Source: an uncultured delta proteobacterium
Lineage (GTDB): Bacteria; Myxococcota_A; Polyangia; Palsa-1104
DNA: 64,000 bases
Direction of reading: 5' to 3'
NCBI GenBank assembly: GCA_963785725.1
Contig: CAWAWS010000039.1
Location: 704,001-768,000 of the forward strand
Shown here: positions 1 to 64,000 of the stretch, in pieces
Layout of the letters: the number at the start of each line of letters is the position of its first letter
Numbering within the stretch: the first letter of the stretch is position 1
Notes under the pieces: model-generated
The model's input: the letters and a program-made list of their open reading frames with translations, nothing else
Database searches by the model: none
What the model was told of the DNA's origin: nothing
Program-made: the position numbers and the translations under genes

Positions 1-231
1 GGAGGCCGTTTGCATACGTATGTCGAGCATTTCCGACTGCGTATTCGTGTCGGCCGTTTCCAGCGCCGGCGACGAGAGCGGGCCGGCTTCGACGGGCTGC
101 GACATCGCGCCGCCGTCGACGCGTGCGGTCGCACGGGTGACGTCGCTGGCACGCGGCTGTGGCGTCGCGATGACGCACGCCAAAGCGGCCACGAAAGACG
201 CCAACATGAGGGCAGTATACGCAAAGCCCAT
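1..231 (-). CDS. Possible partial hypothetical protein running off the left edge
   Basis: Open frame MGFAYTALMLASFVAALACVIATPQP... with a hydrophobic N-terminus, divergent from the next gene and truncated by the window edge. Confidence 0.3.
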   Translation of the reverse strand, partial: MGFAYTALMLASFVAALACVIATPQPRASDVTRATARVDGGAMSQPVEAGPLSSPALETADTNTQSEMLDIRMQTAS

Positions 232-325
232 AGCCGCGACAATGACCCTGCTTACTTTGGAATGCGGTTGCGCACGCGAGCGGCCGGATATTGACGATTC
301 ACATATAGATCGTGAGAGGTTCGAC

Positions 326-1237
326 ATGACTTCGACGACCACTCAACCGCTTTTCATTCTGGCGATGGATCACCGCGAATCGCTGGGCCGTGTCATTTAC
401 GGCGTCACCGGCGAGCCGAGCGCGGCCACGAAACAGCGCATTTCGGCCGGAAAGAAGCTCGTTTACGCCGGGCTGACGGCGGCGCTGGCGCGCGGCGGCG
501 ACAAAGCGACGACCGGCGTGCTCGTCGACGAGCGCTATGGCGCCGAGGTCGCGCGCGCCGCCAAGGCCGCCGGACTGACGCTGGCGATGCCCATCGAGCG
601 CTCGGGTCAGCACTGGTTCATGCTCGAATATGGCACGCTCAATGAATCGGCCTGGCTCGATCATATCGCCGAGTTCGATCCCCATTATTCCAAAGTATTG
701 GTCCGCGATAATCCTGAGTTCGATTCGCAGAAGCGGCGTCAGCAACAAGCCGACTTGGCCAAAGCGAGCGCGGCGCTGCGGGGCAATAAGCGGAAGCTGA
801 TCTTGGAGCTGCTGGTGCCGCCGTCGGACGCGCAGCATAAGGCGCTCGATAAGCGTTATGACCTCGAGCTGCGGCCGGAGCTGACCGAGCGCGTGATTCG
901 CGAGCTGCAAGCGGCCGGCGTCGAGCCCGATATTTGGAAGATCGAAGGGCTCGATCGCGCCGCGGACGCGGCGCGCATGGTGGCGGTCACGCAAGCGGGC
1001 GGGCGCAGCGACGTGCGCTGCATCGTGCTCGGCCGCGACGCGCCGGCGGCCGATCTCGATCGTTGGCTGCGCGTGGCCGCCGGCGTGCCCGGCTTTCGCG
1101 GCTTCGCGATCGGCCGCAGCATTTGGGAGCAGCCGCTGATGGATACGGTCGCCGGTAAGATCGACGACAAAGCCGCGATCGACATCATCGCCACTCGCTA
1201 CTTGCACTTCGTAAAGACGTATCGCGAGGCGATGTAA
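326..1237 (+). CDS. DUF2090 / 2-deoxy-5-keto-gluconate-6-phosphate aldolase-like (IolC C-terminal-like) class I aldolase
   Basis: LFILAMDHR, GVLVDERYG, EPDIWKIEG, CIVLGR and GFAIGRSIW motifs; ATG at 326 after GAGAGG. Confidence 0.85.
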   Translation: MTSTTTQPLFILAMDHRESLGRVIYGVTGEPSAATKQRISAGKKLVYAGLTAALARGGDKATTGVLVDERYGAEVARAAKAAGLTLAMPIERSGQHWFMLEYGTLNESAWLDHIAEFDPHYSKVLVRDNPEFDSQKRRQQQADLAKASAALRGNKRKLILELLVPPSDAQHKALDKRYDLELRPELTERVIRELQAAGVEPDIWKIEGLDRAADAARMVAVTQAGGRSDVRCIVLGRDAPAADLDRWLRVAAGVPGFRGFAIGRSIWEQPLMDTVAGKIDDKAAIDIIATRYLHFVKTYREAM

Positions 1238-1252
1238 GCGCGCCGAATATCT

Positions 1253-1474
1253 CTAACGCGGTTTTCGTTCACCCCAGCGACGCATCAGCTTCGACGTGAC
1301 CTCGATACAGCGCGGGTCGAAGGTCGCGACATAGTCGCGGAACGGCGTGGCGCGCGCGTCGTCGGCGAGCCGGCGCGCGATGTCGTCGGCGGTCAGCTCG
1401 GGCGCGAACATCACATTCAAGAGCGCCTCTTGATAGGTCGCCAGCGCCTCTTCGTCTTCGCGTTCGCGTGACAT
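1253..1474 (-). CDS. 73-aa hypothetical protein, probable MNIO partner
   Basis: MSREREDEEALATYQEALL...FDPRCIEVTSKLMRRWG; starts 16 nt after the DUF692 stop on the same strand. Confidence 0.65.
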   Translation of the reverse strand: MSREREDEEALATYQEALLNVMFAPELTADDIARRLADDARATPFRDYVATFDPRCIEVTSKLMRRWGERKPR

Positions 1475-1490
1475 GAGCGGCGCGGCGAGC

Positions 1491-2396
1491 TCAGGCTTCG
1501 TCATCGACGGACTCCACGATGTCGCGCAGGCGTTTGAAGTCGGCTTGATAGCGGGCGATCTCGTCATCGCTCTCGATATTGGCGCCGCGCTGCTCGAGGA
1601 ACACGACTTCGGCGTTCGGACAGCGACGTAAGACCGCCGGCAAGAGCGCGAAAGCCTCGTCGGGCACGGGACCATCGTGGCTATCGAGCCGTATCGGTCC
1701 TTTGTGCGCTTGCACGGTCGGTTGATACCAATCGCCACCGGAGATATGCAGCTCGCGGACGCGCTCGAGCGGATAACGCGGCAGCATGTCGTCGACCGAA
1801 AGCCCGAGGTTGCGACATTGTGTCCATAAGTTGTGAACGTCGAACAAGAGAAAGCCGTCGCTCGGCGCCAGCAGCCGGCTCAAGAACGCGCCCTGCGTCG
1901 TGGCGTCCTCGGCGCTGAGCGCGATGGCCGTATTCTCGAGCCCGACTGGAATGTCGGCGGCGAGCGCCAGGCGCTGCAGTCGGTCGTGTCCGATCCGCAG
2001 CGCCGCGTCGGTCATCGGCACGGGGAACATCGTGCCGCAGGTGAAATCGCCGGCAGTAAAGAAGCCGAAGTGCTCCGAGAAGTGGCGATAGCGACGCGCT
2101 CTGCATTCGTGCGCGAGCTGCTCGAGCCAACGCTCCTGGCGCGGCTCCAAGCGTGCCGATAAGAACGAGAACCAGACGCCGTGTCCATAAAGGGCGTCGT
2201 CTTCACTGTATACATCGAGCAGCTCGTCGACCCAACCTGGCAGCTCGCGATACTGCTCGGGTCCGCGACCCCAGCTATCGTCGACGTCCCACTCCAGAGC
2301 GTCGACGAGGCCAGCCTCGAAAAGCGGCCCGGCCGCTGCGCGATATCGTTCACTCGCGAACAGATTCAATCCGACGCGCAGCGGCCGAGCCCTCAT
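1491..2396 (-). CDS. DUF692 family multinuclear non-heme iron oxidative enzyme (MNIO), ChrH-like
   Basis: Metal-ligand motifs GHGV, SEHFG, GLEN, DVHNL, ELHISGG, DSHDG and FLEQR; N-terminal LEWxxD. Confidence 0.9.
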   Translation of the reverse strand: MRARPLRVGLNLFASERYRAAAGPLFEAGLVDALEWDVDDSWGRGPEQYRELPGWVDELLDVYSEDDALYGHGVWFSFLSARLEPRQERWLEQLAHECRARRYRHFSEHFGFFTAGDFTCGTMFPVPMTDAALRIGHDRLQRLALAADIPVGLENTAIALSAEDATTQGAFLSRLLAPSDGFLLFDVHNLWTQCRNLGLSVDDMLPRYPLERVRELHISGGDWYQPTVQAHKGPIRLDSHDGPVPDEAFALLPAVLRRCPNAEVVFLEQRGANIESDDEIARYQADFKRLRDIVESVDDEA

Positions 2397-2405
2397 GGTC
2401 GCGAC

Positions 2406-2564
2406 TTAGACCTTGTCGCCCGAGAGCGTGATGAGACGACCACAGGTCGGGCAGCCGCCGCCGGCCGCTTTCGCCAGATCTTTGCTGTCGATCGTGCGCA
2501 GGATCGAGGCAGCCTTCTGATTGCGCTCCGTCTTCTGCTTCACTTCGTTCTTCTTGTTGGTCAT
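2406..2564 (-). CDS. Putative RiPP precursor peptide (52 aa) with CPTCG motif
   Basis: MTNKKNEVKQKTERNQKAASILRTIDSKDLAKAAGGGCPTCGRLITLSGDKV*; AAAGGGG RBS; stop 9 nt before the MNIO start; absent from the ORF track. Confidence 0.85.
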   Translation of the reverse strand: MTNKKNEVKQKTERNQKAASILRTIDSKDLAKAAGGGCPTCGRLITLSGDKV

Positions 2565-2908
2565 GTGATTCCCCTTTGCGAGAGTTGAATTTCAAGTGCG
2601 CGCGCAAATCGACCATGCGCTCACGATTCCTTTCCAGCAGCGACGCGTCGCACATGTATGTCGTTTTTATTTGATAGTGAGTATGGCGGTCCTCACATTC
2701 TTAGCGCGCCATCAGCGGACGAGCGGAGATGGCGAGATTCCGTCGAGGATCATCGATCCGGTCGTTGTCGCCGGCGAGACAACAGCCGCGACAAAATGTC
2801 GCATGTCCATGCCGCTGAGCGCTCGGAGGTGTGCGCCGGGTAACGGCGCGGCCGAGCCAATTCTGCGTTAATGTCGCTCCAATGATTAGCGCTCGGACTC
2901 TCACGCGA

Positions 2909-3595
2909 ATGATTGGCGGCCCATTCATCCTTATCGTTGTCGCCGGTTTCGCGAACGGCGGCTCGCAGACGTCCTATGTGCAGGCCGCGCACGCCGAGAA
3001 AATCGCCGACGATCAGCAGCTGGCCGCGCAGAAGGCGCTGGGCGCGCTGCCCGGTCGTCACGAGCCGGAAGATCGCTGCGGCAGCGATGCGGACGAGGAG
3101 CGCTGCCGCGTGTGGCAGCTCGCCGTCGACCTCTTACCCGACGTGCCCGGCGTGGAGCAGGTGCGCGCGTCGATGAGCGAAGGGATCGCGCTCTTCGACG
3201 CCAGCCATCAGTTGATCGCGCGCAACGACGGCGACATCAGCCCCGGCTCGCTGTCGGCGTTCGGCGAGCTGTCGGCCGGGCAGCTCATCCCCGACGCCGA
3301 CCTCGAGCTCGTCTGGTTCCACGACGACGGCGGGCGCAACAGCGGGTCGAGCATGTTGACCGTGCTCAAACGGCGCGGCGCCGAGCTCGTCGAGGTGTTC
3401 GTCGGCGACACGCGCGAGTGGGACGATATGGTCACCACCAGCGGCGGCGAGCGCGACGGCCACGTCACGCTCGGCGGCAACGGCGTCATTCACTATCGCG
3501 CGCCGGGCAGCAAGCGCGTCACGACGTGGCGCTGGGACGCGGCCGCGTTCCGCTTCGTCAAAGAGGCGACGCCGGTCAAACATCGCTTCAACTGA
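2909..3595 (+). CDS. Hypothetical exported protein
   Basis: Hydrophobic N-terminus and GC-rich third codon positions; start uncertain. Confidence 0.6.
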   Translation: MIGGPFILIVVAGFANGGSQTSYVQAAHAEKIADDQQLAAQKALGALPGRHEPEDRCGSDADEERCRVWQLAVDLLPDVPGVEQVRASMSEGIALFDASHQLIARNDGDISPGSLSAFGELSAGQLIPDADLELVWFHDDGGRNSGSSMLTVLKRRGAELVEVFVGDTREWDDMVTTSGGERDGHVTLGGNGVIHYRAPGSKRVTTWRWDAAAFRFVKEATPVKHRFN

Positions 3596-5484
3596 GCCTG
3601 ACGCGCCGGGGCCACCTTATTCGTTCGCGTCGGCGAAGCGACCGCGGGCGCGGCCTGCGTCGTTCCTCGAAGGCGCGCTAAACCGGCTGGGCGGCCAAGA
3701 ATCTCGGCGAGCGGCAGGGCGAAGCCGTCGTCCCGGTCGATCGTGACCACCTCGGCGTAGGTCGTGCCGCCGCGCTGCCGCAGCCGCTCGATGCGCACGA
3801 CGTGCGCGAAATCGCGCGCCCGCAAGAGCAGCGGCTCGCCCGTCTCGACCGCGCGCTGCAACGTCGCCTCCAGCAGCGCCGCCGCCGACGGCGCGACCAC
3901 CGGCGCGTCGACGCGACCGGCGGCCGCCGGCGACGACAAGGGCGGCCGCTCGCCGCTGAGGCGCGCGCGCAGCCGCGCCTGCAGCGCGCCGGCCGCTTCG
4001 GGCGCACGATAGCGCTCGTCGCGATCGTGGACGAAGACGGTATAGGGCGACTGCTCCTGCCGACCGCCGTCACCGACGAGCGGATCGCGATCGAGCACGC
4101 GCACCGCCAGCTTGCGCAGCACCGCCTTGACGCGCGAACGCTCGAAGTCGTGCACCATCAAGACGCGCTCGCCGAGCTCGGTCACGGCGATGCGCTCGCG
4201 CCGTAGCGCCGTCAGCGCCAGCGCTTTTTGCTCGGTGTTGTCGAGCTGAATCGCCAGCCCTTCGCACAACAGCGCGCGCTGCGACGTGCGCGTCCAACTG
4301 CGAATCGTCACCGCGACATTTTGCGGCAGCGCGCGCTCGGCATGCGCCGTCAACAGCGTCACCAGCTCCTCGGTCGTCGCGCCTTCGTCGATGGCCGCCT
4401 GCACCGAGTCTTCGTCGACGCGAAAGGTGACGAAGCGATCGGCGTGCTGCAGCTTGGCGAAGCGGCCGAGCTGCGCGATGACGTCGGGCGGCGTATTCGG
4501 CGGCGCCAGCACCTCGAAGCTCGGCTGCACGACCAGCCGACCGACCTCGGGCGCGGGCAGGCGCGGCGCGCGAAAGTGGCGCACGCCGCCCGCGTCGCTC
4601 GTCTGCTCGAGCAGCAGCGTCGACGAGAAAGGCGTCAGATCGGGCTCGGCGCCGCGGTTTCCGCCATAGAAGTGCGTGCGCAAGCGGACGATGCGCTCCA
4701 GGCTCGGCGCCGGCAGCCAGCCGCCGTTGGCCGTCGCGCACAGCGTATAGGCGCGAAACATCTGCCACGACGACAGCTGCCGTGCGATGAGCTCGCCCCA
4801 CGAATCGCCGATCGGCCGCGCGAACAGGCGGGCCACGCCGTCGCCGTCGAGCTCGACGCGCTCGCTGAGCTTGAGCGTATGCGCGCTGATGAGGCCGTCC
4901 ACGAGCGCGTCGACACGACCGGCGAGCCGCGGCGTCGTCGCCAGCCGCTTGTCGAGCTTGCGTAGATCGCTCGCGTTGATGCAGCCGTCGCGATTGACGC
5001 GCGGTCGCGCGTTGGCGAGCAGCGCCAGGAGCACGGCGGCGTCGAAGCGCAGCGGCTCGGGCTCGGCTTGCAAGTCGTCGCGCAGCGGCTCCACCGACGG
5101 GACGAACCACGTCAGCGCCTCGGCCACCCATTCGAGCACGCCCAGGCGCTCGCCGTTGCCGCTGGCGGTCACCAGGCCCGTCGTTGCCAACGCCGTCAGC
5201 GCCGGCGCCGCGCGATCGCCGAGCGCGCGCGTCAGCTCGCCGAGGAGCAGCGCGCGCGGCACGAGCCCGCCGGCGTCGACGGCGACCGAGAGCGCGCACA
5301 CGACGTCGGGCGCCAGCGTCGCCAAGCCGGCCGCGACGGCGCTCGGGTCACGCAGCGCGCGCGCCACCTGAAGATGCGCCGGCTCGCGCGCGTGCGGCTT
5401 GACGACGAACAGCCGCAGCAGCGCCTCGACGAGCCCGGCATCGAGCCGCTGCAGCTGAATCATCAGTCGATCTAGCATGGGCAA
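3493..5484 (-). CDS. XPB-associated protein (Helicase_C_3 domain) with WYL-like C-terminus; true stop possibly at 3678
   Basis: LVVQPSFEVLAP...LGRFA...FRVDEDSV...L..HA...LPQNV..TIRSW; directly downstream of XPB. Confidence 0.8.
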   Translation of the reverse strand: MPMLDRLMIQLQRLDAGLVEALLRLFVVKPHAREPAHLQVARALRDPSAVAAGLATLAPDVVCALSVAVDAGGLVPRALLLGELTRALGDRAAPALTALATTGLVTASGNGERLGVLEWVAEALTWFVPSVEPLRDDLQAEPEPLRFDAAVLLALLANARPRVNRDGCINASDLRKLDKRLATTPRLAGRVDALVDGLISAHTLKLSERVELDGDGVARLFARPIGDSWGELIARQLSSWQMFRAYTLCATANGGWLPAPSLERIVRLRTHFYGGNRGAEPDLTPFSSTLLLEQTSDAGGVRHFRAPRLPAPEVGRLVVQPSFEVLAPPNTPPDVIAQLGRFAKLQHADRFVTFRVDEDSVQAAIDEGATTEELVTLLTAHAERALPQNVAVTIRSWTRTSQRALLCEGLAIQLDNTEQKALALTALRRERIAVTELGERVLMVHDFERSRVKAVLRKLAVRVLDRDPLVGDGGRQEQSPYTVFVHDRDERYRAPEAAGALQARLRARLSGERPPLSSPAAAGRVDAPVVAPSAAALLEATLQRAVETGEPLLLRARDFAHVVRIERLRQRGGTTYAEVVTIDRDDGFALPLAEILGRPAGLARLRGTTQAAPAVASPTRTNKVAPARQAQLKRCLTGVASLTKRNAAASQRHVVTRLLPGAR

Positions 5485-5509
5485 GACTGGACGCGCATGG
5501 ACGAGCCGC

Positions 5510-7261
5510 TCACTCGTTCTCCGTGCCGGTGGCGCGGCTCATCGGAAACGGCAAGATGGTGGCGCCCGCCGGATCGCGCTCGACGGCCGGCGCGGCGCCG
5601 ATCTCCTCGATGTAATAGCGATAGCCCTGCTCGGTGAGGAACAGCTGGCGGTTCATGGCGAAGCGCTGGTCGGAGGTGTCGCGCGTGACGATCGAGTAGA
5701 ACAGCGCCGGCCGCCCGTCGCTCTTGGGCCGCAAGATGCGCCCGAGCCGCTGCGCCTCCTCTTGCCGCGAGCCGAACGTGCCCGAGATCTGAATGCACAC
5801 GCTGGCGTCGGGCAAATCGATGCTGAAGTTGCCGACGCGCGACAAGATGAGGACGGGAATCGCGCCCGCGCGGAAGCCGTCGAGCAGTCGCTCGCGCTCG
5901 CGCTGCGGCGTCTCGCCGGTGATGAGCGGCGCGCCGAGGCGCTTGGCCGCCGCCGCCAGCTGCTCGAGATAGGCGCCGATGACGAGGATGCTGGCGCCGG
6001 CGTGATCGGCGCACAGCCGCGCCGCCTGCTCGAGCTTCGCCGGATTCGCGGCCGCGATCTGATGCTGCGCCTGCGCTTCGGCGGCGTCGTACAGTGTACG
6101 ACGATCGGCCGGCAGCGCCACGCGCAGCTCGTAGCAGGTGGCTTCGGCGATGAAGCCCTGCGCCTCGATCTCTTTCCACGGCACGTCGAAGCGCTTCGGT
6201 CCGATGAGGCTGAACACTTCGCCTTCCAGGCCGTCCTCGCGAATCAGCGTCGCCGTCAGGCCGAGGCGCCGCTTGGCCTGAATCTCGGCGGTCAGGCGAA
6301 ACACCGGCGCCGGCAGCAGATGAACCTCGTCGTAGACGATGAGCCCGAACTCGTGCCCACCCAACTTCTCGAAGTGCGGAAACGCGCCTTTGATCTTCTT
6401 GGTCAGGATCTGATAGGTCGCGACGGTGACGGGCCGAATGTCTTTGCGGTCGCCCGAATATTCGCCGACCTGATCGGCCGTCAGCGTCGTCTTGTCGAGC
6501 AGCTCGGCGATCCATTGCCGCGCCGCCGTCACGTTCGTCACCAGCACCAGCGTCTCGGTCTGCAGCTCGGCCATCGCCGCCATCGCCACCAGCGTCTTGC
6601 CGGCGCCGCACGGCAGCACGACGACGCCGTGCCCGCCCGCGTGATCGCCGGCCGCGCCGGTGGCGAACGCGCGCACGGCGTCGCGCTGATAGGGCCGCAG
6701 CGCGAACGGCGCGCCCGCCGCTGACGTCGCGCGCAGCGCCACTTGCAGCGGCCGACCCGGCGTGAACCCGGCGCGATCGTCGACGGGATGGCCGAGCTTC
6801 AGCAGCACCTGCTTGACCGTGCCGCGCCAGGCCGGCGGCACGACGAACGCCAGCGGATCCGACAGCGGCTCGAGCAGCTGGCTCAGCGTTTGGTGATTGC
6901 GCGCCATCGCCGCCAACGAAACATTGGCGAACCCGAGGCGCAGCCGGCCTTCGGGACCGGCCGTGAGCACGATCTTGCCCCAGCGCGCGGTCAGGTCGAC
7001 GATCTCGGCGAGCACGTTCTGCGGCAGCGGATAGCGCGAATATTCGCGCAAAATGCCGGTGATTTCGTCGGCCGTCATGCCGCTGGCGGCGGCGTTCCAC
7101 AGCGCCAGCGGCGACAGCCGATAGGTGTGCATGTGCTCGGGCGACTTCTCGAGCTCGGCAAAACGGGCCAATCCGGCGCGCGCGGCCTCGTAACGCGGCG
7201 AGTGCAGGTCGACCAAGAGCGAGCGGTCGGCCTGCACGATCAATGGGTCATCGGCGCGCAT
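5510..7261 (-). CDS. xpb: XPB/Ssl2-family DNA repair helicase
   Basis: PLIVQADRSLL, ELEKSPEHMHTY, LPCGAGKT, DEVH, GLTATLIRED and QRLGRILR. Confidence 0.93.
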   Translation of the reverse strand: MRADDPLIVQADRSLLVDLHSPRYEAARAGLARFAELEKSPEHMHTYRLSPLALWNAAASGMTADEITGILREYSRYPLPQNVLAEIVDLTARWGKIVLTAGPEGRLRLGFANVSLAAMARNHQTLSQLLEPLSDPLAFVVPPAWRGTVKQVLLKLGHPVDDRAGFTPGRPLQVALRATSAAGAPFALRPYQRDAVRAFATGAAGDHAGGHGVVVLPCGAGKTLVAMAAMAELQTETLVLVTNVTAARQWIAELLDKTTLTADQVGEYSGDRKDIRPVTVATYQILTKKIKGAFPHFEKLGGHEFGLIVYDEVHLLPAPVFRLTAEIQAKRRLGLTATLIREDGLEGEVFSLIGPKRFDVPWKEIEAQGFIAEATCYELRVALPADRRTLYDAAEAQAQHQIAAANPAKLEQAARLCADHAGASILVIGAYLEQLAAAAKRLGAPLITGETPQRERERLLDGFRAGAIPVLILSRVGNFSIDLPDASVCIQISGTFGSRQEEAQRLGRILRPKSDGRPALFYSIVTRDTSDQRFAMNRQLFLTEQGYRYYIEEIGAAPAVERDPAGATILPFPMSRATGTENE

Positions 7262-7388
7262 GCGCTATCTGCGCACGGCAAAACGCGCGAATCAAGCGTC
7301 TATAGACGTTCGGCGGCGCGATTGTCCGACATGCCGCGCACGACGAATGCGGCGACAGGCGGATTCTCCGGCGCGCTGAATCGCTCAC

Positions 7389-8252
7389 TCAGGACAACGA
7401 CGCGCGCAATATCCGGCGCAGCTGCGCCGCCGATTCCGACAGCGGACTATGGCGCCGTTCGACGAGATAATAGGAAATACGCGGCAATTCCTGCAGTGGA
7501 CGGCTGGCGAGCGCCGCGGGAATCCGACAGCAGCCGTTGACGATGGCGAGGCCGATGCCGAGCTCGACGAAGCGCAGCGCCAGCTCCCAACCGGTCGCCT
7601 CGACGGCCACGCGCCAAGGCACGTCGGCGGAGTCGAACGCTTGCGCCAGCGTGGCGCGTTGCGGCCGGCCGACGGGCGGCACGATGAGCGCGGCGTCGCG
7701 CAGGTCGGCCAGCCTGAGCCGCGGCTTGCGCGCCAGCGGATGGCGCTTGGGCATGACGAGCACTTGCGGCACGCGCGTCAGCCGCTGCGCGTCGAGGTCA
7801 TCGGGCAGCGCGTCGAATGCGGCGACGCCGAGCTGCGCCTCGCCCGCGCGCACGGCGTCGACGGTGCCGGCGCGATCGCGATGCAGGAGCGAGAGGCGTG
7901 CCGGCGAGACCCGCTTGAAGTCGCGAATACCCGGCCCCAGCAGATACATGAACGCGCCGGTCCCCGCCGCCAACGTCACCGACGCTTCGCGCGCGCCGGT
8001 TCGCAAGAGCGCCACGACCTCGGCCGATCGCGCGCGGGAATCGCGGGCGAAGCCGAGCAGCGCCACGCCGGCGTCCGTGAGCGCGAGCTGGCGTCCGTGC
8101 CGCTCGTACAGCGCCACGCCGACCGCCTCCGTCAGCTTGGCGATTTGCACGTGCAGCGCCGGCTGCGACAGGTGCAGCGCCTTGGCTGCGTGCGTGAAGC
8201 TCGAGCGCTCGGCGAACGCGATGAACGACTCCAGCCACTCCGAACGTAGCAT
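7389..8252 (-). CDS. LysR family transcriptional regulator
   Basis: HTH SFTHAAKALHLSQPALHVQIAKL; divergent from the HD gene across an AT-rich spacer. Confidence 0.92.
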   Translation of the reverse strand: MLRSEWLESFIAFAERSSFTHAAKALHLSQPALHVQIAKLTEAVGVALYERHGRQLALTDAGVALLGFARDSRARSAEVVALLRTGAREASVTLAAGTGAFMYLLGPGIRDFKRVSPARLSLLHRDRAGTVDAVRAGEAQLGVAAFDALPDDLDAQRLTRVPQVLVMPKRHPLARKPRLRLADLRDAALIVPPVGRPQRATLAQAFDSADVPWRVAVEATGWELALRFVELGIGLAIVNGCCRIPAALASRPLQELPRISYYLVERRHSPLSESAAQLRRILRASLS

Positions 8253-8352
8253 TCGCGAACTATAACGTGAGCGGATAGTATATCGATAAACAATAGTTCA
8301 GAATGAGCAGTCGATCCCTTAGCCTTGGGTCATTGAATACAAGGAAACGTAA

Positions 8353-8889
8353 ATGACCTCGATATTGGATCATCCTGAATTTCGCGCCGACTTCGATCGC
8401 TTGGCAGCGGTGACGCTCAACCCCGAGCGGCATACGGCAGCCGATGCACGCGCGCATTCGCTGGCGGTGGCGGCGCGCGTCGCGGCGCTGGCGGCGCGCA
8501 ATGGCGTCGGCGAGCCGCAGCGGCAGAAGCTGGTCGACCTCGCGCTGTTGCACGACATTGGTAAGCTTGGCGGCACCGCCAATGCGTCGGCGTCGGTCGA
8601 TCTGTTGCCGCGTTATGGCGTCGTCGATGCCGAGCTAATCGAGCTGGTTCGGCTGCACGATCTGAATCTGCCCTGGCATTTGTCGCGGCTGCGCGGCGAG
8701 GCGCCGACGGACAAGGCGTGGCGTAAGCTGGCGCGCCGTGTCGATATGCGCCTACTGTGTCTATTCATGGTCGCCGATCGCGTCGATTGCCCGGGCGGCT
8801 GGCGACAAAACGCCGCACTGACGTGGTTCCTCGATGAAGTCGCGCAGCGCCAGCTGTTGATGCCGCCGTTGGAGCTCGACGATGCGTGA
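8353..8889 (+). CDS. HD-domain protein
   Basis: AHS...LLHDIGK...LHD...AD pattern; AAGGA RBS. Confidence 0.8.
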   Translation: MTSILDHPEFRADFDRLAAVTLNPERHTAADARAHSLAVAARVAALAARNGVGEPQRQKLVDLALLHDIGKLGGTANASASVDLLPRYGVVDAELIELVRLHDLNLPWHLSRLRGEAPTDKAWRKLARRVDMRLLCLFMVADRVDCPGGWRQNAALTWFLDEVAQRQLLMPPLELDDA

Positions 8890-9367
8890 GCCACGTCTCG
8901 GCATCGACATCGGCCGCGTCATCATCGGCGGCGAAGGCGCGGACACCTCGTTTCTCGACGGCGACGAAGCCGCGGCCATGGCCGCGCCCGCCGTCGCCGG
9001 CGCGTTCGCCGCCATCGCCGAGCTGTGGCGCCGCTTCGACGGCCAAGTCTGGCTGGTATCGAAGGCGGGCACGCGCATTGAGGGACGCACGCGCCAATGG
9101 CTCGACGCGCACGACTTCTACGCCGCCACCGGCTTGCCGCGCGATCGGCTGCGCTTTTGCCGACAACGACGCGAGAAGGCCGATCACGCGCTCGAGCTCG
9201 AGCTGACCCACTTCATCGACGATCGTTTCGATGTGCTGCAGTACCTCGAAGGAATCGTCCCCTATCGCTTCTTGTTCGGCCCGCAGCGCCGCAGCTATCC
9301 GCCGCAATCGACGTTGATGTGTGTCCGCGATTGGAAGGCCGTCACGCATGCGATTCGGGGAACGTGA
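8882..9367 (+). CDS. HAD-like hypothetical protein
   Basis: GIDIGRVI, LVSK and HFIDDR motifs; overlaps the HD gene stop. Confidence 0.7.
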   Translation: MREPRLGIDIGRVIIGGEGADTSFLDGDEAAAMAAPAVAGAFAAIAELWRRFDGQVWLVSKAGTRIEGRTRQWLDAHDFYAATGLPRDRLRFCRQRREKADHALELELTHFIDDRFDVLQYLEGIVPYRFLFGPQRRSYPPQSTLMCVRDWKAVTHAIRGT

Positions 9368-9899
9368 TGAAGCGCGGCGGCACTTCCCGCGTCAGCCAAA
9401 CGCCATTGGCGCTGCGGTGGAATTCGAAGTGAGCGCGCGCCATCGCCGCCGAATCGACGGTCAAGACAAGCGGCTTGCCGCGGCGACTGCCGACATTCGT
9501 CGCCGTGGCCAGGTCGGCCGAGAGGTGGACGAATTGTCGTTCGCGCGCTTGCAGGCCTTGGTCACGAATGGCGGCGACGAAGCGCGCGACGGTGCCGTGA
9601 AAGAGCGTCGCCGGCGGTGGCAGCGGCGGATACGCCAGCGTCACCGCGAGCGAGTGACCTTGGCTGGCGCGTAAGCGGGTGCCGCCGGCGTCGAAGGCGA
9701 AGCGCTGCTTGTCGTCTGCGCGCACGATGCGGTCGAGCTCGGCGCGCGTCAGCGGCTGCGCATGGTCCGCCAGCGCCGCCAGCAAGCGCGCGACGTCGAC
9801 ATAGCCGGCGTCGTCGAGCTCGAGGCCCAGCGTATCCGGCCGATGGCGCAAGACGAGGCTCAACAGCTTGGCGAAGTGCACGTCGCGATCTCCGCTCAC
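9342..9899 (-). CDS. kptA: RNA 2'-phosphotransferase (Tpt1/KptA)
   Basis: LSLVLRH, DKQRF, RASQGHS, LFHGT, VHLS and NGVWLT; GTG start after GGAGGAG. Confidence 0.93.
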   Translation of the reverse strand: MSGDRDVHFAKLLSLVLRHRPDTLGLELDDAGYVDVARLLAALADHAQPLTRAELDRIVRADDKQRFAFDAGGTRLRASQGHSLAVTLAYPPLPPPATLFHGTVARFVAAIRDQGLQARERQFVHLSADLATATNVGSRRGKPLVLTVDSAAMARAHFEFHRSANGVWLTREVPPRFITFPESHA

Positions 9900-9918
9900 G
9901 GCCGTCTCCTCCGCGCCG

Positions 9919-10134
9919 TCAGCGCCGGCCGACCAGCCGCTGCAGCGTCGCCTGAAACTCCGCCTGGCTGACGTCGACCAGCTCGAGCACACGCCCGTAC
10001 AGCATCGCCGTCGGCACACTCCTGCCGCCGCGTTCGCGCTGCGTCTCGTCGAGCACGACCAAGATCGCGCGCTCCAGCCGATTCAGCCCGTCGCGCACGT
10101 CGGGCAGGCGGTCACCATCGCGCTCACTCGCCAC
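9919..10134 (-). CDS. 71-aa hypothetical protein with LPDVRDGL motif
   Basis: VASERDGDRLPDVRDGLNRLERAIL...VPTAMLYGRVLE...; directly upstream of kptA. Confidence 0.6.
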   Translation of the reverse strand: MASERDGDRLPDVRDGLNRLERAILVVLDETQRERGGRSVPTAMLYGRVLELVDVSQAEFQATLQRLVGRR

Positions 10135-10227
10135 GCCACCACGATAGCAGCGTCGCCGCCGCCGGGCCGTCATTTTCCGCGACGGCCGTCTTGCATCGCG
10201 TCCCCGTTTTATTCGATGCTCGCGCTC

Positions 10228-10665
10228 ATGTTGCTCGTCCGCACGATATCGCCCGAGGAGACGCATCCGCTGCGCCACGCCGTCCTGCGTCCGCGCCAGC
10301 CGCTCTCGGCGATGGTCTATCCCAACGATGACGGCGCCGAGACGCTGCACGTCGGCGCCTTCGTCGACGGCGCGCTCGTCGGCATCGCGTCGATCTATCG
10401 CGAAGGCCGCCCCGGCCGCGCCGAGCCGCACGCCTGGCGCCTGCGCGGCATGGCCACGACGCCCGAAGCGCGCCGCCACGGCTGCGGCCGCGCCATGCTC
10501 GACGCGCTCATCGCCCACGCCCGCGCCAACAACGGCCGCATCTTGTGGTGCAACGGCCGCGTGACCGCGGCGCCGTTCTATCTGGCGCTCGGCTTTGCGC
10601 AGGAGGGTGAGGCGTTCGAGCTGCCGGGCATCGGCCCGCACCTGCTCTTGCACCGCGCGCTGTAG
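10228..10665 (+). CDS. GNAT family N-acetyltransferase
   Basis: LRHAVLRP, WRLRGMAT..RRHGCG and WCNGR..A..FY. Confidence 0.88.
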   Translation: MLLVRTISPEETHPLRHAVLRPRQPLSAMVYPNDDGAETLHVGAFVDGALVGIASIYREGRPGRAEPHAWRLRGMATTPEARRHGCGRAMLDALIAHARANNGRILWCNGRVTAAPFYLALGFAQEGEAFELPGIGPHLLLHRAL

Positions 10666-10694
10666 AGGTCGCCAAGACCTGCAGGAACGCTGAA

Positions 10695-10735
10695 AACGGC
10701 CGAGCCCGCGCGATCCGAACGACCGCGCGGGCTCG
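10695..10735 (-). terminator. Intrinsic terminator hairpin between the convergent GNAT and M16 genes
   Basis: 12-bp stem CGAGCCCGCGCG / CGCGCGGGCTCG, followed by a short T-run on the minus strand. Confidence 0.6.
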
Positions 10736-10743
10736 CTCGCCGG

Positions 10744-13476
10744 CTACTTGATGTCGCCCGCCTTGACCTTCACGAGCGCGTCCGTCTTGACGTACTTCGC
10801 GACCGCCGCCGCGATCTGCGCCGGCGACAGCGCCTGCACCTTGGCGTTCAGCGCGTCGTAATAATCGAGCTTACGCCCGACGTTCAGGCTCTCCTCGAGC
10901 AGGCCGACCACGGCGTCGTCGTTGGCGATCGTCGTGTCGAACTGCGCCTGATACTTCTGCTTGCCGTCGGTGAGCTCCTTGCCGTCGACGCCCTTTTGCA
11001 CCAGCCGATTGAGCTCCTCGGTCATGTCGGTCATCGCCTTGACCGCGTTCTGCGGCGCGCAGATGGCGTACGCCAGCAACATCGAGCTCGGGTCCAGCGG
11101 ATCGGCCGCCAAGAACGAGCCCACGCCGTACGACAGGCCGTCCTTTTGCCGCAGCCGCTCGAACAGCCGCGAGCTGCCCGAGCCGCCGAACAGGAAGTCG
11201 GCCATCTGCATCGCCGGAAAGTCGGCGTCGTCGTCACGCATGGGCAGGCCCGAGCCGAGCGCGATCATCGCCATCTGCTTGTCGGGCGTGACGATGAGAT
11301 CGTCCGTCGGCTTCGACGCGTGAAACGGCATCGCGATGCGCTGATACGGCTTCTGCGCCTTCCACCCGCCCAGCTCCTTGGCCGCCACCTGCTTGACCTC
11401 GGCCGGATCGAAGTCGCCGACGACCACCAGCTCGCCGTCGCCCGCGCCCCAGTGGCTCTTCTGCCACGCGACGAGCTGCTCCAGCTTCAGCGCCTTGACG
11501 TCGTCCAGCGTCTCCTGCAGCGAGCGATGGTAGCGAACGTCATCCTTGGGATACGGCTGCACCTTCGCCAGCAGCGTCGTAAAGGCGATCGCCTGCGGCT
11601 GCTGCAGGCTCTCCTCGATGCGCGCTTCCTTCTCGCGCTTGAGCTTCTCGAACTCGTCCTTGGGGAAGCTCGGCTCCTTGACCATCTCGGCGAGCAGCGC
11701 CAACACCGCCGGCACGCTCGGCCGCACCGTCGTCACGCGGAAGATGGCGTCGCCCGGCCGCCCGTCGCCGCCGCCGCCCTCTTGCTCGCCGGCGCGCAGC
11801 TCGGCCCGCAACGTGTCGAGCTGATCGCGCAGCTGCTGATAGGTGTGCTTCTTCGTGCCGCGCAACACCATCTCCGACAGCAGCTTGGCCGCCGTCGTCT
11901 GCCCGAGCAGATCCTTCTCGTTGCCGCTGCGCAGCTTGAGCAGGATCTTGACCGCGCCGCCGCGCGTCTTCTTCGGCAGCAGCGCCAGCTTGAGGCCCGA
12001 CGGCAACGTCACCCGCTCGGTGCGCGCCTCGATGTTCTTCACCGTCGCCGCGAAGGTCTCGCCCTCGGCCAGCTTGGCGTCGCCTTTGTAATTCTTGACC
12101 AGCGCCACGACGTCCGGCTGCGCCGGCAGCGGCGCGCGATCGAGCGCCTTCGACGGAATGAAGAGGCCGACCGTGCGATTCGAGGCCTTCAGATACTGGC
12201 TCGCCACCTTCTTGACGCGCGCGATGTCGAGCGCCTTGATCGCGTCGCGATGCATGAAAATGAGGCGCCAATCGCCTTGCGCCGCCCACTCCGACAGCTC
12301 GACGCCGACGCGACCCGAGTCCGTCAGGCCGAGCTCGATGCGATTGAGCGCCGCCGACTTGAAGCGATCGAGCTCCGCCTGCGTGATGTTGCTCTTGGCC
12401 AGCGACTCGATCGTCTGCAGCATCGTGTCGCGCACCGTCTCCAGCGACTTGCCCGGCGGCACCTCCGCGGCGAGCTTGATGAGCCCCGGCTCGGCCATCG
12501 CCATGACGTCGGCCTCCACCTTCGACGCCAGCTTCTTGTCGACGAGCGCCTTGTTGAGCCGTCCCGTCGGCTGATGCGTCAGGATGTCGGCGATGGCCTC
12601 CTCGGCCACGAAGTCGGCGTCGGGACCGGCCACGCCGTGATAGACGACGCCGACGACGCCGACGTCACCGGTGCGCCGCAGCGTCACCGCGCGCTCGCCG
12701 TCCTGCACCGGCTCGACGGTGTAGCTGGCCGACAGCTTGCGCGCCGGCCGCGGGATCTTGCCGAACGTCTGCTGAATCTGTGCCAGCGTCGCCTTGGGCT
12801 CGAACTTGCCGGCGACGATGAGCACCGCGTTGTCCGGCTGATAATAGCGACGATAGAACGCCTGCAGATTCTCGATCGGCACGCGCTCGATGTCGCTGCG
12901 CGAGCCGATCGTCGCCTTGCCGTAGTTGTGCCAGAGATAGGCGGTCGAGTAGAGCCGCTCTTCGAGGATGTCGTTGGGCTGGTTCTCGCCCATCTCGAAC
13001 TCGTTGCGCACGACGGAGAACTCGCTCGACAGATCCTCGCGCGAGACGCGCGAATTGACCATGCGATCGGCCTCCATGTCGAACGCCCACTTCATGTTCT
13101 CGTCGGTGGGCGTGAAGGTCTCGAAGTAGTTGGTGCGATCGAACCAGGTCGACCCGTTGAAGCGCGCGCCGTGCGCGTCGAGCTCGGCCCACACCTTCTG
13201 ATGGCGCGTCGTGCCTTTGAAGAGCATGTGCTCGAGCAGGTGCGCCATGCCCGTCTCGCCGTAGCCTTCGTGGCGCGAGCCGACGAGATAGGTGACGTTG
13301 ACGGTCACCTGCGCCTTGGAGTTGTCGGGGAAGAGCAGCACGCGCAGGCCGTTGTCGAGCCCGTACTCGGTGATGCCTTCGATGGTGACGACCGGGCGCG
13401 GCTCGGCGGCCGACGCGGCGGAGGTCACGCCCCAAGCGGCGATTGCGGCGAAAACGATGGGTAACGACTTTCTCAT
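10744..13476 (-). CDS. Secreted M16 family (pitrilysin/PqqL-like) zinc protease
   Basis: Signal peptide, HLLEH inverted zinc motif, NGSTWFDRTNY and RQKDGLSYG. Confidence 0.93.
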   Translation of the reverse strand: MRKSLPIVFAAIAAWGVTSAASAAEPRPVVTIEGITEYGLDNGLRVLLFPDNSKAQVTVNVTYLVGSRHEGYGETGMAHLLEHMLFKGTTRHQKVWAELDAHGARFNGSTWFDRTNYFETFTPTDENMKWAFDMEADRMVNSRVSREDLSSEFSVVRNEFEMGENQPNDILEERLYSTAYLWHNYGKATIGSRSDIERVPIENLQAFYRRYYQPDNAVLIVAGKFEPKATLAQIQQTFGKIPRPARKLSASYTVEPVQDGERAVTLRRTGDVGVVGVVYHGVAGPDADFVAEEAIADILTHQPTGRLNKALVDKKLASKVEADVMAMAEPGLIKLAAEVPPGKSLETVRDTMLQTIESLAKSNITQAELDRFKSAALNRIELGLTDSGRVGVELSEWAAQGDWRLIFMHRDAIKALDIARVKKVASQYLKASNRTVGLFIPSKALDRAPLPAQPDVVALVKNYKGDAKLAEGETFAATVKNIEARTERVTLPSGLKLALLPKKTRGGAVKILLKLRSGNEKDLLGQTTAAKLLSEMVLRGTKKHTYQQLRDQLDTLRAELRAGEQEGGGGDGRPGDAIFRVTTVRPSVPAVLALLAEMVKEPSFPKDEFEKLKREKEARIEESLQQPQAIAFTTLLAKVQPYPKDDVRYHRSLQETLDDVKALKLEQLVAWQKSHWGAGDGELVVVGDFDPAEVKQVAAKELGGWKAQKPYQRIAMPFHASKPTDDLIVTPDKQMAMIALGSGLPMRDDDADFPAMQMADFLFGGSGSSRLFERLRQKDGLSYGVGSFLAADPLDPSSMLLAYAICAPQNAVKAMTDMTEELNRLVQKGVDGKELTDGKQKYQAQFDTTIANDDAVVGLLEESLNVGRKLDYYDALNAKVQALSPAQIAAAVAKYVKTDALVKVKAGDIK

Positions 13477-13564
13477 GCAGCGACTATCAATCCGCGAGCG
13501 GAAAGACTCAAGCGAGGCCGATCACGCCGTCGACAATCGCGTTTGGCGGGCTGCGGATTCGGCG

Positions 13565-13921
13565 TTAGGCCGCGCTCGTGGCGGTGGCGCAGACGAGCCC
13601 GCCCGAGCGCATGGCCGCGTCCAATCGGCGATCGAGGCTGGCGATCCACTGCGGGTAATGGCGCGCGATCGGCCGGCGCGAACGCGCCGCGTGCGGCCGG
13701 CGCCAGCGGGCCGCGCGCGCGACGACGGCGGCGCGGCGTATCACCCAGCGACGACGACCGACGGCGAGCGCGCCGACCACGCGGCGCAGCGCGCGCACCA
13801 GCAGAAGCGCCAGCACGGCCAGGCCACTGGCGCGCCAGAACGTCGCCACCCACTCGTGCAGCCCGACGTCGGTAGCGGCCGAGGTCGCGCGAAAGATTTC
13901 GGTTAGGCTGATTGCGTCCAT
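13565..13921 (-). CDS. Small hypothetical membrane protein
   Basis: One hydrophobic segment; preceded by a sigma54-like promoter. Confidence 0.45.
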   Translation of the reverse strand: MDAISLTEIFRATSAATDVGLHEWVATFWRASGLAVLALLLVRALRRVVGALAVGRRRWVIRRAAVVARAARWRRPHAARSRRPIARHYPQWIASLDRRLDAAMRSGGLVCATATSAA

Positions 13922-13937
13922 CTCGGACCGGCTACAG

Positions 13938-13953
13938 AGCAAGGCGCGTACCG
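13938..13953 (-). promoter_or_regulatory. Sigma54 -24/-12 promoter
   Basis: CGGTACGCGCCTTGCT (GG-N10-GC). Confidence 0.5.
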
Positions 13954-14045
13954 ATTGCGGGACTAGGACTTCGCGGCGGTTGCGTCGGGGAATCGAGCGG
14001 AGTCGTTGCGCGATGAAGCGGCTGGTGTCGCGAATCGAACCAGGG

Positions 14046-14654
14046 TCACAGGCGGGAGGCGACGCCGATGGTGCGCGGCTGCGCCAAGATCCGGCGAATG
14101 CCGACGAACAGGTTGGGCAGATCTTTGGCGGCGCCGCCGGTGACCATCCAGCGCGGCACCGCGCCCGACAGGTCCATCTCGAGGTGATAGTAGGCGAGCG
14201 TGCCGCGGCCGCCGTGCGTGGGATAGAGCGCCCAGCGCCCGGTGAGCGTGGTCATGCGCACCGCCTTCTTCGACGGCGCCGGACCGCGCGCGTGGTCGAT
14301 GCTGAAGCTGAGCCCGTCGGCTTGCCCGTCCTTCCAGATCACCCGCAGCGTAAAGTCGCGATCTTTGAGCGCCGGCAGCTTCAAGTGCTGATAGACGAGC
14401 TGCTCGCCCGCGTGCCGCTCGAGGACGACGCTCTCGGCCAGGTGCGCGTCGAAGCGGCGATAGCCGGCGTAATCGAGCAGCGCGGCCTCGACCGCGGCCG
14501 GCGGCGCGTCGAGCTCGCCGACGGCCGCCAGCTCGCTGATGGTCGCCAGCTTGTTTTGGTAGACGTCGACGCCGTCATGACCGCCGATGCGCGACAGGTT
14601 GGCGTCGATGAGCGTCGACGTGAGCGTGAGCAGCGAGATCAGCAGCGCTTCCAT
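14046..14654 (-). CDS. START/SRPBCC domain protein
   Basis: GVDVY, VYQHLKLPALKDRDF, GRWAL and DLSGAVPRWMV. Confidence 0.8.
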   Translation of the reverse strand: MEALLISLLTLTSTLIDANLSRIGGHDGVDVYQNKLATISELAAVGELDAPPAAVEAALLDYAGYRRFDAHLAESVVLERHAGEQLVYQHLKLPALKDRDFTLRVIWKDGQADGLSFSIDHARGPAPSKKAVRMTTLTGRWALYPTHGGRGTLAYYHLEMDLSGAVPRWMVTGGAAKDLPNLFVGIRRILAQPRTIGVASRL

Positions 14655-14668
14655 GTTGGCGTCGCTGA

Positions 14669-14684
14669 AGCAACGGTCGTGCCG
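14669..14684 (-). promoter_or_regulatory. Sigma54 -24/-12 promoter
   Basis: CGGCACGACCGTTGCT, a close match to TGGCACG-N4-TTGC. Confidence 0.65.
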
Positions 14685-14867
14685 CGCTGAGCGGCGCGCG
14701 CGCCGTGCAGTTGCCAGGCGGCCGTCGAGAATCGCGACGGCAATCGTCGGGAATGCGACGGCGGCGGCCGATTGTGCGAGGAATTCGAACGGTGAAGCTG
14801 AAAGCGGCGCGGCGGGGAGTTGCGGCGAAGGCGGCGGCGGAGCGTGCGCGAACGAGCGGCGCGGTCT

Positions 14868-16273
14868 TTACGCGGCGTGGCGCGGAACGACGCGCAGCGT
14901 CGGGCGGCGCGCGGCGGTCGTCGCCGCCAAGGCGGGCAGCGTGACGAGCGCGTCCGACTTGCCGAGCTGGTACTCGCGACCGCGCCATTCGACCTTGCGC
15001 TTCATCATGTTCTGCACCAGCACCACCGGCGAGATGAGGAAGAACGCGGTCGGGGTCCACCAGAAGCGCGCCGGAATCGCCGCGCCGCCATAACGGCGCT
15101 GCAGCGCGAACAAGCTCCCGGTGAAGGCGGCGAGCGCCGTCAGCGCGACCAGCGCCGCCGCGACGTGACCGGTCGCCAACGACGCGACCAGCGTCGCCAG
15201 CGAGGCGAAGAAGCCCGCGCCCTGCACCCACTGACGCCACACGAACGAGGTCGGCAGACCGTTGCGCGAGAAGCTCATCCAGCGACGGAAGACCGGCAGG
15301 AACTGCTTCAAGGTCATGCCGCCGGTGGCGATGTGCAGCGGGATGCGGCTCATGACGTTCTTGTAGCCGGCTTCGTAGACGCGCTTGCCGATGGCCATAT
15401 CGTCGACGAGCTGGCCCTGTACCGACTCGACGCCGCCGATGGCGCTCAGCGCCTCGCGACGGAAGACCATGAGCTGACCCATGATGAACGGCAGCTCGCG
15501 CTTGTCGCCCGACGCCCAGGCCGCCAACGGCGAGTAGAGCGCGTTCTGCATGATGGCGTAGAGCACGTCGCCGGCGGCCGCGGGCGGCTGATGCACGAGG
15601 ACGGGCGCGAACGCCGAGCCGTTCGCCTTCGACTCGAGCAGCTTGTCGACGACGCCGCGGAGCACGTTGTGGTCGGGACGCGTGTCGGAGTCGCCGAACG
15701 CGATGAGCTCGCCGTGCGCGTGGCGCTGACCGACGACCATGGCGTTGAGCTTGCCCGTGCGACCGGGCGGCGGCGAGCCGGCGACGATGACGTCGGCGGT
15801 GCCGGCGCGGCCCGCGGCGCGGTGCGTGGCCACGACTTCGCGCGCGACCGGCAGGCCCGGATCTTTGTCGTCGTCGAACACGAACAGCGTCTCGACCTCG
15901 CCCGGATAGCCGGTGTCGAGCGCGGCGGTGAAGTTTTCGGCGGCGCCGACGTCCTTGCCGCGCACGGGGCGAATCACCGTGACCGACGGATAGCGACGCG
16001 CGGCCGCGAGCGGCACGATCAAGTCGGGGCGCGGCGTGATGGCTTTGCTGAGCGCGCGGTGCCAGAGCAGCGTCGCGACGAGCACGGCCGCCGCGATGCC
16101 GCCGAGCACGAGGCCCAGCGTCGTCGACGTGGCGGCGACGGCGGTGAGCGCGTGGCGCGCGGCGACGCTCAAGCGCGCCGGGCCGAACGAAGCGCCGACG
16201 ACGTCCGCGCCAAAGAGAGCGGCGATTGCGCCAACAGCGAGGACGACATTCAGATCGACTTTGCGGTTCATGA
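14868..16273 (-). CDS. GT2/GT21 ceramide-glucosyltransferase/HpnI-like glycosyltransferase
   Basis: VTVIRPVRG, GKLNAM, FGDSD, LVDDMAIG, FRRW and VEWRGREY; flanking transmembrane helices. Confidence 0.82.
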
Positions 16274-16305
16274 TGGGCTCCGTTGTTCCGGTTGCATGCT
16301 CCTTG

Positions 16306-16321
16306 AGCAACGTCCGTGCCG
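16306..16321 (-). promoter_or_regulatory. Sigma54 -24/-12 promoter
   Basis: CGGCACGGACGTTGCT. Confidence 0.65.
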
Positions 16322-16462
16322 CTCGCGAAGTCCGCCATTCCCGCGGGTTTCGCCGGCCGACTGTTTCGTTTCACGGCGGCAGGTGACGGATTCGGCGTCG
16401 CTCTTTTTCGAACAGGCGGTGCCGGCGAGCCCGAAGCCCGGCGCGATGCGGTTGACGACGGC

Positions 16463-16478
16463 TGGCGCGACGATTGCT
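16463..16478 (+). promoter_or_regulatory. Sigma54 -24/-12 promoter
   Basis: TGGCGCGACGATTGCT. Confidence 0.6.
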
Positions 16479-16541
16479 ATTCCCTTCGATCGAACGAAGC
16501 GCGCAACTTCACGGATCGAAGCGCTCGTTCGGGGGAAGCTC

Positions 16542-17432
16542 ATGCGCCGCCAACTAACGAGCTGGAGTCAGACGATCCTCTTCTGGAGCCTCACGGTGAC
16601 GTTGTTCGTCGTGGTCGCCCTAGCCTTGACCGATTGGACGCGCTGGGCGGCGATGGCGCTGGTGTTGGCGCTCGCGCTCATCGGCAGCCGTCGTCGCGCT
16701 CAGCTGCGCCGCGTGTCGATGCGCGCCTGCGACGCCGCCGTCAGCGCCAACGTCGAGCGGCTGCGCGAGATGAGCGCGCTGCAGGGTGCGCTGGCCAACG
16801 AGCTGAACAACCCGCTGGCGGCCGTCAAAGCGCTGTCGGGGCTGATGCAGCTCGAGCCGGCGCAGGCGCAGACGCGGCTGCCGGTGTTGCAGGCGCAAGT
16901 CCAGCGGATGCAGCACATCATCGAAGAGCTGCTCGACTTCTCGCGGCCGCTGACGCCGATGGTGCACGCGCGCACCGACGTGCGGCCGCTGCTGCAGCAA
17001 GTGGCCGAAGTGCATCAGGCGATGGCGGCGCGCAAAGGCGTGGAAGTCGTGGCCGAGCCGGGCGAGGCGATCGTGCTGCACTGCGATCCGCACAAGCTGA
17101 AGCAGGCGCTGATGAGCCTCGTGCACAACGCCATCGACGCCAGCGCGGAGGGCGGGATGGTCGCGTTGACGGCGACGCTCGACGACACGCAGGTGCGCAT
17201 CGACGTGCTCGACCGCGGGCCCGGCATTGCGCCGAGCGGGCTCGGCCAGGTCGTGCGCGCCGGGTTCACGACCAAGCCGGACGCGGCCGGGCTCGGCCTC
17301 ACGGTCGCCGACGCGCTCGTCCGCCAGCACGGCGGCACGCTGACGCTGTGCAATCGCGCCGGCGGCGGCTTGGCAGCCGGCATCGCGCTGCCGGTGCGCT
17401 GCAGCAACGTCGACGTCTGCCGCGCCGCTTGA
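16542..17432 (+). CDS. Membrane sensor histidine kinase-like protein with degenerate H-box
   Basis: Two TMs, LANELNNPL (His replaced by Asn), N box HNAIDA, G1 DRGPGI and FTTK..AGLGL. Confidence 0.85.
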   Translation: MRRQLTSWSQTILFWSLTVTLFVVVALALTDWTRWAAMALVLALALIGSRRRAQLRRVSMRACDAAVSANVERLREMSALQGALANELNNPLAAVKALSGLMQLEPAQAQTRLPVLQAQVQRMQHIIEELLDFSRPLTPMVHARTDVRPLLQQVAEVHQAMAARKGVEVVAEPGEAIVLHCDPHKLKQALMSLVHNAIDASAEGGMVALTATLDDTQVRIDVLDRGPGIAPSGLGQVVRAGFTTKPDAAGLGLTVADALVRQHGGTLTLCNRAGGGLAAGIALPVRCSNVDVCRAA

Positions 17433-17579
17433 TTCGCCGGCCGCACGCCGCTCGCAGGTCCCGTCGTTAGACCTCCCGCCATTGACGCTGGTGCTCGCGG
17501 GCTCCTCGTGACGACATGCCGACGTTCGGAATCGAAAGCGGAGCTGGTGCCCCGATCGCGTAGCGGTTAGCATCCGCGC

Positions 17580-20213
17580 GTGGGTAACAAAGCCGATCAC
17601 ACCTGGCAGCTCGCGCCCGTCCGTCACGACGAGCCGCGCTGCGACGCTTACGACGACGAAGCGGCCGTGCGCGCCTTCGAGCGCGCCGTTCGGGTTCACC
17701 GCGCCCACACCGAGGCGATGACCCTCGCGCGCCGGTCGGCTCGCGTCGACGACACCTACCGCGTCGACGGCGCCAGCGGGCGGCGCCACCTCGTCGACAT
17801 CGTCGACGCGTCGGGCCAGCATGATGCCTGCACCTGTCCCGACTTTCTGACCAACGAGCTCGGCACCTGCAAGCACTTGGAGGCGGTGCGACGGCTCATT
17901 CGCCGCGATCGACGCCTGCACGCGCAGCTGGTCGCGCTCGGTCAGACGCCGGCTCAGCCGACGCTGACGGTCGACGCCACCGGCGTCGCACCGGCGCTGG
18001 CGATCGCCGGCCCGCGCGCGGCTCGCTTCGCGCGGGCGCTCGGCCTGACGCTCGAAGGCGGCGGACGCGTCAGCGCCGGTCGCGAACACGCGGCGCTGCC
18101 CGAAGTGTCGGACGGCCGCATCGTGCACGCCGCGGCGCCGGCGCTCGACCTCATTCGTCGCCGTCGCGCGCTGGCCGAGCGTCGCGACGAGGTGCTCGGC
18201 GCCGCGCGCGCAGGTCGCCTGCCCATCGACGTGCTGACGAAGCCGCTGTTTCCTTATCAGCAGGCGGGCGTCTTGCACCTGGCCGCCGGTGGACGCGCGC
18301 TGCTCGCCGACGACATGGGCCTCGGCAAGACGGTGCAGGCGATCGCGGCCTGCGAAGTCTTACGCGCGCGTGGGGAAATGCGCCGCGCGCTCATCGTGAC
18401 GCCGGCATCGCTCAAGAGCCAATGGGCGCGCGAGATCGAGCACTACACGGGAAGCCAGGCGCTCGTCGTCGGCGGCTCGTCGGCGCAGCGGCTGAGCACG
18501 TTCGCCTCCGATGCGCCTTACGTCATCATCAACTACGAGCTGACGTGGCGCGACCTCTCGCAGCTCGCCAGCCTGCAGCCGGACGTGCTGGTGCTCGATG
18601 AAGCGCAGCGCGCCAAGAACTTCCGCACCAAGACGGCCACGACACTGCGCTCGATCTCGTCGCGGTTCCTCTTCGTGCTCACCGGAACGCCGGTCGAGAA
18701 CCGCCTCGACGATCTGTACGCGCTGTTGCAGCTGATCGACGCGCGTGCGCTGGGCCCGTTGTGGAAGTTCAATCATCAGTTCCATCGCCAAAACGAGCGC
18801 GGCAAAGTCGTCGGCTACAAGCAGCTCGGCGAGCTACGCGGACGCATCGGCGCGCTCGTGATGCGGCGTCGCAAGGACGAGGTGCTGACGCAGCTGCCGC
18901 CTTTGACCGAGCAGACCCGCTACGTCGCGCTGTCGCCGGCGCAGATCGACCTCGAAGCGCACTTTCGCGGCGAGGCGGCCAAGCTCCTGGCGACGGCCGA
19001 GCGGCGTGCGCTGCGACCCGAGGAGCAGCAGCGGCTCATGGCCATGTTGCTCAAAGCGCGCCAGGCGTGTAACGCCGCCGAGCTCTGCGATCCCGAAGGC
19101 GCCGCCGACGAGTCGAGCCCCAAGCTGGACGAGCTCGAGCAGCTCATCGGCGAGATCGTGGAGCAGGGCGCGAGCAAGATCCTCGTCTTCTCGGAGTGGA
19201 CGGAGATGCTGCGCCTGGCCGCGCGCCGCCTCGAGAAGCTGGGGATCGGCTACGGCTTCTTGCACGGCGGCGTGCCGGTCCCGCATCGGCCGGCGCTGCT
19301 CGATCGTTTTCGCGAGGACGCCGAGCAGCGCGTCCTTTTGTCGACGGACGCGGGCGGTGTCGGCCTCAATCTGCAGGTCGCGTCCTACGTCATTCACCTC
19401 GATCTGCCGTGGAATCCGGGTCGACTCGACCAACGCACGGCGCGCGCGCATCGGCTCGGGCAAACCCGCGGCGTCTTGGTCACGTGCTTATGCAGCGAGC
19501 GCGGCATCGAGCGCGGCATCGAGGGGACGCTGGCGCAGAAGCGGGCGCTGCGCGGCGCCGCGCTCGACGGCGCGAGCGAGGTCGATGCCATGGACGCGCC
19601 GAGCTTCTCGCTGTTCGTGAAGCAGCTGCAGGCGACCTTGGTGCAGACGGAGTCGGGCGGCAGCGATCGCCCGCTCGACGCCGAGGCTACGGCGCCGTCG
19701 CCGCCGACGCCGCTGAATGCGGGCGCCGGGCGCGCCGAAGCCGGGCCGGCCGAAGCGGCCGCGCCGAGCCAAGGTGTCGCCGGCGGGTCGCCGCTCGTCG
19801 TCGTGGCGCCCGATCCAACGACGGCGCGGGGCCGGCTGCGCTTGGCGACGATCGTGCTCGACGCCGGCTTTCCCGGCGACGCGGTCAAGGCGGCCTACGA
19901 CTCGCTGGCGCGTGCCGCGCGCGCGCTGTTGCCGGCGGGTGCAGCCGACGGTCACGCGGCGCTCGTGGCCGCGATCTATCGCGATCTGGTTCCGGCCGGC
20001 CGGGTTCCGGCGGCTTTTCACGCGGTATTGGCGCGTTCGCATGATCTGGCGCAGCTCGAAGGACACGGCATCGAGGTCGAGCGTGAGCTGGCGGCCGAGG
20101 TCGTCGCCGAGGCCGGGCAATGGCTAGCGCGTCTGGAGCGCGAGCCCAACACGAGCAGCGCGCCCCCGCTTCGCGTGTCGGCCGCCGAGCCGCTCGCCGA
20201 GGGGCGGCGATGA
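17580..20213 (+). CDS. SWIM zinc finger-SNF2 family helicase with HEPN-like C-terminal domain
   Basis: CTCPDF...TCKH, LLADDMGLGKT, DEAQ, LTGTPVEN and QRTARAHRLGQ. Confidence 0.9.
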   Translation: MGNKADHTWQLAPVRHDEPRCDAYDDEAAVRAFERAVRVHRAHTEAMTLARRSARVDDTYRVDGASGRRHLVDIVDASGQHDACTCPDFLTNELGTCKHLEAVRRLIRRDRRLHAQLVALGQTPAQPTLTVDATGVAPALAIAGPRAARFARALGLTLEGGGRVSAGREHAALPEVSDGRIVHAAAPALDLIRRRRALAERRDEVLGAARAGRLPIDVLTKPLFPYQQAGVLHLAAGGRALLADDMGLGKTVQAIAACEVLRARGEMRRALIVTPASLKSQWAREIEHYTGSQALVVGGSSAQRLSTFASDAPYVIINYELTWRDLSQLASLQPDVLVLDEAQRAKNFRTKTATTLRSISSRFLFVLTGTPVENRLDDLYALLQLIDARALGPLWKFNHQFHRQNERGKVVGYKQLGELRGRIGALVMRRRKDEVLTQLPPLTEQTRYVALSPAQIDLEAHFRGEAAKLLATAERRALRPEEQQRLMAMLLKARQACNAAELCDPEGAADESSPKLDELEQLIGEIVEQGASKILVFSEWTEMLRLAARRLEKLGIGYGFLHGGVPVPHRPALLDRFREDAEQRVLLSTDAGGVGLNLQVASYVIHLDLPWNPGRLDQRTARAHRLGQTRGVLVTCLCSERGIERGIEGTLAQKRALRGAALDGASEVDAMDAPSFSLFVKQLQATLVQTESGGSDRPLDAEATAPSPPTPLNAGAGRAEAGPAEAAAPSQGVAGGSPLVVVAPDPTTARGRLRLATIVLDAGFPGDAVKAAYDSLARAARALLPAGAADGHAALVAAIYRDLVPAGRVPAAFHAVLARSHDLAQLEGHGIEVERELAAEVVAEAGQWLARLEREPNTSSAPPLRVSAAEPLAEGRR

Positions 20214-21160
20214 AGCGACCGAAGCGTCCGCCGCCGCCCAAGCCCACGCCGTCACGAGCCGCGACGGCGAAGACCCCAGCGGCGCAGCCGCCAACGGCGA
20301 AGGCGGCGAAGAAGCGAGCCGCGAAGAGGCCCGTGGCCGCGCGCGTGAAGCAGCCGGTGGCCACGCGGGCGAAGCAGCGAGCGGCGCAATCCGGCGCGGC
20401 GGCGCGCGGCCGTCGGTCGGCGGCGCCCGTCGACGAGCCCGAATTCCGCGCGCAACAGCTGATCTTCGATGCCTGGGAAACGCCGGATGCGGACCAGCGC
20501 GCCGAGCTCGCGCGCGAGGCGATCGGTCTGTGGCCCGACTGCGCCGACGCCTATGGCCTGCTCGCGGCCGAATCGACGGAGCTTGGCGAGAAGATCGCCT
20601 TCTTTCATCAGGCGGTCGAGGCCGGCGCTCGCGCCATCGGCGAGCGTGCCTTCGTCGAAGAGGCTGGCATGTTTTGGGGCGTCTTGGAGACGCGCCCGTA
20701 TATGCGCGCCCGCGCCGGCTTGGCCGGCTGCCTGCGCGAGCGCGGCGATTCGGCGGCGGCCGCCGACCACTACCAGGCCTTGCTGCAGCTCAACCCCGAC
20801 GATAACCAGGGCCTACGCTATCTGCTCGCGTCGTGCCTGCTCGAGATCGAGCGTCACGATGCGCTGTCGGCGCTGCTCGCGCGCTATCGCGACGAGGCGT
20901 CGGCCGCGTGGGCGTATACGCGCGCGCTGCTCGGCTTTCGTCTACTGGGCGACTCCGCGCGCACCCAGCGCGCGCTGCGCGACGCGGTGGCCGTCAACCG
21001 GCACGTGCCGGCGCTGCTGCTGGCGAAGAAGCGGCCGCGCCATCTGCCCGATTGGGTCGGCTTCGGCGACGAGAACGAGGCGCTCGTGTACGTCGACGAC
21101 AGCTTGCGCGCGTGGATGCGGACCGCGGGCGCGCTCGAGTGGCTGCGGCGACGGGCCTGA
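20210..21160 (+). CDS. TPR-like (ST7-like) protein with Lys/Ala/Pro-rich N-terminus
   Basis: FWGVLETRPYMRAR and LNPDDNQGLRY; ATGA overlap with the SNF2 gene. Confidence 0.75.
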   Translation: MKRPKRPPPPKPTPSRAATAKTPAAQPPTAKAAKKRAAKRPVAARVKQPVATRAKQRAAQSGAAARGRRSAAPVDEPEFRAQQLIFDAWETPDADQRAELAREAIGLWPDCADAYGLLAAESTELGEKIAFFHQAVEAGARAIGERAFVEEAGMFWGVLETRPYMRARAGLAGCLRERGDSAAAADHYQALLQLNPDDNQGLRYLLASCLLEIERHDALSALLARYRDEASAAWAYTRALLGFRLLGDSARTQRALRDAVAVNRHVPALLLAKKRPRHLPDWVGFGDENEALVYVDDSLRAWMRTAGALEWLRRRA

Positions 21161-21288
21161 CGCTCGGCGTGTGCGCGCGTCGTCGTGGTGCCGGCCACCG
21201 CGCGTGAAGATCGTGCCTAGCCGGCGCCCGCTTCGTGCACATAATCGTTCGGCTGTCGGCGGCTCGCCGCGGCACACAGGAGAACAGG

Positions 21289-21513
21289 ATGGCCAACCAG
21301 ACCTGGTCGAAGGACATCGACGACCGGCACTACGACCTCGAGCTCAAAGACGGCTACGCGACCGTCAGCAGCGTCGCGCCGCCGGAATACCACACGATGC
21401 AGTCGGCGCGCTGCACGCTGGCGGAGTTCGTCGCCGGGCAGATCAGCTCCGACGTGCGCCAGATCTTCGGCGACGGCGTGCTCGCCGAGGCGCTCTCCGT
21501 CGCCAAAGGCTGA
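21289..21513 (+). CDS. Small hypothetical protein (74 aa)
   Basis: AGGAG RBS; coding-like codon usage. Confidence 0.6.
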   Translation: MANQTWSKDIDDRHYDLELKDGYATVSSVAPPEYHTMQSARCTLAEFVAGQISSDVRQIFGDGVLAEALSVAKG

Positions 21514-21555
21514 AGTCGCCGGAGCGCGCGGCGCGTCGTGCTCGTCGTGACCTGA

Positions 21556-22320
21556 TTACGGCGTGAGGCCGAGCGCCGGCGCGTAGCGCAGCCAGCGGTC
21601 GGCGCCGCTCTCGCGCGGCGGCGGCGTCAGCCCCATCGCGACGAGCTGCCGCCGATGTTCGTCGAATTCCGCCAGCTGCCGCTGCAACCCGGCGCCGACG
21701 TGCGCGCACACCGCCGCCGACGCCTCCTGCCCAATCCGCCGCATCGTCGCCGCCTGCGTCGGCTCGTCGGCGAGCGCCACCAGCTCGAACGTGAAGCGCC
21801 GCACGTCGTCGTCGTTCATGCGCGCCGCCGCCGGCGCCACCAGATCGAGCGCGGCGTTCGCGTCGCCGATGAGCGCGATCGCCAGCGACAGCGGCCAGCC
21901 GTCCTCGCGCCGGTCGATCGCGCGCAGCGTCGCCAGCGCGTCGGGCGGCAGCGGCTCGGCCAAGCTCGACGTCACCGACAGCGCCTCCACCGCCGGCCGC
22001 AAGAGCGTGCGATCGCCGTCCTGCAGCTGCGCCAGCGTCGGCGCGACGGCCGCCAGCACGCGCGCCACGGCCGAGCCCAGCTGCGGGCCGGCGGCGGCCA
22101 GCGTCGCCAGCTTCAAGAGGCGCTCGCAGACGAGATAATCGCCCTCGCGCAGCAGCTCACCGATGGCGAACGGCAGCCGCGAATCCTGCTCGACGAGCGG
22201 CACCAGCCACTGCAGCGCCACCTGATCGCCGACGTCGCCGCGCGGCTGCTCGAACGGCTCCTTGGCTTCGGCGCGCAGCCAATCGATGAGCGGCCCTTTG
22301 GCGGGCATCGGCGTTCGCAT
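21556..22320 (-). CDS. Hypothetical helical protein, candidate immunity protein
   Basis: Starts 12 nt downstream of the DUF4157 gene on the same strand. Confidence 0.6.
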   Translation of the reverse strand: MRTPMPAKGPLIDWLRAEAKEPFEQPRGDVGDQVALQWLVPLVEQDSRLPFAIGELLREGDYLVCERLLKLATLAAAGPQLGSAVARVLAAVAPTLAQLQDGDRTLLRPAVEALSVTSSLAEPLPPDALATLRAIDRREDGWPLSLAIALIGDANAALDLVAPAAARMNDDDVRRFTFELVALADEPTQAATMRRIGQEASAAVCAHVGAGLQRQLAEFDEHRRQLVAMGLTPPPRESGADRWLRYAPALGLTP

Positions 22321-22332
22321 CGCTTAGCCTAA

Positions 22333-24504
22333 CTAGCCTTTGGCGGTCTTCGGCGTCGTCGCGGTGCCGGTCGTCGTGCCGGTTGCCGCGGTCGCCGCAG
22401 CGCCGGGCGGCGCGCTTCCCGGCGTGGCCGCGGTCGCGGTCGCGGTCGTCGTCGTCGTGGCTGCCGGCGCGCCGGCGACGGGAGGCTTCTTGTCCGACGG
22501 CGCCGTAATCTCGCCCGGCGCACGCGTCGGCGACGGTGCCCCGCGCTCGTTGTTCGTCGACGTCTTGATGGCGGCGAGCATCTCCTTGATCTTGTCGCCC
22601 ATCGGGATGGTCATCCCGCCGCGCAGGTACATGTCCGTCAAGTTCGGAATCATGCCCTCGAGCGCCTGCTTCGCCTTCGGATCGGTCTCCTTGTCGATGC
22701 GCGCTTTGAGCTCGGGATCCTGCTTGAGCGCCTCGTCGCGCGCCTTCTGGATCGCGTTGCGAATCTCCGTCTCGGTGTCGGCCGTGGGAATGACCGCCTT
22801 GGCGTTCTTGACCGCGGAGACCGGCACTTTGCCGGCGAGGAACTCGTTGGCGCCGCCGCCGGTGACGCCGTACGCCTCGCCCGTCGGCCGCGAGACCCAC
22901 AGCGAAGACTGCATGCCGTCGTAAGCCGTCGGACGACGCGCCTCCATCGTGCCCGCGGCCTTGGTCACGTCGACCTCGAACACGATGTTACCGTCGGGGA
23001 ACCACTCCGGCTGCAGCGCCGCCAGCTCCAAGAGCTGCCCATAGCCCGCGTCGCTGGCGTTCTTGAGCTTGTAGGAATCGGGCGTAAACCACGTGCCCTT
23101 GTCGGGCATGATCGTGCCGCTGCCCTGATGCAGCAGCGGAGTGCCTTTCTTGGCGTCGTTCTTCCACAGATCGTAGGCGACCTGATCGACGTTGGGCATT
23201 CCCGCCGCCAGCGCCTTGTACGCGCCCTGATCGACCGCCGTATACCAAAAGCCCTTGAGCCCTTGCGTACGCTGCAACGCGTTGGGCAGCTTGCCGACGT
23301 CGAGCTTCTTGCCCTTGAAGCGCCAGTCCGCCGCCAGCGTATTCATGCACTGGTTGTAGATGGTCTTCGGATTGACGGTCTCGGCGTTCGACTGAATCCA
23401 CGTCGCCAGCTTGCCGTAAAAGGCCGCGCGCGCCGCCGCATGCCCGCCGTCTTCCATGTTCACTTCGGCTTTGACGTCGGCCAGCTTCTGCGTCGCCACC
23501 GGATCGGCCGCGCAGAACGCGTCGACGTCCGCTTCGCTCTTACACGCCTTGGCTTTTTCGATCTGCGCTTGCTTGGGATCGGCCGGCGCCGCGCCCGCCG
23601 GACCTTTGGCCGCCGGCGCCGCACCGGCCGGAGCGGCCGCCGCCGGACCTTTGGCTGGCGCGCGATGAATGCGCGTGCCGGCGCCGTAAAATTTGGCCGC
23701 GATCGCTGCCGGCTGGGCCGACGGCTTGGCCGCGCCCGCAGCGGCACCGGCCGCGTGAGCCGCGCCCGCGCCACCTTTGTGCTCGCCACCGGCGCCGCCT
23801 TTGTGCTCGCCGCCGGCCGCGTCGCCACCGGCTTTGTCGCCGCCAGCCGCGCCACCATCCGCTGCGCCGGCTTTGTCGCCGCCCTTTTTGTCGCCGTGCA
23901 GATCGCCGGCGACTTTCTCCGACACCGCGTCGGCCTCGACTTCAGCCGGCTCGTCGGGATTCGAGACTTCGCCGGCGCCGTGCGCGTGCTCGCCCTCGGC
24001 GCCTTCGCCGCCGGCCTCGGGCTTGCGCTGAATGCCCGACTTCTGCCCTTGCACGACGTGCGTCAGCTCGTGCGCGAGCAGCTTGTCGCCCTCTTTCGAG
24101 CCGGGCGCGAACTCGCCGCTGTTGAAGTGCACGTCGTTGCCGACGGTGAATGCGCGCGCGCCGAGCTGCCCGGCCGCCTCCGCCGAAGACCCCGACGTAT
24201 GCACGCGCACGCCCGACAGATCGGCGCCGAGTCGCGGCTCCATGCGCGCGCGCACGCCCTCGGGCAGCGACGAGCCGGCGGCTTGCGGAATCTTGGCCTC
24301 ACCGGCCGCGCCGCTGGCTTTGCGCATCGCCGCCAGTCGCCGATCCAAGCTGGCCGCGACCTCTTGCCGCTCGGCGTTCACGGCGTCCATGCGCGACGCG
24401 CCGAACAGGCCCGTTTTACGCGGGAGCAGCGACGGCTGTGGATCGGCCGTGGTGCTCGACTGTCCTGCTTCCGGCGGCTTGTTCGCGCGTCCGCTGTCGC
24501 TCAT
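22333..24504 (-). CDS. DUF4157 (eCIS-core) domain protein with unknown toxin-like C-terminal domain
   Basis: RMEPRLGADLSGVRVHT...ARAFTVG...LLAHELTHVVQ, EVEADAV, Gly/Ala linker and C-terminal GVTGGGANE. Confidence 0.85.
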   Translation of the reverse strand: MSDSGRANKPPEAGQSSTTADPQPSLLPRKTGLFGASRMDAVNAERQEVAASLDRRLAAMRKASGAAGEAKIPQAAGSSLPEGVRARMEPRLGADLSGVRVHTSGSSAEAAGQLGARAFTVGNDVHFNSGEFAPGSKEGDKLLAHELTHVVQGQKSGIQRKPEAGGEGAEGEHAHGAGEVSNPDEPAEVEADAVSEKVAGDLHGDKKGGDKAGAADGGAAGGDKAGGDAAGGEHKGGAGGEHKGGAGAAHAAGAAAGAAKPSAQPAAIAAKFYGAGTRIHRAPAKGPAAAAPAGAAPAAKGPAGAAPADPKQAQIEKAKACKSEADVDAFCAADPVATQKLADVKAEVNMEDGGHAAARAAFYGKLATWIQSNAETVNPKTIYNQCMNTLAADWRFKGKKLDVGKLPNALQRTQGLKGFWYTAVDQGAYKALAAGMPNVDQVAYDLWKNDAKKGTPLLHQGSGTIMPDKGTWFTPDSYKLKNASDAGYGQLLELAALQPEWFPDGNIVFEVDVTKAAGTMEARRPTAYDGMQSSLWVSRPTGEAYGVTGGGANEFLAGKVPVSAVKNAKAVIPTADTETEIRNAIQKARDEALKQDPELKARIDKETDPKAKQALEGMIPNLTDMYLRGGMTIPMGDKIKEMLAAIKTSTNNERGAPSPTRAPGEITAPSDKKPPVAGAPAATTTTTATATAATPGSAPPGAAATAATGTTTGTATTPKTAKG

Positions 24505-24741
24505 TCCCCGACCCCCGAGTACGAACTATTACAAATTATCACTAGAGTTATCGGCGGAACGTTCGAAAAGTTGCTTCCTATTTGGCGCTGCCGCTCGCTG
24601 TGATCTCGGTTTCAGCGCGCGGCCGTGTCGCGCCACGGCCGTGGCCGAACGCGCGATAGATTCGTGAGCTATTACGATGGCTTGCTTGGGTGTCGCGGAG
24701 GCTGTCGAGCGGCGGTGACGAGCGCCGCCGGAGCGGCGTGG

Positions 24742-25437
24742 CTAGATGCCGACGCTGCCGATCTGCTCGTAGGCCGAGCGCAGCCAGATCTTGACGCGCT
24801 GACGCTCGAGGAGGCTGAGGCTCTTGGTGTCGCTGTCGCTCTTGTGCTTGGCGGCCCAGAAGCTGGTGCTGGCGGCGTCGATCTTGGCGATGACGACCTC
24901 GTGCAGCCGCTTGAGCACGATGATCTTGGCGCCCAGCTCGAGCGCGCGTTCGCGCAGACCCGAGTCCTCGAAGACGTCGAAGTTGTCGCCGCGCAGCTGG
25001 TTGAGGACGATCGTGTATTGCAGGCGCGCGCCGAAGCGATCGAACAGCTTCTTCAGCAGCTCCACCGAATCGCGACCCGAGTCCATGACGTGCCAGTAAC
25101 GGACGGTGAAGTCGTGGTCGCCGGCGAGCTCGAGCACGCCCGAGTCGTCCATCCAGCGCGCCAGCGCGTCCTGTGTCTGCGCGGCCAGGTCGACGAGGAT
25201 GCGCTTGTCGCGATCGGCGGTCGCGGCTTCGACGATCGCGTCCAAGCTCTCGTAGCGATCGACCACGATCGGCGAGGCGTAGTCGGCGTAGAAGCGCAGC
25301 AAGGAGCCGTGCGAGCGATCGGTGTCGAAGCCCAAGAACGGAATGCTCTCGTCGATGAGGTACTGCGCGACGACCCGCGCCATGACCGACTTGCCGACTC
25401 CGCCCTTCTCGCCGCCGATGAGATGAATGTGGCCCAT
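24742..25437 (-). CDS. ParA/MinD-like P-loop NTPase ('mobilization protein'-type)
   Basis: Deviant Walker A GGEKGGVGKS, FDTDRSH and LVDLAAQ. Confidence 0.75.
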   Translation of the reverse strand: MGHIHLIGGEKGGVGKSVMARVVAQYLIDESIPFLGFDTDRSHGSLLRFYADYASPIVVDRYESLDAIVEAATADRDKRILVDLAAQTQDALARWMDDSGVLELAGDHDFTVRYWHVMDSGRDSVELLKKLFDRFGARLQYTIVLNQLRGDNFDVFEDSGLRERALELGAKIIVLKRLHEVVIAKIDAASTSFWAAKHKSDSDTKSLSLLERQRVKIWLRSAYEQIGSVGI

Positions 25438-25579
25438 GTGCGGCACATTTAGGGGGCAGGCCGAGAAAAAACGCTAGGAAAAGCTGCGCGCTGTTGCCGA
25501 GAATTCGCCGGAAGTTTCAAGCGTGTATCGCGATGATTCGGCGCCGCGCCGTCGACCCGATGCAGTCGCGCCCGCGAAG

Positions 25580-26476
25580 TCAGCGCGTCAGCGCGACGAC
25601 GAACTCGAGGAAGGCGCGCAGCTTGGCCGAGTCGCGCTGCGGCGCGTGGTACGCGTACAGCGGATAGGTCTCGTCGGACCATTCGGGCAACACTTGCACG
25701 AGCCGGCCGTCGGCGAGCAGCGTGCGCGCATAAGGCTCGATGAGCTGCGTCACGCCCTGTCCGCCGAGGCAGGCGGCGAGCAGCGAGCCGGAGTCGCTCA
25801 CCTGCAAGCGGCCGGCGGCGTTGACCGCGACCACCTTCTTGCCGCGCACGAACTCCCAGGCGAAGGCGCTGCCCGTCGCCGGATTGCGCATGAGGACGCA
25901 CTCGTGCTGCTCGATGTCGCGCGGCTTGCGCGGCGTTCCATGGCGCGCGAGGTAGTCGGGCGCGGCGCAGGTGATGATGCGCGTGCGCAAGAGCAGCCGC
26001 GCCTTGAGCGACGACGGCTCGGGGAAGCCGAAGCGGACGGCGGCGTCAAAGCCGTCGCTGACGAGGTCGCCCAGCCGATCGCGGACCGCAATGTCGACGA
26101 ACAGCTGCGGATGGCGCGCCAAGAACGGCTGAATGCGCGGCGTGAGCACGAACTGCCCGATGCCGGCGTCGACGTTGACGCGCAGCCGGCCGCGAATCTG
26201 CGTCGACGCGTCGGCGGCCTCGCTGGTGGCGTCGGCGATCGCGGCCAGGTGCGGCGCGATGGCGGTGTAGAAGCGGCGGCCTTCGTCGGTGAGCACGATG
26301 GCGCGGACGGTGCGATGGAAGATGCGCACGCCGACGCGCTCCTCGAGGCGGGCGATGGCGCGGCTGACGGCCGATTGCGTGAGCCCGAGCGCCTCGCCGG
26401 CGCGCACGAAGCTGCCGGCCTCGACGACGGCGCCGAGGAGCGCGAGGCCTTCCAACGACCGCCTGTCAACGCTCAT
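25580..26476 (-). CDS. LysR family transcriptional regulator
   Basis: GSFVRAGEALGLTQSAVSRAIARLE and FDAAVRFG. Confidence 0.92.
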   Translation of the reverse strand: MSVDRRSLEGLALLGAVVEAGSFVRAGEALGLTQSAVSRAIARLEERVGVRIFHRTVRAIVLTDEGRRFYTAIAPHLAAIADATSEAADASTQIRGRLRVNVDAGIGQFVLTPRIQPFLARHPQLFVDIAVRDRLGDLVSDGFDAAVRFGFPEPSSLKARLLLRTRIITCAAPDYLARHGTPRKPRDIEQHECVLMRNPATGSAFAWEFVRGKKVVAVNAAGRLQVSDSGSLLAACLGGQGVTQLIEPYARTLLADGRLVQVLPEWSDETYPLYAYHAPQRDSAKLRAFLEFVVALTR

Positions 26477-26584
26477 GAGACCTACTTTCATGCATGTCGA
26501 GGCTTCCGAGTATGCACGTGCGGCAGTCTCGGCGAGGCGGCAATCTCACCTACCACTAGTCCAACCGAGCGAGGCTGAATACGC

Positions 26585-27469
26585 ATGATCGTCGTCACCG
26601 CACCCACCAGCAACATCGGCCGCCAGGTCCTCGAGAATGTTTTGCGCGGCAACGAAGCCGTCCGCGTCATCGCGCGCGATCCGGCGCGCTTGCCGGCGGC
26701 GACGCGGGCGCGCGTCGAGGTCGTGACCGGCTCGCACGGCGACGCCGACGTCGTCGAGCGCGCGTTCGCCGGCGCGCAGTCGGTCTTCTGGCTGGTGCCG
26801 CCGAATCTGCGCGCGCCCAGCGTTTTGGCCGCGTATGTCGACTTCACGCGACCGGCGTGCGCCGCTTGGCGCCGCCACGGCGTCGCGCGCGTCGTCGGCG
26901 TGTCGGCGCTCGGGCGCGGCGTGGTCGAGCGCGCCGGGCTCGTCAGCGCGGCCTTGGCGATGGATGATCTCATCGCCGGCAGCGGCGTCGCTTATCGCGC
27001 GCTGACCCTGCCGTCGTTCATGGAGAATATCCTGCGCCAGGTGGAGCCGATTCGCAGTCGCGGGCTGTTCTTCGGGCCGATCGCCAGCCAGCTGAAGGCG
27101 CCGACCTGCGCCACGCGCGACATCGCCGCGGTCGCCGCCAAGCTGCTGCTCGATCACACGTGGAGCGGCAACGGCAGCGCGCCCGTGCTCGGGCCCGAGG
27201 ATCTGTCGTTCGACGAGATGGCGCAGATCATGTCGGAGGTGCTCGGCAAGACGGTGCGCTACGAGCAGCTCTCGAGCGCGGCGTTCGCGGCGCGGCTCGG
27301 CGAGCAGGGCGCCTCGCCGGCGATGATCGCGGGCATGGTCGACATGATGACGGCCAAGAACGCCGGGCTCGACAACGCCGAGCCGCGCACCCGCGAAAAC
27401 ACGACGCCGACGAGCTTCCGGCAGTGGTGCACGGAGATCCTGAAGCCGGCCGTCGCCCTGAATCTTTAA
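26585..27469 (+). CDS. NmrA-like NAD(P)H-binding protein
   Basis: IVVTAPTSNIG, ATRDIA and GPEDLS. Confidence 0.88.
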   Translation: MIVVTAPTSNIGRQVLENVLRGNEAVRVIARDPARLPAATRARVEVVTGSHGDADVVERAFAGAQSVFWLVPPNLRAPSVLAAYVDFTRPACAAWRRHGVARVVGVSALGRGVVERAGLVSAALAMDDLIAGSGVAYRALTLPSFMENILRQVEPIRSRGLFFGPIASQLKAPTCATRDIAAVAAKLLLDHTWSGNGSAPVLGPEDLSFDEMAQIMSEVLGKTVRYEQLSSAAFAARLGEQGASPAMIAGMVDMMTAKNAGLDNAEPRTRENTTPTSFRQWCTEILKPAVALNL

Positions 27470-27485
27470 CCAACCACGCTAAATA

Positions 27486-27501
27486 TTAACCAATGGGTTA
27501 A
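27486..27501. promoter_or_regulatory. Palindromic operator-like site
   Basis: TTAACC-AATG-GGTTAA in an AT-rich spacer upstream of the SDR gene. Confidence 0.45.
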
Positions 27502-27544
27502 GTGGTTGCGATGCGCCGGTCAATGAACGAATAGGAGACGAGAG

Positions 27545-28300
27545 ATGCAGCTCAGTGGCAATACGATCCTCATAACCGGCGGGACGAGCGGCATTGGACG
27601 GGCGCTCGCCGAGGCCTTTCATCAGCGCGGCAATCAGGTGATCATCGCCGGGCGGCGCCGCGCGCTGCTCGACGAGATCACGGCTGCGCACCCGGGGATG
27701 CACGGGCTGCAGGTCGACGTCGACGATCCGCGCGCGCTCGCGGTCTTCGCGGCGGAGCTTCGGCGGCAGTTTCCCACGCTGAACGTGCTCATCAACAATG
27801 CCGGGATCTCGCGACGCGAGGACCTTCGCAACGGTGAGCGTGACGTGGCCGCGGCGCTGGCGATGATCAACACCAATATCGTGAGCGTCTTGCAGTTGAC
27901 GGCGGCGCTGTTGCCGCTGCTCGAGCGGCAGCCGCGCGCGACCGTGATGGCGACGACGTCGGGCTTGGCGTTTCTACCGCTCGCCGATTATCCGACGTAC
28001 TGCGCGACCAAGGCGTTCCTGCATTCGTGGTTGCAGTCGCTGCGCTCGCAATTGCGCCAGACGTCGGTGGAGGTGCTCGAGCTCATTCCGCCTTATGTGC
28101 AGACCGAGCTGAGTGGGGCGAGCCAGGCGACGGATCCGAATGCCATGCCGCTGGCAGATTATGTCGCCGAAGTGATGCGGGCGCTGGCGGAGCCGCAGCC
28201 GGCGCGCGGGGAGATCCTCGTCGAGCGGGCGGCGGCGCTGCGCTGGGCGGAGCAGAACGGGCAGTACGATCGGCTGTTCAGCGCGCGCAACGAACGCTGA
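27545..28300 (+). CDS. Short-chain dehydrogenase (DltE-like)
   Basis: TGGTSGIG, NNAG and YCATK. Confidence 0.92.
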   Translation: MQLSGNTILITGGTSGIGRALAEAFHQRGNQVIIAGRRRALLDEITAAHPGMHGLQVDVDDPRALAVFAAELRRQFPTLNVLINNAGISRREDLRNGERDVAAALAMINTNIVSVLQLTAALLPLLERQPRATVMATTSGLAFLPLADYPTYCATKAFLHSWLQSLRSQLRQTSVEVLELIPPYVQTELSGASQATDPNAMPLADYVAEVMRALAEPQPARGEILVERAAALRWAEQNGQYDRLFSARNER

Positions 28301-28413
28301 TTTGAGCTTCGGTGGCGGCGTATCGGGCGTGGATTCGCCAGCTCGAGCGCGTGGCACAAAGCGTCCGGCCGACTCGATGCCCTCGATGCGCGGCTTCTAA
28401 TCGTCCACGACGC

Positions 28414-29433
28414 TCAATGCCGGAGCGCGCGCGGCAATACGTACTGCGCGACATAGGTACGCAGCTTGGCGCGGGTGTCGTCGTCGAGCTGCAGCGTCAC
28501 GTCGGGCATGATGCGCGAGGCGATCTCGTAAACGACGAAGAGATCGAGCTGGTGGTGAAAGGCCGAGTCGCTCAGTCGATCGAGCTGCGGCTCGGCCGCG
28601 ACCTTACCTTTTTGCGTCTGATAGGCGGCGATGAGGTTGGCGAGGCATTCGTAATCCTGATTGTTGGTCCAGCCGGAGCTCCTCGGCATCTCGCCCAGCC
28701 AATAGGCCTTACACATGGCGAAGGCGATCCAGTGCGGCGTTTTGTCCGCCTCGAGGCGAATGTGCTCGGCGTCGACGCGATAGACGGCGGCGTGCGGCGC
28801 GAACGGCTGATCGTAGGGGACGATGCCGAGCCGCGCCGCCTCGCCGTGCGCGATGCTCAGCGCCGTCGGATTGCGCGGCCGCAACGTCAGCGTGTCGATG
28901 AGCGCCTCGCGCGCCTCGTCGAAGCGCATGAGCTTGATGAGCGCGTCCGCGCGATAGAGGTGGCCGCGATAGTGGTTGGGCGCGGCGGCGACCGCTCGAT
29001 CGTAGGCCGCCAACGCCTCGGTCGGCTGCGCCGCGGCCAGGAAACAGTCGCCGATGTAGAGATCGAGGAACCAGGACGACGGCGAGAGGCGCTTGGATTC
29101 CTCGTATTTCTTGCGCGCGCCGTCCCAATCCTTGGCCTTGAACAGCCGTTCGGCGTCGGCGAGCGCCGGCTTGGCGGGCGCGGCCACCTCGCCGCAATCG
29201 ACGAGCTGGCGCTTGCCGGCGACGACGCGGACGTCGGGGCAGTCGCGCGCGTGCCCTTCGGGCCACAGCGCCGCCGCGCTCTTGAGCTCGCCTCCGGCCG
29301 GCAGCTCCGCCACTTTATAGGTGATCTTCGAGCGCTCCATCGCCGCTTGATAGTCGGCCAGCGTGTGACCGGGGCTCTCGGCCCAGGCGACGCTCGAGGT
29401 CAACAGAACGGCGATCGTCCACGGCGCATGCAT
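28414..29433 (-). CDS. Exported TPR-repeat protein
   Basis: Signal peptide and TPR helices. Confidence 0.7.
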   Translation of the reverse strand: MHAPWTIAVLLTSSVAWAESPGHTLADYQAAMERSKITYKVAELPAGGELKSAAALWPEGHARDCPDVRVVAGKRQLVDCGEVAAPAKPALADAERLFKAKDWDGARKKYEESKRLSPSSWFLDLYIGDCFLAAAQPTEALAAYDRAVAAAPNHYRGHLYRADALIKLMRFDEAREALIDTLTLRPRNPTALSIAHGEAARLGIVPYDQPFAPHAAVYRVDAEHIRLEADKTPHWIAFAMCKAYWLGEMPRSSGWTNNQDYECLANLIAAYQTQKGKVAAEPQLDRLSDSAFHHQLDLFVVYEIASRIMPDVTLQLDDDTRAKLRTYVAQYVLPRALRH

Positions 29434-29529
29434 GGGATGACTTTACCGCCGTTGGGTTAGAATTTTCGCCTCCGCTGTCGATTGGCGCGCGCCGCGTTCG
29501 TATAGAAGCCGAAAGAGAGGCGCTTCCCC

Positions 29530-29805
29530 ATGAAACTGTATCTATTGAGCGTGGTCGAGCCCGCTGGTCCGCTGCCGCCGCCAGAATTCCTGCAGAGCGT
29601 GATGCGCGACGTCGAAGTCTTCCGCGAAGCGCTGGACCTCGACGGCTACTACCTGTTCCACGCCATTCGCGCCGACCTGTTGCGACGGCTGGGGCGCGAT
29701 GTCGAGGCGGCGCGCGCGTACGAGGCGGCGCTGGCGCGCACCGACAACGCCGCCGAGCGCGACCTCTTGCGGCGTCGACGCGCGGCGCTCGATTCGCTAT
29801 CGTGA
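29530..29805 (+). pseudogene. In-frame chimera of a YCII/DGPF N-terminus and an ECF42-type sigma factor C-terminus (deletion scar)
   Basis: MKLYLLSVVEPAGPLPPPEFLQSVMRDV followed by LDLDGYYLFHAIRADLLRRLGR..EAARAYEAALARTDNAAER. Confidence 0.7.
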
Positions 29806-29809
29806 GCGC

Positions 29810-31441
29810 ATGATCCGCCTGCTCGTCGTCTTGCTCGCGCTCGTGCCGTCGCTGGCTGTGGCCGATCCGTCGTCGGTGCGGCTCGGCCGGATCGACTTCC
29901 CGGTCACCGGTCCCGAAGCGGCGCGCCAACACTTCGTTCGCGGCATGCTGGCCATGCACTCGTTCTGGTACGACGAGGCGCACGACGAGTTTCTGGCGGC
30001 GACCCGAGCCGCGCCCGCGTTCGCGATGGGCTATTGGGGCGACGCGCTCTCGTATTATCACCCGGTTTGGTCGCAGGAGAACCTCGTGGCGTCGCGCGCC
30101 ATCATGGCGCAGCTGCCGCCCAATGCGCCGCTGACCGAGCGCGAGCGCGACTTCATCGCGGCGGCGAAGATCCTGTTCGGCGAAGGCGATCGCGAGACGC
30201 GTTGGCGCGACTACGCCGCGGCGCTCGGCAAGCTGCACGCGAAGTTCCCCAAAGACGACGAAGCGGCCACGCTCTATTCGGTGGCGCTGCTCGGCACCGC
30301 CCGCCGAGACGGCAGCTTTCGCCCGTTCGCCGAGGCGGCGGCGCTGTCGCTCGACGTGCTCGCGCGCAATCCGAATCATCCCGGCGCCGCGCACTACGTC
30401 ATTCATGCGTTCGACAATCCCGAGCATGCGATTCTGGCGCTGCCGGCGGCGCGTCGCTACGCGCAGATCGCGCCCGAGGCGTTCCACGCGCTGCATATGC
30501 CGTCGCATATCTTCGTGCAGCTCGGCATGTGGGAGGACGCGCAGTCGTCCAATGAAGCGTCATGGGCGGCCTCGATCGCGGCGGCCACGAAGAGGCACCT
30601 CGATACCAGCTATTACGACTTCCACAGTCTCGAGTGGCTGATGTCGATTACGTTCGAGCGCGGTCAGCGGAGACATGCGGAAGAGGTGCTGCAGCGCGGG
30701 CGAGACGCGCTCGTGCGCTCACAGGATCCCGATCGCATGCCGCTCGTCGTCGGGCGGATGGCGGCGGAATATATGCTGACGACGGGCGATTGGACGCGCA
30801 TGGACGAGCTCTTGGCGCCACTGTCGACCGTCGAGGCCTCGGTCGCGCGCTCGACGACGCAGGCCAATATGCCCGGCCCCGCCTGTCACGTCGCGGTCTC
30901 GGCGCGGCGCGCGGCGGCGGAAGCGCAGGCGCTGCTGGCGTTCGCGCACGGCGAAGCGGCGGCGGCGCGGCAAGATGCCGCGCTCGTCGACAAGAGCCGG
31001 CAGGCGCTCGTCGCCGACGTGGCCAAGATGGACAAGGACGCGGCGGACGACTGGCAGGTCTACGCGGTCATCCTCGAGGCGCGCTCGGCCGAGCTGCACG
31101 CGCGGCCCAAAGACGCGGTCGCGGCGCTGCGTCGGGCGATCGCGCTCGAGGAGCGCTGGCCGGCTTCGGGCCCGGCCGGCGCGATCACGGCGCGCGAACG
31201 GCTGGGCGAGCTGTTCTTACGACAAGGCCGCGCCGCCGACGCGCTCGCGGAATTCGCGCGTTCGCTCGAGATACATCCGCGACGAAGCCGTTCGCTGCTC
31301 GGCGCCGCGCGCGCGGCGGCGCTCGTCAAGCGCGAGTCGGCGCGCGACTATTATCGGCAGCTGGCCGCCAATTGGTCGAACGCCGATCAGGATTATCCCG
31401 GGTTCCACGAAGCGTTCGACGGAGTTCCAGCGCTGGAATGA
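29810..31441 (+). CDS. Exported TPR-containing protein
   Basis: Signal peptide, LGRIDFP, HSFWY, HPGAAHYVIH and HALHMPSHIF. Confidence 0.8.
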   Translation: MIRLLVVLLALVPSLAVADPSSVRLGRIDFPVTGPEAARQHFVRGMLAMHSFWYDEAHDEFLAATRAAPAFAMGYWGDALSYYHPVWSQENLVASRAIMAQLPPNAPLTERERDFIAAAKILFGEGDRETRWRDYAAALGKLHAKFPKDDEAATLYSVALLGTARRDGSFRPFAEAAALSLDVLARNPNHPGAAHYVIHAFDNPEHAILALPAARRYAQIAPEAFHALHMPSHIFVQLGMWEDAQSSNEASWAASIAAATKRHLDTSYYDFHSLEWLMSITFERGQRRHAEEVLQRGRDALVRSQDPDRMPLVVGRMAAEYMLTTGDWTRMDELLAPLSTVEASVARSTTQANMPGPACHVAVSARRAAAEAQALLAFAHGEAAAARQDAALVDKSRQALVADVAKMDKDAADDWQVYAVILEARSAELHARPKDAVAALRRAIALEERWPASGPAGAITARERLGELFLRQGRAADALAEFARSLEIHPRRSRSLLGAARAAALVKRESARDYYRQLAANWSNADQDYPGFHEAFDGVPALE

Positions 31442-31542
31442 GTCGTTGGCGTTTACAGCGGACGCGCAAAATCTCCGCGTGAAAGCGCGCAATCGATATC
31501 GGCCGCGGACGATTCCGCTCCGATATCGATTGCGGTGGCGAT

Positions 31543-32568
31543 TTAGTCGGACTCGGTGAACTGGATGAACGGCGACGAGCCGCCGCCGGTCGAGCAGCTG
31601 CCGAGCTTGAGGTTATTGGTTTCGCCCGTGGTGCCGTCATTCGCGACGCAGCTGGGGGCGCTCGTCGAGCCGTCCGTCAACGCGATCTTCACGGTGATCG
31701 AGGCGCCCTTGTTGAAGACGGCCTCGGAGCCGCCGCCGTCGCCGATGATGTTGAACTCGGACGCATTCCACGCCGTCGCCAGGTTCGTGACGGTGTCCGG
31801 CTGGTTCGTGCTGAAGGCCTCGCCCTCTGCCGTGAACACGAGCGTGTCGTTGCCATTGGCTTTGGCCGATCCCGCCATCTTGAAGCCGGACAGATTGCCG
31901 ATGGCAATGGCCGGGACCGACACGGCGGCGCTGTTCTTGTAGCAGTCGTTCTCGCCGTCGGAGATGAAGGTGCGGTCGGGGCACTTGCCGATCCCGATCA
32001 GCCAATCCTGAATGAAGGCCGACTTCTCATTCGTGGAATAGACGAACTGCGACCACGACTGGCAGCCGGAGACGCCCTTGCACGCGGCCGTGCCGCTCAT
32101 GAAGTTCGAGTTGAGCTGGATCGAGTAAGAATTCTTTTCACCGTCGTTGGTCTCGCTCGTGACGCCGGTGACGGTCGGGAACGTGCCCGTCGATTGCGAG
32201 ATCAGTCCCGAGGCTTTGGCGGCGAAGTCGTTTCCATTGCCGACGGTGAAGGGAACATTGGCCTCGTTGCGCGACGGCGCGGGATGGCTGTGGAAGCGGA
32301 TCGGCGCCTCGCTGCAGCCGATCTTCTCCCACGTCATCGCCGGATAGGCGGCGTGAAAGCAGCCCTCTTCCGCGGCCGGTGCGCGCACGATGGCCTCGCG
32401 CCACACGGCGCGGGCCGACAGCTCTGCGTCGGCCGCCGGCTCGGCGGCCGCCGGCGAAGCCGAATCCAACGTGGACGATCCACATCCGACGCACGCCGCG
32501 CCAAACGCCATCGCGCAAATTGCATTGGGCAACCAGCTGGACCTGCGAAGGCCGAATTCGGTTTGCAT
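31543..32568 (-). CDS. Cys-containing, beta-rich secreted lipoprotein of unknown function
   Basis: Lipobox-like CVGC; YSIQLNSN, WSQFVYS and GTTGETNNL. Confidence 0.7.
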   Translation of the reverse strand: MQTEFGLRRSSWLPNAICAMAFGAACVGCGSSTLDSASPAAAEPAADAELSARAVWREAIVRAPAAEEGCFHAAYPAMTWEKIGCSEAPIRFHSHPAPSRNEANVPFTVGNGNDFAAKASGLISQSTGTFPTVTGVTSETNDGEKNSYSIQLNSNFMSGTAACKGVSGCQSWSQFVYSTNEKSAFIQDWLIGIGKCPDRTFISDGENDCYKNSAAVSVPAIAIGNLSGFKMAGSAKANGNDTLVFTAEGEAFSTNQPDTVTNLATAWNASEFNIIGDGGGSEAVFNKGASITVKIALTDGSTSAPSCVANDGTTGETNNLKLGSCSTGGGSSPFIQFTESD

Positions 32569-33226
32569 GGCTTACCATCCTCTCGATCGAGCGAGACCGT
32601 GCCCTCAAGACGCGTCGTCACCCGCAGCGAGCGGGCGCCGGGCGCAGCAGAGAAACGGCGAGGGCGCGCACCGTTCGCCGCGAGCGCAGAGCAACGCGCG
32701 CGCCATCCCGACGAGGCGCGGTGAGCGCCGGCTAGGTGGGCGGAATCGAGACAGATTTCGCGGAGTCGGCGATCGTAGTCAAACCCACGAAGAAATTCGG
32801 AGTCGTGGCATTCCGCGCCTCTAGCGGCGGGAAAAAATCGACGCGCATGTAGACAACGGTGAACGCGTTCCCTGCAGTGCGCGTCTCGCGATCGTGGTCC
32901 GACGGCGCGCGCCGCTGAGCGAGTCTCCGTCGCTGAGCGCGCGCATTCGTCGGCTGCACACGATCGTGTGAGGTCGCTGCTCCCACGCGCGCGTCGCGAT
33001 CGCGGCGATTTGGGACGCGCGCGTGGCCGAGTTGGGTCGCGATGCAACGTCGCGCCGCGGAGCGGTTGATCGCGATCACTGACGAGGCGGACGCGCAATA
33101 TTGAGCGGACGATCAAAACCTGTGAGCGGCTATACGAGTCGCTGCGCGATAGGCGGCAAAGGCGCAAGCGGTGTGGACGAGGCGAGCGCGTGCGCGGGCC
33201 GCGTTCCCAGCCGATGCGCGCCGCGT

Positions 33227-34738
33227 TCAGCGCGAGCAGCAGAGGATCGCGTGCAGCTGGCCACTGCCATAGTGGCTCACGCCGGCGATGTAGCGACCGG
33301 GGCCGCATTCTTCCTTGGTGTTGCCGTAATCCCAATCGCCGGTGGCGGCTTGGGCGCCGGGCTCGCGGTCGTCTCCGTTGTCGTTGACGAGCGTCGCGCA
33401 GCTCGATTGCGTCACGGCTCCCGGGCAGCACAAGAGATCGCGTACGCCGCCGTTCGTCGGGTCGGCGGAGACCCCGGCCACGAATTCGTTGGCCGCGCAC
33501 TGTCCCTTGTAGAATCCGACGTCCCAATCGCTGAGCACGCCGCTGTCGTTGTGCTCGAAGCTCACGTCGTGGCAGCCGGTCGTGCCGTCGTGCGCCAAGC
33601 CGGACCCGTCTTTGCTGCACAGTAAGCCGCGCACGTCGACTGTCGCGGGATTATCTGACAGTCCAATCGCCGTTTGATTGGCGCCGCACTCGCCTTTGTA
33701 CGCGCCCGGCGCCCAATCACCGGTGGTCGTCACGCGGCGCGCGTCGCCGGCGGCGAAGACGAGCGCGCCCGGATTGAGCGTCGCGCTGTTCTCGTTATAG
33801 ATGAGCGACGCGATCCCCGAATCGACGAAATCCATGGCCACGACGCCGTATCGACCCGCCGGGCTGCTCGTGAAGTAGCTCGACAGATCCGGATCGATCG
33901 TATCGGAGACGATCGGGATATTCGGGATGCTGAGGAAGCTCTCGTATCCGCTCGTGTAGTTTAGATAGAAGTTGGTCGAGCTTCCCGAATAGGCGCTATT
34001 GAAGAGCGTCGTAATCTGATTCCACTTGGTGCTGTCGCTGCTGACGACATAGTCGTCTTGAACATCGAGGATGCCGCTGACGAAGCTGGCGTTGTCGGCC
34101 CAATTCGTCGCGTCGATGCCTTTCGGTAAGCTGCTCGCGCCGAAGCGGCGGAGGAGTGTAATCTTGCCTCTGCCCGTGCGGATCGTGGGAACGCTCGAGT
34201 CCAGGTTCCATAAGCCCGGATTCTGCGCGACATAAGAGTCGAAGGTCTGCTCGAACGTCTGCGTATCTCCGGAGGCGTTGTACTCCTCCTTTACGCTCAT
34301 GACGATCGCTTCCGATGGATTGGCGGCCAAGAACGCGGTCACGGCATTGAGGACGTCATTGAAGTTGGCGTTCTGATAGACGCTGCCGTGATGCATCACG
34401 AACGCGTTATTGAGGTGGCGGCAGCGCATGTCCAGGTAACGAACACCGGCGGCGAGCTGGTCGGCGAGCGCCAAGTCTTGGCAGATCGCCGTGCCCCAAA
34501 CCGGCTCGTAGCGCGCCATCGAGTCGTGGGTGCCGGGGATCGAAAGCTGCGTGAGCGAGAGATCGGGGTCGAGCGCGGACATCCAATTGCTTCCGCTGAT
34601 GCCGCTCAGCTGCGCGGCGCTCTCGGACGCTTGATTGCCGGCCTGACTGACGCATCCCAAGGTCCCGCAGCCGACGCTCAGGAGAAATGCCGTACCAATC
34701 GTCAGCGACGCAGTGGCCGTTCGTCGTTCGTTTGTCAT
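33227..34738 (-). CDS. Phosphatidylinositol-specific phospholipase C with C-terminal Cys-rich repeats
   Basis: LSIPGTHDS, QLAAGVRYLDMR, HHG, PSEAIVMSVKEE and RGKITLLRRF; three DW...KxxC repeats. Confidence 0.88.
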   Translation of the reverse strand: MTNERRTATASLTIGTAFLLSVGCGTLGCVSQAGNQASESAAQLSGISGSNWMSALDPDLSLTQLSIPGTHDSMARYEPVWGTAICQDLALADQLAAGVRYLDMRCRHLNNAFVMHHGSVYQNANFNDVLNAVTAFLAANPSEAIVMSVKEEYNASGDTQTFEQTFDSYVAQNPGLWNLDSSVPTIRTGRGKITLLRRFGASSLPKGIDATNWADNASFVSGILDVQDDYVVSSDSTKWNQITTLFNSAYSGSSTNFYLNYTSGYESFLSIPNIPIVSDTIDPDLSSYFTSSPAGRYGVVAMDFVDSGIASLIYNENSATLNPGALVFAAGDARRVTTTGDWAPGAYKGECGANQTAIGLSDNPATVDVRGLLCSKDGSGLAHDGTTGCHDVSFEHNDSGVLSDWDVGFYKGQCAANEFVAGVSADPTNGGVRDLLCCPGAVTQSSCATLVNDNGDDREPGAQAATGDWDYGNTKEECGPGRYIAGVSHYGSGQLHAILCCSR

Positions 34739-34780
34739 TCGCTTCGAGCCCTTTTTACGTAGCGATACATTCAGGCGACG

Positions 34781-34801
34781 CGACTCCCACAATGGGAGTC
34801 G
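34781..34801. promoter_or_regulatory. Perfect inverted repeat upstream of the PI-PLC gene
   Basis: CGACTCCCA-CAA-TGGGAGTCG. Confidence 0.4.
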
Positions 34802-35178
34802 GAATCACGCATTGCTCGCGCGGTTACGCTGCCGCCGCGGCGAAGCCGAAAGTCGACTGCGCCGAATCGATTGCGCTGATGCTCCAGCCGCAAGAGGCGT
34901 TCGCGATAGTCTCGGCCTTCTATCGACAAATCATATGCACCATACGGTCATCTTCGTTGGGCCGCAATAGGCGCTGTATCCGCAAATGATCAGTGCGGCA
35001 GAAAGTCGCATCGGTATTCCTAAGTGCTGTCTCATTTGCGAGACGAGTGCTTCGGTTGGGAGGCATGTACTGATTGGTGTGTGAGCACGAAGGGCGCTGC
35101 TTCCGGTCGGGCGGTGTTTCGGAGCGTGGCGCGCGTGGTTTTGAGAAAGCGCGTCACGTCGGTAAGCTCCTTCGCAGC

Positions 35179-35661
35179 ATGAGCATTCGAAACGGAGGCC
35201 TCATGGCGCTCGGCGTCGGGGCGATCGCGGCCGGTCAATGGTTCGGCGAGGCGCTCGACGTCTCTTTGGTCAGCCTCGGCGAGGCGGGCGCCTTGATGCT
35301 GATGGTCGCACTGGCGCTCGCGATCGCCCGCCGAGGGGCGACGCGCGTCGTTGCCGCCGCCGTCGCCGCCCTGCTTTTCATCGGCGCCGACGCTTGGGGA
35401 AGGCGGGACAGTCAGGCCGCGTTCAATCAGTGCGTGGCGAAGGGAGAGGATGTTCGCCACGCATTGGCGCTCTATCGAACCGCGCACGGTCATTTCCCTG
35501 ATGCGCTGTCATCGCTGCGCGACATTCGCGTGGGGAGACGCATGTTGCGCAGCGATCTACTCGGGTATCGGCGCGTCGGTGATGGATACGAGCTCTCTTT
35601 CGGCGATCCTCGGGTGACCTTCACGGCCTCCGCAGCGCGACCATTTTCCGCTCACAAGTAA
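35179..35661 (+). CDS. Hypothetical membrane protein
   Basis: Three hydrophobic segments followed by Y...HGHFPDAL..L. Confidence 0.55.
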   Translation: MSIRNGGLMALGVGAIAAGQWFGEALDVSLVSLGEAGALMLMVALALAIARRGATRVVAAAVAALLFIGADAWGRRDSQAAFNQCVAKGEDVRHALALYRTAHGHFPDALSSLRDIRVGRRMLRSDLLGYRRVGDGYELSFGDPRVTFTASAARPFSAHK

Positions 35662-35817
35662 GGAATGAGCCGCGCGGCTGACGAGTCGGTGGTCAGCGTC
35701 GCGCTCAGTCGGGAGTCGCTCGCCTCGGCTGCGAGCTGGATGGACCTGTCATGCGCCGTCGATCGACGCAGCTTCTCGGGTACGACGACATTGAGCTCGA
35801 TCGCTGGGAGGTGACAG

Positions 35818-36834
35818 ATGGCGAAGATGAAAGTCGTGCAGGTCGTTCGACCGGGCGCTCCGTTGCAGTTGGTGGAGCGCGAGATTCCGACGCCGGGACG
35901 CAACGCGGTCCGCATCAAGGTGCAAGCGTGCGGCGTCTGCCATAGCGACTCGATCGTGTTCAGCGGCGGCCTCCCCGGCCTCGAATATCCGCGCGTGATG
36001 GGACACGAGGTCACCGGCGTCATCGACGCGCTGGGGCCGGGCGTGATGCGCTGGAAAGTGGGGCAGCGCGTCGGCGTCGGCTGGAACGGCGGCTACGACG
36101 GAACCTGCGATCACTGCCGGCGCGGCGACTTCTTCGCCTGCGCAGCGTCGCCGACGACCGGCGTCACCGTCGATGGCGGTTATGCCGAGTACATGATCGC
36201 CGCCGAGTCCGGGCTGGCCAGCGTGCCTGACGGGCTGACGCCGACGGAGGCCGCGCCGCTCATGTGCGCCGGCATCACCACTTACAACGCGCTGCGCGAC
36301 GCCGGTTTGCGCGGCGGAGACTTGGTCGCGATCTTGGGCCTCGGCGGCTTGGGCCACCTCGGCGTCCAGTTCTCGTCGAAGATGGGCTTTCGCACCGTCG
36401 CCATCGCCCGCGGCAGCGACAAGGCGGCGCTGGCGCGCGAGCTGGGCGCGGCGGTCTACATCGACAGCACCGCGGTCGATCCCGCCAAGGAGCTGGCCAA
36501 AATCGGCGGCGCGCGCGCGATCTTGGCGACCGTCACCAACAGCAAGGTCATGAGCGCGATGATCCCGGGCCTGTCGGTCAACGGCACGCTGCTCGTGCTC
36601 GGCGTATCGGCCGATCCGATCGAGGCCCTGCCGGTTCCGATGCTGATGGGCCGGCTGGCGATTCGCGGCTGGTACTGCGGCACCTCGATCGACTCGGAAG
36701 ATACGCTGGCCTTCAGCGTGGCCTCGGGTGTGCGCTCGATGAACGAAGTGTTTCCGCTGGAGCGCGCCCAGGAGGCGTTCGATCGGATGATGAGCGGGGC
36801 GGCGCGCTTTCGCGTCGTGTTGCAGATGCCTTGA
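35818..36834 (+). CDS. Zinc-dependent alcohol dehydrogenase
   Basis: CGVCHSD, GHE, C..C.....C and GLGGLG; GGAGG RBS. Confidence 0.93.
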   Translation: MAKMKVVQVVRPGAPLQLVEREIPTPGRNAVRIKVQACGVCHSDSIVFSGGLPGLEYPRVMGHEVTGVIDALGPGVMRWKVGQRVGVGWNGGYDGTCDHCRRGDFFACAASPTTGVTVDGGYAEYMIAAESGLASVPDGLTPTEAAPLMCAGITTYNALRDAGLRGGDLVAILGLGGLGHLGVQFSSKMGFRTVAIARGSDKAALARELGAAVYIDSTAVDPAKELAKIGGARAILATVTNSKVMSAMIPGLSVNGTLLVLGVSADPIEALPVPMLMGRLAIRGWYCGTSIDSEDTLAFSVASGVRSMNEVFPLERAQEAFDRMMSGAARFRVVLQMP

Positions 36835-36896
36835 GCGAATGCCCGAAAGCGCGCCTATGGCGCTATGACGACAATGCAGTCGGCTCTAAGCGAGAC

Positions 36897-37820
36897 TCAG
36901 CGCAAGAAGCGATAGCCGAGCGCCAGGCGCACGCCGACTTCGTGCCCGTGAGACGGCACCTGCGCCAGCACTGCGTCCTGCCGCACCCATTCTTTGAATT
37001 CGGGGCCGACCAGCGCGTAGATGGTGTGCTGTCCGTGCGTATACAGATCGACGGTCAGCTCGGCGTTGGCCGCCACCACCATGGCGCCGATCATCGTCGG
37101 GTTGGTCGCCACCCAGCCTGGGTCGGGCGTCGCCGCATACGGCAGCTGCGCGATGCCGAAGCCGAGGCCGGCGGCGAAGCCGAGGCGGATTCGCGGGCTC
37201 AGCTTGATGCCCAGGGCCGGGCCGAGCGAGGCGTCGACGACGAGCGGGCCGCCGCCGACCTCCATCGTGCCGCGGACCATGAGGCTCCAGCGTTCGAATT
37301 CGGCGCCGATCCCGACGGAGAGCGCGAACGCGCCGAAGTTGAAGCCCTCGAGGCTCAGATAGGTCGCGCCAGTATCAACGGTCAGTAAGAGCCGTCGCCG
37401 CGAGGGCGTGCGCGGCCGCGGCGCGGTCGACACGACCGACCATGGCGGCGCCGGCGACGCCTCCGGCCGCGGGTCGGCGACGGTGCAATCGGACGCGACC
37501 GGCGGCGCCAGCGTCATCGCCAGCGCCACCGCGACCATGCGCGCGCGTTCGCGGCAGTCGCGCGCCTCGTCGGGGAAACGCCGCCGCTCGCCGTTCAATT
37601 GCAGCGAAAAGCTGTCGCCATTGTCCTCGACGAGAATATCCAGGCAGCACGCCGACGGCGGGGCGATGGGTAAGAGCCGTCCCAGCTCCGCTTCGACGGC
37701 GCGCTGGCTGGGACAACCATCGGGAGGCTCGACGTGCAGCCCCGGCAGCTGCGCCTGGGCCGGCAATGCAAACACCGCCAATACGCTAACGATGACGATA
37801 AAGCTAAGCTCGAGTCTCAT
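36897..37820 (-). CDS. Hypothetical exported protein with C-terminal beta-barrel-like region
   Basis: Signal peptide, GCPS...C motif and alternating strands ending VRLALGYRF. Confidence 0.65.
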   Translation of the reverse strand: MRLELSFIVIVSVLAVFALPAQAQLPGLHVEPPDGCPSQRAVEAELGRLLPIAPPSACCLDILVEDNGDSFSLQLNGERRRFPDEARDCRERARMVAVALAMTLAPPVASDCTVADPRPEASPAPPWSVVSTAPRPRTPSRRRLLLTVDTGATYLSLEGFNFGAFALSVGIGAEFERWSLMVRGTMEVGGGPLVVDASLGPALGIKLSPRIRLGFAAGLGFGIAQLPYAATPDPGWVATNPTMIGAMVVAANAELTVDLYTHGQHTIYALVGPEFKEWVRQDAVLAQVPSHGHEVGVRLALGYRFLR

Positions 37821-37821
37821 A

Positions 37822-38805
37822 CTAAGGAATGCCGTTCGCGCCTCCAAAGCTTTCATGCTCGGAAGCGCGGACGACTGCGCGTGCCAGTGCGGCAAAATGC
37901 CCACCCGGAAAGCGCGTCAAATAAGCGGCGGCGAAGCGAGCGGCGCCAGCGTCGTCGGCGAGCCCATGCGCGGCTTCGATGCGCAGCGCGAGGGCCTCTT
38001 CGGTCAGCGGACCCAAAGCGTGCGCGGCCAGATAGCGGTCGAGGCGCGCCGCCGCCGCCGCATCGTCGTGGTCGCGGCGCAAGAGCACGAAGGCCTCGGC
38101 GACGAGCGTCGACTCTTGCGCCGGCTGCGGCGCGGCAGGGCTGGCGGCCGGCACCTTCGCCGGGTCCGCCGACGCGCGGCCAGCGCCCGTCGCACGCGCG
38201 GCTCGCGGCGCACGCGGCAACGACGGTGCAGTTGTCGCACGCGCAGCGGATGACGTGGTCGATGACGACGTCGCGGTCGCGATCGACGACGGAAGCGCAG
38301 GCGATGACGCGTCTGCAGTCGCTCTCGCGATCGATGGCGGCGTCGTGTTCGCCTGCGCGGTCGATGACGGAATCGCCATCGCGACGGACGACTGCGCCGG
38401 CGCGGGCGGCGACGGAGCCGTCGCGGCGGACGACGGCGCCGCCGTCGTGAGCGATGAGGTCGTCGCGTCCGCCGTGGTCGCGGCGACTGCCGCCCGCCCA
38501 TCGCGCCCGTGGGCGCGTCGTGGCGACAGCGAGCCGAGGGCGCGCTGCAGCGTCGCCGTCAAGCGCGCGCCCACGACATGCCCGAGACGCGCGCGCGCCA
38601 CGCCGGACAGACACAGCAGGATCACGGCGGCGATGGCCCACGGTCGCAGGACCAGCCGCCCTTCGCGCCGCGCGCGTCGCACCGCCGCCAGCACGCGCGC
38701 CCGCGAGTCGACGGACGGCCGGCGCGCCGGGACGGCGGCGAGCAGGCGCGCCGCGGCCGCGACCTGCGGATCGGAATCGTCGAGCACTTCGCGCAACCGC
38801 TTCAT
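37822..38805 (-). CDS. Putative anti-sigma-like membrane protein with C-terminal TPR
   Basis: Single TM, Ser/Thr/Ala linker and EEALALRIEA...YLTRFPGG; overlaps the ECF stop. Confidence 0.7.
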   Translation of the reverse strand: MKRLREVLDDSDPQVAAAARLLAAVPARRPSVDSRARVLAAVRRARREGRLVLRPWAIAAVILLCLSGVARARLGHVVGARLTATLQRALGSLSPRRAHGRDGRAAVAATTADATTSSLTTAAPSSAATAPSPPAPAQSSVAMAIPSSTAQANTTPPSIARATADASSPALPSSIATATSSSTTSSAARATTAPSLPRAPRAARATGAGRASADPAKVPAASPAAPQPAQESTLVAEAFVLLRRDHDDAAAAARLDRYLAAHALGPLTEEALALRIEAAHGLADDAGAARFAAAYLTRFPGGHFAALARAVVRASEHESFGGANGIP

Positions 38806-39377
38806 CGGCGCTGCTCCTCGTCGGCGAGAAGACTGACCAAGCGCACGAAGTCTTTGCGCGCGTGGTGCAGCCGCGTCCAGATCGTGTTGAGCTGCGTATT
38901 CTCCAGCGCCGCGATCTCCTCACCGGTATAGCCTTCGATTTCGAAGAGGACGAACACCCGCCGCCGCTTGTCGCTCATGCTGCCGAGCGCGCGGGCAACG
39001 GTCTGCTGGCGCTCCTTTTGCTCGAGCAGCAGCGCCGGCGTCGGCGGAGACGGGCCGCTCGGCTGGGCCTCGACGCGACGAACGAAGAGCCGCTTGACCC
39101 ACGATCGGCGCCGCTGGCGCGCGGCCAAGTGCCGCGCGATGCCGTAGATCCAGCCGGCCAAGTTGCGGCCGTCGAAGCGATCGAGCTTGCGGTCGACGAT
39201 GACGAAGATCTCCTGCGTCACGTCGTCGATATCGGCCTCGGCGACGCCCATGGCGGCGAGCCAGCGCTGCACGTCGTGGAACCAGCGCTCGTAGATGGCG
39301 GAAAAATCGCGGGCGCTCGGCTGCACGCGTGGCACGGTCGCCAACGAGCGCTCGAATGACCGCAGAGCTGGGCGCAT
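38802..39377 (-). CDS. ECF RNA polymerase sigma factor
   Basis: DDVTQEIF, WIYGIA and VFVLFEIEG...EIA...TIWTRLHHAR. Confidence 0.9.
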   Translation of the reverse strand: MRPALRSFERSLATVPRVQPSARDFSAIYERWFHDVQRWLAAMGVAEADIDDVTQEIFVIVDRKLDRFDGRNLAGWIYGIARHLAARQRRRSWVKRLFVRRVEAQPSGPSPPTPALLLEQKERQQTVARALGSMSDKRRRVFVLFEIEGYTGEEIAALENTQLNTIWTRLHHARKDFVRLVSLLADEEQRR

Positions 39378-39718
39378 ACCATTCAATGCCTTGTTCGACG
39401 GCAAAGCTTCTATCGCCGACGAAAATACTATCACGGCCGCCGCGCCGGCTCCGATGTGCCGCCGGCGTGCGCGAAGCGCGCGCCGTCATTGACGGTTCCG
39501 CGCGCTGCCTCCGCGACGAGACAGTGTCTTCGTCACATCCCGCCTCGGACAATCGGGCTAATCTGCGCTAAATTCGGCTCCCCAAAATGGCGCCAAGCGG
39601 GCTCGATCCTGACTGCGGAGCAATGACTCGATATGTTCAGCCGTCGACAGTCAGACGTTGCCTTGATCTTTAACGCGCGCACGCCGCCGACGGTCGCCAA
39701 AGCATCCGGCCTAGCGTC

Positions 39719-41017
39719 ATGAAGCCACTCGCTGCTTCGCCAGTCGCCGATAGGCGAGCCCACTATTCGCTCGCGCAACGGGTCACGCTGCAGGTCTATC
39801 GCGTCGTCGCCCTGTCATTGGGAATCTGGCTACTCCTCGGACCGCTGCCGTCGATCGCACAAAAGCTTCCCGCGGCCGCGGCCGATGGTGGCGTCGGCTG
39901 GTATGCCGCGCGACAGCTGAAAGCCGGCCACGATCCCTGCGACCCGGTCGAGCTGCAAAAGGCCGGGATTACCGGGCTCGGCCAGCCACCGACGGTCGCC
40001 ATCTGGTTTCTGCCGTTCGCCTCGCTCACCGCCGAGCAGATGGGAACGGACCTCAGGCTGCTCGCCATCTTCGCGCTGATTGCTCATTTGACAGTGCTGG
40101 CATTCGAGCTCGGCGCGATCACGCCCATTGCATTGACGGTTCTCACGTTCGGCTTTTTATTCTCGCGGCAATTCTTCCTCTATCACCTCGACGTCGGTCA
40201 GATATCCGAGCTCATCGCCTGTTGGATCGTGGCGACCTGGCTCTTCTTGCGTCGCGATGAAGATATCGCGGCCGGCGTCTGCCTCGGCTTGGCCTGCACG
40301 ATGAAGCTCTATCCCGCCGTGATCGCGCTCTTCTTCATCGCGAGCGGACGATGGCGCGCGCTCGCCGCCAGTGTCGTCACTTACGCAGCCGTGATCTTGG
40401 CGGTCACCGTGCGCTGGGGATGGCGCTTATGGCCGCGCTTCATCGCCTCGGATAAGGACCTCGTCAACTTCTGGGTCTCGAGCGTCCACAATGGAAGTCT
40501 TTACGGAATACTGACGAGAGCATTGCAGCCACTCGGCGGGAGACAGCCGCCGAGCCACACTGCAACTGCCTTGTTCCTCGTCATTGCGTCATTACTCATC
40601 GCCTTCTTCTTCGTCTTTTCGCGCAGGACCGCCCGCGATCGCGACGACTGGGAGATCTCATTCGCGTTCGTGGCCGTCCTCGGCCCTTTTCTGCACCCGG
40701 TGGCGTGGGAGCACTACGCTGTCCTTTGGATCTTGCCGATCGGAATTGCAATCACGCGAATGGGTCGAATGGCTCGATGGCGCAATAGGCTCGTGACCGG
40801 CTTCGTCCTGTTCTTGGCCTGTTACGCGATGTCGCTGCCAATGCACTATCGATCGCTGTTCATGCGGAGCTGGGTGCTGAGCCCAATGAATCGTTTCGGG
40901 CTGCGCTTCTATGATGTCGCTAATTGGCTTCCGGCCGTCTTGTTGCTGGCCCTATTCGCGGTGCTCCTGGTAAGCAGTGACAAGAGCTGGTGTAGAAGGA
41001 CGCGCTCGCTCGCATGA
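39719..41017 (+). CDS. Glycosyltransferase family 87 (DUF2029) membrane protein
   Basis: PPTVA...PF, GQISEL, KLYPA and WEHY; multiple TMs. Confidence 0.8.
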   Translation: MKPLAASPVADRRAHYSLAQRVTLQVYRVVALSLGIWLLLGPLPSIAQKLPAAAADGGVGWYAARQLKAGHDPCDPVELQKAGITGLGQPPTVAIWFLPFASLTAEQMGTDLRLLAIFALIAHLTVLAFELGAITPIALTVLTFGFLFSRQFFLYHLDVGQISELIACWIVATWLFLRRDEDIAAGVCLGLACTMKLYPAVIALFFIASGRWRALAASVVTYAAVILAVTVRWGWRLWPRFIASDKDLVNFWVSSVHNGSLYGILTRALQPLGGRQPPSHTATALFLVIASLLIAFFFVFSRRTARDRDDWEISFAFVAVLGPFLHPVAWEHYAVLWILPIGIAITRMGRMARWRNRLVTGFVLFLACYAMSLPMHYRSLFMRSWVLSPMNRFGLRFYDVANWLPAVLLLALFAVLLVSSDKSWCRRTRSLA

Positions 41018-41072
41018 AGCCGCTCGGCGAGCAATACGGCACGTCCAAATAGACGTTGCGGGACGTCGTCGG

Positions 41073-42449
41073 CTAGGCCACCGCGACCTGCCGCGCCTGC
41101 ACCGGCGCTTCACTCGGCCGCGACTCCGCCGCGCCTGCACCGGCCAAGCCGGCCACGCGCCACGCGACCGCGAGCCAGACGACGCTGAGCAGCGTGTTGA
41201 CCACCGTGAGCGCGCCCGCGCCCAGGTGCAACACGCCGACGCCGCCCGCGACCACCGCCGTCGCCAGCACGTCGCCGGTGCGCACGACGAACGTGTCCAT
41301 CGCCTGCTTGGCGCGATATTTCTCCTCGCGCGTCGTCGGCAGCCACAGCATCGCGCGGCCGGTGTTCATGACCGAGTAGTCGCCGGCGTTCTCCGCCGTC
41401 TTGAGCCAGCGCACGACGCTGAAGCCGACGCCGAGCATCATCGTGCCGTAGACGCCGAACGCCACCAGCGGCAGGAACAGGAGCACGCCGCGCATGCCGA
41501 AGCGCTTGGCCAGCCGCGACACGATCAACGCCTGCATCAGCGCAGCGACGACGTTGACCCAAAAGAAGAAGTCGCCGTAGAAGTGGCCGATGAACGCCGA
41601 GGCGCTCGTCGCGTGGCCGGCGGCGACGGCGACGGCGGCCGCGCGCACGACGTTCTTGCTGAGGATGTACTCGCCGACGGTGTTGACGATGTTGAGCAGC
41701 ACGAGCAGGAGCGCGACCAAGCGTAGATAGCGGCTGCGCGCGATGAGCTGGAAGCCGCCGGCGCCGTTTGCCAGCGGCGCTTCGTCGTCGCGCTTGGCGG
41801 CGCTCGCCGTCGCCGGCACGCGGCTGAGCGCGAGTACGCTGGCGCCATGCACGACCAAGAGCAGCGACGCCAGCTGCATCATCATCGCCGGCGAGACGCC
41901 GCGCGCGAACAGCGCTTCGGCGATGGCCGCGCCCACCGGGCTGCCGAGCGTCGCGCCGAAGGCGACGATGGGGAACAGCCGCTCGCCGGCGTCGCGCGCG
42001 TACAGATCGTTGGCCAGCGACCAAAACTGCGCGATGACCGACAGGCTGAAGATGCCGACCCAGACGAAGAAGGCGATGCCGACGTAGTGGACGCCAAAGT
42101 GCAGCGCCAGCGAGAACAGCTGCAAGTTGACGAAGAAGAAGCCGGTCAAGCCGAGGATCAAGCCACGCCGGCCGACCTGCTTGGTCAGCCAGCCGTACGC
42201 GGGCACGAAGCCGATGAGCAAGAGCGCCTGCAAACCGGCGGCGTAGCTCTTGACCTCGGCGCCGCCCGACGTGAGCACGAGCGGCTCGCGCACGGTCTTC
42301 AAGAGGTAATAAGCGACCATCAGCGTCAACAGGCTCACCATCATGCTGACGACGCGTGCCCCTTCGCCGGCGCGCACCTCGCTGAAGAGCCGCAGCGTTC
42401 GGTCGAGCATCGTTCCCGGCATGGCTCGCGTCTCGATTTCGGTCTTCAT
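41073..42449 (-). CDS. Npt1/Npt2-type (AAA/TLC family) nucleotide translocase-like MFS transporter
   Basis: YYLLKTVRE, FFVWVGIFSL, QFWSLANDLY..GERLFP and EKYRAK..DTF..R.GD; about 12 TMs. Confidence 0.8.
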   Translation of the reverse strand: MKTEIETRAMPGTMLDRTLRLFSEVRAGEGARVVSMMVSLLTLMVAYYLLKTVREPLVLTSGGAEVKSYAAGLQALLLIGFVPAYGWLTKQVGRRGLILGLTGFFFVNLQLFSLALHFGVHYVGIAFFVWVGIFSLSVIAQFWSLANDLYARDAGERLFPIVAFGATLGSPVGAAIAEALFARGVSPAMMMQLASLLLVVHGASVLALSRVPATASAAKRDDEAPLANGAGGFQLIARSRYLRLVALLLVLLNIVNTVGEYILSKNVVRAAAVAVAAGHATSASAFIGHFYGDFFFWVNVVAALMQALIVSRLAKRFGMRGVLLFLPLVAFGVYGTMMLGVGFSVVRWLKTAENAGDYSVMNTGRAMLWLPTTREEKYRAKQAMDTFVVRTGDVLATAVVAGGVGVLHLGAGALTVVNTLLSVVWLAVAWRVAGLAGAGAAESRPSEAPVQARQVAVA

Positions 42450-42461
42450 GACGATCGCTCC

Positions 42462-43169
42462 TTAGAACGTGACGGCCAGCGACGTCGCGCTGACGTGGAC
42501 GGCGGGTGTGGTGGCGGCGAGCTGCCGCGCCGGCTGCGCGGCGGCGCCGAGCGCGCCGAAGCGGCGGCGGTATTCACGCAGGTCGCTCTTGGCCTGCCAC
42601 GGCTGCGTCCAAATCTGCAGCTCACCGACGGCGACCGCGATGCCGGTCGACTGCGCGGCGCGCTTCCAGTCGCCGGCGATCCAGATCGCCGCGCCGCCGA
42701 CCAGGTTCATGAGCAGCGAGAAGACGTGCGGCTGCCAGGCGTAGCGGAGGTTGGCTTCGTCGGCGTTGCGGCGCAGCAGCGTCTCGGCCAGGTCGAGGCG
42801 CGCCAAGCTGCCGTCGGCTTCGCCGGCGCGGTCGAGCTCGTGCGCGCCGCGTGACGCCTTCAGCGGAAACAGGCCCATCGTGATGCCGCCGATGAGCGAC
42901 TTGCCGATGCCGACGGCGGCCTCGGTGTCGGCGGCCTTGGTGCGCGCGTGCGCCAGCTGATAGCTGCCGTAGCCGAGCCCGCCGACGTAGACGATCGACC
43001 AGCCCGCTTCCCAGGTGCGCGCTTGCACGGCTTCGGCTTTGAGCCGCGCGGCGATGAAGCGCAGCCGTTCGTCGACGTGCAGGTCGTCCGCGGTCGCGGC
43101 TTCGTCTTGCGCCAACGCCGGCGCCGGCAGCGCCAACAAGAGCGACAGCGTGAGCAGGAGCCGTTTCAC
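42462..43169 (-). CDS. Hypothetical exported/membrane protein
   Basis: GTG start overlapping the Omp85 stop; signal peptide; C-terminal SLAVTF. Confidence 0.7.
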   Translation of the reverse strand: MKRLLLTLSLLLALPAPALAQDEAATADDLHVDERLRFIAARLKAEAVQARTWEAGWSIVYVGGLGYGSYQLAHARTKAADTEAAVGIGKSLIGGITMGLFPLKASRGAHELDRAGEADGSLARLDLAETLLRRNADEANLRYAWQPHVFSLLMNLVGGAAIWIAGDWKRAAQSTGIAVAVGELQIWTQPWQAKSDLREYRRRFGALGAAAQPARQLAATTPAVHVSATSLAVTF

Positions 43170-44551
43170 GACGGGTTCCCGTTGCCGGCGAAGACGAGCC
43201 GCACGCCGCCGCCGCCCGTGGCGCCGAAGCCGTAAGCGAACTGGATGCGCATCGTGTACTTGTTGGCCGAGTGCATGCGGAAGCCGAAGCCGACGTCGGG
43301 CTTCAAGTCGTGCACGGTGAAGTCGGCGAACTGCGGCTTGAAGACGCCGCCGTAATCGGCGAAGAGCGAGCCGTCCATCCACATCCAGATCGGCCAGCGG
43401 TACTCGATGGTACCAAGCAGCGACGAGTCGTCGCGGAAGCGGGCGCGCCGAAAGCCGCGCAGGTCGTCGATGCCGCCCAGCTGCACCAGCTCCGAGAACG
43501 GGATGGTCGAGCCGCCGAGCGCGATCTCGTCCTCGGCGGAGATGCCGATGTAGAGGCTGCGATGGCGGAAGAGCTCGAACGAGCGGCCGATGTGACCGTG
43601 CAGGCGCAAGTAGCTCGAGTCGTCGCTGCCGATGCCGTGCGTGTAGTCGACGCGCGCGCCCACGAGCAGTCCCGATGACAGCTCGTCGGCGCGGCTGTCG
43701 ACGTTGATGGCGACGTGCTCGCGCACGAATTGCGTGCCGCTCGAGAAGCCGGGCACGAGCCAATCGTCGACCACGCCGACGCAGTGGCCAGCGGCGCGCA
43801 AGCAGTAGACCGAGCCGATCGACTGATCGCCGTCGTATTCGCTGCCGTTGTTGTAGCGCACGAAGTCGACGGCGACGCCGGCTTCGATCTGCAGCGCCTT
43901 GACCGGCTTCCACGTCAGCGCGACGTCCGAGTCGACGCGATCGAAGCCGTAGCGGCTGAAGGGCAGCGGCACGTGCATGCCGATGCCGGTGTAGAGCTCG
44001 TCGTTGCGGCGCAGGTAGTCGGCGTGCACGGTCAGCTGCAGCTGATGCGGCAGCGGGCGCGACAGGCGGGCGTCGTTGGCGAGCACGTGCGGGCCGCCGA
44101 ACGCCGACGACAGCTGCGAGCGCATGCCCGCCGGCAGCCGATTGTCGAACAGGAGGAGCCCGAAGGACGGCGTGAACGACGCCTCATAATTGACGACGGG
44201 ACGAACGCCGATGAGCCCGTCATCCGAGGTCAGCGCCGCCGTGATGTGCTGCTGCACGTGATCGCGCTCGTTCCACTCCATCGCCGGCTTCGCCACCGCG
44301 CCCAGGCCGGCGATGAACAGCCTGGGCGGCGTCAACAGCGCGCGCGCGAGGGCGCGGCCCGGCTGTTTGCGCGGCGGCTGCGCCGGACGGCCGTCATAGC
44401 GCTCGCCGTGCAGGACGTCGGGCGCGGTCGGCGCGCTGGCCGCGTTGGGCGCGCCCGGTTCGGTCGACGCGTCGGGCGCACCGGGAGCGTCCGACTCGGT
44501 CGCCTGAGCGACTAACGGGAGCAGCCACACGGCCAGGATTGCGATACGCAT
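43166..44551 (-). CDS. Omp85/BamA-TamA family beta-barrel protein lacking obvious POTRA domains
   Basis: LGG..DLRGF..ARF, IEYRWPI, LFADYG and DVGFGFR. Confidence 0.85.
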   Translation of the reverse strand: MRIAILAVWLLPLVAQATESDAPGAPDASTEPGAPNAASAPTAPDVLHGERYDGRPAQPPRKQPGRALARALLTPPRLFIAGLGAVAKPAMEWNERDHVQQHITAALTSDDGLIGVRPVVNYEASFTPSFGLLLFDNRLPAGMRSQLSSAFGGPHVLANDARLSRPLPHQLQLTVHADYLRRNDELYTGIGMHVPLPFSRYGFDRVDSDVALTWKPVKALQIEAGVAVDFVRYNNGSEYDGDQSIGSVYCLRAAGHCVGVVDDWLVPGFSSGTQFVREHVAINVDSRADELSSGLLVGARVDYTHGIGSDDSSYLRLHGHIGRSFELFRHRSLYIGISAEDEIALGGSTIPFSELVQLGGIDDLRGFRRARFRDDSSLLGTIEYRWPIWMWMDGSLFADYGGVFKPQFADFTVHDLKPDVGFGFRMHSANKYTMRIQFAYGFGATGGGGVRLVFAGNGNPS

Positions 44552-44708
44552 GAAACCGCACTCAGCACCTTCCATGCCGTTCGCGAAAACGCAGCGATTT
44601 ACCGGCGATGCCGCTTTGACGAGGCTCGCCGGCGGCGCGTCTGCGCAATTCGCCGACGCTGCGCTGTCGGTTTTGTCGACAGGTGCGCTCGAAGTCCGCG
44701 TCCCGCCG

Positions 44709-44726
44709 TTGGCGCGCCCGCTGCAA
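44709..44726 (+). promoter_or_regulatory. Sigma54-like promoter
   Basis: TTGGCGCGCCCGCTGCAA (GG-N10-GC). Confidence 0.45.
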
Positions 44727-44739
44727 TGACCGCCCAACC

Positions 44740-46392
44740 ATGCGAGCTCGAACGCCGATCGTGATGGTCCTCATTGCCGGCTGCGCGACGACGACTCCGC
44801 CGGCGGACAGCGTCCGCTTCGTCGACCGCCCGATCTTGTGGCGCGATCCCGACGGGCAGCCGTCAGGCGTGCCGGCGCAGCACCAGGCCGGCATTCAATG
44901 GACGGGCATGCGCGACGCCGCCATCCTGCCGGCGGAGCGCGCCTTATCGCTCGATTACGGCGTGGAGTCGGTGAACGTCAACGCGCTCGACGAGGTGCCC
45001 GACTCCAATTGGTACGTCGATCGGCGGCGCGCCGGCTTGGAAGGCGAGGACCGCGTCCGCCCGCGCACCTTCAGCGCCGACGAGATGACGCGCGGCGACT
45101 TCGGCGACGATCCGGGCCCGCAATTGCCCATCACCATCATCAAAGGCAAGGCGATCGGCTCGACGCCCGGCCTCGTCGGCATCGACGCGCGCGGCAAGCG
45201 CTACATGTTGAAGCTCGATCCGCCGGGCTGGCTCGGCATGAACACGTCGACCGAGGTCGTGGCGACGCGGCTGGCGTGGGCGGCCGGCTGGCTGGTGCCG
45301 GCCGAGATGATCATCGACGTTCGGCCCGAGGACCTGCGCCTCGATCCCAAGGCGAAGACCAAGGACGAGTGGGATCACGACATCCCGCTGACGGCGGAGA
45401 TGCTGGCCAAGCTCATGGCGCGCACGCCGCGCGAGGCCGACGGCCGCGTGCGCATCTGCGCCAGCCGCTGGCTGGCCGGCCGCGCGCTCGGCTCGTGGGC
45501 CTATTACGGCAAGCGCAGCGACGACGCCAACGATCGCATCGCGCACGAGAACCGCCGCGACGTGCGCGGCTTCGGCGTGTTCGCCGCCTGGGTCAACGAC
45601 ATCGACACCATGGAGAACAACACCATGGACGCGTACATCGGCAAGGACGGCAGCGGCTACGTCGTCCATTATCAGCAGGACGTCGGCGGCTCGTTCGGCC
45701 AGTTCGCCGCCATTCCCCTCGAAGTGTGGATGGGCGACGAGACCTACTTCATGCCGGGCCGAATCTTCGAGTCCTTCTTGACGCTCGGCTTCATGCAGCG
45801 CCATTGGGAGGGCAGCGCGTTGGCGGCGCGGCGCGAGCAGCAGATGCGCGACTACCACGAGCTCGGCTACTTCGACGACGAGACCTTCGACGCGCGCTCG
45901 TGGCATCCGATCTTGGACAACCCGGCGTTCGTGCGGCAGACGGCGCGCGACCGCTATTGGGGCGCGAAGGTCGTGGCGGCGTTCACGCAAGAGGAGGTGC
46001 GCGCGGCGGTGGCGCTCGGCCATTACCAGCCGGCGACGGAGCAGCGGCTGTTCCAGATCTTGTGGACGCGGCGCGAGCGCATCTTGCGCGCCTTCTTCAG
46101 CGACGTGGCGCCGCTCGACTATTTCCGCTTTGCCGGCCACACGCTCTGCTACGACGATCTGTGGCTGCAGTCGGCGCTCGGTCAGCCGGAGGCGACGCGC
46201 TACTTCGTGGTCGAGAACGGCGCGCGGCGGACGATCGCCGGCGGCTGCATCGCCACCGACGCGCAGCCCGGCTACCACATCGTGCAGCTGGGCGCGCAGC
46301 GCGATGGCGTGAAGATCGAGCACGTGCCGACCGTGAAGGTGCACTTCGTGGCGACGGCAGACGGCGCGCACGTCATCGGCATCGAACGCTAA
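44740..46392 (+). CDS. Lipoprotein with atypical (HipA/PI3K-like) kinase motifs
   Basis: Lipobox LIAGC; GSTPG, YMLKLD, STEVVATRL, WVNDIDTMENN and QDVGGSFG. Confidence 0.7.
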   Translation: MRARTPIVMVLIAGCATTTPPADSVRFVDRPILWRDPDGQPSGVPAQHQAGIQWTGMRDAAILPAERALSLDYGVESVNVNALDEVPDSNWYVDRRRAGLEGEDRVRPRTFSADEMTRGDFGDDPGPQLPITIIKGKAIGSTPGLVGIDARGKRYMLKLDPPGWLGMNTSTEVVATRLAWAAGWLVPAEMIIDVRPEDLRLDPKAKTKDEWDHDIPLTAEMLAKLMARTPREADGRVRICASRWLAGRALGSWAYYGKRSDDANDRIAHENRRDVRGFGVFAAWVNDIDTMENNTMDAYIGKDGSGYVVHYQQDVGGSFGQFAAIPLEVWMGDETYFMPGRIFESFLTLGFMQRHWEGSALAARREQQMRDYHELGYFDDETFDARSWHPILDNPAFVRQTARDRYWGAKVVAAFTQEEVRAAVALGHYQPATEQRLFQILWTRRERILRAFFSDVAPLDYFRFAGHTLCYDDLWLQSALGQPEATRYFVVENGARRTIAGGCIATDAQPGYHIVQLGAQRDGVKIEHVPTVKVHFVATADGAHVIGIER

Positions 46393-46400
46393 ATGTAACG

Positions 46401-48170
46401 TCAGGTGCGCGGGGGCGGCAGCGGCGTCGGCGTCAGTGTCGGCCTAGACCGCGCGTGCTCGGCCACCAGCGCCTCGATCGCGTCGGCGGTGTCGAGCGCC
46501 AAGGCGCGCTGGGCGAGCCGCTCCGCGTCGTCGAGGCGCGCGCTGCGGATGGCGCTCTTGACCTCGAGCAGCTGGGTGGGCGCGACGCTGAAGCGGCGCA
46601 AGCCGAGCCCCAGCAAGAGCGCGACGTTCTCGGCGAGCCCGGCCATCTCGCCGCAGATGGTGAGCTCGCGCCGCGCCGTTCGCGCGGCGTCGGTGACGGT
46701 GTGAATGAGCTGCAGCACCGACGGATGGAGCGGCTGGTAATAGCCGGCGACGCGCTCGTCTTCGCGGTCGATGGCCAGCAGATATTGCGTCAGATCGTTG
46801 GTGCCGAGGCTGAAGAAGTCGACCTCGCGGGCCAGCGCCGGCACCATCAACGCCGCCGACGGCACCTCGATCATCGCGCCCACCGGCGTGTCGCCGTCGA
46901 AGCGGAGGCCGCGCGCACGCAGCTCCGACTGCACGTCGCGAATGACGGCGCGCGTCCGCCGAATGTCCTCGACCCCGCCGACGACCGGCACGAGGATCGA
47001 CACCGGATGTTGCGCGCTGACGCGTAAGAAGGCGGCCAGCTGCGTGCGCAGAATCGCCGGATGCTCGAGCAGGAGCCGAATTCCGCGCTGCGACAGCGAC
47101 GGATTGCGCGCGTAGGGCAGCGGCAAGGTCGGCAGCTCCTTGTCGCCGCCGACGTCGAGCAGCCGCAGCGTCAGCGGACGCGGCGCGAAGCGGGCCGCCG
47201 CCCGCTCGAGGAATTCGTACTGCTCGTCCTCGGTCGGCAGGCTCGGGCGGATGAAGAAGCCGAACTCGGTACGATAGAGGCCGATGCCCTCGGCGTGATA
47301 GCGGACGGCGGCCTCGGTGTCGGCGAAGGCGTTGACGTTGGCGAGCAAGGGCACGCGGACGCCGTCGGCAGTCACGCTCGGCAGGTCGAGGATCTGCTGC
47401 AGCTCGTGCTGATGGGCGCGAATGCTCGCTTCGACGCGTTCGTACTCGCGCGCGATCGTGGCGTCGGGGTTGACGACGACGAGGCCGGCGATGCCGTCGA
47501 CGATCACCGAGTCGCCGGTCTTGATCTGCTCGGTGGCGCCGATGATGCCGGCGACGGCCGTGAGCCCGCGCGCGCGCGCCAGGATCGACGCGTGCGACGA
47601 GCGGCCGCCGCGCTCGGTGACCAGCCCGCGCACGCGGTCGAGCTCGAGGCGCGCGCTCACCGACGGCAGCAGCTCGTCGGCGATGAGCACCGCGCCTTCG
47701 GGGATGACCGACTCGCCGCTCGATTGGCCGACGACGAGCACCGTCAACAGCCGCTTGCCGATGTCGCGGATGTCGGCGGCGCGCTCGCGCAGCACCGGGT
47801 CGGCGAAGCCGGTGAACGTGAGCGTCAGCTCGTCGAGCGCCTCCGTCAGCGCGGCCTCGAGGTTCAGCCGCTGCTCGCGCACGCGGGCGCGCACCGGATC
47901 GACGAGCTGCGAGCTGCGCACGAGCAGCGCCTGCGCGGCGAAGATCTCCGCCTCCAACGGCAGCCGGTCGATCAGCGAGCGTCGTAGCTCCGCCAGCTCG
48001 GCCTCGGCGCGCTCCAACGCCGCGTCGAACCGCGCCAGCTCGCCCGCGATCTCGTCGTCGCCGATCTCGCGACGCGGGACGGCGTGATGGTGCGACGCGA
48101 CGAGCACGAACGCGGTGCCGCGCGCCACGCCCGGCGAAACAGCGACCCCTTTGAGCAGCAGACCGGGCAT
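46401..48170 (-). CDS. ptsI: Phosphoenolpyruvate-protein phosphotransferase (PTS enzyme I)
   Basis: GVAVSPG, GGRSSHASILAR, GIGLYRTEF, DVGGDK, MIEVP, GTNDLTQY and CGEMA. Confidence 0.92.
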   Translation of the reverse strand: MPGLLLKGVAVSPGVARGTAFVLVASHHHAVPRREIGDDEIAGELARFDAALERAEAELAELRRSLIDRLPLEAEIFAAQALLVRSSQLVDPVRARVREQRLNLEAALTEALDELTLTFTGFADPVLRERAADIRDIGKRLLTVLVVGQSSGESVIPEGAVLIADELLPSVSARLELDRVRGLVTERGGRSSHASILARARGLTAVAGIIGATEQIKTGDSVIVDGIAGLVVVNPDATIAREYERVEASIRAHQHELQQILDLPSVTADGVRVPLLANVNAFADTEAAVRYHAEGIGLYRTEFGFFIRPSLPTEDEQYEFLERAAARFAPRPLTLRLLDVGGDKELPTLPLPYARNPSLSQRGIRLLLEHPAILRTQLAAFLRVSAQHPVSILVPVVGGVEDIRRTRAVIRDVQSELRARGLRFDGDTPVGAMIEVPSAALMVPALAREVDFFSLGTNDLTQYLLAIDREDERVAGYYQPLHPSVLQLIHTVTDAARTARRELTICGEMAGLAENVALLLGLGLRRFSVAPTQLLEVKSAIRSARLDDAERLAQRALALDTADAIEALVAEHARSRPTLTPTPLPPPRT

Positions 48171-48277
48171 GTCGACTGTCGATTGTCCCCGCTTTGGCGC
48201 GCTTGACAAGCCGCGCTCACCCGACCGTCGCGACGTCGCCGGCCGACGCGCCCGGCCGCGCGCGATGTTGGTTTCCT

Positions 48278-48304
48278 TTACAACGTACATCTTACGTCGT
48301 ACAT
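48278..48304. promoter_or_regulatory. Tandem operator sites, probably for the adjacent TetR
   Basis: TTACAACGTACAT-C-TTACGTCGTACAT; each unit has a TAC-N3-GTA palindrome. Confidence 0.55.
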
Positions 48305-48314
48305 TTTTCGAGTC

Positions 48315-48974
48315 GTGCCCCGTCATGCCTTGGTCGATGAGGAGATCGCCGCGTTCCGGCGGCGCGCCGTCGAGGCGGCGATGCACCTGTTCGCCGAGCA
48401 GGGTTACGCCGCGGTGACGATGCGCAGCCTCGGCGCCGCCCTCGGCGTCAGCGCCATGACCACCTACCGCTACATCTCCAGCAAAGACGAGCTGTTCGTG
48501 CTGGTCCGCGCCGAGGCCTTCCGGCGCTTCGCCGACGCGCTGGTGGCCGCGCTCGCCGCCGCGCCCTCCGACGACGCGGTCGGCAGGCTGTTCGCGCTCA
48601 AGCGCGCCTACGTCGCGTTCGCCATCGCGCAGCCCGACGCCTACCGCAGCATGTTCGAGCTGCGCGGCGGCCAGCCGGCCAAGGGCCCGGCGCGCGACGA
48701 GCTGGCGGCGCAGAGTCGGCGCGCGTTCGCCTGCCTGCACGGCTGCGTCGTCGACGCCGTCGCGCGCGGCTATCTGCAGGGCGACCCGCTGACGCATGCG
48801 CACCTGTTCTGGGCCAGCACGCATGGGCTGGTGTCGCTGCATCTCGCCGGTCAGCTCTCGCGGGAGCGGCTGCAAGTCTTGGCGCGCGAGCTGTGGGAGC
48901 TCGGCGCCTCGCTCGCGACCCTGCCGCGCCAACGCCAGCGTCAGCCTCGGAAACGCCAGCGGAGGATACGATGA
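48315..48974 (+). CDS. TetR family regulator (WHG-type C-terminus)
   Basis: HTH VTMRSLGAALGVSAMTTYRY..SKDEL and W..THG. Confidence 0.9.
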   Translation: MPRHALVDEEIAAFRRRAVEAAMHLFAEQGYAAVTMRSLGAALGVSAMTTYRYISSKDELFVLVRAEAFRRFADALVAALAAAPSDDAVGRLFALKRAYVAFAIAQPDAYRSMFELRGGQPAKGPARDELAAQSRRAFACLHGCVVDAVARGYLQGDPLTHAHLFWASTHGLVSLHLAGQLSRERLQVLARELWELGASLATLPRQRQRQPRKRQRRIR

Positions 48975-50587
48975 AGCTCGGACGCTCTTACAAGCAACAC
49001 GGCATCCCCGATCCCGGCGCCGGCGGCTGGTACGCCATCGTCATCGGCTCGGGCATGGGCGGCCTCGCGTGCGCGGCGATGCTCGCGCGCCACGCCCGTC
49101 AGCGCGTCCTCGTGCTCGAGCGTCATTACACCGCCGGCGGCTTCACGCACATGTTCCATCGCCCCGGCTACGAGTGGGACGTGGGCGTCCATTACATCGG
49201 CGAGGTGCATCGCCCCGGCTCGTTGCTGCGGCGCGTGTTCGATCACCTCAGCGACGGCGCGCTCGCCTGGGAAGATCTGGGCGAGGTCTACGATCAGATC
49301 ATCATCGGCAACGACAGCTACGACTTCGTGCGCGGCCGCGAGGGCTTCCGCGCCGCCCTGAAGGCGCACTTCCCCGCGCAGCGCGACGCCATCGATCGCT
49401 ATATCGATCTGGTGCGCGCCGCCGTCCGCTCGAGCCAGCGGTTCTTCGTCGAGAAGGCGCTGCCGCCGACGCTGGCACGCTTCGTCGGCGGCTACCTGCG
49501 CGGCGCGGCCGAGCCGTTTGCGCGCGCCACGGTGCGCGACGTGCTCACGCAGCTGACGCCCGACGCGCGGCTGCGCGGCGTGCTGGCCGGGCAGTGGGGC
49601 GACTACGGCCTGCCGCCGGCGCAGGCGAGCTTCTTCATGCACGCGCTGCTCGTGGGCCACTACTTCAACGGCGGCGCCTATCCGGTCGGTGGCTCGACGC
49701 AGATCGCGGCCACGATCTTGCCCGGCATCGAGCGGGCGGGCGGCGCCGTGGTCACGTCGGCCGAGGTCGCGCGCGTGCTCATCGAGCGCGGGCGCGCCGT
49801 CGGCGTGCGGCTCGCGTCGGGCGAGGAGATCCGCGCGCGCCGTGTGATCAGCGACGCCGGCCGCGCGCTCACGTTCGGCCGCCTGCTCGCGCCCGAAGAG
49901 GCGCGCGCGGCCGGTCAGCCGCCGACGCTGCTCGGCGTGGCGCCGTCGGGCGGCCATCTGTCGCTCTACGTCGGGCTGAAGCAGAGCGCGGCGGCGCTGG
50001 GGCTGAAGCGGCCGAACCAGTGGGTCTATCCCGATCACGATCACGACCTCAACGTCGCGCGCTACCTCGCCGATCCGGAGGCGCCGCTGCCGGTCGCCTA
50101 CCTCTCGTTCCCGTCGGCCAAAGATCCCGACTTCGAGCGGCGCCATCCCGGTCGCGCCACCATCGACGTCATCGGCCTCGTTCCCTGGCAGCGGTTCGCG
50201 CAGTGGGATGGCTCGTCGTGGAAGCGGCGCGGCGCCGACTACGAGTCGCTGAAGGCGCAGCTGTCGACGCGGCTGATGGACGCGCTCCTGTCGCGCTGCC
50301 CGCAGATCGCCGGCCACGTCGACCACGCGGAGCTGTCCACGCCGCTGTCCACCAAGCACTTCTCGGGACATCCCGAGGGCGAGCTTTACGGGCTGGCGCA
50401 CTCGCCGGCGCGCTTCGCCACGCGACAGCTGCGCGTCCACACCGGCGTCAAGGGCCTCTACCTCACGGGCGCCGACGTGTGCACCGCCGGCGTCGGCGGC
50501 GCGCTGATGGGCGGCCTCATCACCGCCAGCACCGTCGCCAAGCGCAACATGGTGGGCGCGGTGCTGGCGCGGACCAACGCCGCTTGA
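48971..50587 (+). CDS. FAD-dependent phytoene-desaturase/retinol-saturase-like oxidoreductase
   Basis: IVIGSGMGG, WDVGVHYIG, YPVGGS, STPLS and LYLTGAD. Confidence 0.88.
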   Translation: MKLGRSYKQHGIPDPGAGGWYAIVIGSGMGGLACAAMLARHARQRVLVLERHYTAGGFTHMFHRPGYEWDVGVHYIGEVHRPGSLLRRVFDHLSDGALAWEDLGEVYDQIIIGNDSYDFVRGREGFRAALKAHFPAQRDAIDRYIDLVRAAVRSSQRFFVEKALPPTLARFVGGYLRGAAEPFARATVRDVLTQLTPDARLRGVLAGQWGDYGLPPAQASFFMHALLVGHYFNGGAYPVGGSTQIAATILPGIERAGGAVVTSAEVARVLIERGRAVGVRLASGEEIRARRVISDAGRALTFGRLLAPEEARAAGQPPTLLGVAPSGGHLSLYVGLKQSAAALGLKRPNQWVYPDHDHDLNVARYLADPEAPLPVAYLSFPSAKDPDFERRHPGRATIDVIGLVPWQRFAQWDGSSWKRRGADYESLKAQLSTRLMDALLSRCPQIAGHVDHAELSTPLSTKHFSGHPEGELYGLAHSPARFATRQLRVHTGVKGLYLTGADVCTAGVGGALMGGLITASTVAKRNMVGAVLARTNAA

Positions 50588-50643
50588 TCGTGCGAGCATG
50601 ACGGCAAACGACCGGCTTACGAAACCTGCGGCGAGGCATCCAC

Positions 50644-51447
50644 ATGAGTGAACGAGTACGCGTCAGCAGCGAAGGCAACCTGGCCTATCTGACCCTCACG
50701 CGACCCGACAAGCACAACGGCATGGACGGCGAGATGCTGGCGGCGGTGGTGGCGGCGCAGGCCGACATCCGCAAGCTGCGCGACGTGCGCGCGCTCGTCA
50801 TCCACGGCGACGGACCGTCGTTCTGCGCCGGGCTCGACTTCAAGAGCGTGCTCGCCGACAAGCTCACCTTCACGCGCATGTACATGGAGCTCTGGACGGG
50901 GCGCAAGAACCTGTTTCAGAAGTGGAGCATGGGCTTTCGCGACCTCGGCATTCCGGTGATCGCCGCCGTGCACGGCAACTGCTTCGGCGCCGGCATTCAG
51001 CTCGCGCTCGGCGCCGACATCCGCGTGGCCACGCCCGACGCGCAGATCTCGGTCATGGAGTCGAAGTGGGGCCTCATCCCCGATATGGGCGGCATCACGC
51101 TCTTGCGCGAGCTGGTGCGCATCGACGTCGCCAAGGAGCTGGCCATGACCGGACGCGTCTTGAGCGGCACCGAGGCGCACGCGCTCGGCCTGGTCACACA
51201 CGTCAGCGCCGATCCGATGGCGCACGCGCGGGCGCTGGCGGCCGAGATCGTGGCGCGCTCGCCCGACGCCGTGGCCGCCGCCAAGCTGGCGCTGCAAGAG
51301 GCGTGGCTCGGCAGCGAGGACGACGCGCTGAGCTCGGAGCGACGCTGGCAGCGGCGCCTCATCGGCTTCAAGAACCAGCGCATCGCCGTCAAGCGCAACC
51401 AGAAGAAGCAGGATCTTCCTTACGTGTCGCGCCGGCTCGGCGACTGA
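50644..51447 (+). CDS. Crotonase/enoyl-CoA hydratase family protein
   Basis: FCAGLD, PVIAAVHG.CFGAG and MESKWGLIPDMG. Confidence 0.92.
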   Translation: MSERVRVSSEGNLAYLTLTRPDKHNGMDGEMLAAVVAAQADIRKLRDVRALVIHGDGPSFCAGLDFKSVLADKLTFTRMYMELWTGRKNLFQKWSMGFRDLGIPVIAAVHGNCFGAGIQLALGADIRVATPDAQISVMESKWGLIPDMGGITLLRELVRIDVAKELAMTGRVLSGTEAHALGLVTHVSADPMAHARALAAEIVARSPDAVAAAKLALQEAWLGSEDDALSSERRWQRRLIGFKNQRIAVKRNQKKQDLPYVSRRLGD

Positions 51448-51544
51448 CGCTCGGCGCCGTCGCGGCGGCGCGGCTGTCCGCGCATTTCGGTAACAAGATC
51501 TTTCCCAGCCGCGGCGCCGCCGTCGTGTCCTGCGCCGACTGGCT

Positions 51545-52792
51545 CTAATCCCGCCGCGACCAGCGCACGAAGACGACGCCGCCGAGCGCGCAGGCGACAC
51601 CGCCGACGACGAGCGGAAGCCGCGGGTCGAAGGCGGTCGCGGCCCAGCCGGCGAGGATCGAGCCCAGCGGCGAGAAGCCCATCAGGATCATGACCCAGAT
51701 CGCCATGACCCGACCGCGTAGGGCGTCGGGCGTCAGCGCTTGCAAGAGGGCGTTGGTGGCCGTGACGTGCACGAGCGTCGCCGCCCCCAGCGGCAGCGCG
51801 AGCGCGATCGAGAGCCACGGCGTGTGGCACAGCGCGAAGACGGCGAGCGTCACGCCGTTGATGGCGCAGGCGCCGCCGATCGCGACGTAGGTCTCGCGCG
51901 CGCCCCGGCTCTCGCGTCCGCCGAGCGCGCCTCGCTGCGCCGCGAAGACGAGCCCTGCGACGAGCGCGCCGACGCCCTGCGCGCCCATGAGCCAGCCGAG
52001 CGTCTCGGCGTCGCCGTGCAGGATCGTCGCAGCGAAGACGGGCATCAGCGTCGCGGCCGGGAGGCTCATCGCGGCGACGAGCGCCAGCAGCGACAAGAGG
52101 GCGCGCACGCGCGGCTCGCCGGCCACGAACCGAAAGCCTTCGAGGAGGCGCGCGCGCATCGACTCTCGCGGCCGGCTGGCCGTCGGGGCGGGCAGGTCGC
52201 GCATGGCGAGCAGGCCGGCGATGACGGCCAGGAAGCTCACGCCGTTGACGAGGAAGCACCAGCCTTCGCCGAGCGCCTTGATGGCCAGCCCAGCGATCGC
52301 CGGGCCGATGACGGCGGCGCCCGTCACCATCGACGAGTTGAGGCCGACGGCGCTGGCCAGGCTCTCGCGCCCGACCAGCTCGATGACGAACGATTGCCGC
52401 GTCGGGCTGTCGACGGCGTTGATGACGCCGAGCAGCGTCGCCAGCAGGAGGACGTGGGCGACCTCGACGCTTCCGCTCAGCGTGAGGGCGGCGAGCGCGA
52501 ACGCCAGCGCCATCGCCGCCGACTGAGTGACGAGGAGGATGCTGCGTCGCCGATGGCGATCGGCGATCAAGCCGCCGAACGTGGCGAGAAAAAAGACCGG
52601 CGCTTGCTGGCAAAACGTCGCCACGCCGAGCCACAGCGCCGAGCCGGTGAGCCGGTAGACGAGCCAGGTCTGCGCCACCGACTGCGTCCAGGTGCCGAGG
52701 AGCGAGACGAGCTGGCCGGCGACGAACAGCCGATAATTTCGGCGCTCGAGCGCGCGCGACACGCCCGCCCATCTGCTGGTGGCTTCGTCCAT
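51545..52792 (-). CDS. MFS transporter (MFS_3 type)
   Basis: RNYRLF..GQLVS..GTW.Q, GG.IADR and PTRQSF; start uncertain. Confidence 0.88.
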   Translation of the reverse strand: MDEATSRWAGVSRALERRNYRLFVAGQLVSLLGTWTQSVAQTWLVYRLTGSALWLGVATFCQQAPVFFLATFGGLIADRHRRRSILLVTQSAAMALAFALAALTLSGSVEVAHVLLLATLLGVINAVDSPTRQSFVIELVGRESLASAVGLNSSMVTGAAVIGPAIAGLAIKALGEGWCFLVNGVSFLAVIAGLLAMRDLPAPTASRPRESMRARLLEGFRFVAGEPRVRALLSLLALVAAMSLPAATLMPVFAATILHGDAETLGWLMGAQGVGALVAGLVFAAQRGALGGRESRGARETYVAIGGACAINGVTLAVFALCHTPWLSIALALPLGAATLVHVTATNALLQALTPDALRGRVMAIWVMILMGFSPLGSILAGWAATAFDPRLPLVVGGVACALGGVVFVRWSRRD

Positions 52793-53030
52793 CTGCGCGG
52801 GCGCCGCAGCTACCTCTCGCGCGCCCCATGACAAACGTCAAGCACGAGCTGTCGGCCTGGTCGCGTTTGGCCGAAGCGCGCACCGCAGCGGAGGACCCGC
52901 AGGCTCACCGGCGGGCCAGGCCTCCGGGTTGGCGCATCACCGCGCCCGATCACGCGCGTCGTCGCCGGCTCGAGTCTCGCCGCCGCGATCGCGACAAGCC
53001 CGCGACGCCGTCGTCCGCGCGTCGTCTCGC

Positions 53031-54042
53031 CTAGCTTCGGAACACGAGCAGCGGCTTGCCGCCATGCGCCGGCGCTTCGGCGAGCGCGATGGCATCGGCG
53101 AACTGCTCGACCGCGATCGGCTGCCCTTCGGGGACGTCGAGCGTGCCACCGGCGACGAGATCGAAGGTCCGCTTGAGCGCCGCCTCGATCTGGTCCTGCG
53201 GCGTCGTCGCGAACCAGTGATAGAGCCAAAAGCCGCGAACGGTCTTGGTCTCGTAGATCAAGGACCGGGCGAACAGCGGGATCGTCAGCTTGTCGGCGTC
53301 GACCTGGCGATGCGTGGCCAGCGCGCCGTAGACGATCATCTCGCCGTCGGCGGTCAGCGAGCGGAACACATCGGCGCCCACCTGGCCGCTGACGGCGTCG
53401 ATGGCCTTGGAAACGCCCTCCTTGCCGGTCAGCGCCGCCACGCGTTGGCGCAGATCCTCGTCCTCGGTGCAGATCACCGCCGTGCCGCCCAGCGCCAAGA
53501 TCTCGGCGACCGCGGCACGACGGCGAACCACATTGAGCGTCTTGAAGCCGAAGTGGGAGCCGAGCTGAATGACCAGCTTTCCGACGGTCGAGCCGGCTGC
53601 CGTCTGCAACAGCCACTCGCCCGCGCGAACATCGAGCTCGTCCTTGACCAGGATGAGCGCGGTGAGCGGATTACTGACCAGCTGGGCGGCCGTCGATACG
53701 CTCATGGCCTCGGGCACGGCGAGCACGCGCGCGGCGTCCGCGATGATGTATTCCTGCCACGTGCCGGTCACCCCGAGCGTGATCACGCGCTGCCCCAAGG
53801 CCACGCCCTGAACGTCGCTCGCCGACTGCGTCGACCACGCCGACGGACTCCAGCCCGAGCACCGTTGGCAAGGTCGGCGCGAAGCCGTATCGACCGCGCA
53901 GGATGTGCAGATCGCTGGCGTGGACCGGCGCGGCCTCCACGCGCAGCCGGACTTGGCCTCGACCGGGCTGCGGCGTTGGCCGCGTCTCCAAATGCAGCAC
54001 CTCGACCGGTTCGCCGACCGCATGGGCAACGAGCGCTTGCAT
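53031..54042 (-). pseudogene. Frameshifted MDR family (quinone/enoyl reductase-like) oxidoreductase
   Basis: N-terminus (PVHASDL..RGRY..LGLESVG) and C-terminus (GTWQEY, NPLTA, TAAGSTVG) lie in different frames; junction ~53817. Confidence 0.8.
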
Positions 54043-54277
54043 GGTTGCATCTCCTCCATCTGGCGCCGAGCGTTCCGATTGCCTTGGTCACGCCAGCGCG
54101 GGCTGATCGTCTCGTGCCTTTCGATCATGCAAGAAGCGCGCATCGCGCAGCTCGCAGCAGCCGCGACCAGTCGTCGTCGGTTCTCGATTCTTGGTCATCG
54201 CAAGAGATCGAGGCGTCCTCGCGTTAGAAGACGCGCCTGACCGCGGCTCGGTCACGACCTGCGCGATAGCTCGCGGC

Positions 54278-54859
54278 TTAGGACGCGTAGCCCGACAGGC
54301 AGTATTCGGACGCCTGCGCGCCGCAGGGCATCGTCACGCCGTCGACCTTGACGCGGTGGAAGCGCGTCTCGCCTTGCAGCGTGCCGTGCGCGGTCTCCAC
54401 CTGCCAGCGGGTGGCGAAGCCGGGCAGCTGCCGCGCGTGCTGCTCGTCGGGCGACAGCGCGTAGTACAGCTGGATGGTGCGCGCGCTGCCGACCGGCACC
54501 GCGATGATCGGCCCGTTGGAGCCGAGCGCGCTCACCGTGAGCGCCGGCGCGCGCTCATCGCCGTCCGGCAGCACGATCGTCGTCTTGCGCGTGTCGACGA
54601 GCCAGGGAAGTATTCCGTCGTTCGCCACCGTCAGCGAGACTTGCAGCGCCTTGCCAGGCTGGTTGGCTTCCGCCGGGAGCGCGGTGATGCCCGACGAGCG
54701 CACGACCACCTGGCCGCGTGGCGCCTGGGCGGGAACGCGATAAGCAGCGACCTGCGGGTTGGCCGTGGTCGCAGCGGCCGACCGATAGGCGTAGTCCGAG
54801 CAGCCAATTGTCGCCAGCGCGCCGAACGTGAGGGTGATGTGTACCAATGCTCGCCACAT
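54278..54859 (-). CDS. Hypothetical lipoprotein
   Basis: Lipobox TIGC; AAAGGGG RBS. Confidence 0.65.
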   Translation of the reverse strand: MWRALVHITLTFGALATIGCSDYAYRSAAATTANPQVAAYRVPAQAPRGQVVVRSSGITALPAEANQPGKALQVSLTVANDGILPWLVDTRKTTIVLPDGDERAPALTVSALGSNGPIIAVPVGSARTIQLYYALSPDEQHARQLPGFATRWQVETAHGTLQGETRFHRVKVDGVTMPCGAQASEYCLSGYAS

Positions 54860-54885
54860 GATCAGCCCCTTTCGCCTAGATCATA

Positions 54886-54901
54886 TGCAATCGCGTGACC
54901 A
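54886..54901 (-). promoter_or_regulatory. Sigma54 -24/-12 promoter
   Basis: TGGTCACGCGATTGCA. Confidence 0.5.
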
Positions 54902-55052
54902 AAACGTTGCTGCGTTGTTGCAAAGCAACGCGCTTTCGCGGACGGCGCAAACCGATCGCCCGCCCGTTCATGTCAGCGACGGCAGAGCGGCCGCCGGCGC
55001 CACGAATGTCCGAGGCCTTGCTCGCTGAACGTCTTTACGTCTGTTGCGACGG

Positions 55053-56054
55053 CTAAGGGACGCGCGGCGACTGGGCGCTGACCACTTGTCGCAGCGGCGC
55101 CACCAGACCGCTTTGGCTGCCGTAGTCGCCGAAGCTGGCCACCAGCTCCTTGGCCTGCTGGACCGCGTCGGCGTGGGAATCGACGTCGCCGAGCGTGATG
55201 CGCGCATTACCGCCGAGAAGCTTGCTTTCGACGACGGGCGCCGAGGCGACGAAGTCGTCGATGATGATCGCCAGCTTGTGGCCGGTGACGCGCTCGCTGA
55301 CGTCAGCCAGCCGCTGGGCGCCGTCTTTGTCGAAGTGCACGCTCAGCTCGATCCGTCCGTCGCCGTCCACCGCCTCGACATCCGCGATCTGCGCCGCGCT
55401 CAGCTCCACGGTCCGAAAGACGTAATAGCTGCGCAGACCGCCACCCTGCACGCGGGGGCGCGCGCCGATGACGAGCTCATGCTCGTCGTCGGGCCGCAGC
55501 GTCGCCAGCGCCGCCTCGAGCGGTTGGCGATCGGTCGCCCACAGATAATCGTCGTGGTGCGGCAGTCCGCTGTCTCTCTCGGTCCACAGATCTTCGCCGG
55601 CGGCCACGCCCGGCTGCGGATGCCGGCCCAGCTCGACGCCGACGTACGCCATGAATCGCGTGCCGTCATCGACCACTTTGATGTCGAGGCGGCCGGGGCG
55701 TTGCAGCGCGGTCAGGATGCGCGGCAAGCCGGCCGCGGTCGTCGCCACGCGCACTCTCAGCTGCGCGCCCAACGTGTCGACGGTGGTTACTAACCCGAGA
55801 TCGCGCAGGCGCTGCCGCACCGTCTCGGCGTCGCGTCGCACCAGCTCCGCCTCGGTCAGCCCCGCCTGATAGGGGTGCGCGACATCGACCTGGAAGGTGA
55901 GCTCGACCTCGGGCGCGTTGCGCAGCAGCTGGAAGGCGCGAGCACGCACGTCGAAGCGCACCGCCAGAAACAGCAGCGTCGGGAAGATCAGCGCCATCGC
56001 CAGCCACAGCGGCCACAGCCGGCGCAGGTCGCTTCGCTTCTCGGGGGACGACAT
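55053..56054 (-). CDS. Stand-alone SecD/SecDF P1 (periplasmic head) domain protein
   Basis: One N-terminal TM; VRQRL..LG, FDKDGAQRLADVS..VTGHKLAIIIDD..ASAPVV and GG.ARIT; no C-terminal TM bundle. Confidence 0.75.
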   Translation of the reverse strand: MSSPEKRSDLRRLWPLWLAMALIFPTLLFLAVRFDVRARAFQLLRNAPEVELTFQVDVAHPYQAGLTEAELVRRDAETVRQRLRDLGLVTTVDTLGAQLRVRVATTAAGLPRILTALQRPGRLDIKVVDDGTRFMAYVGVELGRHPQPGVAAGEDLWTERDSGLPHHDDYLWATDRQPLEAALATLRPDDEHELVIGARPRVQGGGLRSYYVFRTVELSAAQIADVEAVDGDGRIELSVHFDKDGAQRLADVSERVTGHKLAIIIDDFVASAPVVESKLLGGNARITLGDVDSHADAVQQAKELVASFGDYGSQSGLVAPLRQVVSAQSPRVP

Positions 56055-56112
56055 GGCGGCAACCTAACACGCGACGCCGCCGCGCCTTGGTGACGCGCGT
56101 GGCGGCGTGTTC

Positions 56113-56724
56113 CTACTGCGGGAGCCTGGCCTTTCCGTTGGCCATGGCCCGCGCGGCCGGCGCCCACTCCGACGTCGGCGCCAGCTCGACGAAGCGCTTG
56201 GCGTGTGGCCGCGCCTTCTGCGCGACGCCGGCGCGGTCCCACGCCAGCGCCGCTCCCCAATGCGCGTCGGCGTTGCGCTCGACGATCGCCAGCGCCTTCT
56301 CGTAGAGCTCCGCCGCTTCGCGATACCTCGCCTGGGTCATGGCCACCGAACCGAGCCCGACGAACGCGGAGCTCGACTTCGGGTCGAGCTTCAGCGCCTC
56401 TTCGTACAGCTTGCGCGCCCCCGCGAGGTCGCCGACGCCGAACGCGCAGGCGGCGCGGCCGATTCGGCTGGCCGGGCTGTTGGGCTCGACCTTCTCCGCC
56501 TTCTGGTACAGCGCGAGGGCCCCGGCGAAGTCATGCTTGGCGAGGTGCTGCAAGGCCTCCTCGTAGAGCGCCTTGACCACCGTCGAATTTTCATTGTTGA
56601 CCGCGGTGTAACCGAGGTTGTCGCCGACCCCGATCACGGTCTCGGGGCTGCGGCCGCCCGATTGCGCGTGGGCCGTCGAGGCGAGGAGGAGAACGGCAGC
56701 GGCGACGATCGTGGAACCCGACAT
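56113..56724 (-). CDS. Exported TPR protein
   Basis: Signal peptide and 3-4 TPR units. Confidence 0.8.
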   Translation of the reverse strand: MSGSTIVAAAVLLLASTAHAQSGGRSPETVIGVGDNLGYTAVNNENSTVVKALYEEALQHLAKHDFAGALALYQKAEKVEPNSPASRIGRAACAFGVGDLAGARKLYEEALKLDPKSSSAFVGLGSVAMTQARYREAAELYEKALAIVERNADAHWGAALAWDRAGVAQKARPHAKRFVELAPTSEWAPAARAMANGKARLPQ

Positions 56725-56867
56725 GTCTCGGATGATATCGCATGGCGGTCGAAGGGCTGAATGGGATTCAGTCGGCCGCGTCGCCGCAGCCGCCGGCGGC
56801 GATGTCCGCTCACCAGACCGCCTAGCGGAGAAGATGAAAGCGCGTCACGTCGAAGGCTCCCGCGTCC

Positions 56868-57947
56868 TCATGACTTCGCCTGCGCGTCGATGTGCACCAG
56901 CAGATCCTTCCACGCGTCGTCGAACGACTTGGCGCCGTCGCTCTGCAGCTTGTCGGCGAGCGCGCCGACGTCGAGGCCGGCCGCCGCGTACTCGGCCAGC
57001 ACCGCATCGCAATCGCCACCATCGGCCGGCATCTCCTCGCCGATCTCGCCGTGCTCGTAGAGCGCCACCAGCGTCTTGTCGGGCATGGTGTCGACGGTGA
57101 ACGGGGCCGCGAGGCCGTGCACATAAAAGGTGTCGGGCTCGTTCGGATCTTTGGTGCTCGTGCTCGCCCACAACAGGCGCTGCATGCGCGCGCCGCTGTT
57201 CTGCAGGCGCTGCCAGCGCTCGCCGTCCATGAGCTGCCGATAGGCGCGATAGATGCTGCGTCCGACCGCCAGCGCCAGCCGATCTTTGAGCGGCGCCGCC
57301 ACGCGCGGGTTGGCCGCTTTGTCCCAGCGCGACATGAACACCGACGCCACCGAGCCGACGCGCGGGCTCAGCCCGGCCTCGATGCGCCGCTCGATGCCGC
57401 GCAAGTAGGCCTCGGCTGCGCCGCGATATTGCTCGGTCGAGAAGAGCAGCGTCACGTTGACCGGTACGCCGGCGGCGATGCACTCCTCGATGGCCACGCG
57501 TCCTTCGACGGTGCCGGGGATCTTGACGAACAGGTTGGGCCGCGCGGCGCGCTCGTGCAGCTTCTTGGCCGCGGCGATGGTGCTCTTGGCGTCGTACGCC
57601 AGAAGTGGCGAGACCTCGAGCGACACCCAGCCGTCGACGCCGTCGGTGCGCTCGTGGATGGGCAGAAACAGATCGGCGGCGCGCCGCAGATCCTCGATCG
57701 CCAGGTCGAAGAACAGCTCCTCGCCGGTGAGGCCGCGCGCGGCCTTGTCGCGAATCGCCGCGTCGTAGTCACCCGACGCGATCGCCTTGTCGAAGATGGA
57801 GGGGTTCGAGGTCAGCCCCGTCACCGCGTACTGCTCGACGTAACGTGCGATCTGTCCCGAGTCGAGCATCCTGCGCGTAATGTTGTCGAGCCAAAGACTT
57901 TGTCCCTCGCCATGCAGCCGCTCCGTCGCTCTCATCGCGTCCTCCAT
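56868..57947 (-). CDS. tal: Transaldolase
   Basis: QSLWLDNI, GLTSNPSIF, VSLEVSP, FVKIPGT, NVTLLFS and QRLLWAST. Confidence 0.95.
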   Translation of the reverse strand: MEDAMRATERLHGEGQSLWLDNITRRMLDSGQIARYVEQYAVTGLTSNPSIFDKAIASGDYDAAIRDKAARGLTGEELFFDLAIEDLRRAADLFLPIHERTDGVDGWVSLEVSPLLAYDAKSTIAAAKKLHERAARPNLFVKIPGTVEGRVAIEECIAAGVPVNVTLLFSTEQYRGAAEAYLRGIERRIEAGLSPRVGSVASVFMSRWDKAANPRVAAPLKDRLALAVGRSIYRAYRQLMDGERWQRLQNSGARMQRLLWASTSTKDPNEPDTFYVHGLAAPFTVDTMPDKTLVALYEHGEIGEEMPADGGDCDAVLAEYAAAGLDVGALADKLQSDGAKSFDDAWKDLLVHIDAQAKS

Positions 57948-57972
57948 CGCTTGAATGGTCGTTGCCTAACGA

Positions 57973-57988
57973 AGCAACTGGCATGCCT
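57973..57988 (-). promoter_or_regulatory. Sigma54 -24/-12 promoter
   Basis: AGGCATGCCAGTTGCT upstream of tal. Confidence 0.55.
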
Positions 57989-58083
57989 TGGCGATGTCGC
58001 GCTCGGGCCTAACTTCGATTCTCGAGAGCATCTCGATGAACGTCGCGAAGGCCAACCGCGACAATGCCGAGCGCTGCCCGACC

Positions 58084-58995
58084 TCAGCCGATCCCCAGGC
58101 GCGCTGCCCAGCCGGCGATATAGGTCTTCAGGAACGCCATGAACTCGTCGGCGCCTTCGGGCAGCGAGCGGCCGCGCTGCGTGACCTGTTGGAACTCCAT
58201 GTTCACCGTCGGTCCGACGAGCCGGCTCATGACGATCCCGCGATCCTTACAGAGCGCCAGGCCGAACGACGGGATCACGGCGACGCCTTCGTCCGCCTCG
58301 ACGAGCGCGACCTGCGTCTCCAGCAGATTCGCGACACAGCCGACCTCGCAGCGCACGCGCGACTTGGCCAGCTGCCGATCGATCACCTGCTGATGCGGGC
58401 TGGACGCGTCGAGCGCGATGAGCGTCTCGCCCGCGAGCGCCGACCACGGCACGTCGCTGCCCGTCACGGCGCCGCCGCGGCGCGCGCGGATGAGCGCCAG
58501 TGAAAAGCGAAACAGGGGCACGCGACGTAACCCGGGCACGCTCTTGAAGAGCCCGACGCCGATGTCGAGCTGCCCCGCCTGCAGCTGACGCAGCACCGTG
58601 TCCTGATCGGCGTCGCACAGGCGCACGCGCAGCTCGGGCCGATGACGACGATATTCGCGCATCGCCTGCGGCAAAACATTGGCGGCGACGAGCGGCGTCG
58701 TCCCGAGCGCGACGATCTGACGCTTGCCGCGCGCGCTGCGGCCGACGCGCGCCATCGCCTCGTCGAGCTCGTCGAGATGGCGGCGCGTCGCGTCGAGCAG
58801 GTCGGCGCCGTGACGCGTCAACTGCACCTGCCGGGTCGTGCGATCGAACAGGCGATAGCCGAGCTGCCGCTCGAGCTCGCGAATGAGCACGCTCAAGCCC
58901 GACGGCGTGATGAACAGCGCCTGCGCCGCGCGCGCGAAGCTGCGATGGTCGGCCACCAGATGGAAGGCGCGCAGCTGTCGCGAGGTGAATTCCAT
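58084..58995 (-). CDS. LysR family transcriptional regulator
   Basis: SFARAAQALFITPSGLS..IRELE; T-N11-A box ATGAGTTTCTATCAT just upstream. Confidence 0.92.
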   Translation of the reverse strand: MEFTSRQLRAFHLVADHRSFARAAQALFITPSGLSVLIRELERQLGYRLFDRTTRQVQLTRHGADLLDATRRHLDELDEAMARVGRSARGKRQIVALGTTPLVAANVLPQAMREYRRHRPELRVRLCDADQDTVLRQLQAGQLDIGVGLFKSVPGLRRVPLFRFSLALIRARRGGAVTGSDVPWSALAGETLIALDASSPHQQVIDRQLAKSRVRCEVGCVANLLETQVALVEADEGVAVIPSFGLALCKDRGIVMSRLVGPTVNMEFQQVTQRGRSLPEGADEFMAFLKTYIAGWAARLGIG

Positions 58996-59080
58996 TCATG
59001 AGTTTCTATCATCAATAGGCGATTATTCGGAACTGGTTGTTGACGACCGCCGGGACTAGGTTGGTTTCAAGGAGGCGGTC

Positions 59081-59797
59081 ATGGAAACCAAGAAGGTGGC
59101 GATCAAGAACGTGGTGCTGGTGCATGGTGGCTTCGTCGACGGCTCGGGTTGGCTGGGCGTGCACACGGAGCTGCGCCGGCGCGGGTACAAAGTCACCGTC
59201 GTGCAGAACCCGACGACCTCGCTCGCCGACGACGTCGCGGCGACCCAGCGCGCGCTGGCGGCGCAGGATGGTCCGGCGATGCTCGTCGGCCACTCGTACG
59301 GCGGCGTGGTCATCACGCAGGCCGGCCACGATCCCAAGGTGGCGGCGCTCGTCTACGTCGCCGCGTTCGCGCCGGACACGGGCGAGTCGGTGGCGTCGCT
59401 CATCAAAGATCCGCCGGCGGGCGCGCCGGTGCCGCCGATTCTCCCGCCGCAAGCTGGCCTGCTCTATCTCGACCGGGACAAGTTCGCCGCGTCGTTCGCG
59501 GCCGACGTCGCGCCGGACGTGGCCGCGTTCATGGCGGACTCGCAGGTGCCGTGGGGCGTCGATGCGCTGGCCGGCGCGGTGACCGGGACGCCGGCGTGGA
59601 AGGAGCAGCCGAGCTTGTACATCGTGGCCACCGACGACCGCATGATCCCGCCGCCGGCGCAGCGTGCGATGGCGACTCGCGCCGGCGCGACCGTCGTCGA
59701 GGTCAAGGGCAGCCACTCGGTGTACGTCTCGCAGCCGCTGGTGGTCGCCGGCGCGATCGCGCAAGCCGCGCAGGCGGCGCAGGCGGCGCGGCGCTGA
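59081..59797 (+). CDS. Alpha/beta hydrolase
   Basis: VLVHG, GHSYGG, DRMIPP and GSH. Confidence 0.92.
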   Translation: METKKVAIKNVVLVHGGFVDGSGWLGVHTELRRRGYKVTVVQNPTTSLADDVAATQRALAAQDGPAMLVGHSYGGVVITQAGHDPKVAALVYVAAFAPDTGESVASLIKDPPAGAPVPPILPPQAGLLYLDRDKFAASFAADVAPDVAAFMADSQVPWGVDALAGAVTGTPAWKEQPSLYIVATDDRMIPPPAQRAMATRAGATVVEVKGSHSVYVSQPLVVAGAIAQAAQAAQAARR

Positions 59798-59806
59798 ACG
59801 CGATGA

Positions 59807-59847
59807 CGCGCGGACCGGTGGCGCGTGCGCGGCCACCGGTCCGCGCG
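59807..59847 (+). terminator. 16-bp GC hairpin after the hydrolase gene (terminator-like, no U-tract)
   Basis: CGCGCGGACCGGTGGC / GCCACCGGTCCGCGCG. Confidence 0.45.
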
Positions 59848-60136
59848 CTGCGGATGCGTCATCACGAGCGCCGCCTTAGCTGGTGCGCTGTCTCGCATAG
59901 GTGACACTGTCTCTTGCGCGGGTCGATCGCGGCCGTAAAGCCAGCGCCGTCGGCGCTCCGCAGCGACGAGAAACGCGCTAGCGCCTTCTCGCGCCGACAA
60001 CAGCGTGTTGTCATGACTGGGACAGTCGATAAGAACGAGATCTATATTCGTTTTCTCCCGCGCGCGCGCGTTTTGCTGCGGACTGGACTCCCACGTCGAC
60101 CGGCCGCAGGTGCGCGATTTCACGCAGTCGCCGACG

Positions 60137-60152
60137 TGGCCCTCCGCTTGCG
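60137..60152 (+). promoter_or_regulatory. Sigma54 -24/-12 promoter
   Basis: TGGCCCTCCGCTTGCG upstream of the first GH12. Confidence 0.5.
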
Positions 60153-60189
60153 AAGGGGCGACGCAATGGACCCTCGCCAGGAGGAACTA

Positions 60190-61437
60190 ATGATTGTGAC
60201 CCGTCGATTAGCTTTACGACTCTGTGCTCTATTCGTGTGTCCGTCGATTCTCATGACGGGTTGTGGAAGCGCCGCCGAGGGCACGGTGCAAGAAGCGTCG
60301 GTTGCTCTTTACGGCTACAGCACTGAAGGAGACGTGACCGCGGAGACCTCCGGCGACTTCTCGCGTCTCGCTTACAACGGCAATTATGCGGTCGAGAACA
60401 ACGACTGGGGCGTCGGGCAAAACGGCCAGGGCGGCTCGACCAGCTTCATCGAGACGAACAATACGATCGGCTGGGCCTGGAACGTTTATAACGGCACCAA
60501 CGTCGTCATCTATCCCGAGGTCGGCTACGGCTGGAGCCCCAACGGCAATTCGTCGTGGGGCGGCAATCCGACGATTCCACAGCTGAGCGCTAACCAGACG
60601 ATTACCTCGAACTTCAATATCCGCGGGCAATACTCGCAGGGCGGCACGTGGGATATGGCCTACGACATCTGGATTACGTCGGCGCAGCATCCCGCGAATA
60701 CAGTCGGCAGCTTCGAGCTCATGATCTGGCTCGACCACAATCAGAACGGTCCGTGGAGCACGCAAGGACCGCAAGGCGTCGTCAATATCGACGGCGTCAA
60801 TTATCAGCGATATACCAACGCCGGCGCCGCGAATTGGACTTGCCTCACCTATATCAACCAAGGAGCGGGCATTTATAACGGGACGAGCTTCAATATCTCC
60901 GACGTCATCAAGGACGCGGCGGCCAAGTTCGGCATCCCGAATAGCTACTACGTCTCGTCTATCGAGTTCGGCAATGAGGCCGTCAACGGCTCGGGCATGC
61001 TTGAGATCTCGAACTGGGCCATCAACATTGGGAATGCGCCGCCGCCCCCGCCGCCGCCGCCGGCGAACGCGGCCAACTTCCAGCTCAACGCGTGGCAGTA
61101 CAACCAGGAGCAGGGTTTGACGGTGTGGAACGGCGGCATCGGCAACTTCAATGCCGGCAATTGGCTCGAATTCAACGCGGTCAATTTCTCGACCGGCTAC
61201 GACAACTATGCCATTTGGTACGCGACGACGGAGCCGGGCACGTTCGACCTCCGCATCGACAGCCCGACCGGCGCGAAGCTGTGCACGGTGGCGACCAGCC
61301 CGACGGGCGGCTGGGCCGATTACGTCTGGGGCGGCTGCGCGCTGGATCCGTCGCTGGCGAATGGCGTTCACAATCTGTATCTCGTCGCCACCAGCGGCGC
61401 ATCGAATCTCGGAACCATGTGGATCAAGAATCAGTAA
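60190..61437 (+). CDS. GH12 glycoside hydrolase lipoprotein with Pro linker and CBM6-like module
   Basis: NNDWG, YDIW, FELMIWL and IEFGNE; PPPPPPP linker; WLEFNAVNF, IDSPTG and TGGW. Confidence 0.87.
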   Translation: MIVTRRLALRLCALFVCPSILMTGCGSAAEGTVQEASVALYGYSTEGDVTAETSGDFSRLAYNGNYAVENNDWGVGQNGQGGSTSFIETNNTIGWAWNVYNGTNVVIYPEVGYGWSPNGNSSWGGNPTIPQLSANQTITSNFNIRGQYSQGGTWDMAYDIWITSAQHPANTVGSFELMIWLDHNQNGPWSTQGPQGVVNIDGVNYQRYTNAGAANWTCLTYINQGAGIYNGTSFNISDVIKDAAAKFGIPNSYYVSSIEFGNEAVNGSGMLEISNWAINIGNAPPPPPPPPANAANFQLNAWQYNQEQGLTVWNGGIGNFNAGNWLEFNAVNFSTGYDNYAIWYATTEPGTFDLRIDSPTGAKLCTVATSPTGGWADYVWGGCALDPSLANGVHNLYLVATSGASNLGTMWIKNQ

Positions 61438-61671
61438 CGCCGTAAGAGTAAGGGGTGGTGCCGCACTGCAATCGTCAGTCGAGCTGCAATACCAACAGTC
61501 GGAACGGAGCCGTCCGCGAGTCGTCGATGCGATGACCGGTCTTGCGCAGAGGTCACGCGTGCTCGGTTCGGCGTCTTGCCTATTGGCCTCCACCATTGAA
61601 TGTCGCAGATGACGCAAGCGCGCCTATTCGAGTGCGTCTTCACCTCGCGATTCCGAATCGAGGAGCCTGTG

Positions 61672-62828
61672 ATGTGGAACAATCGATCCATCTTTCGAGT
61701 TTCCGCGCCGGCAATCGTGTCAGCCCTGGTCGCCATGGGTTGTAGCGGCGGCGCCGACGTTGCGGTGCGGGCGGCGTCGATCAAGCCGGCGACGGTCAAT
61801 TTTTATGGCTACGACACCGAAGGCGACGTCACCGCGCAGACCTCGGGGAATTTTGCGCGTCTCGCATACAAGGGCGACTACGCAGTCGAGAACAACGACT
61901 GGGGCGTCGGACAGAACGGCCAGGGCGGCTCGACCAGCTTCTTGGAAACGAACAACACCATTGGCTGGGCCTGGAATGTCTATAACGGCACCAACGTCGT
62001 CATCTATCCCGAAATCGGCTATGGCTGGAGCCCAACGGCAATGCTTCGTGGGGCGGCAATCCAATCATCCCGCAGCTGAGCGAGCACAAGACGATTACGT
62101 CGAGCTTCAACATTCGCGGCCAATACTCGCAGGGTGGCACGTGGGACATGGCCTACGATATCTGGATCACGTCGGCGCAGTATCCCACCAACACCATCGG
62201 CAGCTTCGAGCTGATGATCTGGCTCGATCACAACCAGAACGCGGCGTGGAGCACGAAGGGACCGCAAGGGCTCGTCACGATCGGCGGCGTGAGCTATCAG
62301 CGCTACACCAATGCCGGAGCCGCCAATTGGACCTGCCTCTCGTACGTCAATCAAGGCGCGGGCGTCTATGATGGAAGCAACTTCAACGTCTCCGATGTCA
62401 TCGCCGATGCCGCGGCGACGTTCGGCATTCCAGCTGATTACTACGTCTCGTCGATCGAGTTCGGCAACGAGGCGGTCAACGGCTCGGGCATGCTCGAGAT
62501 CGCAAACTGGGCCATCGACATCACCGATGGGCCGGCCGGCGGCAGCGACGCCGGCGGTGTGGGCGGCAGCGTCGACCTGGGCGGCGTCGCCGATGACGCC
62601 GGCTCCGGTGACGCCGGCATGCGCGAAGCTGATATGAGCGGCTATCGTGAGGGCGGCGCGGGCGGCACCGGCAACTTGGGCGGGACGGCCGATGCCGGCA
62701 GCGGCGGCAATCACGCCCACGGTGGCTGCAGTGTGTCCGGCGCGTCGGAGCCCGGCAGTGCCGTGCTTTGGCTGCTCATCGTCGCGCTGGCCGTGCCGTA
62801 TCGTCGTTCCCGTCGCTCGCGCCAATAG
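61672..62828 (+). pseudogene. Second GH12 paralogue, frameshifted, with MYXO-CTERM-like sorting tail
   Basis: Near-identical catalytic domain; CCC at 62031-62033 versus CCCC in the paralogue; tail GGCSVSG...LWLLIVALAVPYRRSRR. Confidence 0.82.
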
Positions 62829-62849
62829 CTGCGCCCGCACGATTGCGAG

Positions 62850-63308
62850 TCACTCGCGTGAGTGGGTCTGCTGGTTCGGCTTGATGCCCAACAGTGGCAG
62901 GCCGGTCACCGGCTGCCCGTCGCGCGAGATCGCGTGGCTGAAGTCGAGCTGCACGACGTCGTCGTCGAGCACACCATCGAGGTTGAAGCGCAGGTTCACG
63001 GTGTGATCGCCGCCGCCGGGGATTCGGTAGGTCGACTGCAGCCCGCCCGGCACGCGGGTCCGCCGCTCGCCGAGCGGCGTCACCATCACGACCGCGTCGC
63101 GATCGACCACCAAGGGCTCGCGGCCGACGTTGACGACCTCGCACGTGATGATGTCGCTGAAGATGCTGACGAGGCCGACGCGAACGTCGGCGCCTTCGAC
63201 CTGGCGCGTCGCGCTCACGTTCGCCACCGGCACCATCGCGGTCGTCTGCGTGGTCGCGCATCCGCTCGTGAGCGCCATCACGAAGCACAACAAGGTCTTC
63301 ATCGGCAT
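62850..63308 (-). CDS. Hypothetical lipoprotein
   Basis: Lipobox LTSGC; Ig-like strand pattern. Confidence 0.65.
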   Translation of the reverse strand: MPMKTLLCFVMALTSGCATTQTTAMVPVANVSATRQVEGADVRVGLVSIFSDIITCEVVNVGREPLVVDRDAVVMVTPLGERRTRVPGGLQSTYRIPGGGDHTVNLRFNLDGVLDDDVVQLDFSHAISRDGQPVTGLPLLGIKPNQQTHSRE

Positions 63309-63391
63309 GGCCTGCTGACGTCGAGCATGGCCAAATATTCACACACGAATAGCGCTTGGTAAAACGATCCGAGCAGCTCGCTGTGCGGCGT

Positions 63392-63983
63392 TCAAAACGT
63401 GCCCGCCAGCCCGGTGGGCGACAGCGAGACGGAGGTGGCGGGCGCCTCACGGACGCCCCGGGTCACACCGGCCGCGTAGGACCACAAGACCGAGCCGACC
63501 GACGAGACGGTGACGCCGACTGCGCTCAGCGCCACGCCGACGTCGAACGCGGGCTTGCTGGCGTCGGCGCTGAGGTTGAAGACGCACAGAAGTAGGCCGG
63601 ACACCAGCGTGGCGACTCCGACAAATGTGGCCGTCGCGGGAGCCTTCTCGCGGTTCAGCGCCCGCGCTTCGGCGCTGTCGAGCAGCCCGACCTTCCAATT
63701 CGCGCGCAGCCCGCGCTGGTAGCCGATGCCGTACACCAGCTCGGACAGCGTGGAGGTCAGCGTCGTGAGCCCAGCCGTCGAGATGAGGCCGATACCTGCG
63801 AAGCGCCCGCTATTGCCGAGGTCGGCCGCGGCCAGCCCGGCGCCAAGCATCGCAGCGACAACGCTCACGCCGACGACATGGCGGGCGCGCAGCTCCGGCC
63901 GGCGCAGCGGTGGCAACGACTCGGTCGCCGAGGACGAGCGCATGAGAGCCAATGTGAGCAGGAGCACGGTCGCTAGACGCATG
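63392..63983 (-). CDS. Hypothetical membrane protein
   Basis: Signal peptide, Gly-rich hydrophobic helices and C-terminal SLSPTGLAGTF. Confidence 0.6.
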
Positions 63984-64000
63984 AGGCGGTGCGACAGCAA

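Follow-up and report, generated by a model that had tools for sequence, protein, structure and literature searches.

What does a 52-residue cysteine-containing peptide do directly upstream of a DUF692 (MNIO) enzyme and a tiny third protein, how might the enzyme find its substrate, and how might the product leave a cell whose operon holds no exporter? These questions are raised by a locus in a window of 64,000 nucleotides (the whole stretch of DNA analysed) from an uncultured delta proteobacterium of the Palsa-1104 lineage (Polyangia). An earlier note, made from the sequence alone, had read the three ORFs as the operon of a chryseobasin-related but distinct ribosomal peptide. The relationship was borne out, the enzyme belonging to the ChrH subfamily, whereas a distinct chemistry was not, given the precedent of ArlH in the main text of PMC13056109; it is in substrate recognition, and probably also in release, that the window system would differ from known ones.

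The operon and its split enzyme

The minus-strand peptide ORF with a strong ribosome binding site was found as described (Table 1), AAGGGG standing 6 nt before its ATG, and its stop codon does lie 9 nt before the start of the DUF692 gene, which passes PF05114 with 113.4 bits against a cut-off of 25 (Pfam). The third ORF is also present, but its earlier length of 73 aa, corresponding to a start at the second ATG, is probably too short: because the ATG at 1504 lies in a 14-nt overlap with the MNIO stop and is preceded at 7 nt by GGAG, and the second ATG has no Shine-Dalgarno sequence, a start at 1504 (83 aa) is preferred. The flanking genes are ordinary ones, namely a DUF2090 aldolase-like gene that converges on the operon (326-1237, plus strand) and an XPB helicase gene with a helicase-associated neighbour (3493-7261, minus strand). 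A promoter and terminator scan gave 0 promoter-like sites and 2 terminator-like sites (1.4 expected).

Table 1. Features of the operon, numbered from the first nucleotide of the window.
Feature	Position	Strand	Description or basis
Precursor gene, 52 aa, without signal peptide	2406..2564	(-)	Residues 1-36 basic leader, 37-52 predicted core
SD-like ribosome binding site AAGGGG of the precursor gene	2571..2576	(-)	Sequence; 6 nt before ATG
Conserved leader helix KAASIL, residues 17-22	2499..2516	(-)	Predicted enzyme-docking motif; conservation and model contacts
Double-Gly G35-G36, predicted C39 cleavage site	2457..2462	(-)	Ala(-4), Leu(-7), Ile(-12), Leu(-15); sequence and the rule in the main text of PMC10885120
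CPTCG motif, Cys38 and Cys41, then a 10-residue tail	2439..2453	(-)	Predicted macrocycle/hydantoin site; analogy to ArlA/DybA
ChrH/DybH-subfamily MNIO (DUF692) TIM-barrel domain, 301 aa	1491..2396	(-)	Pfam, NCBIfam, alignment, model
Leu237, replacing an Arg invariant in enzymes with CxxCGxG-ending substrates	1686..1688	(-)	Alignment
Separately encoded C-terminal helical bundle, MelHc type, 83 aa	1253..1504	(-)	Profile matches; main text of PMC13056109

Comparison with related loci confirmed, at the level of sequence, that the three genes form a genuine operon rather than chance ORFs. The earlier suggestion to look for short CxxCG ORFs at homologous loci proved fruitful: such an ORF, with an internal CxxCG, lies directly upstream in 17 of the 20 other MNIOs with at least 50% identity and a called precursor (4 further MNIOs at this identity, with no precursor called, are outside the 20). 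This recurrence speaks against a chance ORF; a zinc-finger ORF was rejected as well, and the precursor protein is also present in a public protein collection (P0163). A precursor profile matched 5 of 401 genomes of the class, each time directly upstream of such an MNIO, and 2 of the 5 matches were outside its training set. Kofleriaceae loci, from the same class as the host, carry the same operon, which places the host among the myxobacteria; it was not found in any of 14 genomes of the host's family, 4 of them from the same genus (completeness 51-100%), and its distribution is therefore sporadic. A single-protein search of genome contigs gave no matches; an alignment-based search gave some. 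Contigs of close relatives in two soil RNA-library assemblies span the precursor gene and parts of the MNIO gene, with none over the small gene or the flanks, and at a depth of about 2 they indicate neither transcription nor its absence. The listed differences of these relatives are synonymous in 3 of 3 cases in the precursor, all at third codon positions, and at 13 of 19 in the MNIO, which supports a coding gene, not its transcription.

The assignment of the enzyme to the ChrH relatives, as had been proposed, follows from several comparisons. Its model (pLDDT 91) has TglH and MbnB as top fold matches, and its best NCBIfam match is the ChrH model NF050165 (269 bits, model positions 4-287 of 363), against 93 bits for the BufB model. 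The NF050165 equivalog cut-off of 600 is missed, as is the ChrA equivalog cut-off NF050124 by the precursor (15.8 against 50). We read the enzyme from these matches as a ChrH/DybH-subfamily MNIO and the system as not chryseobasin in the strict sense. The enzyme is 52% identical to P0061, which is encoded in genome G828 behind a 52-aa peptide carrying CPACGMMM; because this peptide with a short His tag has a mass of 6453.07 Da (1 of 20 tag variants matched), the value given for ArlA in the main text of PMC13056109, P0061 and its peptide were taken as Archangium ArlH and ArlA. In a quick IQ-TREE analysis of 95 of 185 domains (all those with at least 45.5% identity or an internal motif, plus every fourth of the others), the window enzyme and ArlH share one clade of 23 rows (SH-aLRT 99), and a 37-row tree agrees. 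Within this clade 17 rows have internal-CxxCG precursors, 3 are cut by contig ends and 3 show other Cys patterns, with no terminal CxxCGxG precursor among the 23.

The metal-site residues H72, H109, E154, D186, H188, H217, D238, H240 and E268 are intact. The iron ligands of DybH (H65, H102, D179, H210, D228 and H230; bioRxiv 10.64898/2026.10.27.762324) map at +7/+10 to H72, H109, D186, H217, D238 and H240 of the window enzyme, and none of these six varies among the 23-24 clade rows or the 138 terminal-type rows compared; the mapping was made by spacing, without a DybH sequence, because no Bacteroidota homologue with the exact DybH numbering was found. Structure searches turned up no solved ChrH-type enzyme.

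Several other MNIOs came to light. Two fused clade enzymes (L103 and L110) read DGH for DSH and follow, together with a ferredoxin gene, peptides whose pattern has three or four Cys, and a third clade enzyme (L033) stands behind a peptide with CPACSQ; all three are candidates for an altered chemistry. The host itself has a second, divergent MNIO (L208:6189-7798, G000:C36), which adjoins fdhD, is followed by a 253-aa unannotated protein and yielded no precursor, and a bufferin-type MNIO over the BufB cut-off (L209:5345-7088, G000:C14) with a DUF2063 partner and an upstream Cys-rich protein of 386 aa.

The tiny partner had been taken as a mark of distinctness, which did not hold: its matches identify it as the C-terminal helical bundle of the ChrH subfamily, split off and of MelHc type. 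It matches the fused tails of longer homologues with a phmmer E of 1e-13 and a profile of 95 fused tails with an E of 5e-15, and in profile-profile comparison a profile of 12 clade partners reached 99.3% with separate cyanobacterial/Melainabacteria proteins and 88.9% with Bacteroidota fused tails. It has no Pfam match at E up to 1 and no usable match in the ESM Atlas. An RRE-/DUF2063-type partner (BufC, TglI, MbnC) or a ChrI-type one was rejected, as the protein matches the C-terminal bundle instead. Both this bundle and its separate encoding are already described in the main text of PMC13056109, in which MelH is inactive without MelHc, and by this analogy barrel and bundle very probably form an active heterodimer.

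Compared with known systems, the window operon is, as judged from its genes, a combination of an ArlA-type internal motif with a MelH/MelHc-type split enzyme. It shares with ArlA/ArlH the clade, a signal-less precursor of about 50 aa with an internal CPxCG and a tail, a KA(A/T)x(I/L)L leader motif and the absence of Arg237, but ArlH is fused (381 aa), and ArlA carries CPACGMMM without a double-Gly site whereas the window precursor has such a site and CPTCGRL. The internal motif with its tail, also named earlier as distinguishing, is consequently no novelty, as ArlA already has one, which ArlH modifies to a -4 Da product and its methylated form (PMC13056109, main text). According to the same text, barrel and bundle are likewise two proteins in MelH/MelHc of Melainabacteria, but the substrate MelA1 is, unlike the window precursor, a 34-kDa secreted TPR protein with a Sec signal and a CPACGMG end; enzymes of terminal-motif loci moreover keep the Arg that the window enzyme lacks. 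ChrA/ChrH and DybA/DybH share the subfamily, iron ligands, C-terminal bundle and CPxCG, but differ by a terminal CPACGMG, SPI or SPII signal peptides and a fused enzyme, as far as described in PMC10214503, PMC13056109 and bioRxiv 10.64898/2026.10.27.762324, and by the ChrI, ChrE and ChrP of chr clusters. Neighbouring genes and Pfam/NCBIfam checks gave no adjoining protease or exporter; the absence reported earlier is thus real, but as a distinguishing mark it fails, since ChrH-subfamily clusters of precursor and enzyme only are common according to the main text of PMC13056109.

A precursor family and its predicted recognition

The earlier reading that the leader ends in a double-Gly-type site agrees with the rule given in the main text of PMC10885120, G(G/A) (also GS) with hydrophobic residues at -4, -7 and -12: the window precursor has Ala33, Leu30 and Ile25 before G35-G36. 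Its N-terminus, as read from the sequence, is charged and without a hydrophobic stretch, and its internal CPTCG lacks the second Gly of CPxCGxG. A family profile built from 11 locus precursors, partly with double-Gly leaders, gave 42 representatives at 50% identity, of which 4 long repeat proteins were dropped to leave 38 clusters, mostly known from the protein alone. The double-Gly rule holds for 28 of these 38 clusters, a count on which the double-Gly leaders in the seed bear, against 1 of 138 terminal-motif precursors, the single one being an NHLP leader, and none of the 38 ends in CxxCGxG. Among locus-verified clade precursors the rule holds for 8 of 18; ArlA and the Polyangium precursors fail it.

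An alignment of 34 precursors with about 30-70% identity (32 of the 38 clusters, the window peptide and P0164; of the 6 clusters left out, 5 fail the double-Gly rule and 1 has a long N-terminus) shows G35, C38, C41 and G42 to be invariant and the Leu at -7 to be at least 90% conserved, in keeping with the earlier view of CPTCG as the likely modified site. The distance from the KAAxIL helix to the double glycine is fixed, and the spacer between it and CxxC ranges from 1 residue to about 16; most members read CxTCG, not CPACG. Family members weakly match several families, mostly double-Gly ones (best E 0.002), and no family model covers the precursor family or reaches significance for the window peptide.

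Two other kinds of precursor were noted on the way. Those of L101:2826-2969, L107:2823-2978 and P0146 have internal or extended motifs and a different leader ending in V(K/R)AG. In a Polyangiaceae locus (L071:2736-5120), the precursor has an NHLP leader and the C-terminal end CPLCGAG, with a split ChrH-type enzyme behind it and an HlyD gene alongside, and this arrangement is a second, independent tie of the ChrH subfamily to double-Gly export.

All 138 terminal-motif enzymes have an Arg immediately before the Asp of the third iron site, and none of the 23 clade enzymes does. After 2 loci had been relabelled and 25 rows dropped (no usable precursor, or a gap), the split was 140 terminal with Arg and 20 internal without: of three apparent internal-motif loci with the Arg kept, L081 and L141 became terminal, a true terminal-motif TPR precursor lying further upstream, and L191 was dropped as ambiguous. 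The enzymes of L101 and L107/L109 also lack the Arg. On the tree the association between Arg and motif amounts to 2 independent changes (sign test p 0.5); L156 is probably a separate origin (AU test p 0.04), and L101/L109 were not counted as one because joining them to the clade was not rejected (AU test p 0.69). One terminal-motif row (L200, G662) comes from a genome flagged as unpublished, and no claim hangs on it alone. Two ChrH-type enzymes with the Arg kept (L178 and L179) have no plausible Cys-motif precursor within about 700 nt upstream. We hypothesise that the loss of this Arg might represent the loss of a clamp on the C-terminal carboxylate of the substrate.

What could have replaced such a clamp is suggested by the leader. 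A KAAxIL-type helix motif occurs in 18 of 18 clade precursors, a count that is circular as the pattern was written from the clade itself (which L119 joined by likeness, not by tree), and in 0 of 138 terminal-type precursors. In a complex model of barrel, bundle, peptide and iron, the peptide score was 0.70, with 0.01 for the best of 3 controls; 116 of 157 solved complexes and 2 of 215 mismatched pairs score as high as 0.70, a calibration that applies here only roughly. At least 45% of the contacts recur between runs, with a partner pLDDT of 54 or more, and the confident contacts place peptide residues 10-23 on enzyme residues 19-32 and 55-68; the core in the active site is not among them. Much of the surface on which it docks is shared with terminal-type enzymes (F26, V31, W55, L59, Y63), clade-specific changes being confined to positions 30, 62 and 68. 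In the solved MNIO-peptide complexes, as far as they are described, the leader binds a partner protein, and DybH accepts a short leaderless DybA variant (bioRxiv 10.64898/2026.10.27.762324). The KAASIL helix is likely to dock the 52-residue precursor on the split enzyme, and it is reasonably probable that recognition has shifted from the C-terminal carboxylate, read by the now-lost Arg, to the leader helix.

The precursor family with its KAAxIL helix and double-Gly site, the predicted leader docking and the loss of the Arg were not found in the main texts of the papers on these systems and are new relative to them. Literature searches yielded no paper that connects ChrH-type enzymes to double-Gly leaders or to PCATs, although the supplement or Fig. 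3A of PMC13056109 may list such loci; the term 'double-glycine' is absent from the main text of that paper, and the main text of the survey PMC12452194 makes no mention of such a precursor family.

Possible export and the unlinked C39 transporter

The only C39-ABC transporter of the host (742 aa) lies on another contig (G000:C26, cassette L206:11378-16679), keeps the Cys of its QxxxxECG motif and has as neighbours two HlyD genes and one outer-membrane efflux (TolC-type) gene; no precursor or modifying enzyme was called beside this cassette. As in double-glycine PCAT (C39) systems (PMC10885120, main text), G(G/A) in the window precursor follows hydrophobic -4, -7 and -12, but unlike them the cluster has no PCAT, and its leader has one more helix further upstream. 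No PCAT was seen adjoining the clade loci examined. All genomes with such a precursor that were checked encode a C39 transporter; PCATs occur in 29 of 151 class genomes but in 13 of 16 genomes of the family to which most of these loci belong, and they are also found in Archangium-type genomes whose precursors lack the double-Gly site. Co-occurrence with PCATs was rejected as evidence, since large genomes such as these often carry them. A profile built from five double-Gly leaders of the host ranked the precursor 7th of 42,626 short ORFs, though at an E of only 0.87, and an exporter shared among the double-Gly peptides of the host is plausible. Judged from the leader and the host's gene content, cleavage and export through an unlinked PCAT/type I system are slightly favoured.

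Double-Gly peptides are scattered over the host genome (L219:6889-7077, L221:8892-9059, L222:9757-9921, a pair at L223:8778-9270, L224:7132-7263 and L225:6943-7101). Four are over the cut-off of the NF038153 class I lanthipeptide leader, and several have no recognisable modifying enzyme adjoining; the L223 pair lies beside a 452-aa protein that matches only the cyclase end of lanthionine synthetases. A further locus (L220:6310-9143, G000:C33) has an S41 protease, a 69-aa double-Gly precursor and a radical SAM/SPASM maturase in a row, with no family over its cut-off.

Proposed product and its alternatives

Taken together, these observations would fit a pathway in which the leader-docked precursor is modified by the split ChrH-type enzyme, its CPTCG-R converted to the known macrocycle and hydantoin (-4 Da). 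Release would then fall to a C39 peptidase-exporter whose gene lies elsewhere in the genome, which would cleave behind the double glycine and export the last 16 residues as a free peptide; the balance tips a little towards this scheme as a whole. In the analogous ChrA structure (PMC10214503, main text), the sulfur corresponding to Cys38 is bonded to what was the beta-carbon of Cys41, whose carbonyl lies between the Gly42 and Arg43 nitrogens. It is likely, following that precedent, that Cys41 would become a thioaldehyde, its carbonyl moving between these nitrogens, and that Cys38 would close the ring, leaving a free thiol. The tested substrates of the subfamily are CPACGMG, CPGCGLG and CPACGMMM, from which the window motif differs by its Thr in third place and its Arg after the Gly.

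Several residues near the active site are changed in the clade (192 C to T, 237 R lost, 239 T to S, 270 L to R, 123 P lost), and most precursors read CxTCG instead of CPACG, so a chemically different Cys modification might be considered. ArlH, however, has the same changes, and yet the -4 Da product that it gives, with the methylated form of this product, was ascribed by the authors to the same route (PMC13056109; in its main text the assignment is by MALDI mass, not NMR), and this alternative appears improbable; a departure from the known chryseobasin route is, by the same analogy, unlikely. Chemistry and export could also be as proposed with an enzyme that ignores the leader, the KAAxIL helix being conserved for the exporter only: PMC13056109 argues in its main text for minimal C-terminal motif recognition, hydrophobic -12 and -15 belong to PCAT recognition according to the main text of PMC10885120, and the docking surface is found outside the clade as well. 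Nevertheless, the helix is kept in ArlA-type and Polyangium precursors without a double-Gly site and the complex model places it on the enzyme, which makes a leader-blind enzyme highly improbable.

The fate of the peptide after modification is the other point of choice. The double glycine might be a relic of a recruited leader, the same product staying whole in the cytoplasm or being trimmed by housekeeping proteases, as might be expected from the lack of a linked PCAT at the clade loci examined, from the failure of the double-Gly rule in 10 of 18 locus-verified clade precursors (ArlA among them), and from the little information carried by PCAT co-occurrence. Against this, a relic would be expected to lose the G35 that is invariant and the -7 Leu kept in at least 90% of 34 divergent precursors, and a C39 transporter is present in every checked genome with such a precursor; we regard a relic as rather unlikely. 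Returning to the scheme of modification followed by C39 release, it is possible, and we propose this only tentatively, that a myxobacterial branch swapped reading of the C-terminus (Arg clamp lost) for a leader helix bound by the TIM barrel itself, without RRE or partner, closing its ring at an internal CxxCG and passing the product through its double glycine to a shared, unlinked PCAT.

If true, this would give the ChrH subfamily a third export route besides SPI secretion and SPII lipidation, and its 38 or more precursor clusters would yield chryseobasin-type peptides that are small and free. The discussion of PMC13056109 assigns no function to the chryseobasin macrocycle, and a role of the window peptide as a secreted signal or antagonist is a guess from its export route alone. 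The chryseobasin products known so far are either lipopeptides anchored in the membrane or long chains that are secreted; a version that is short, soluble and freed from its leader would be the easiest to make and to test for metal binding, signalling and antibacterial activity. The Arg and the leader helix offer two single-site handles on substrate recognition in the subfamily, and leader-guided installation of an internal ring, in precursors whose natural spacers run from 1 residue to about 16 and whose tails differ, would, if true, be a practical tool for macrocyclisation.

Follow-up and report, generated by a model that had tools for sequence, protein, structure and literature searches.

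A conserved bacterial module of a predicted kinase-fold lipoprotein, a POTRA-less Omp85 barrel and an optional NTT-family carrier

Introduction

The kinases CtkA, HipA/HipT, CotH, MavQ and PI4KIIa share their fold, and the D-x4-N/DFG-type layout of their catalytic residues, with the lipoprotein analyzed here, which differs from them in having no Pfam or PDB sequence match; to our knowledge, no kinase of these types is an outer-membrane-docked periplasmic enzyme. The Fam20 kinases of the secretory pathway are fed by an ATP carrier of the ER/Golgi. Fam20C and Fam20A/B (PDB 4kqa, 5xom and 5yh0), the best structural matches of the lipoprotein, lie outside the cytosol and need imported ATP, whereas the protein described here, with about 10% identity to them, is a bacterial lipoprotein with an Fn3-like tail, a barrel partner and an NTT-family carrier. 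As to bacteria, a review states the passage of ATP across the inner membrane as unresolved, and reports a measurable ATP pool, of unknown route, in the E. coli periplasm (PMC7432876).

In the NTT carrier PamNTT1, the K446E replacement increases the affinity in the ADP-in/ATP-out mode (Km from 1401 to 29 μM) and decreases that for ATP-in (Km from 8.6 to 552 μM), and its authors interpret the low Vmax as impaired ATP export (PMC2606016). In AtNTT1, the K527E replacement abolishes the binding of ATP, and K155E that of both nucleotides (PMC3306366). One NTT clade moves NAD, while the NTTs of free-living bacteria have neither been tested nor have a known function, and the main text of the same study names no Omp85 or kinase neighbors of the NTT-HEAT/cNBD carriers (PMC5381601).

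The noNterm and "Metallo" subfamilies of Omp85 have 16-strand barrels with lid-lock motifs and no POTRA domain (PMC4104836, PMC11358297). The noNterm barrels resemble the Metallo barrels (Heinz and Lithgow 2014, PMC4104836) and are poorly understood (PMC11358297); the word "kinase" is absent from the main texts on both subfamilies and on the Leptospira paralogues (PMC4104836, PMC11358297), whereas the barrel described here has a dedicated kinase partner. Omp85-family barrels are also paired with an enzyme in two-partner secretion (TpsB/TpsA) and in type Vd secretion (PlpD), from which the present set differs by the absence of POTRA domains, a lipid-anchored partner and a predicted periplasmic docking.

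Results

Gene layout

The window, a 64,000-nucleotide stretch of the genome of an uncultured delta proteobacterium, carries four ORFs of interest. On the minus strand lie the genes of a single-domain NTT/TLC carrier of what we call the D-type (41073-42449, 458 aa; PF03219, E 3.6e-11), of a signal-peptide protein (42462-43169, 235 aa) and of a POTRA-less Omp85 barrel (43166-44551, 461 aa; PF01103, E 5.8e-12), each separated from the next by a 4-bp overlap or a 12-bp gap. The gene of the kinase-fold lipoprotein (44740-46392, 550 aa) is divergent from them on the plus strand, with 188 bp between. This divergent layout, which an earlier note on this DNA had described, is real at this locus but is a local variant rather than a general trait, the Omp85 gene lying directly upstream of the kinase gene on the same strand at 74 of 79 other loci. 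The 235-aa protein represents a small family, also encoded next to the carrier in three further genomes, of which one lacks the kinase; it matches no Pfam family and no profile of the PAP2 neighbors mentioned below. The neighboring PtsI, TetR and GT87 genes were dropped, as they are not among the recurring neighbor families of kinase loci.

Fourteen nucleotides 5' of the kinase start there is a promoter-like motif (44710..44725, plus strand) of the -24/-12, sigma-54 type. One orthologue has it at the corresponding position, and in two relatives it precedes the carrier gene; a sigma-54 activator is encoded near the cluster in two relatives. The pattern used was composed after the site had been seen, and it has 167 matches in 8.9 Mb.

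An atypical kinase fold in the lipoprotein

The structure model of the lipoprotein (pLDDT 94.5) shows a kinase of the Fam20C/CtkA/PI4K/HipA type that ends in an Fn3-like tail. Following the lipobox cysteine (Cys15), it comprises an N-terminal segment predicted to bind the barrel (residues ~25-87), an atypical kinase domain (~116-456) and the Fn3-like domain (457-541). The kinase fold, which the earlier note had proposed from motifs, was recovered by two structure searches. The best Foldseek matches were Fam20C (E 1e-4), CtkA and Fam20A, and VIA-align returned Z scores of 14.5 for CtkA (rmsd 3.6, 228 aligned), 13.5 for Fam20, 12.4 for PI4KIIa, 11.9 for HipA and 11.8 for CotH, with values of 9.8-14.5 across 14 kinase rows against at most 7.9 for unrelated ones.

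Each of the kinase motifs that had been named is found in the lipoprotein and conserved across an alignment of 149 homologues. The region from the Gly-rich loop (K137-G144) to the β3 lysine K158 and D160 (45148..45219, plus strand) retains K137 in 93%, G140 in 97%, G144 in 94%, K158 (base 45211) in 95% and D160 in 97% of them, and the position of E172 is E/D in 85%. In the catalytic loop D289..N294 and the DFG-equivalent D314 (45604..45681, plus strand), conservation reaches 99% for D289 and 97% for both N294 and D314, the family consensus of the last motif being HYLIDFG. The β3 Lys, catalytic Asp, Mg-binding Asn and DFG Asp, assigned by motif order and secondary structure, complete an atypical PI3/4K-like catalytic set. 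A family-specific insert, D261-R276 (45520..45567, plus strand), with invariant D262, D265, H269, R273 and R276, is a putative anion or substrate site.

The sequence databases Pfam, NCBIfam and PDB yielded nothing useful for the kinase: the lipoprotein has no Pfam match at E 0.1 and four homologues have none at E 0.05, the profiles of the named kinase families (Fam20C, HipA_C, CotH and PI3_PI4_kinase) included. Its ESM Atlas neighbors reach only 0.77-0.79, an armadillo identity was rejected, with matches at E 0.02 or worse, and the C-terminal extension of a 1006-aa kinase at another locus (L032) had no match. With a short signal peptide and a LIAG-C15 lipobox of the Sec/SPII type, the lipoprotein is predicted to be exported and lipid-anchored; by a crude script test, 144 of the 149 homologues have a hydrophobic N-terminus and 98 a lipobox-like Cys. 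The lipoprotein is quite probably an active extracytoplasmic kinase.

Co-occurrence of kinase, barrel and carrier

A motif search gave 121 matches, from which 41 with less than 700 bp were left out and one locus (L066) was removed as a duplicate of L065. The Omp85 gene stands beside the kinase gene at 76 of the 79 loci, which are spread over several phyla; the loci include kin and are therefore not independent, and the loci that served to build the profiles of Omp85 and carrier are also those in which these were counted, with representatives confirmed by Pfam. Two of the loci, L009 and L020, are from cultured bacteria, Sorangium sp. So ce1128 and Paludibaculum fermentans. Omp85 is also encoded at all 10 kinase loci of nine independently sampled genomes and adjoins all three kinase paralogues of the present genome. 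The carrier was found at 27 of the 79 loci, as compared with about 1% expected by chance, and within 6 kb of the kinase in seven of nine kinase genomes of the same phylum. In Acidobacteriota, 20 of 23 kinase-positive genomes encode a carrier versus 32 of 98 others, with the carrier within 10 kb of the kinase in only 6 of the 23 and not found in 3. One ORF (P0158) apparently fuses carrier and kinase; this and a further candidate fusion ORF (P0406) are single metagenomic records. That the three families occur together in different phyla, a point which the earlier note proposed to check, was confirmed, and the kinase-Omp85(-carrier) set is a real module. Of the three findings that would have refuted that note, none emerged among those open to the present analysis.

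The carrier did not prove to be an obligate part of it, being missing at 52 of the 79 loci, at 32 of the 49 with full flanks and beside all three paralogues. Its presence is scattered over the kinase tree (built without 11 of the 79 kinases, which were too short), with at least eight forced changes; it is enriched but optional at kinase loci. Of 14 genomes that have a close carrier but not the kinase, seven encode another exported predicted ATP user beside the carrier and the other seven show no such neighbor; in all, carriers recur next to three different exported predicted ATP users. PAP2 lipid phosphatases are among the recurring neighbors of kinase loci, and in relatives the cluster also includes genes of the NTT-HEAT and cNMP-binding kinds.

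A second kinase-Omp85 family was found in 62 of 151 Bacteroidota genomes; carriers are present in 10 and both in only 4, with no carrier at any of 20 fetched loci. It is tentatively assigned to the kinases by its motifs and a CtkA match (E 0.49), by one CotH match (E 0.006) in a set of 23 members and by similarity to the first family over 44 columns (E 2.5e-4). In the Metallo-type Omp85 proteins that were retrieved, a kinase-like domain lies between the phosphoesterase and the barrel.

A carrier with noncanonical residues

The carrier belongs, as had been suggested, to the NTT/AAA (TLC) family (PF03219, 43 bits against a cut-off of 21), and it is homologous to solved NTTs, the profile of its family finding CpNTT1 at E 2.5e-45 and AtNTT1 at E 1.8e-38. 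Unlike the canonical exchangers, it has no equivalents of K155, E245 and K527: Asp393 (codon 41271-41273) replaces the canonical Lys (AtNTT1 K527/PamNTT1 K446), and A71 and G132 stand at the K155 and E245 positions. Since three of the four key residues of the canonical ATP/ADP exchangers differ, the reading of the carrier as an ordinary ATP/ADP translocase, as in the earlier note, is not supported. The positive residues K51, R54, K67, K381 and R390 are conserved, and at several kinase loci the carrier is of a "K-type" with all four canonical residues.

We tentatively favor, a little short of an even chance, an overall reading in which a barrel-docked periplasmic kinase would receive ATP from the neighboring NTT-type carrier working in the ATP-out/ADP-in direction; that the carrier exports ATP, and that it supplies the nucleotide of the kinase, are likewise possible rather than probable. 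An unlikely competitor is a phosphotransferase of kinase and barrel standing by itself, which would obtain ATP by other routes (outside ATP or leakage) or use a donor such as polyphosphate, the carrier salvaging ADP or spent nucleotide or reporting to the cytoplasm through an NTT-HEAT/cNMP-binding partner. The optional occurrence of the carrier and a Bacteroidota family that thrives without it agree with such a scheme, as do an Asp at the K527 position, which favors ADP binding, and the recurrence of PPK1, PPK2, cyclase and HD-domain genes as neighbors. The premise of the earlier note that the periplasm lacks ATP was, moreover, too strong, the E. coli periplasm having some ATP and no translocase according to a review (PMC7432876). 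The self-standing scheme is less easily reconciled with the association of carriers with three kinds of exported predicted ATP user and with the K-type carriers at kinase loci.

The altered residues, together with the NAD-moving NTT clade (PMC5381601) and the unusual invariant insert of the kinase, could also mean that the carrier transports some other nucleotide or a cofactor (e.g. NAD or a non-adenine nucleotide), which the kinase fold would use in a nonstandard way or sense. This appears improbable, as the standard Mg-ATP catalytic residues are all at least 95% conserved and the five positive residues of the carrier are kept.

A predicted periplasmic complex of kinase and barrel

The Omp85 model, a 16-strand barrel with an N-terminal helix, bears out, with PF01103, the POTRA-less barrel recognized earlier. 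Its lid-lock motifs LRGF (364-367) and FxDxG (397-401) and the lack of POTRA domains fit the noNterm type; it does not belong to the BamA/TamA insertases (no POTRA; TIGR03303, 20.8 bits against a cut-off of 297) nor to two-partner secretion, as the two POTRA domains of TpsB and a TPS-domain passenger are absent. The kinase-Omp85 complex model scored 0.63 and the best of three controls 0.00; the mark for such complexes is reached by 116 of 157 solved pairs and by 2 of 215 mismatched pairs. The runs share at least 94% of contacts, with a partner pLDDT of at least 86. The predicted docking site consists of the N-terminal helix of the barrel (residues 66-107, predicted to bind the kinase) and turns T5/T6, on the periplasmic side according to a strand count, where POTRA domains sit in other Omp85 proteins. 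Kinase and barrel probably form a periplasmic complex, as judged from this model.

The earlier note also considered that the kinase might be secreted by way of the barrel; this is disfavored because the kinase model docks on the periplasmic face. In a two-partner or type V-like version, the barrel would deliver the kinase to the surface or to prey or competitor cells with ATP, and the carrier would take up released nucleotides. Such export is still more improbable than a change of carrier substrate: although the barrel gene at most loci directly precedes that of the enzyme in the manner of two-partner systems, CtkA, CotH and MavQ among the nearest folds are secreted kinases or effectors, and this one genome has four kinase paralogues, the barrel has no POTRA domain, most kinase homologues have a lipid anchor, the periplasmic docking is confidently predicted and the kinase is highly conserved when compared with polymorphic effectors.

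Discussion

In the mechanism that we favor, the kinase would be docked in the periplasm beneath the POTRA-less barrel, the carrier would run ATP-out/ADP-in and likely feed it with ATP, the kinase would phosphorylate an envelope substrate, and exported or membrane phosphatases, encoded nearby in other genomes, may reverse the phosphate mark. The acceptor has about an even chance of being an anionic lipid, glycan or small molecule handled at the barrel, which is favored because PAP2 neighbors recur and the invariant insert is His/Arg-rich; a protein acceptor is ranked below it, as a less likely possibility. A reverse flow, in which the kinase fold makes periplasmic ATP from an outside phosphoryl donor that comes in through the barrel and the carrier takes this ATP into the cell for energy or phosphate scavenging, would suit the import normally seen in characterized NTTs and the phosphatase and polyphosphate genes nearby, but is very improbable, as the carrier in the window has no lysine of the kind needed for ATP import preference and we know of no reverse-running member of this kinase fold.

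The presence and linkage of the genes, the match in fold and the conservation of residues are directly established. No description of a kinase-Omp85-carrier module was found in the literature searched, most subscription papers being outside its reach. Even if ATP is not exported, a conserved kinase predicted under an Omp85 barrel is a partnership absent from that literature. The module ties ATP export, the NTTs of free-living bacteria and the noNterm Omp85 proteins into a single testable hypothesis. A wider and somewhat unlikely extension is that, in free-living bacteria of several phyla, a re-polarized NTT subfamily (Lys-to-Asp at the phosphate site) is a dedicated ATP exporter powering a periplasmic phosphorylation network, whose members would be two Omp85-docked kinase families, an exported dikinase-like enzyme and exported phosphatases. 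If the mechanism is true, bacteria would run fueled phosphorylation outside the cytoplasm; if the network is real as well, "Metallo-Omp85" would be its fused phosphatase-kinase-barrel form, and the whole would be a bacterial counterpart of the Fam20C signaling of the secretory pathway.

Gene Organization and Kinase Fold of the Lipoprotein

The four genes described in the earlier note were all located as it stated. Those encoding the Omp85 protein (43166-44551; PF01103, E 5.8e-12), a 235-aa signal-peptide protein that matched no family (42462-43169) and the TLC/NTT carrier (41073-42449; PF03219, E 3.6e-11) are tightly packed on the minus strand, and the gene of the 550-aa kinase-fold lipoprotein (44740-46392, plus strand; no Pfam family) is divergent from them, with 188 bp between. 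This divergent kinase/Omp85 layout recurs in two close relatives. By the names they carry, close homologues indicate Polyangia/Myxococcota. A gene for PtsI (phosphoenolpyruvate-protein phosphotransferase; 46401-48155, minus strand; TIGR01417, E 7e-150) is convergent with the kinase gene and ends 8 bp past its stop; PtsI was not among the recurring kinase neighbors elsewhere. A GT87-family membrane glycosyltransferase gene (39719-41017, plus strand) converges on the carrier gene in a stretch of locally lower GC, and 33227-34792 (minus strand) presumably encodes a secreted protein with, by its motifs, a phosphatidylinositol-specific phospholipase C-like N-terminal region and a Cys-rich tail.

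The lipoprotein belongs to a large family that lacks annotation. Of its 2113 representatives at 50% identity, 149 were aligned, and in this alignment the kinase motifs proposed earlier proved to be the conserved core: G140 (97%) and G144 (94%) of the Gly loop, K158 (95%), the E172 position (E/D, 85%), D289 (99%), N294 (97%) and D314 (97%), with the family consensus HYLIDFG. A family-specific insert carries invariant D262, D265, H269, R273 and R276. With the confident structure model (pLDDT 94.5, pTM 0.94), Foldseek returned Fam20C as top match (E 1e-4), followed by CtkA, Fam20A, actin-fragmin kinase, HipT and PI4KIIa, and VIA-align ranked CtkA best (Z 14.5, rmsd 3.6, 228 aligned), then Fam20 (Z 13.5), PI4KIIa (12.4), HipA (11.9) and CotH (11.8). 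Both structure searches matched the kinase fold. An Fn3-like domain lies at residues 457-541 (Z about 7, VIA-align). By a crude script test, the N terminus is hydrophobic in 144/149 homologues, and 98/149 have a lipobox-like Cys. The lipoprotein stands outside every named family but, by its modeled fold, would work like the Fam20C/CtkA/PI4K/HipA-type kinase group. Two homologues of ~950-1000 aa (L032:832-3852 and L055:7236-10106) have long C-terminal extensions without a Pfam or NCBIfam match, that of L032 also without one in the PDB. Weak kinase-profile matches in three genomes (G348, G365, G376; E about 1e-9, frames of 350-420 aa) suggest that Acidobacteriota have a shorter and more distantly related family as well.

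The Omp85 Barrel as Partner of the Kinase

Scanning GTDB genomes for a DNA motif produced at least 121 matches, and flanks taken for 80, one of them a duplicate, left 79 loci, by record title from Acidobacteriota, Myxococcota, Gemmatimonadota, Latescibacterota, Zixibacteria, Krumholzibacteria, Rhodothermales, Bdellovibrionales and Eisenbacteria. Counted with a profile built from this same set, with representatives confirmed by Pfam, an Omp85 gene is present in 76/79 loci and lies directly upstream of the kinase gene on the same strand in 74/79. An independent profile search found Omp85 preceding the kinase at 10/10 loci in 9 genomes, as it does in all three paralogues of the own genome (L005:6811-9824, L006:6858-9805 and L007:6689-9672; about 50% identity), none of which has a carrier nearby. 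A PAP2 gene lies 900 bp downstream of one of these pairs, and one adjoins clpB/dnaJ/lon, a setting shared by a relative (L185). Two metagenomic single ORFs (P0171, P0115) fuse kinase to barrel and may be read-through errors. Near the kinase loci, PAP2 phosphatases (adjoining 11/79) and metallophosphoesterases (7/80) recur, as do NTT-HEAT with cNMP-binding genes, dual-specificity phosphatase and PPK2.

The barrel model has 16 strands and an N-terminal helix, matches BamA/TamA barrels and contains no POTRA domain, as the earlier note had claimed. The kinase-barrel complex model scored 0.63, against 0.00 for the best control; a score of 0.63 was reached by 116/157 solved complexes and 2/215 mismatched pairs in a benchmark only roughly valid with the alignments used here. 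Runs shared at least 94% of contacts (partner pLDDT at least 86), and the predicted interface comprises barrel residues 46-101, 328-331 and 384-396, i.e. the N terminus and turns T5/T6. Strand count tells which turns of an Omp85 barrel face the periplasm, and by it the interface is predicted to be periplasmic. At the level of prediction, these models support binding of the kinase to the barrel.

Residues and Distribution of the Carrier

The assignment of the carrier as an Npt1/AAA-type transporter is borne out by the PF03219 match and by its family profile, which matches CpNTT1 and AtNTT1. AtNTT1 K155, E245, E385 and K527 map to A71, G132, E260 and D393 of the window carrier (single numbering offset, 84); E385 is taken by us as the fourth key position. 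Asp occupies the K527 position (D-type) in 41/54 aligned single-domain rows, the window's row being counted twice, and a smaller K-type group at some kinase loci (e.g. L035, L046, L086) keeps all four residues, which checks the mapping. Because the equivalents of K155, E245 and K527, key positions according to PMC3306366, are A71, G132 and D393, the window carrier is, judged by sequence, not a canonical exchanger. The same paper reports that AtNTT1 fails to bind ATP when mutated to K527E, and fails to bind either nucleotide when mutated to K155E. For PamNTT1 K446E, PMC2606016 (Table 1) gives a lower affinity for ATP import (Km 8.6 to 552 uM), a higher one for ADP-in/ATP-out (Km 1401 to 29 uM) and a low Vmax, which in its authors' view may reflect impaired ATP export. 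The Lys-to-Asp change would be compatible with reversed polarity, with salvage of ADP or with a different substrate.

In 27/79 loci (17/49 where flanks are full) the kinase has an NTT gene within 8 kb; about 1% would be expected by chance, as genomes of 3-9 Mb have 1-7 NTT genes each. On the kinase tree, with 68 rows, this linkage is scattered and takes 14 changes, of which at least 8 are forced. Co-occurrence tallies, which are too high because kindred genomes are not independent, were as follows: among 121 own-phylum genomes, 9 had a strong kinase match, with an NTT within 6 kb in 7/9, and a close carrier (E <1e-95, profile built from kinase loci) occurred in 9/9 kinase genomes versus 14/112 others; within the family of this bacterium, the kinase and carriers occupy the same 9/14 genomes; in a sister family, distant carriers occur in 20/22 genomes without a kinase match; and among 121 Acidobacteriota genomes (hand-counted from tables), carriers occur in 20/23 kinase-positive and 32/98 other genomes, lying within 10 kb in only 6/23 of the former, with none found in 3/23. 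The carrier is enriched at kinase loci yet optional; of the proposed synteny of three families, the Omp85-kinase pair held almost constantly and the carrier did not. One metagenomic ORF (P0158) fuses carrier to kinase and may be a read-through error. Three more NTT-family genes of the own genome (L157:7334-9316, L158:7304-8551, L159:6824-8590) showed no link to any own-genome kinase copy; after one of them come HEAT-like and cNMP-binding ORFs. Of three homologues of the 235-aa protein (L129:8314-9003, L160:7774-8565 and L183:2041-2784), one adjoins a carrier in a kinase-negative genome (32% identity, E 2e-23), one adjoins a distant carrier in a relative, and one is a lone paralogue in the own genome. 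The 235-aa protein may go together with the carrier, not with the kinase.

Carriers in Kinase-negative Genomes and a Putative Second Kinase-Barrel Family

The surroundings of close carriers were inspected in 14 kinase-negative own-phylum genomes. Three, from one family, hold a cluster of NTT-HEAT, a cNMP-binding protein, a K-type NTT and an exported fusion of 835-906 aa, in which kinase-like motifs are joined to an Omp85 barrel. In four others, from four families, the carrier flanks beta-lactamase-like proteins and a PPDK_N/PEP-utiliser protein whose signal-peptide-like start was judged by eye; a further genome has part of this cluster at a contig end, and in 6/14 no exported ATP-using neighbor of the close carrier was found. 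These surroundings point to a carrier role in serving predicted exported ATP users. The PPDK_N/PEP-utiliser mobile-domain proteins (930-1020 aa; L133:11039-13996, L136, L137, L139:1552-4608) are encoded together with the beta-lactamase-like ones, with a D-type NTT gene on one side and an NTT-HEAT gene on the other, and are candidates for a second exported system that depends on ATP.

The second kinase-like domain, N-terminal to the barrel (L140:6272-8992, L141:8522-11149, L142:8625-11132; L161-L180), has invariant G56, Q59, R76, K80, D208, D233 and D235 and a DRH motif at 90% or above. In the phylum to which G121 belongs (Rhodothermales, counted here as Bacteroidota), 62/151 genomes have the fused family. 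Its members often begin with a metallophosphoesterase, and the kinase-like domain then sits between this and the barrel; by this domain order, it would be part of the 'Metallo-Omp85' proteins already published. Of the 151 genomes, carriers were detected in 10, together with the fused family in 4, and at none of the 20 fused-family loci fetched from 74 matches listed, where neighbors were HD-PycTM (16/20), SdiA-regulated-like (11/20), cyclase (9/20) and also PPK1 and PAP2. Because the fused family is common in Bacteroidota, mostly without carriers, a strict need for the carrier is disfavored. One protein (P0406) fuses an NTT carrier to a member of this second family.

Proposed Mechanism

On the reading that we hold most likely, the lipid-anchored kinase would dock below the Omp85 barrel and phosphorylate a substrate in the envelope, and the carrier would provide the nucleotide; the whole chain is tentative, somewhat short of an even chance. 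That the kinase works independently of the carrier, the latter serving nucleotide salvage, is possible but unlikely. Another nucleotide or another chemistry, to be weighed with the substituted carrier residues and the conserved kinase core, is improbable. Export of the kinase, to be weighed against the lipobox-like Cys of most homologues and the predicted docking, is a little more so. A reverse flow in which ATP is made is very improbable.

The proposed module can be compared with the family of bioRxiv 10.64898/2026.09.18.752743, which, in the part of that text consulted, is PAP2-linked and lipid-kinase-like but cytoplasmic, and where 'BamA' and 'metallophos' both occur 0 times. The literature searched held no description of a kinase-Omp85-carrier module, in line with the earlier claim, and going by that literature the module is new as a system. 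The kinase-Omp85 unit with its accessory nucleotide carrier is real and widespread, and its function is predicted.
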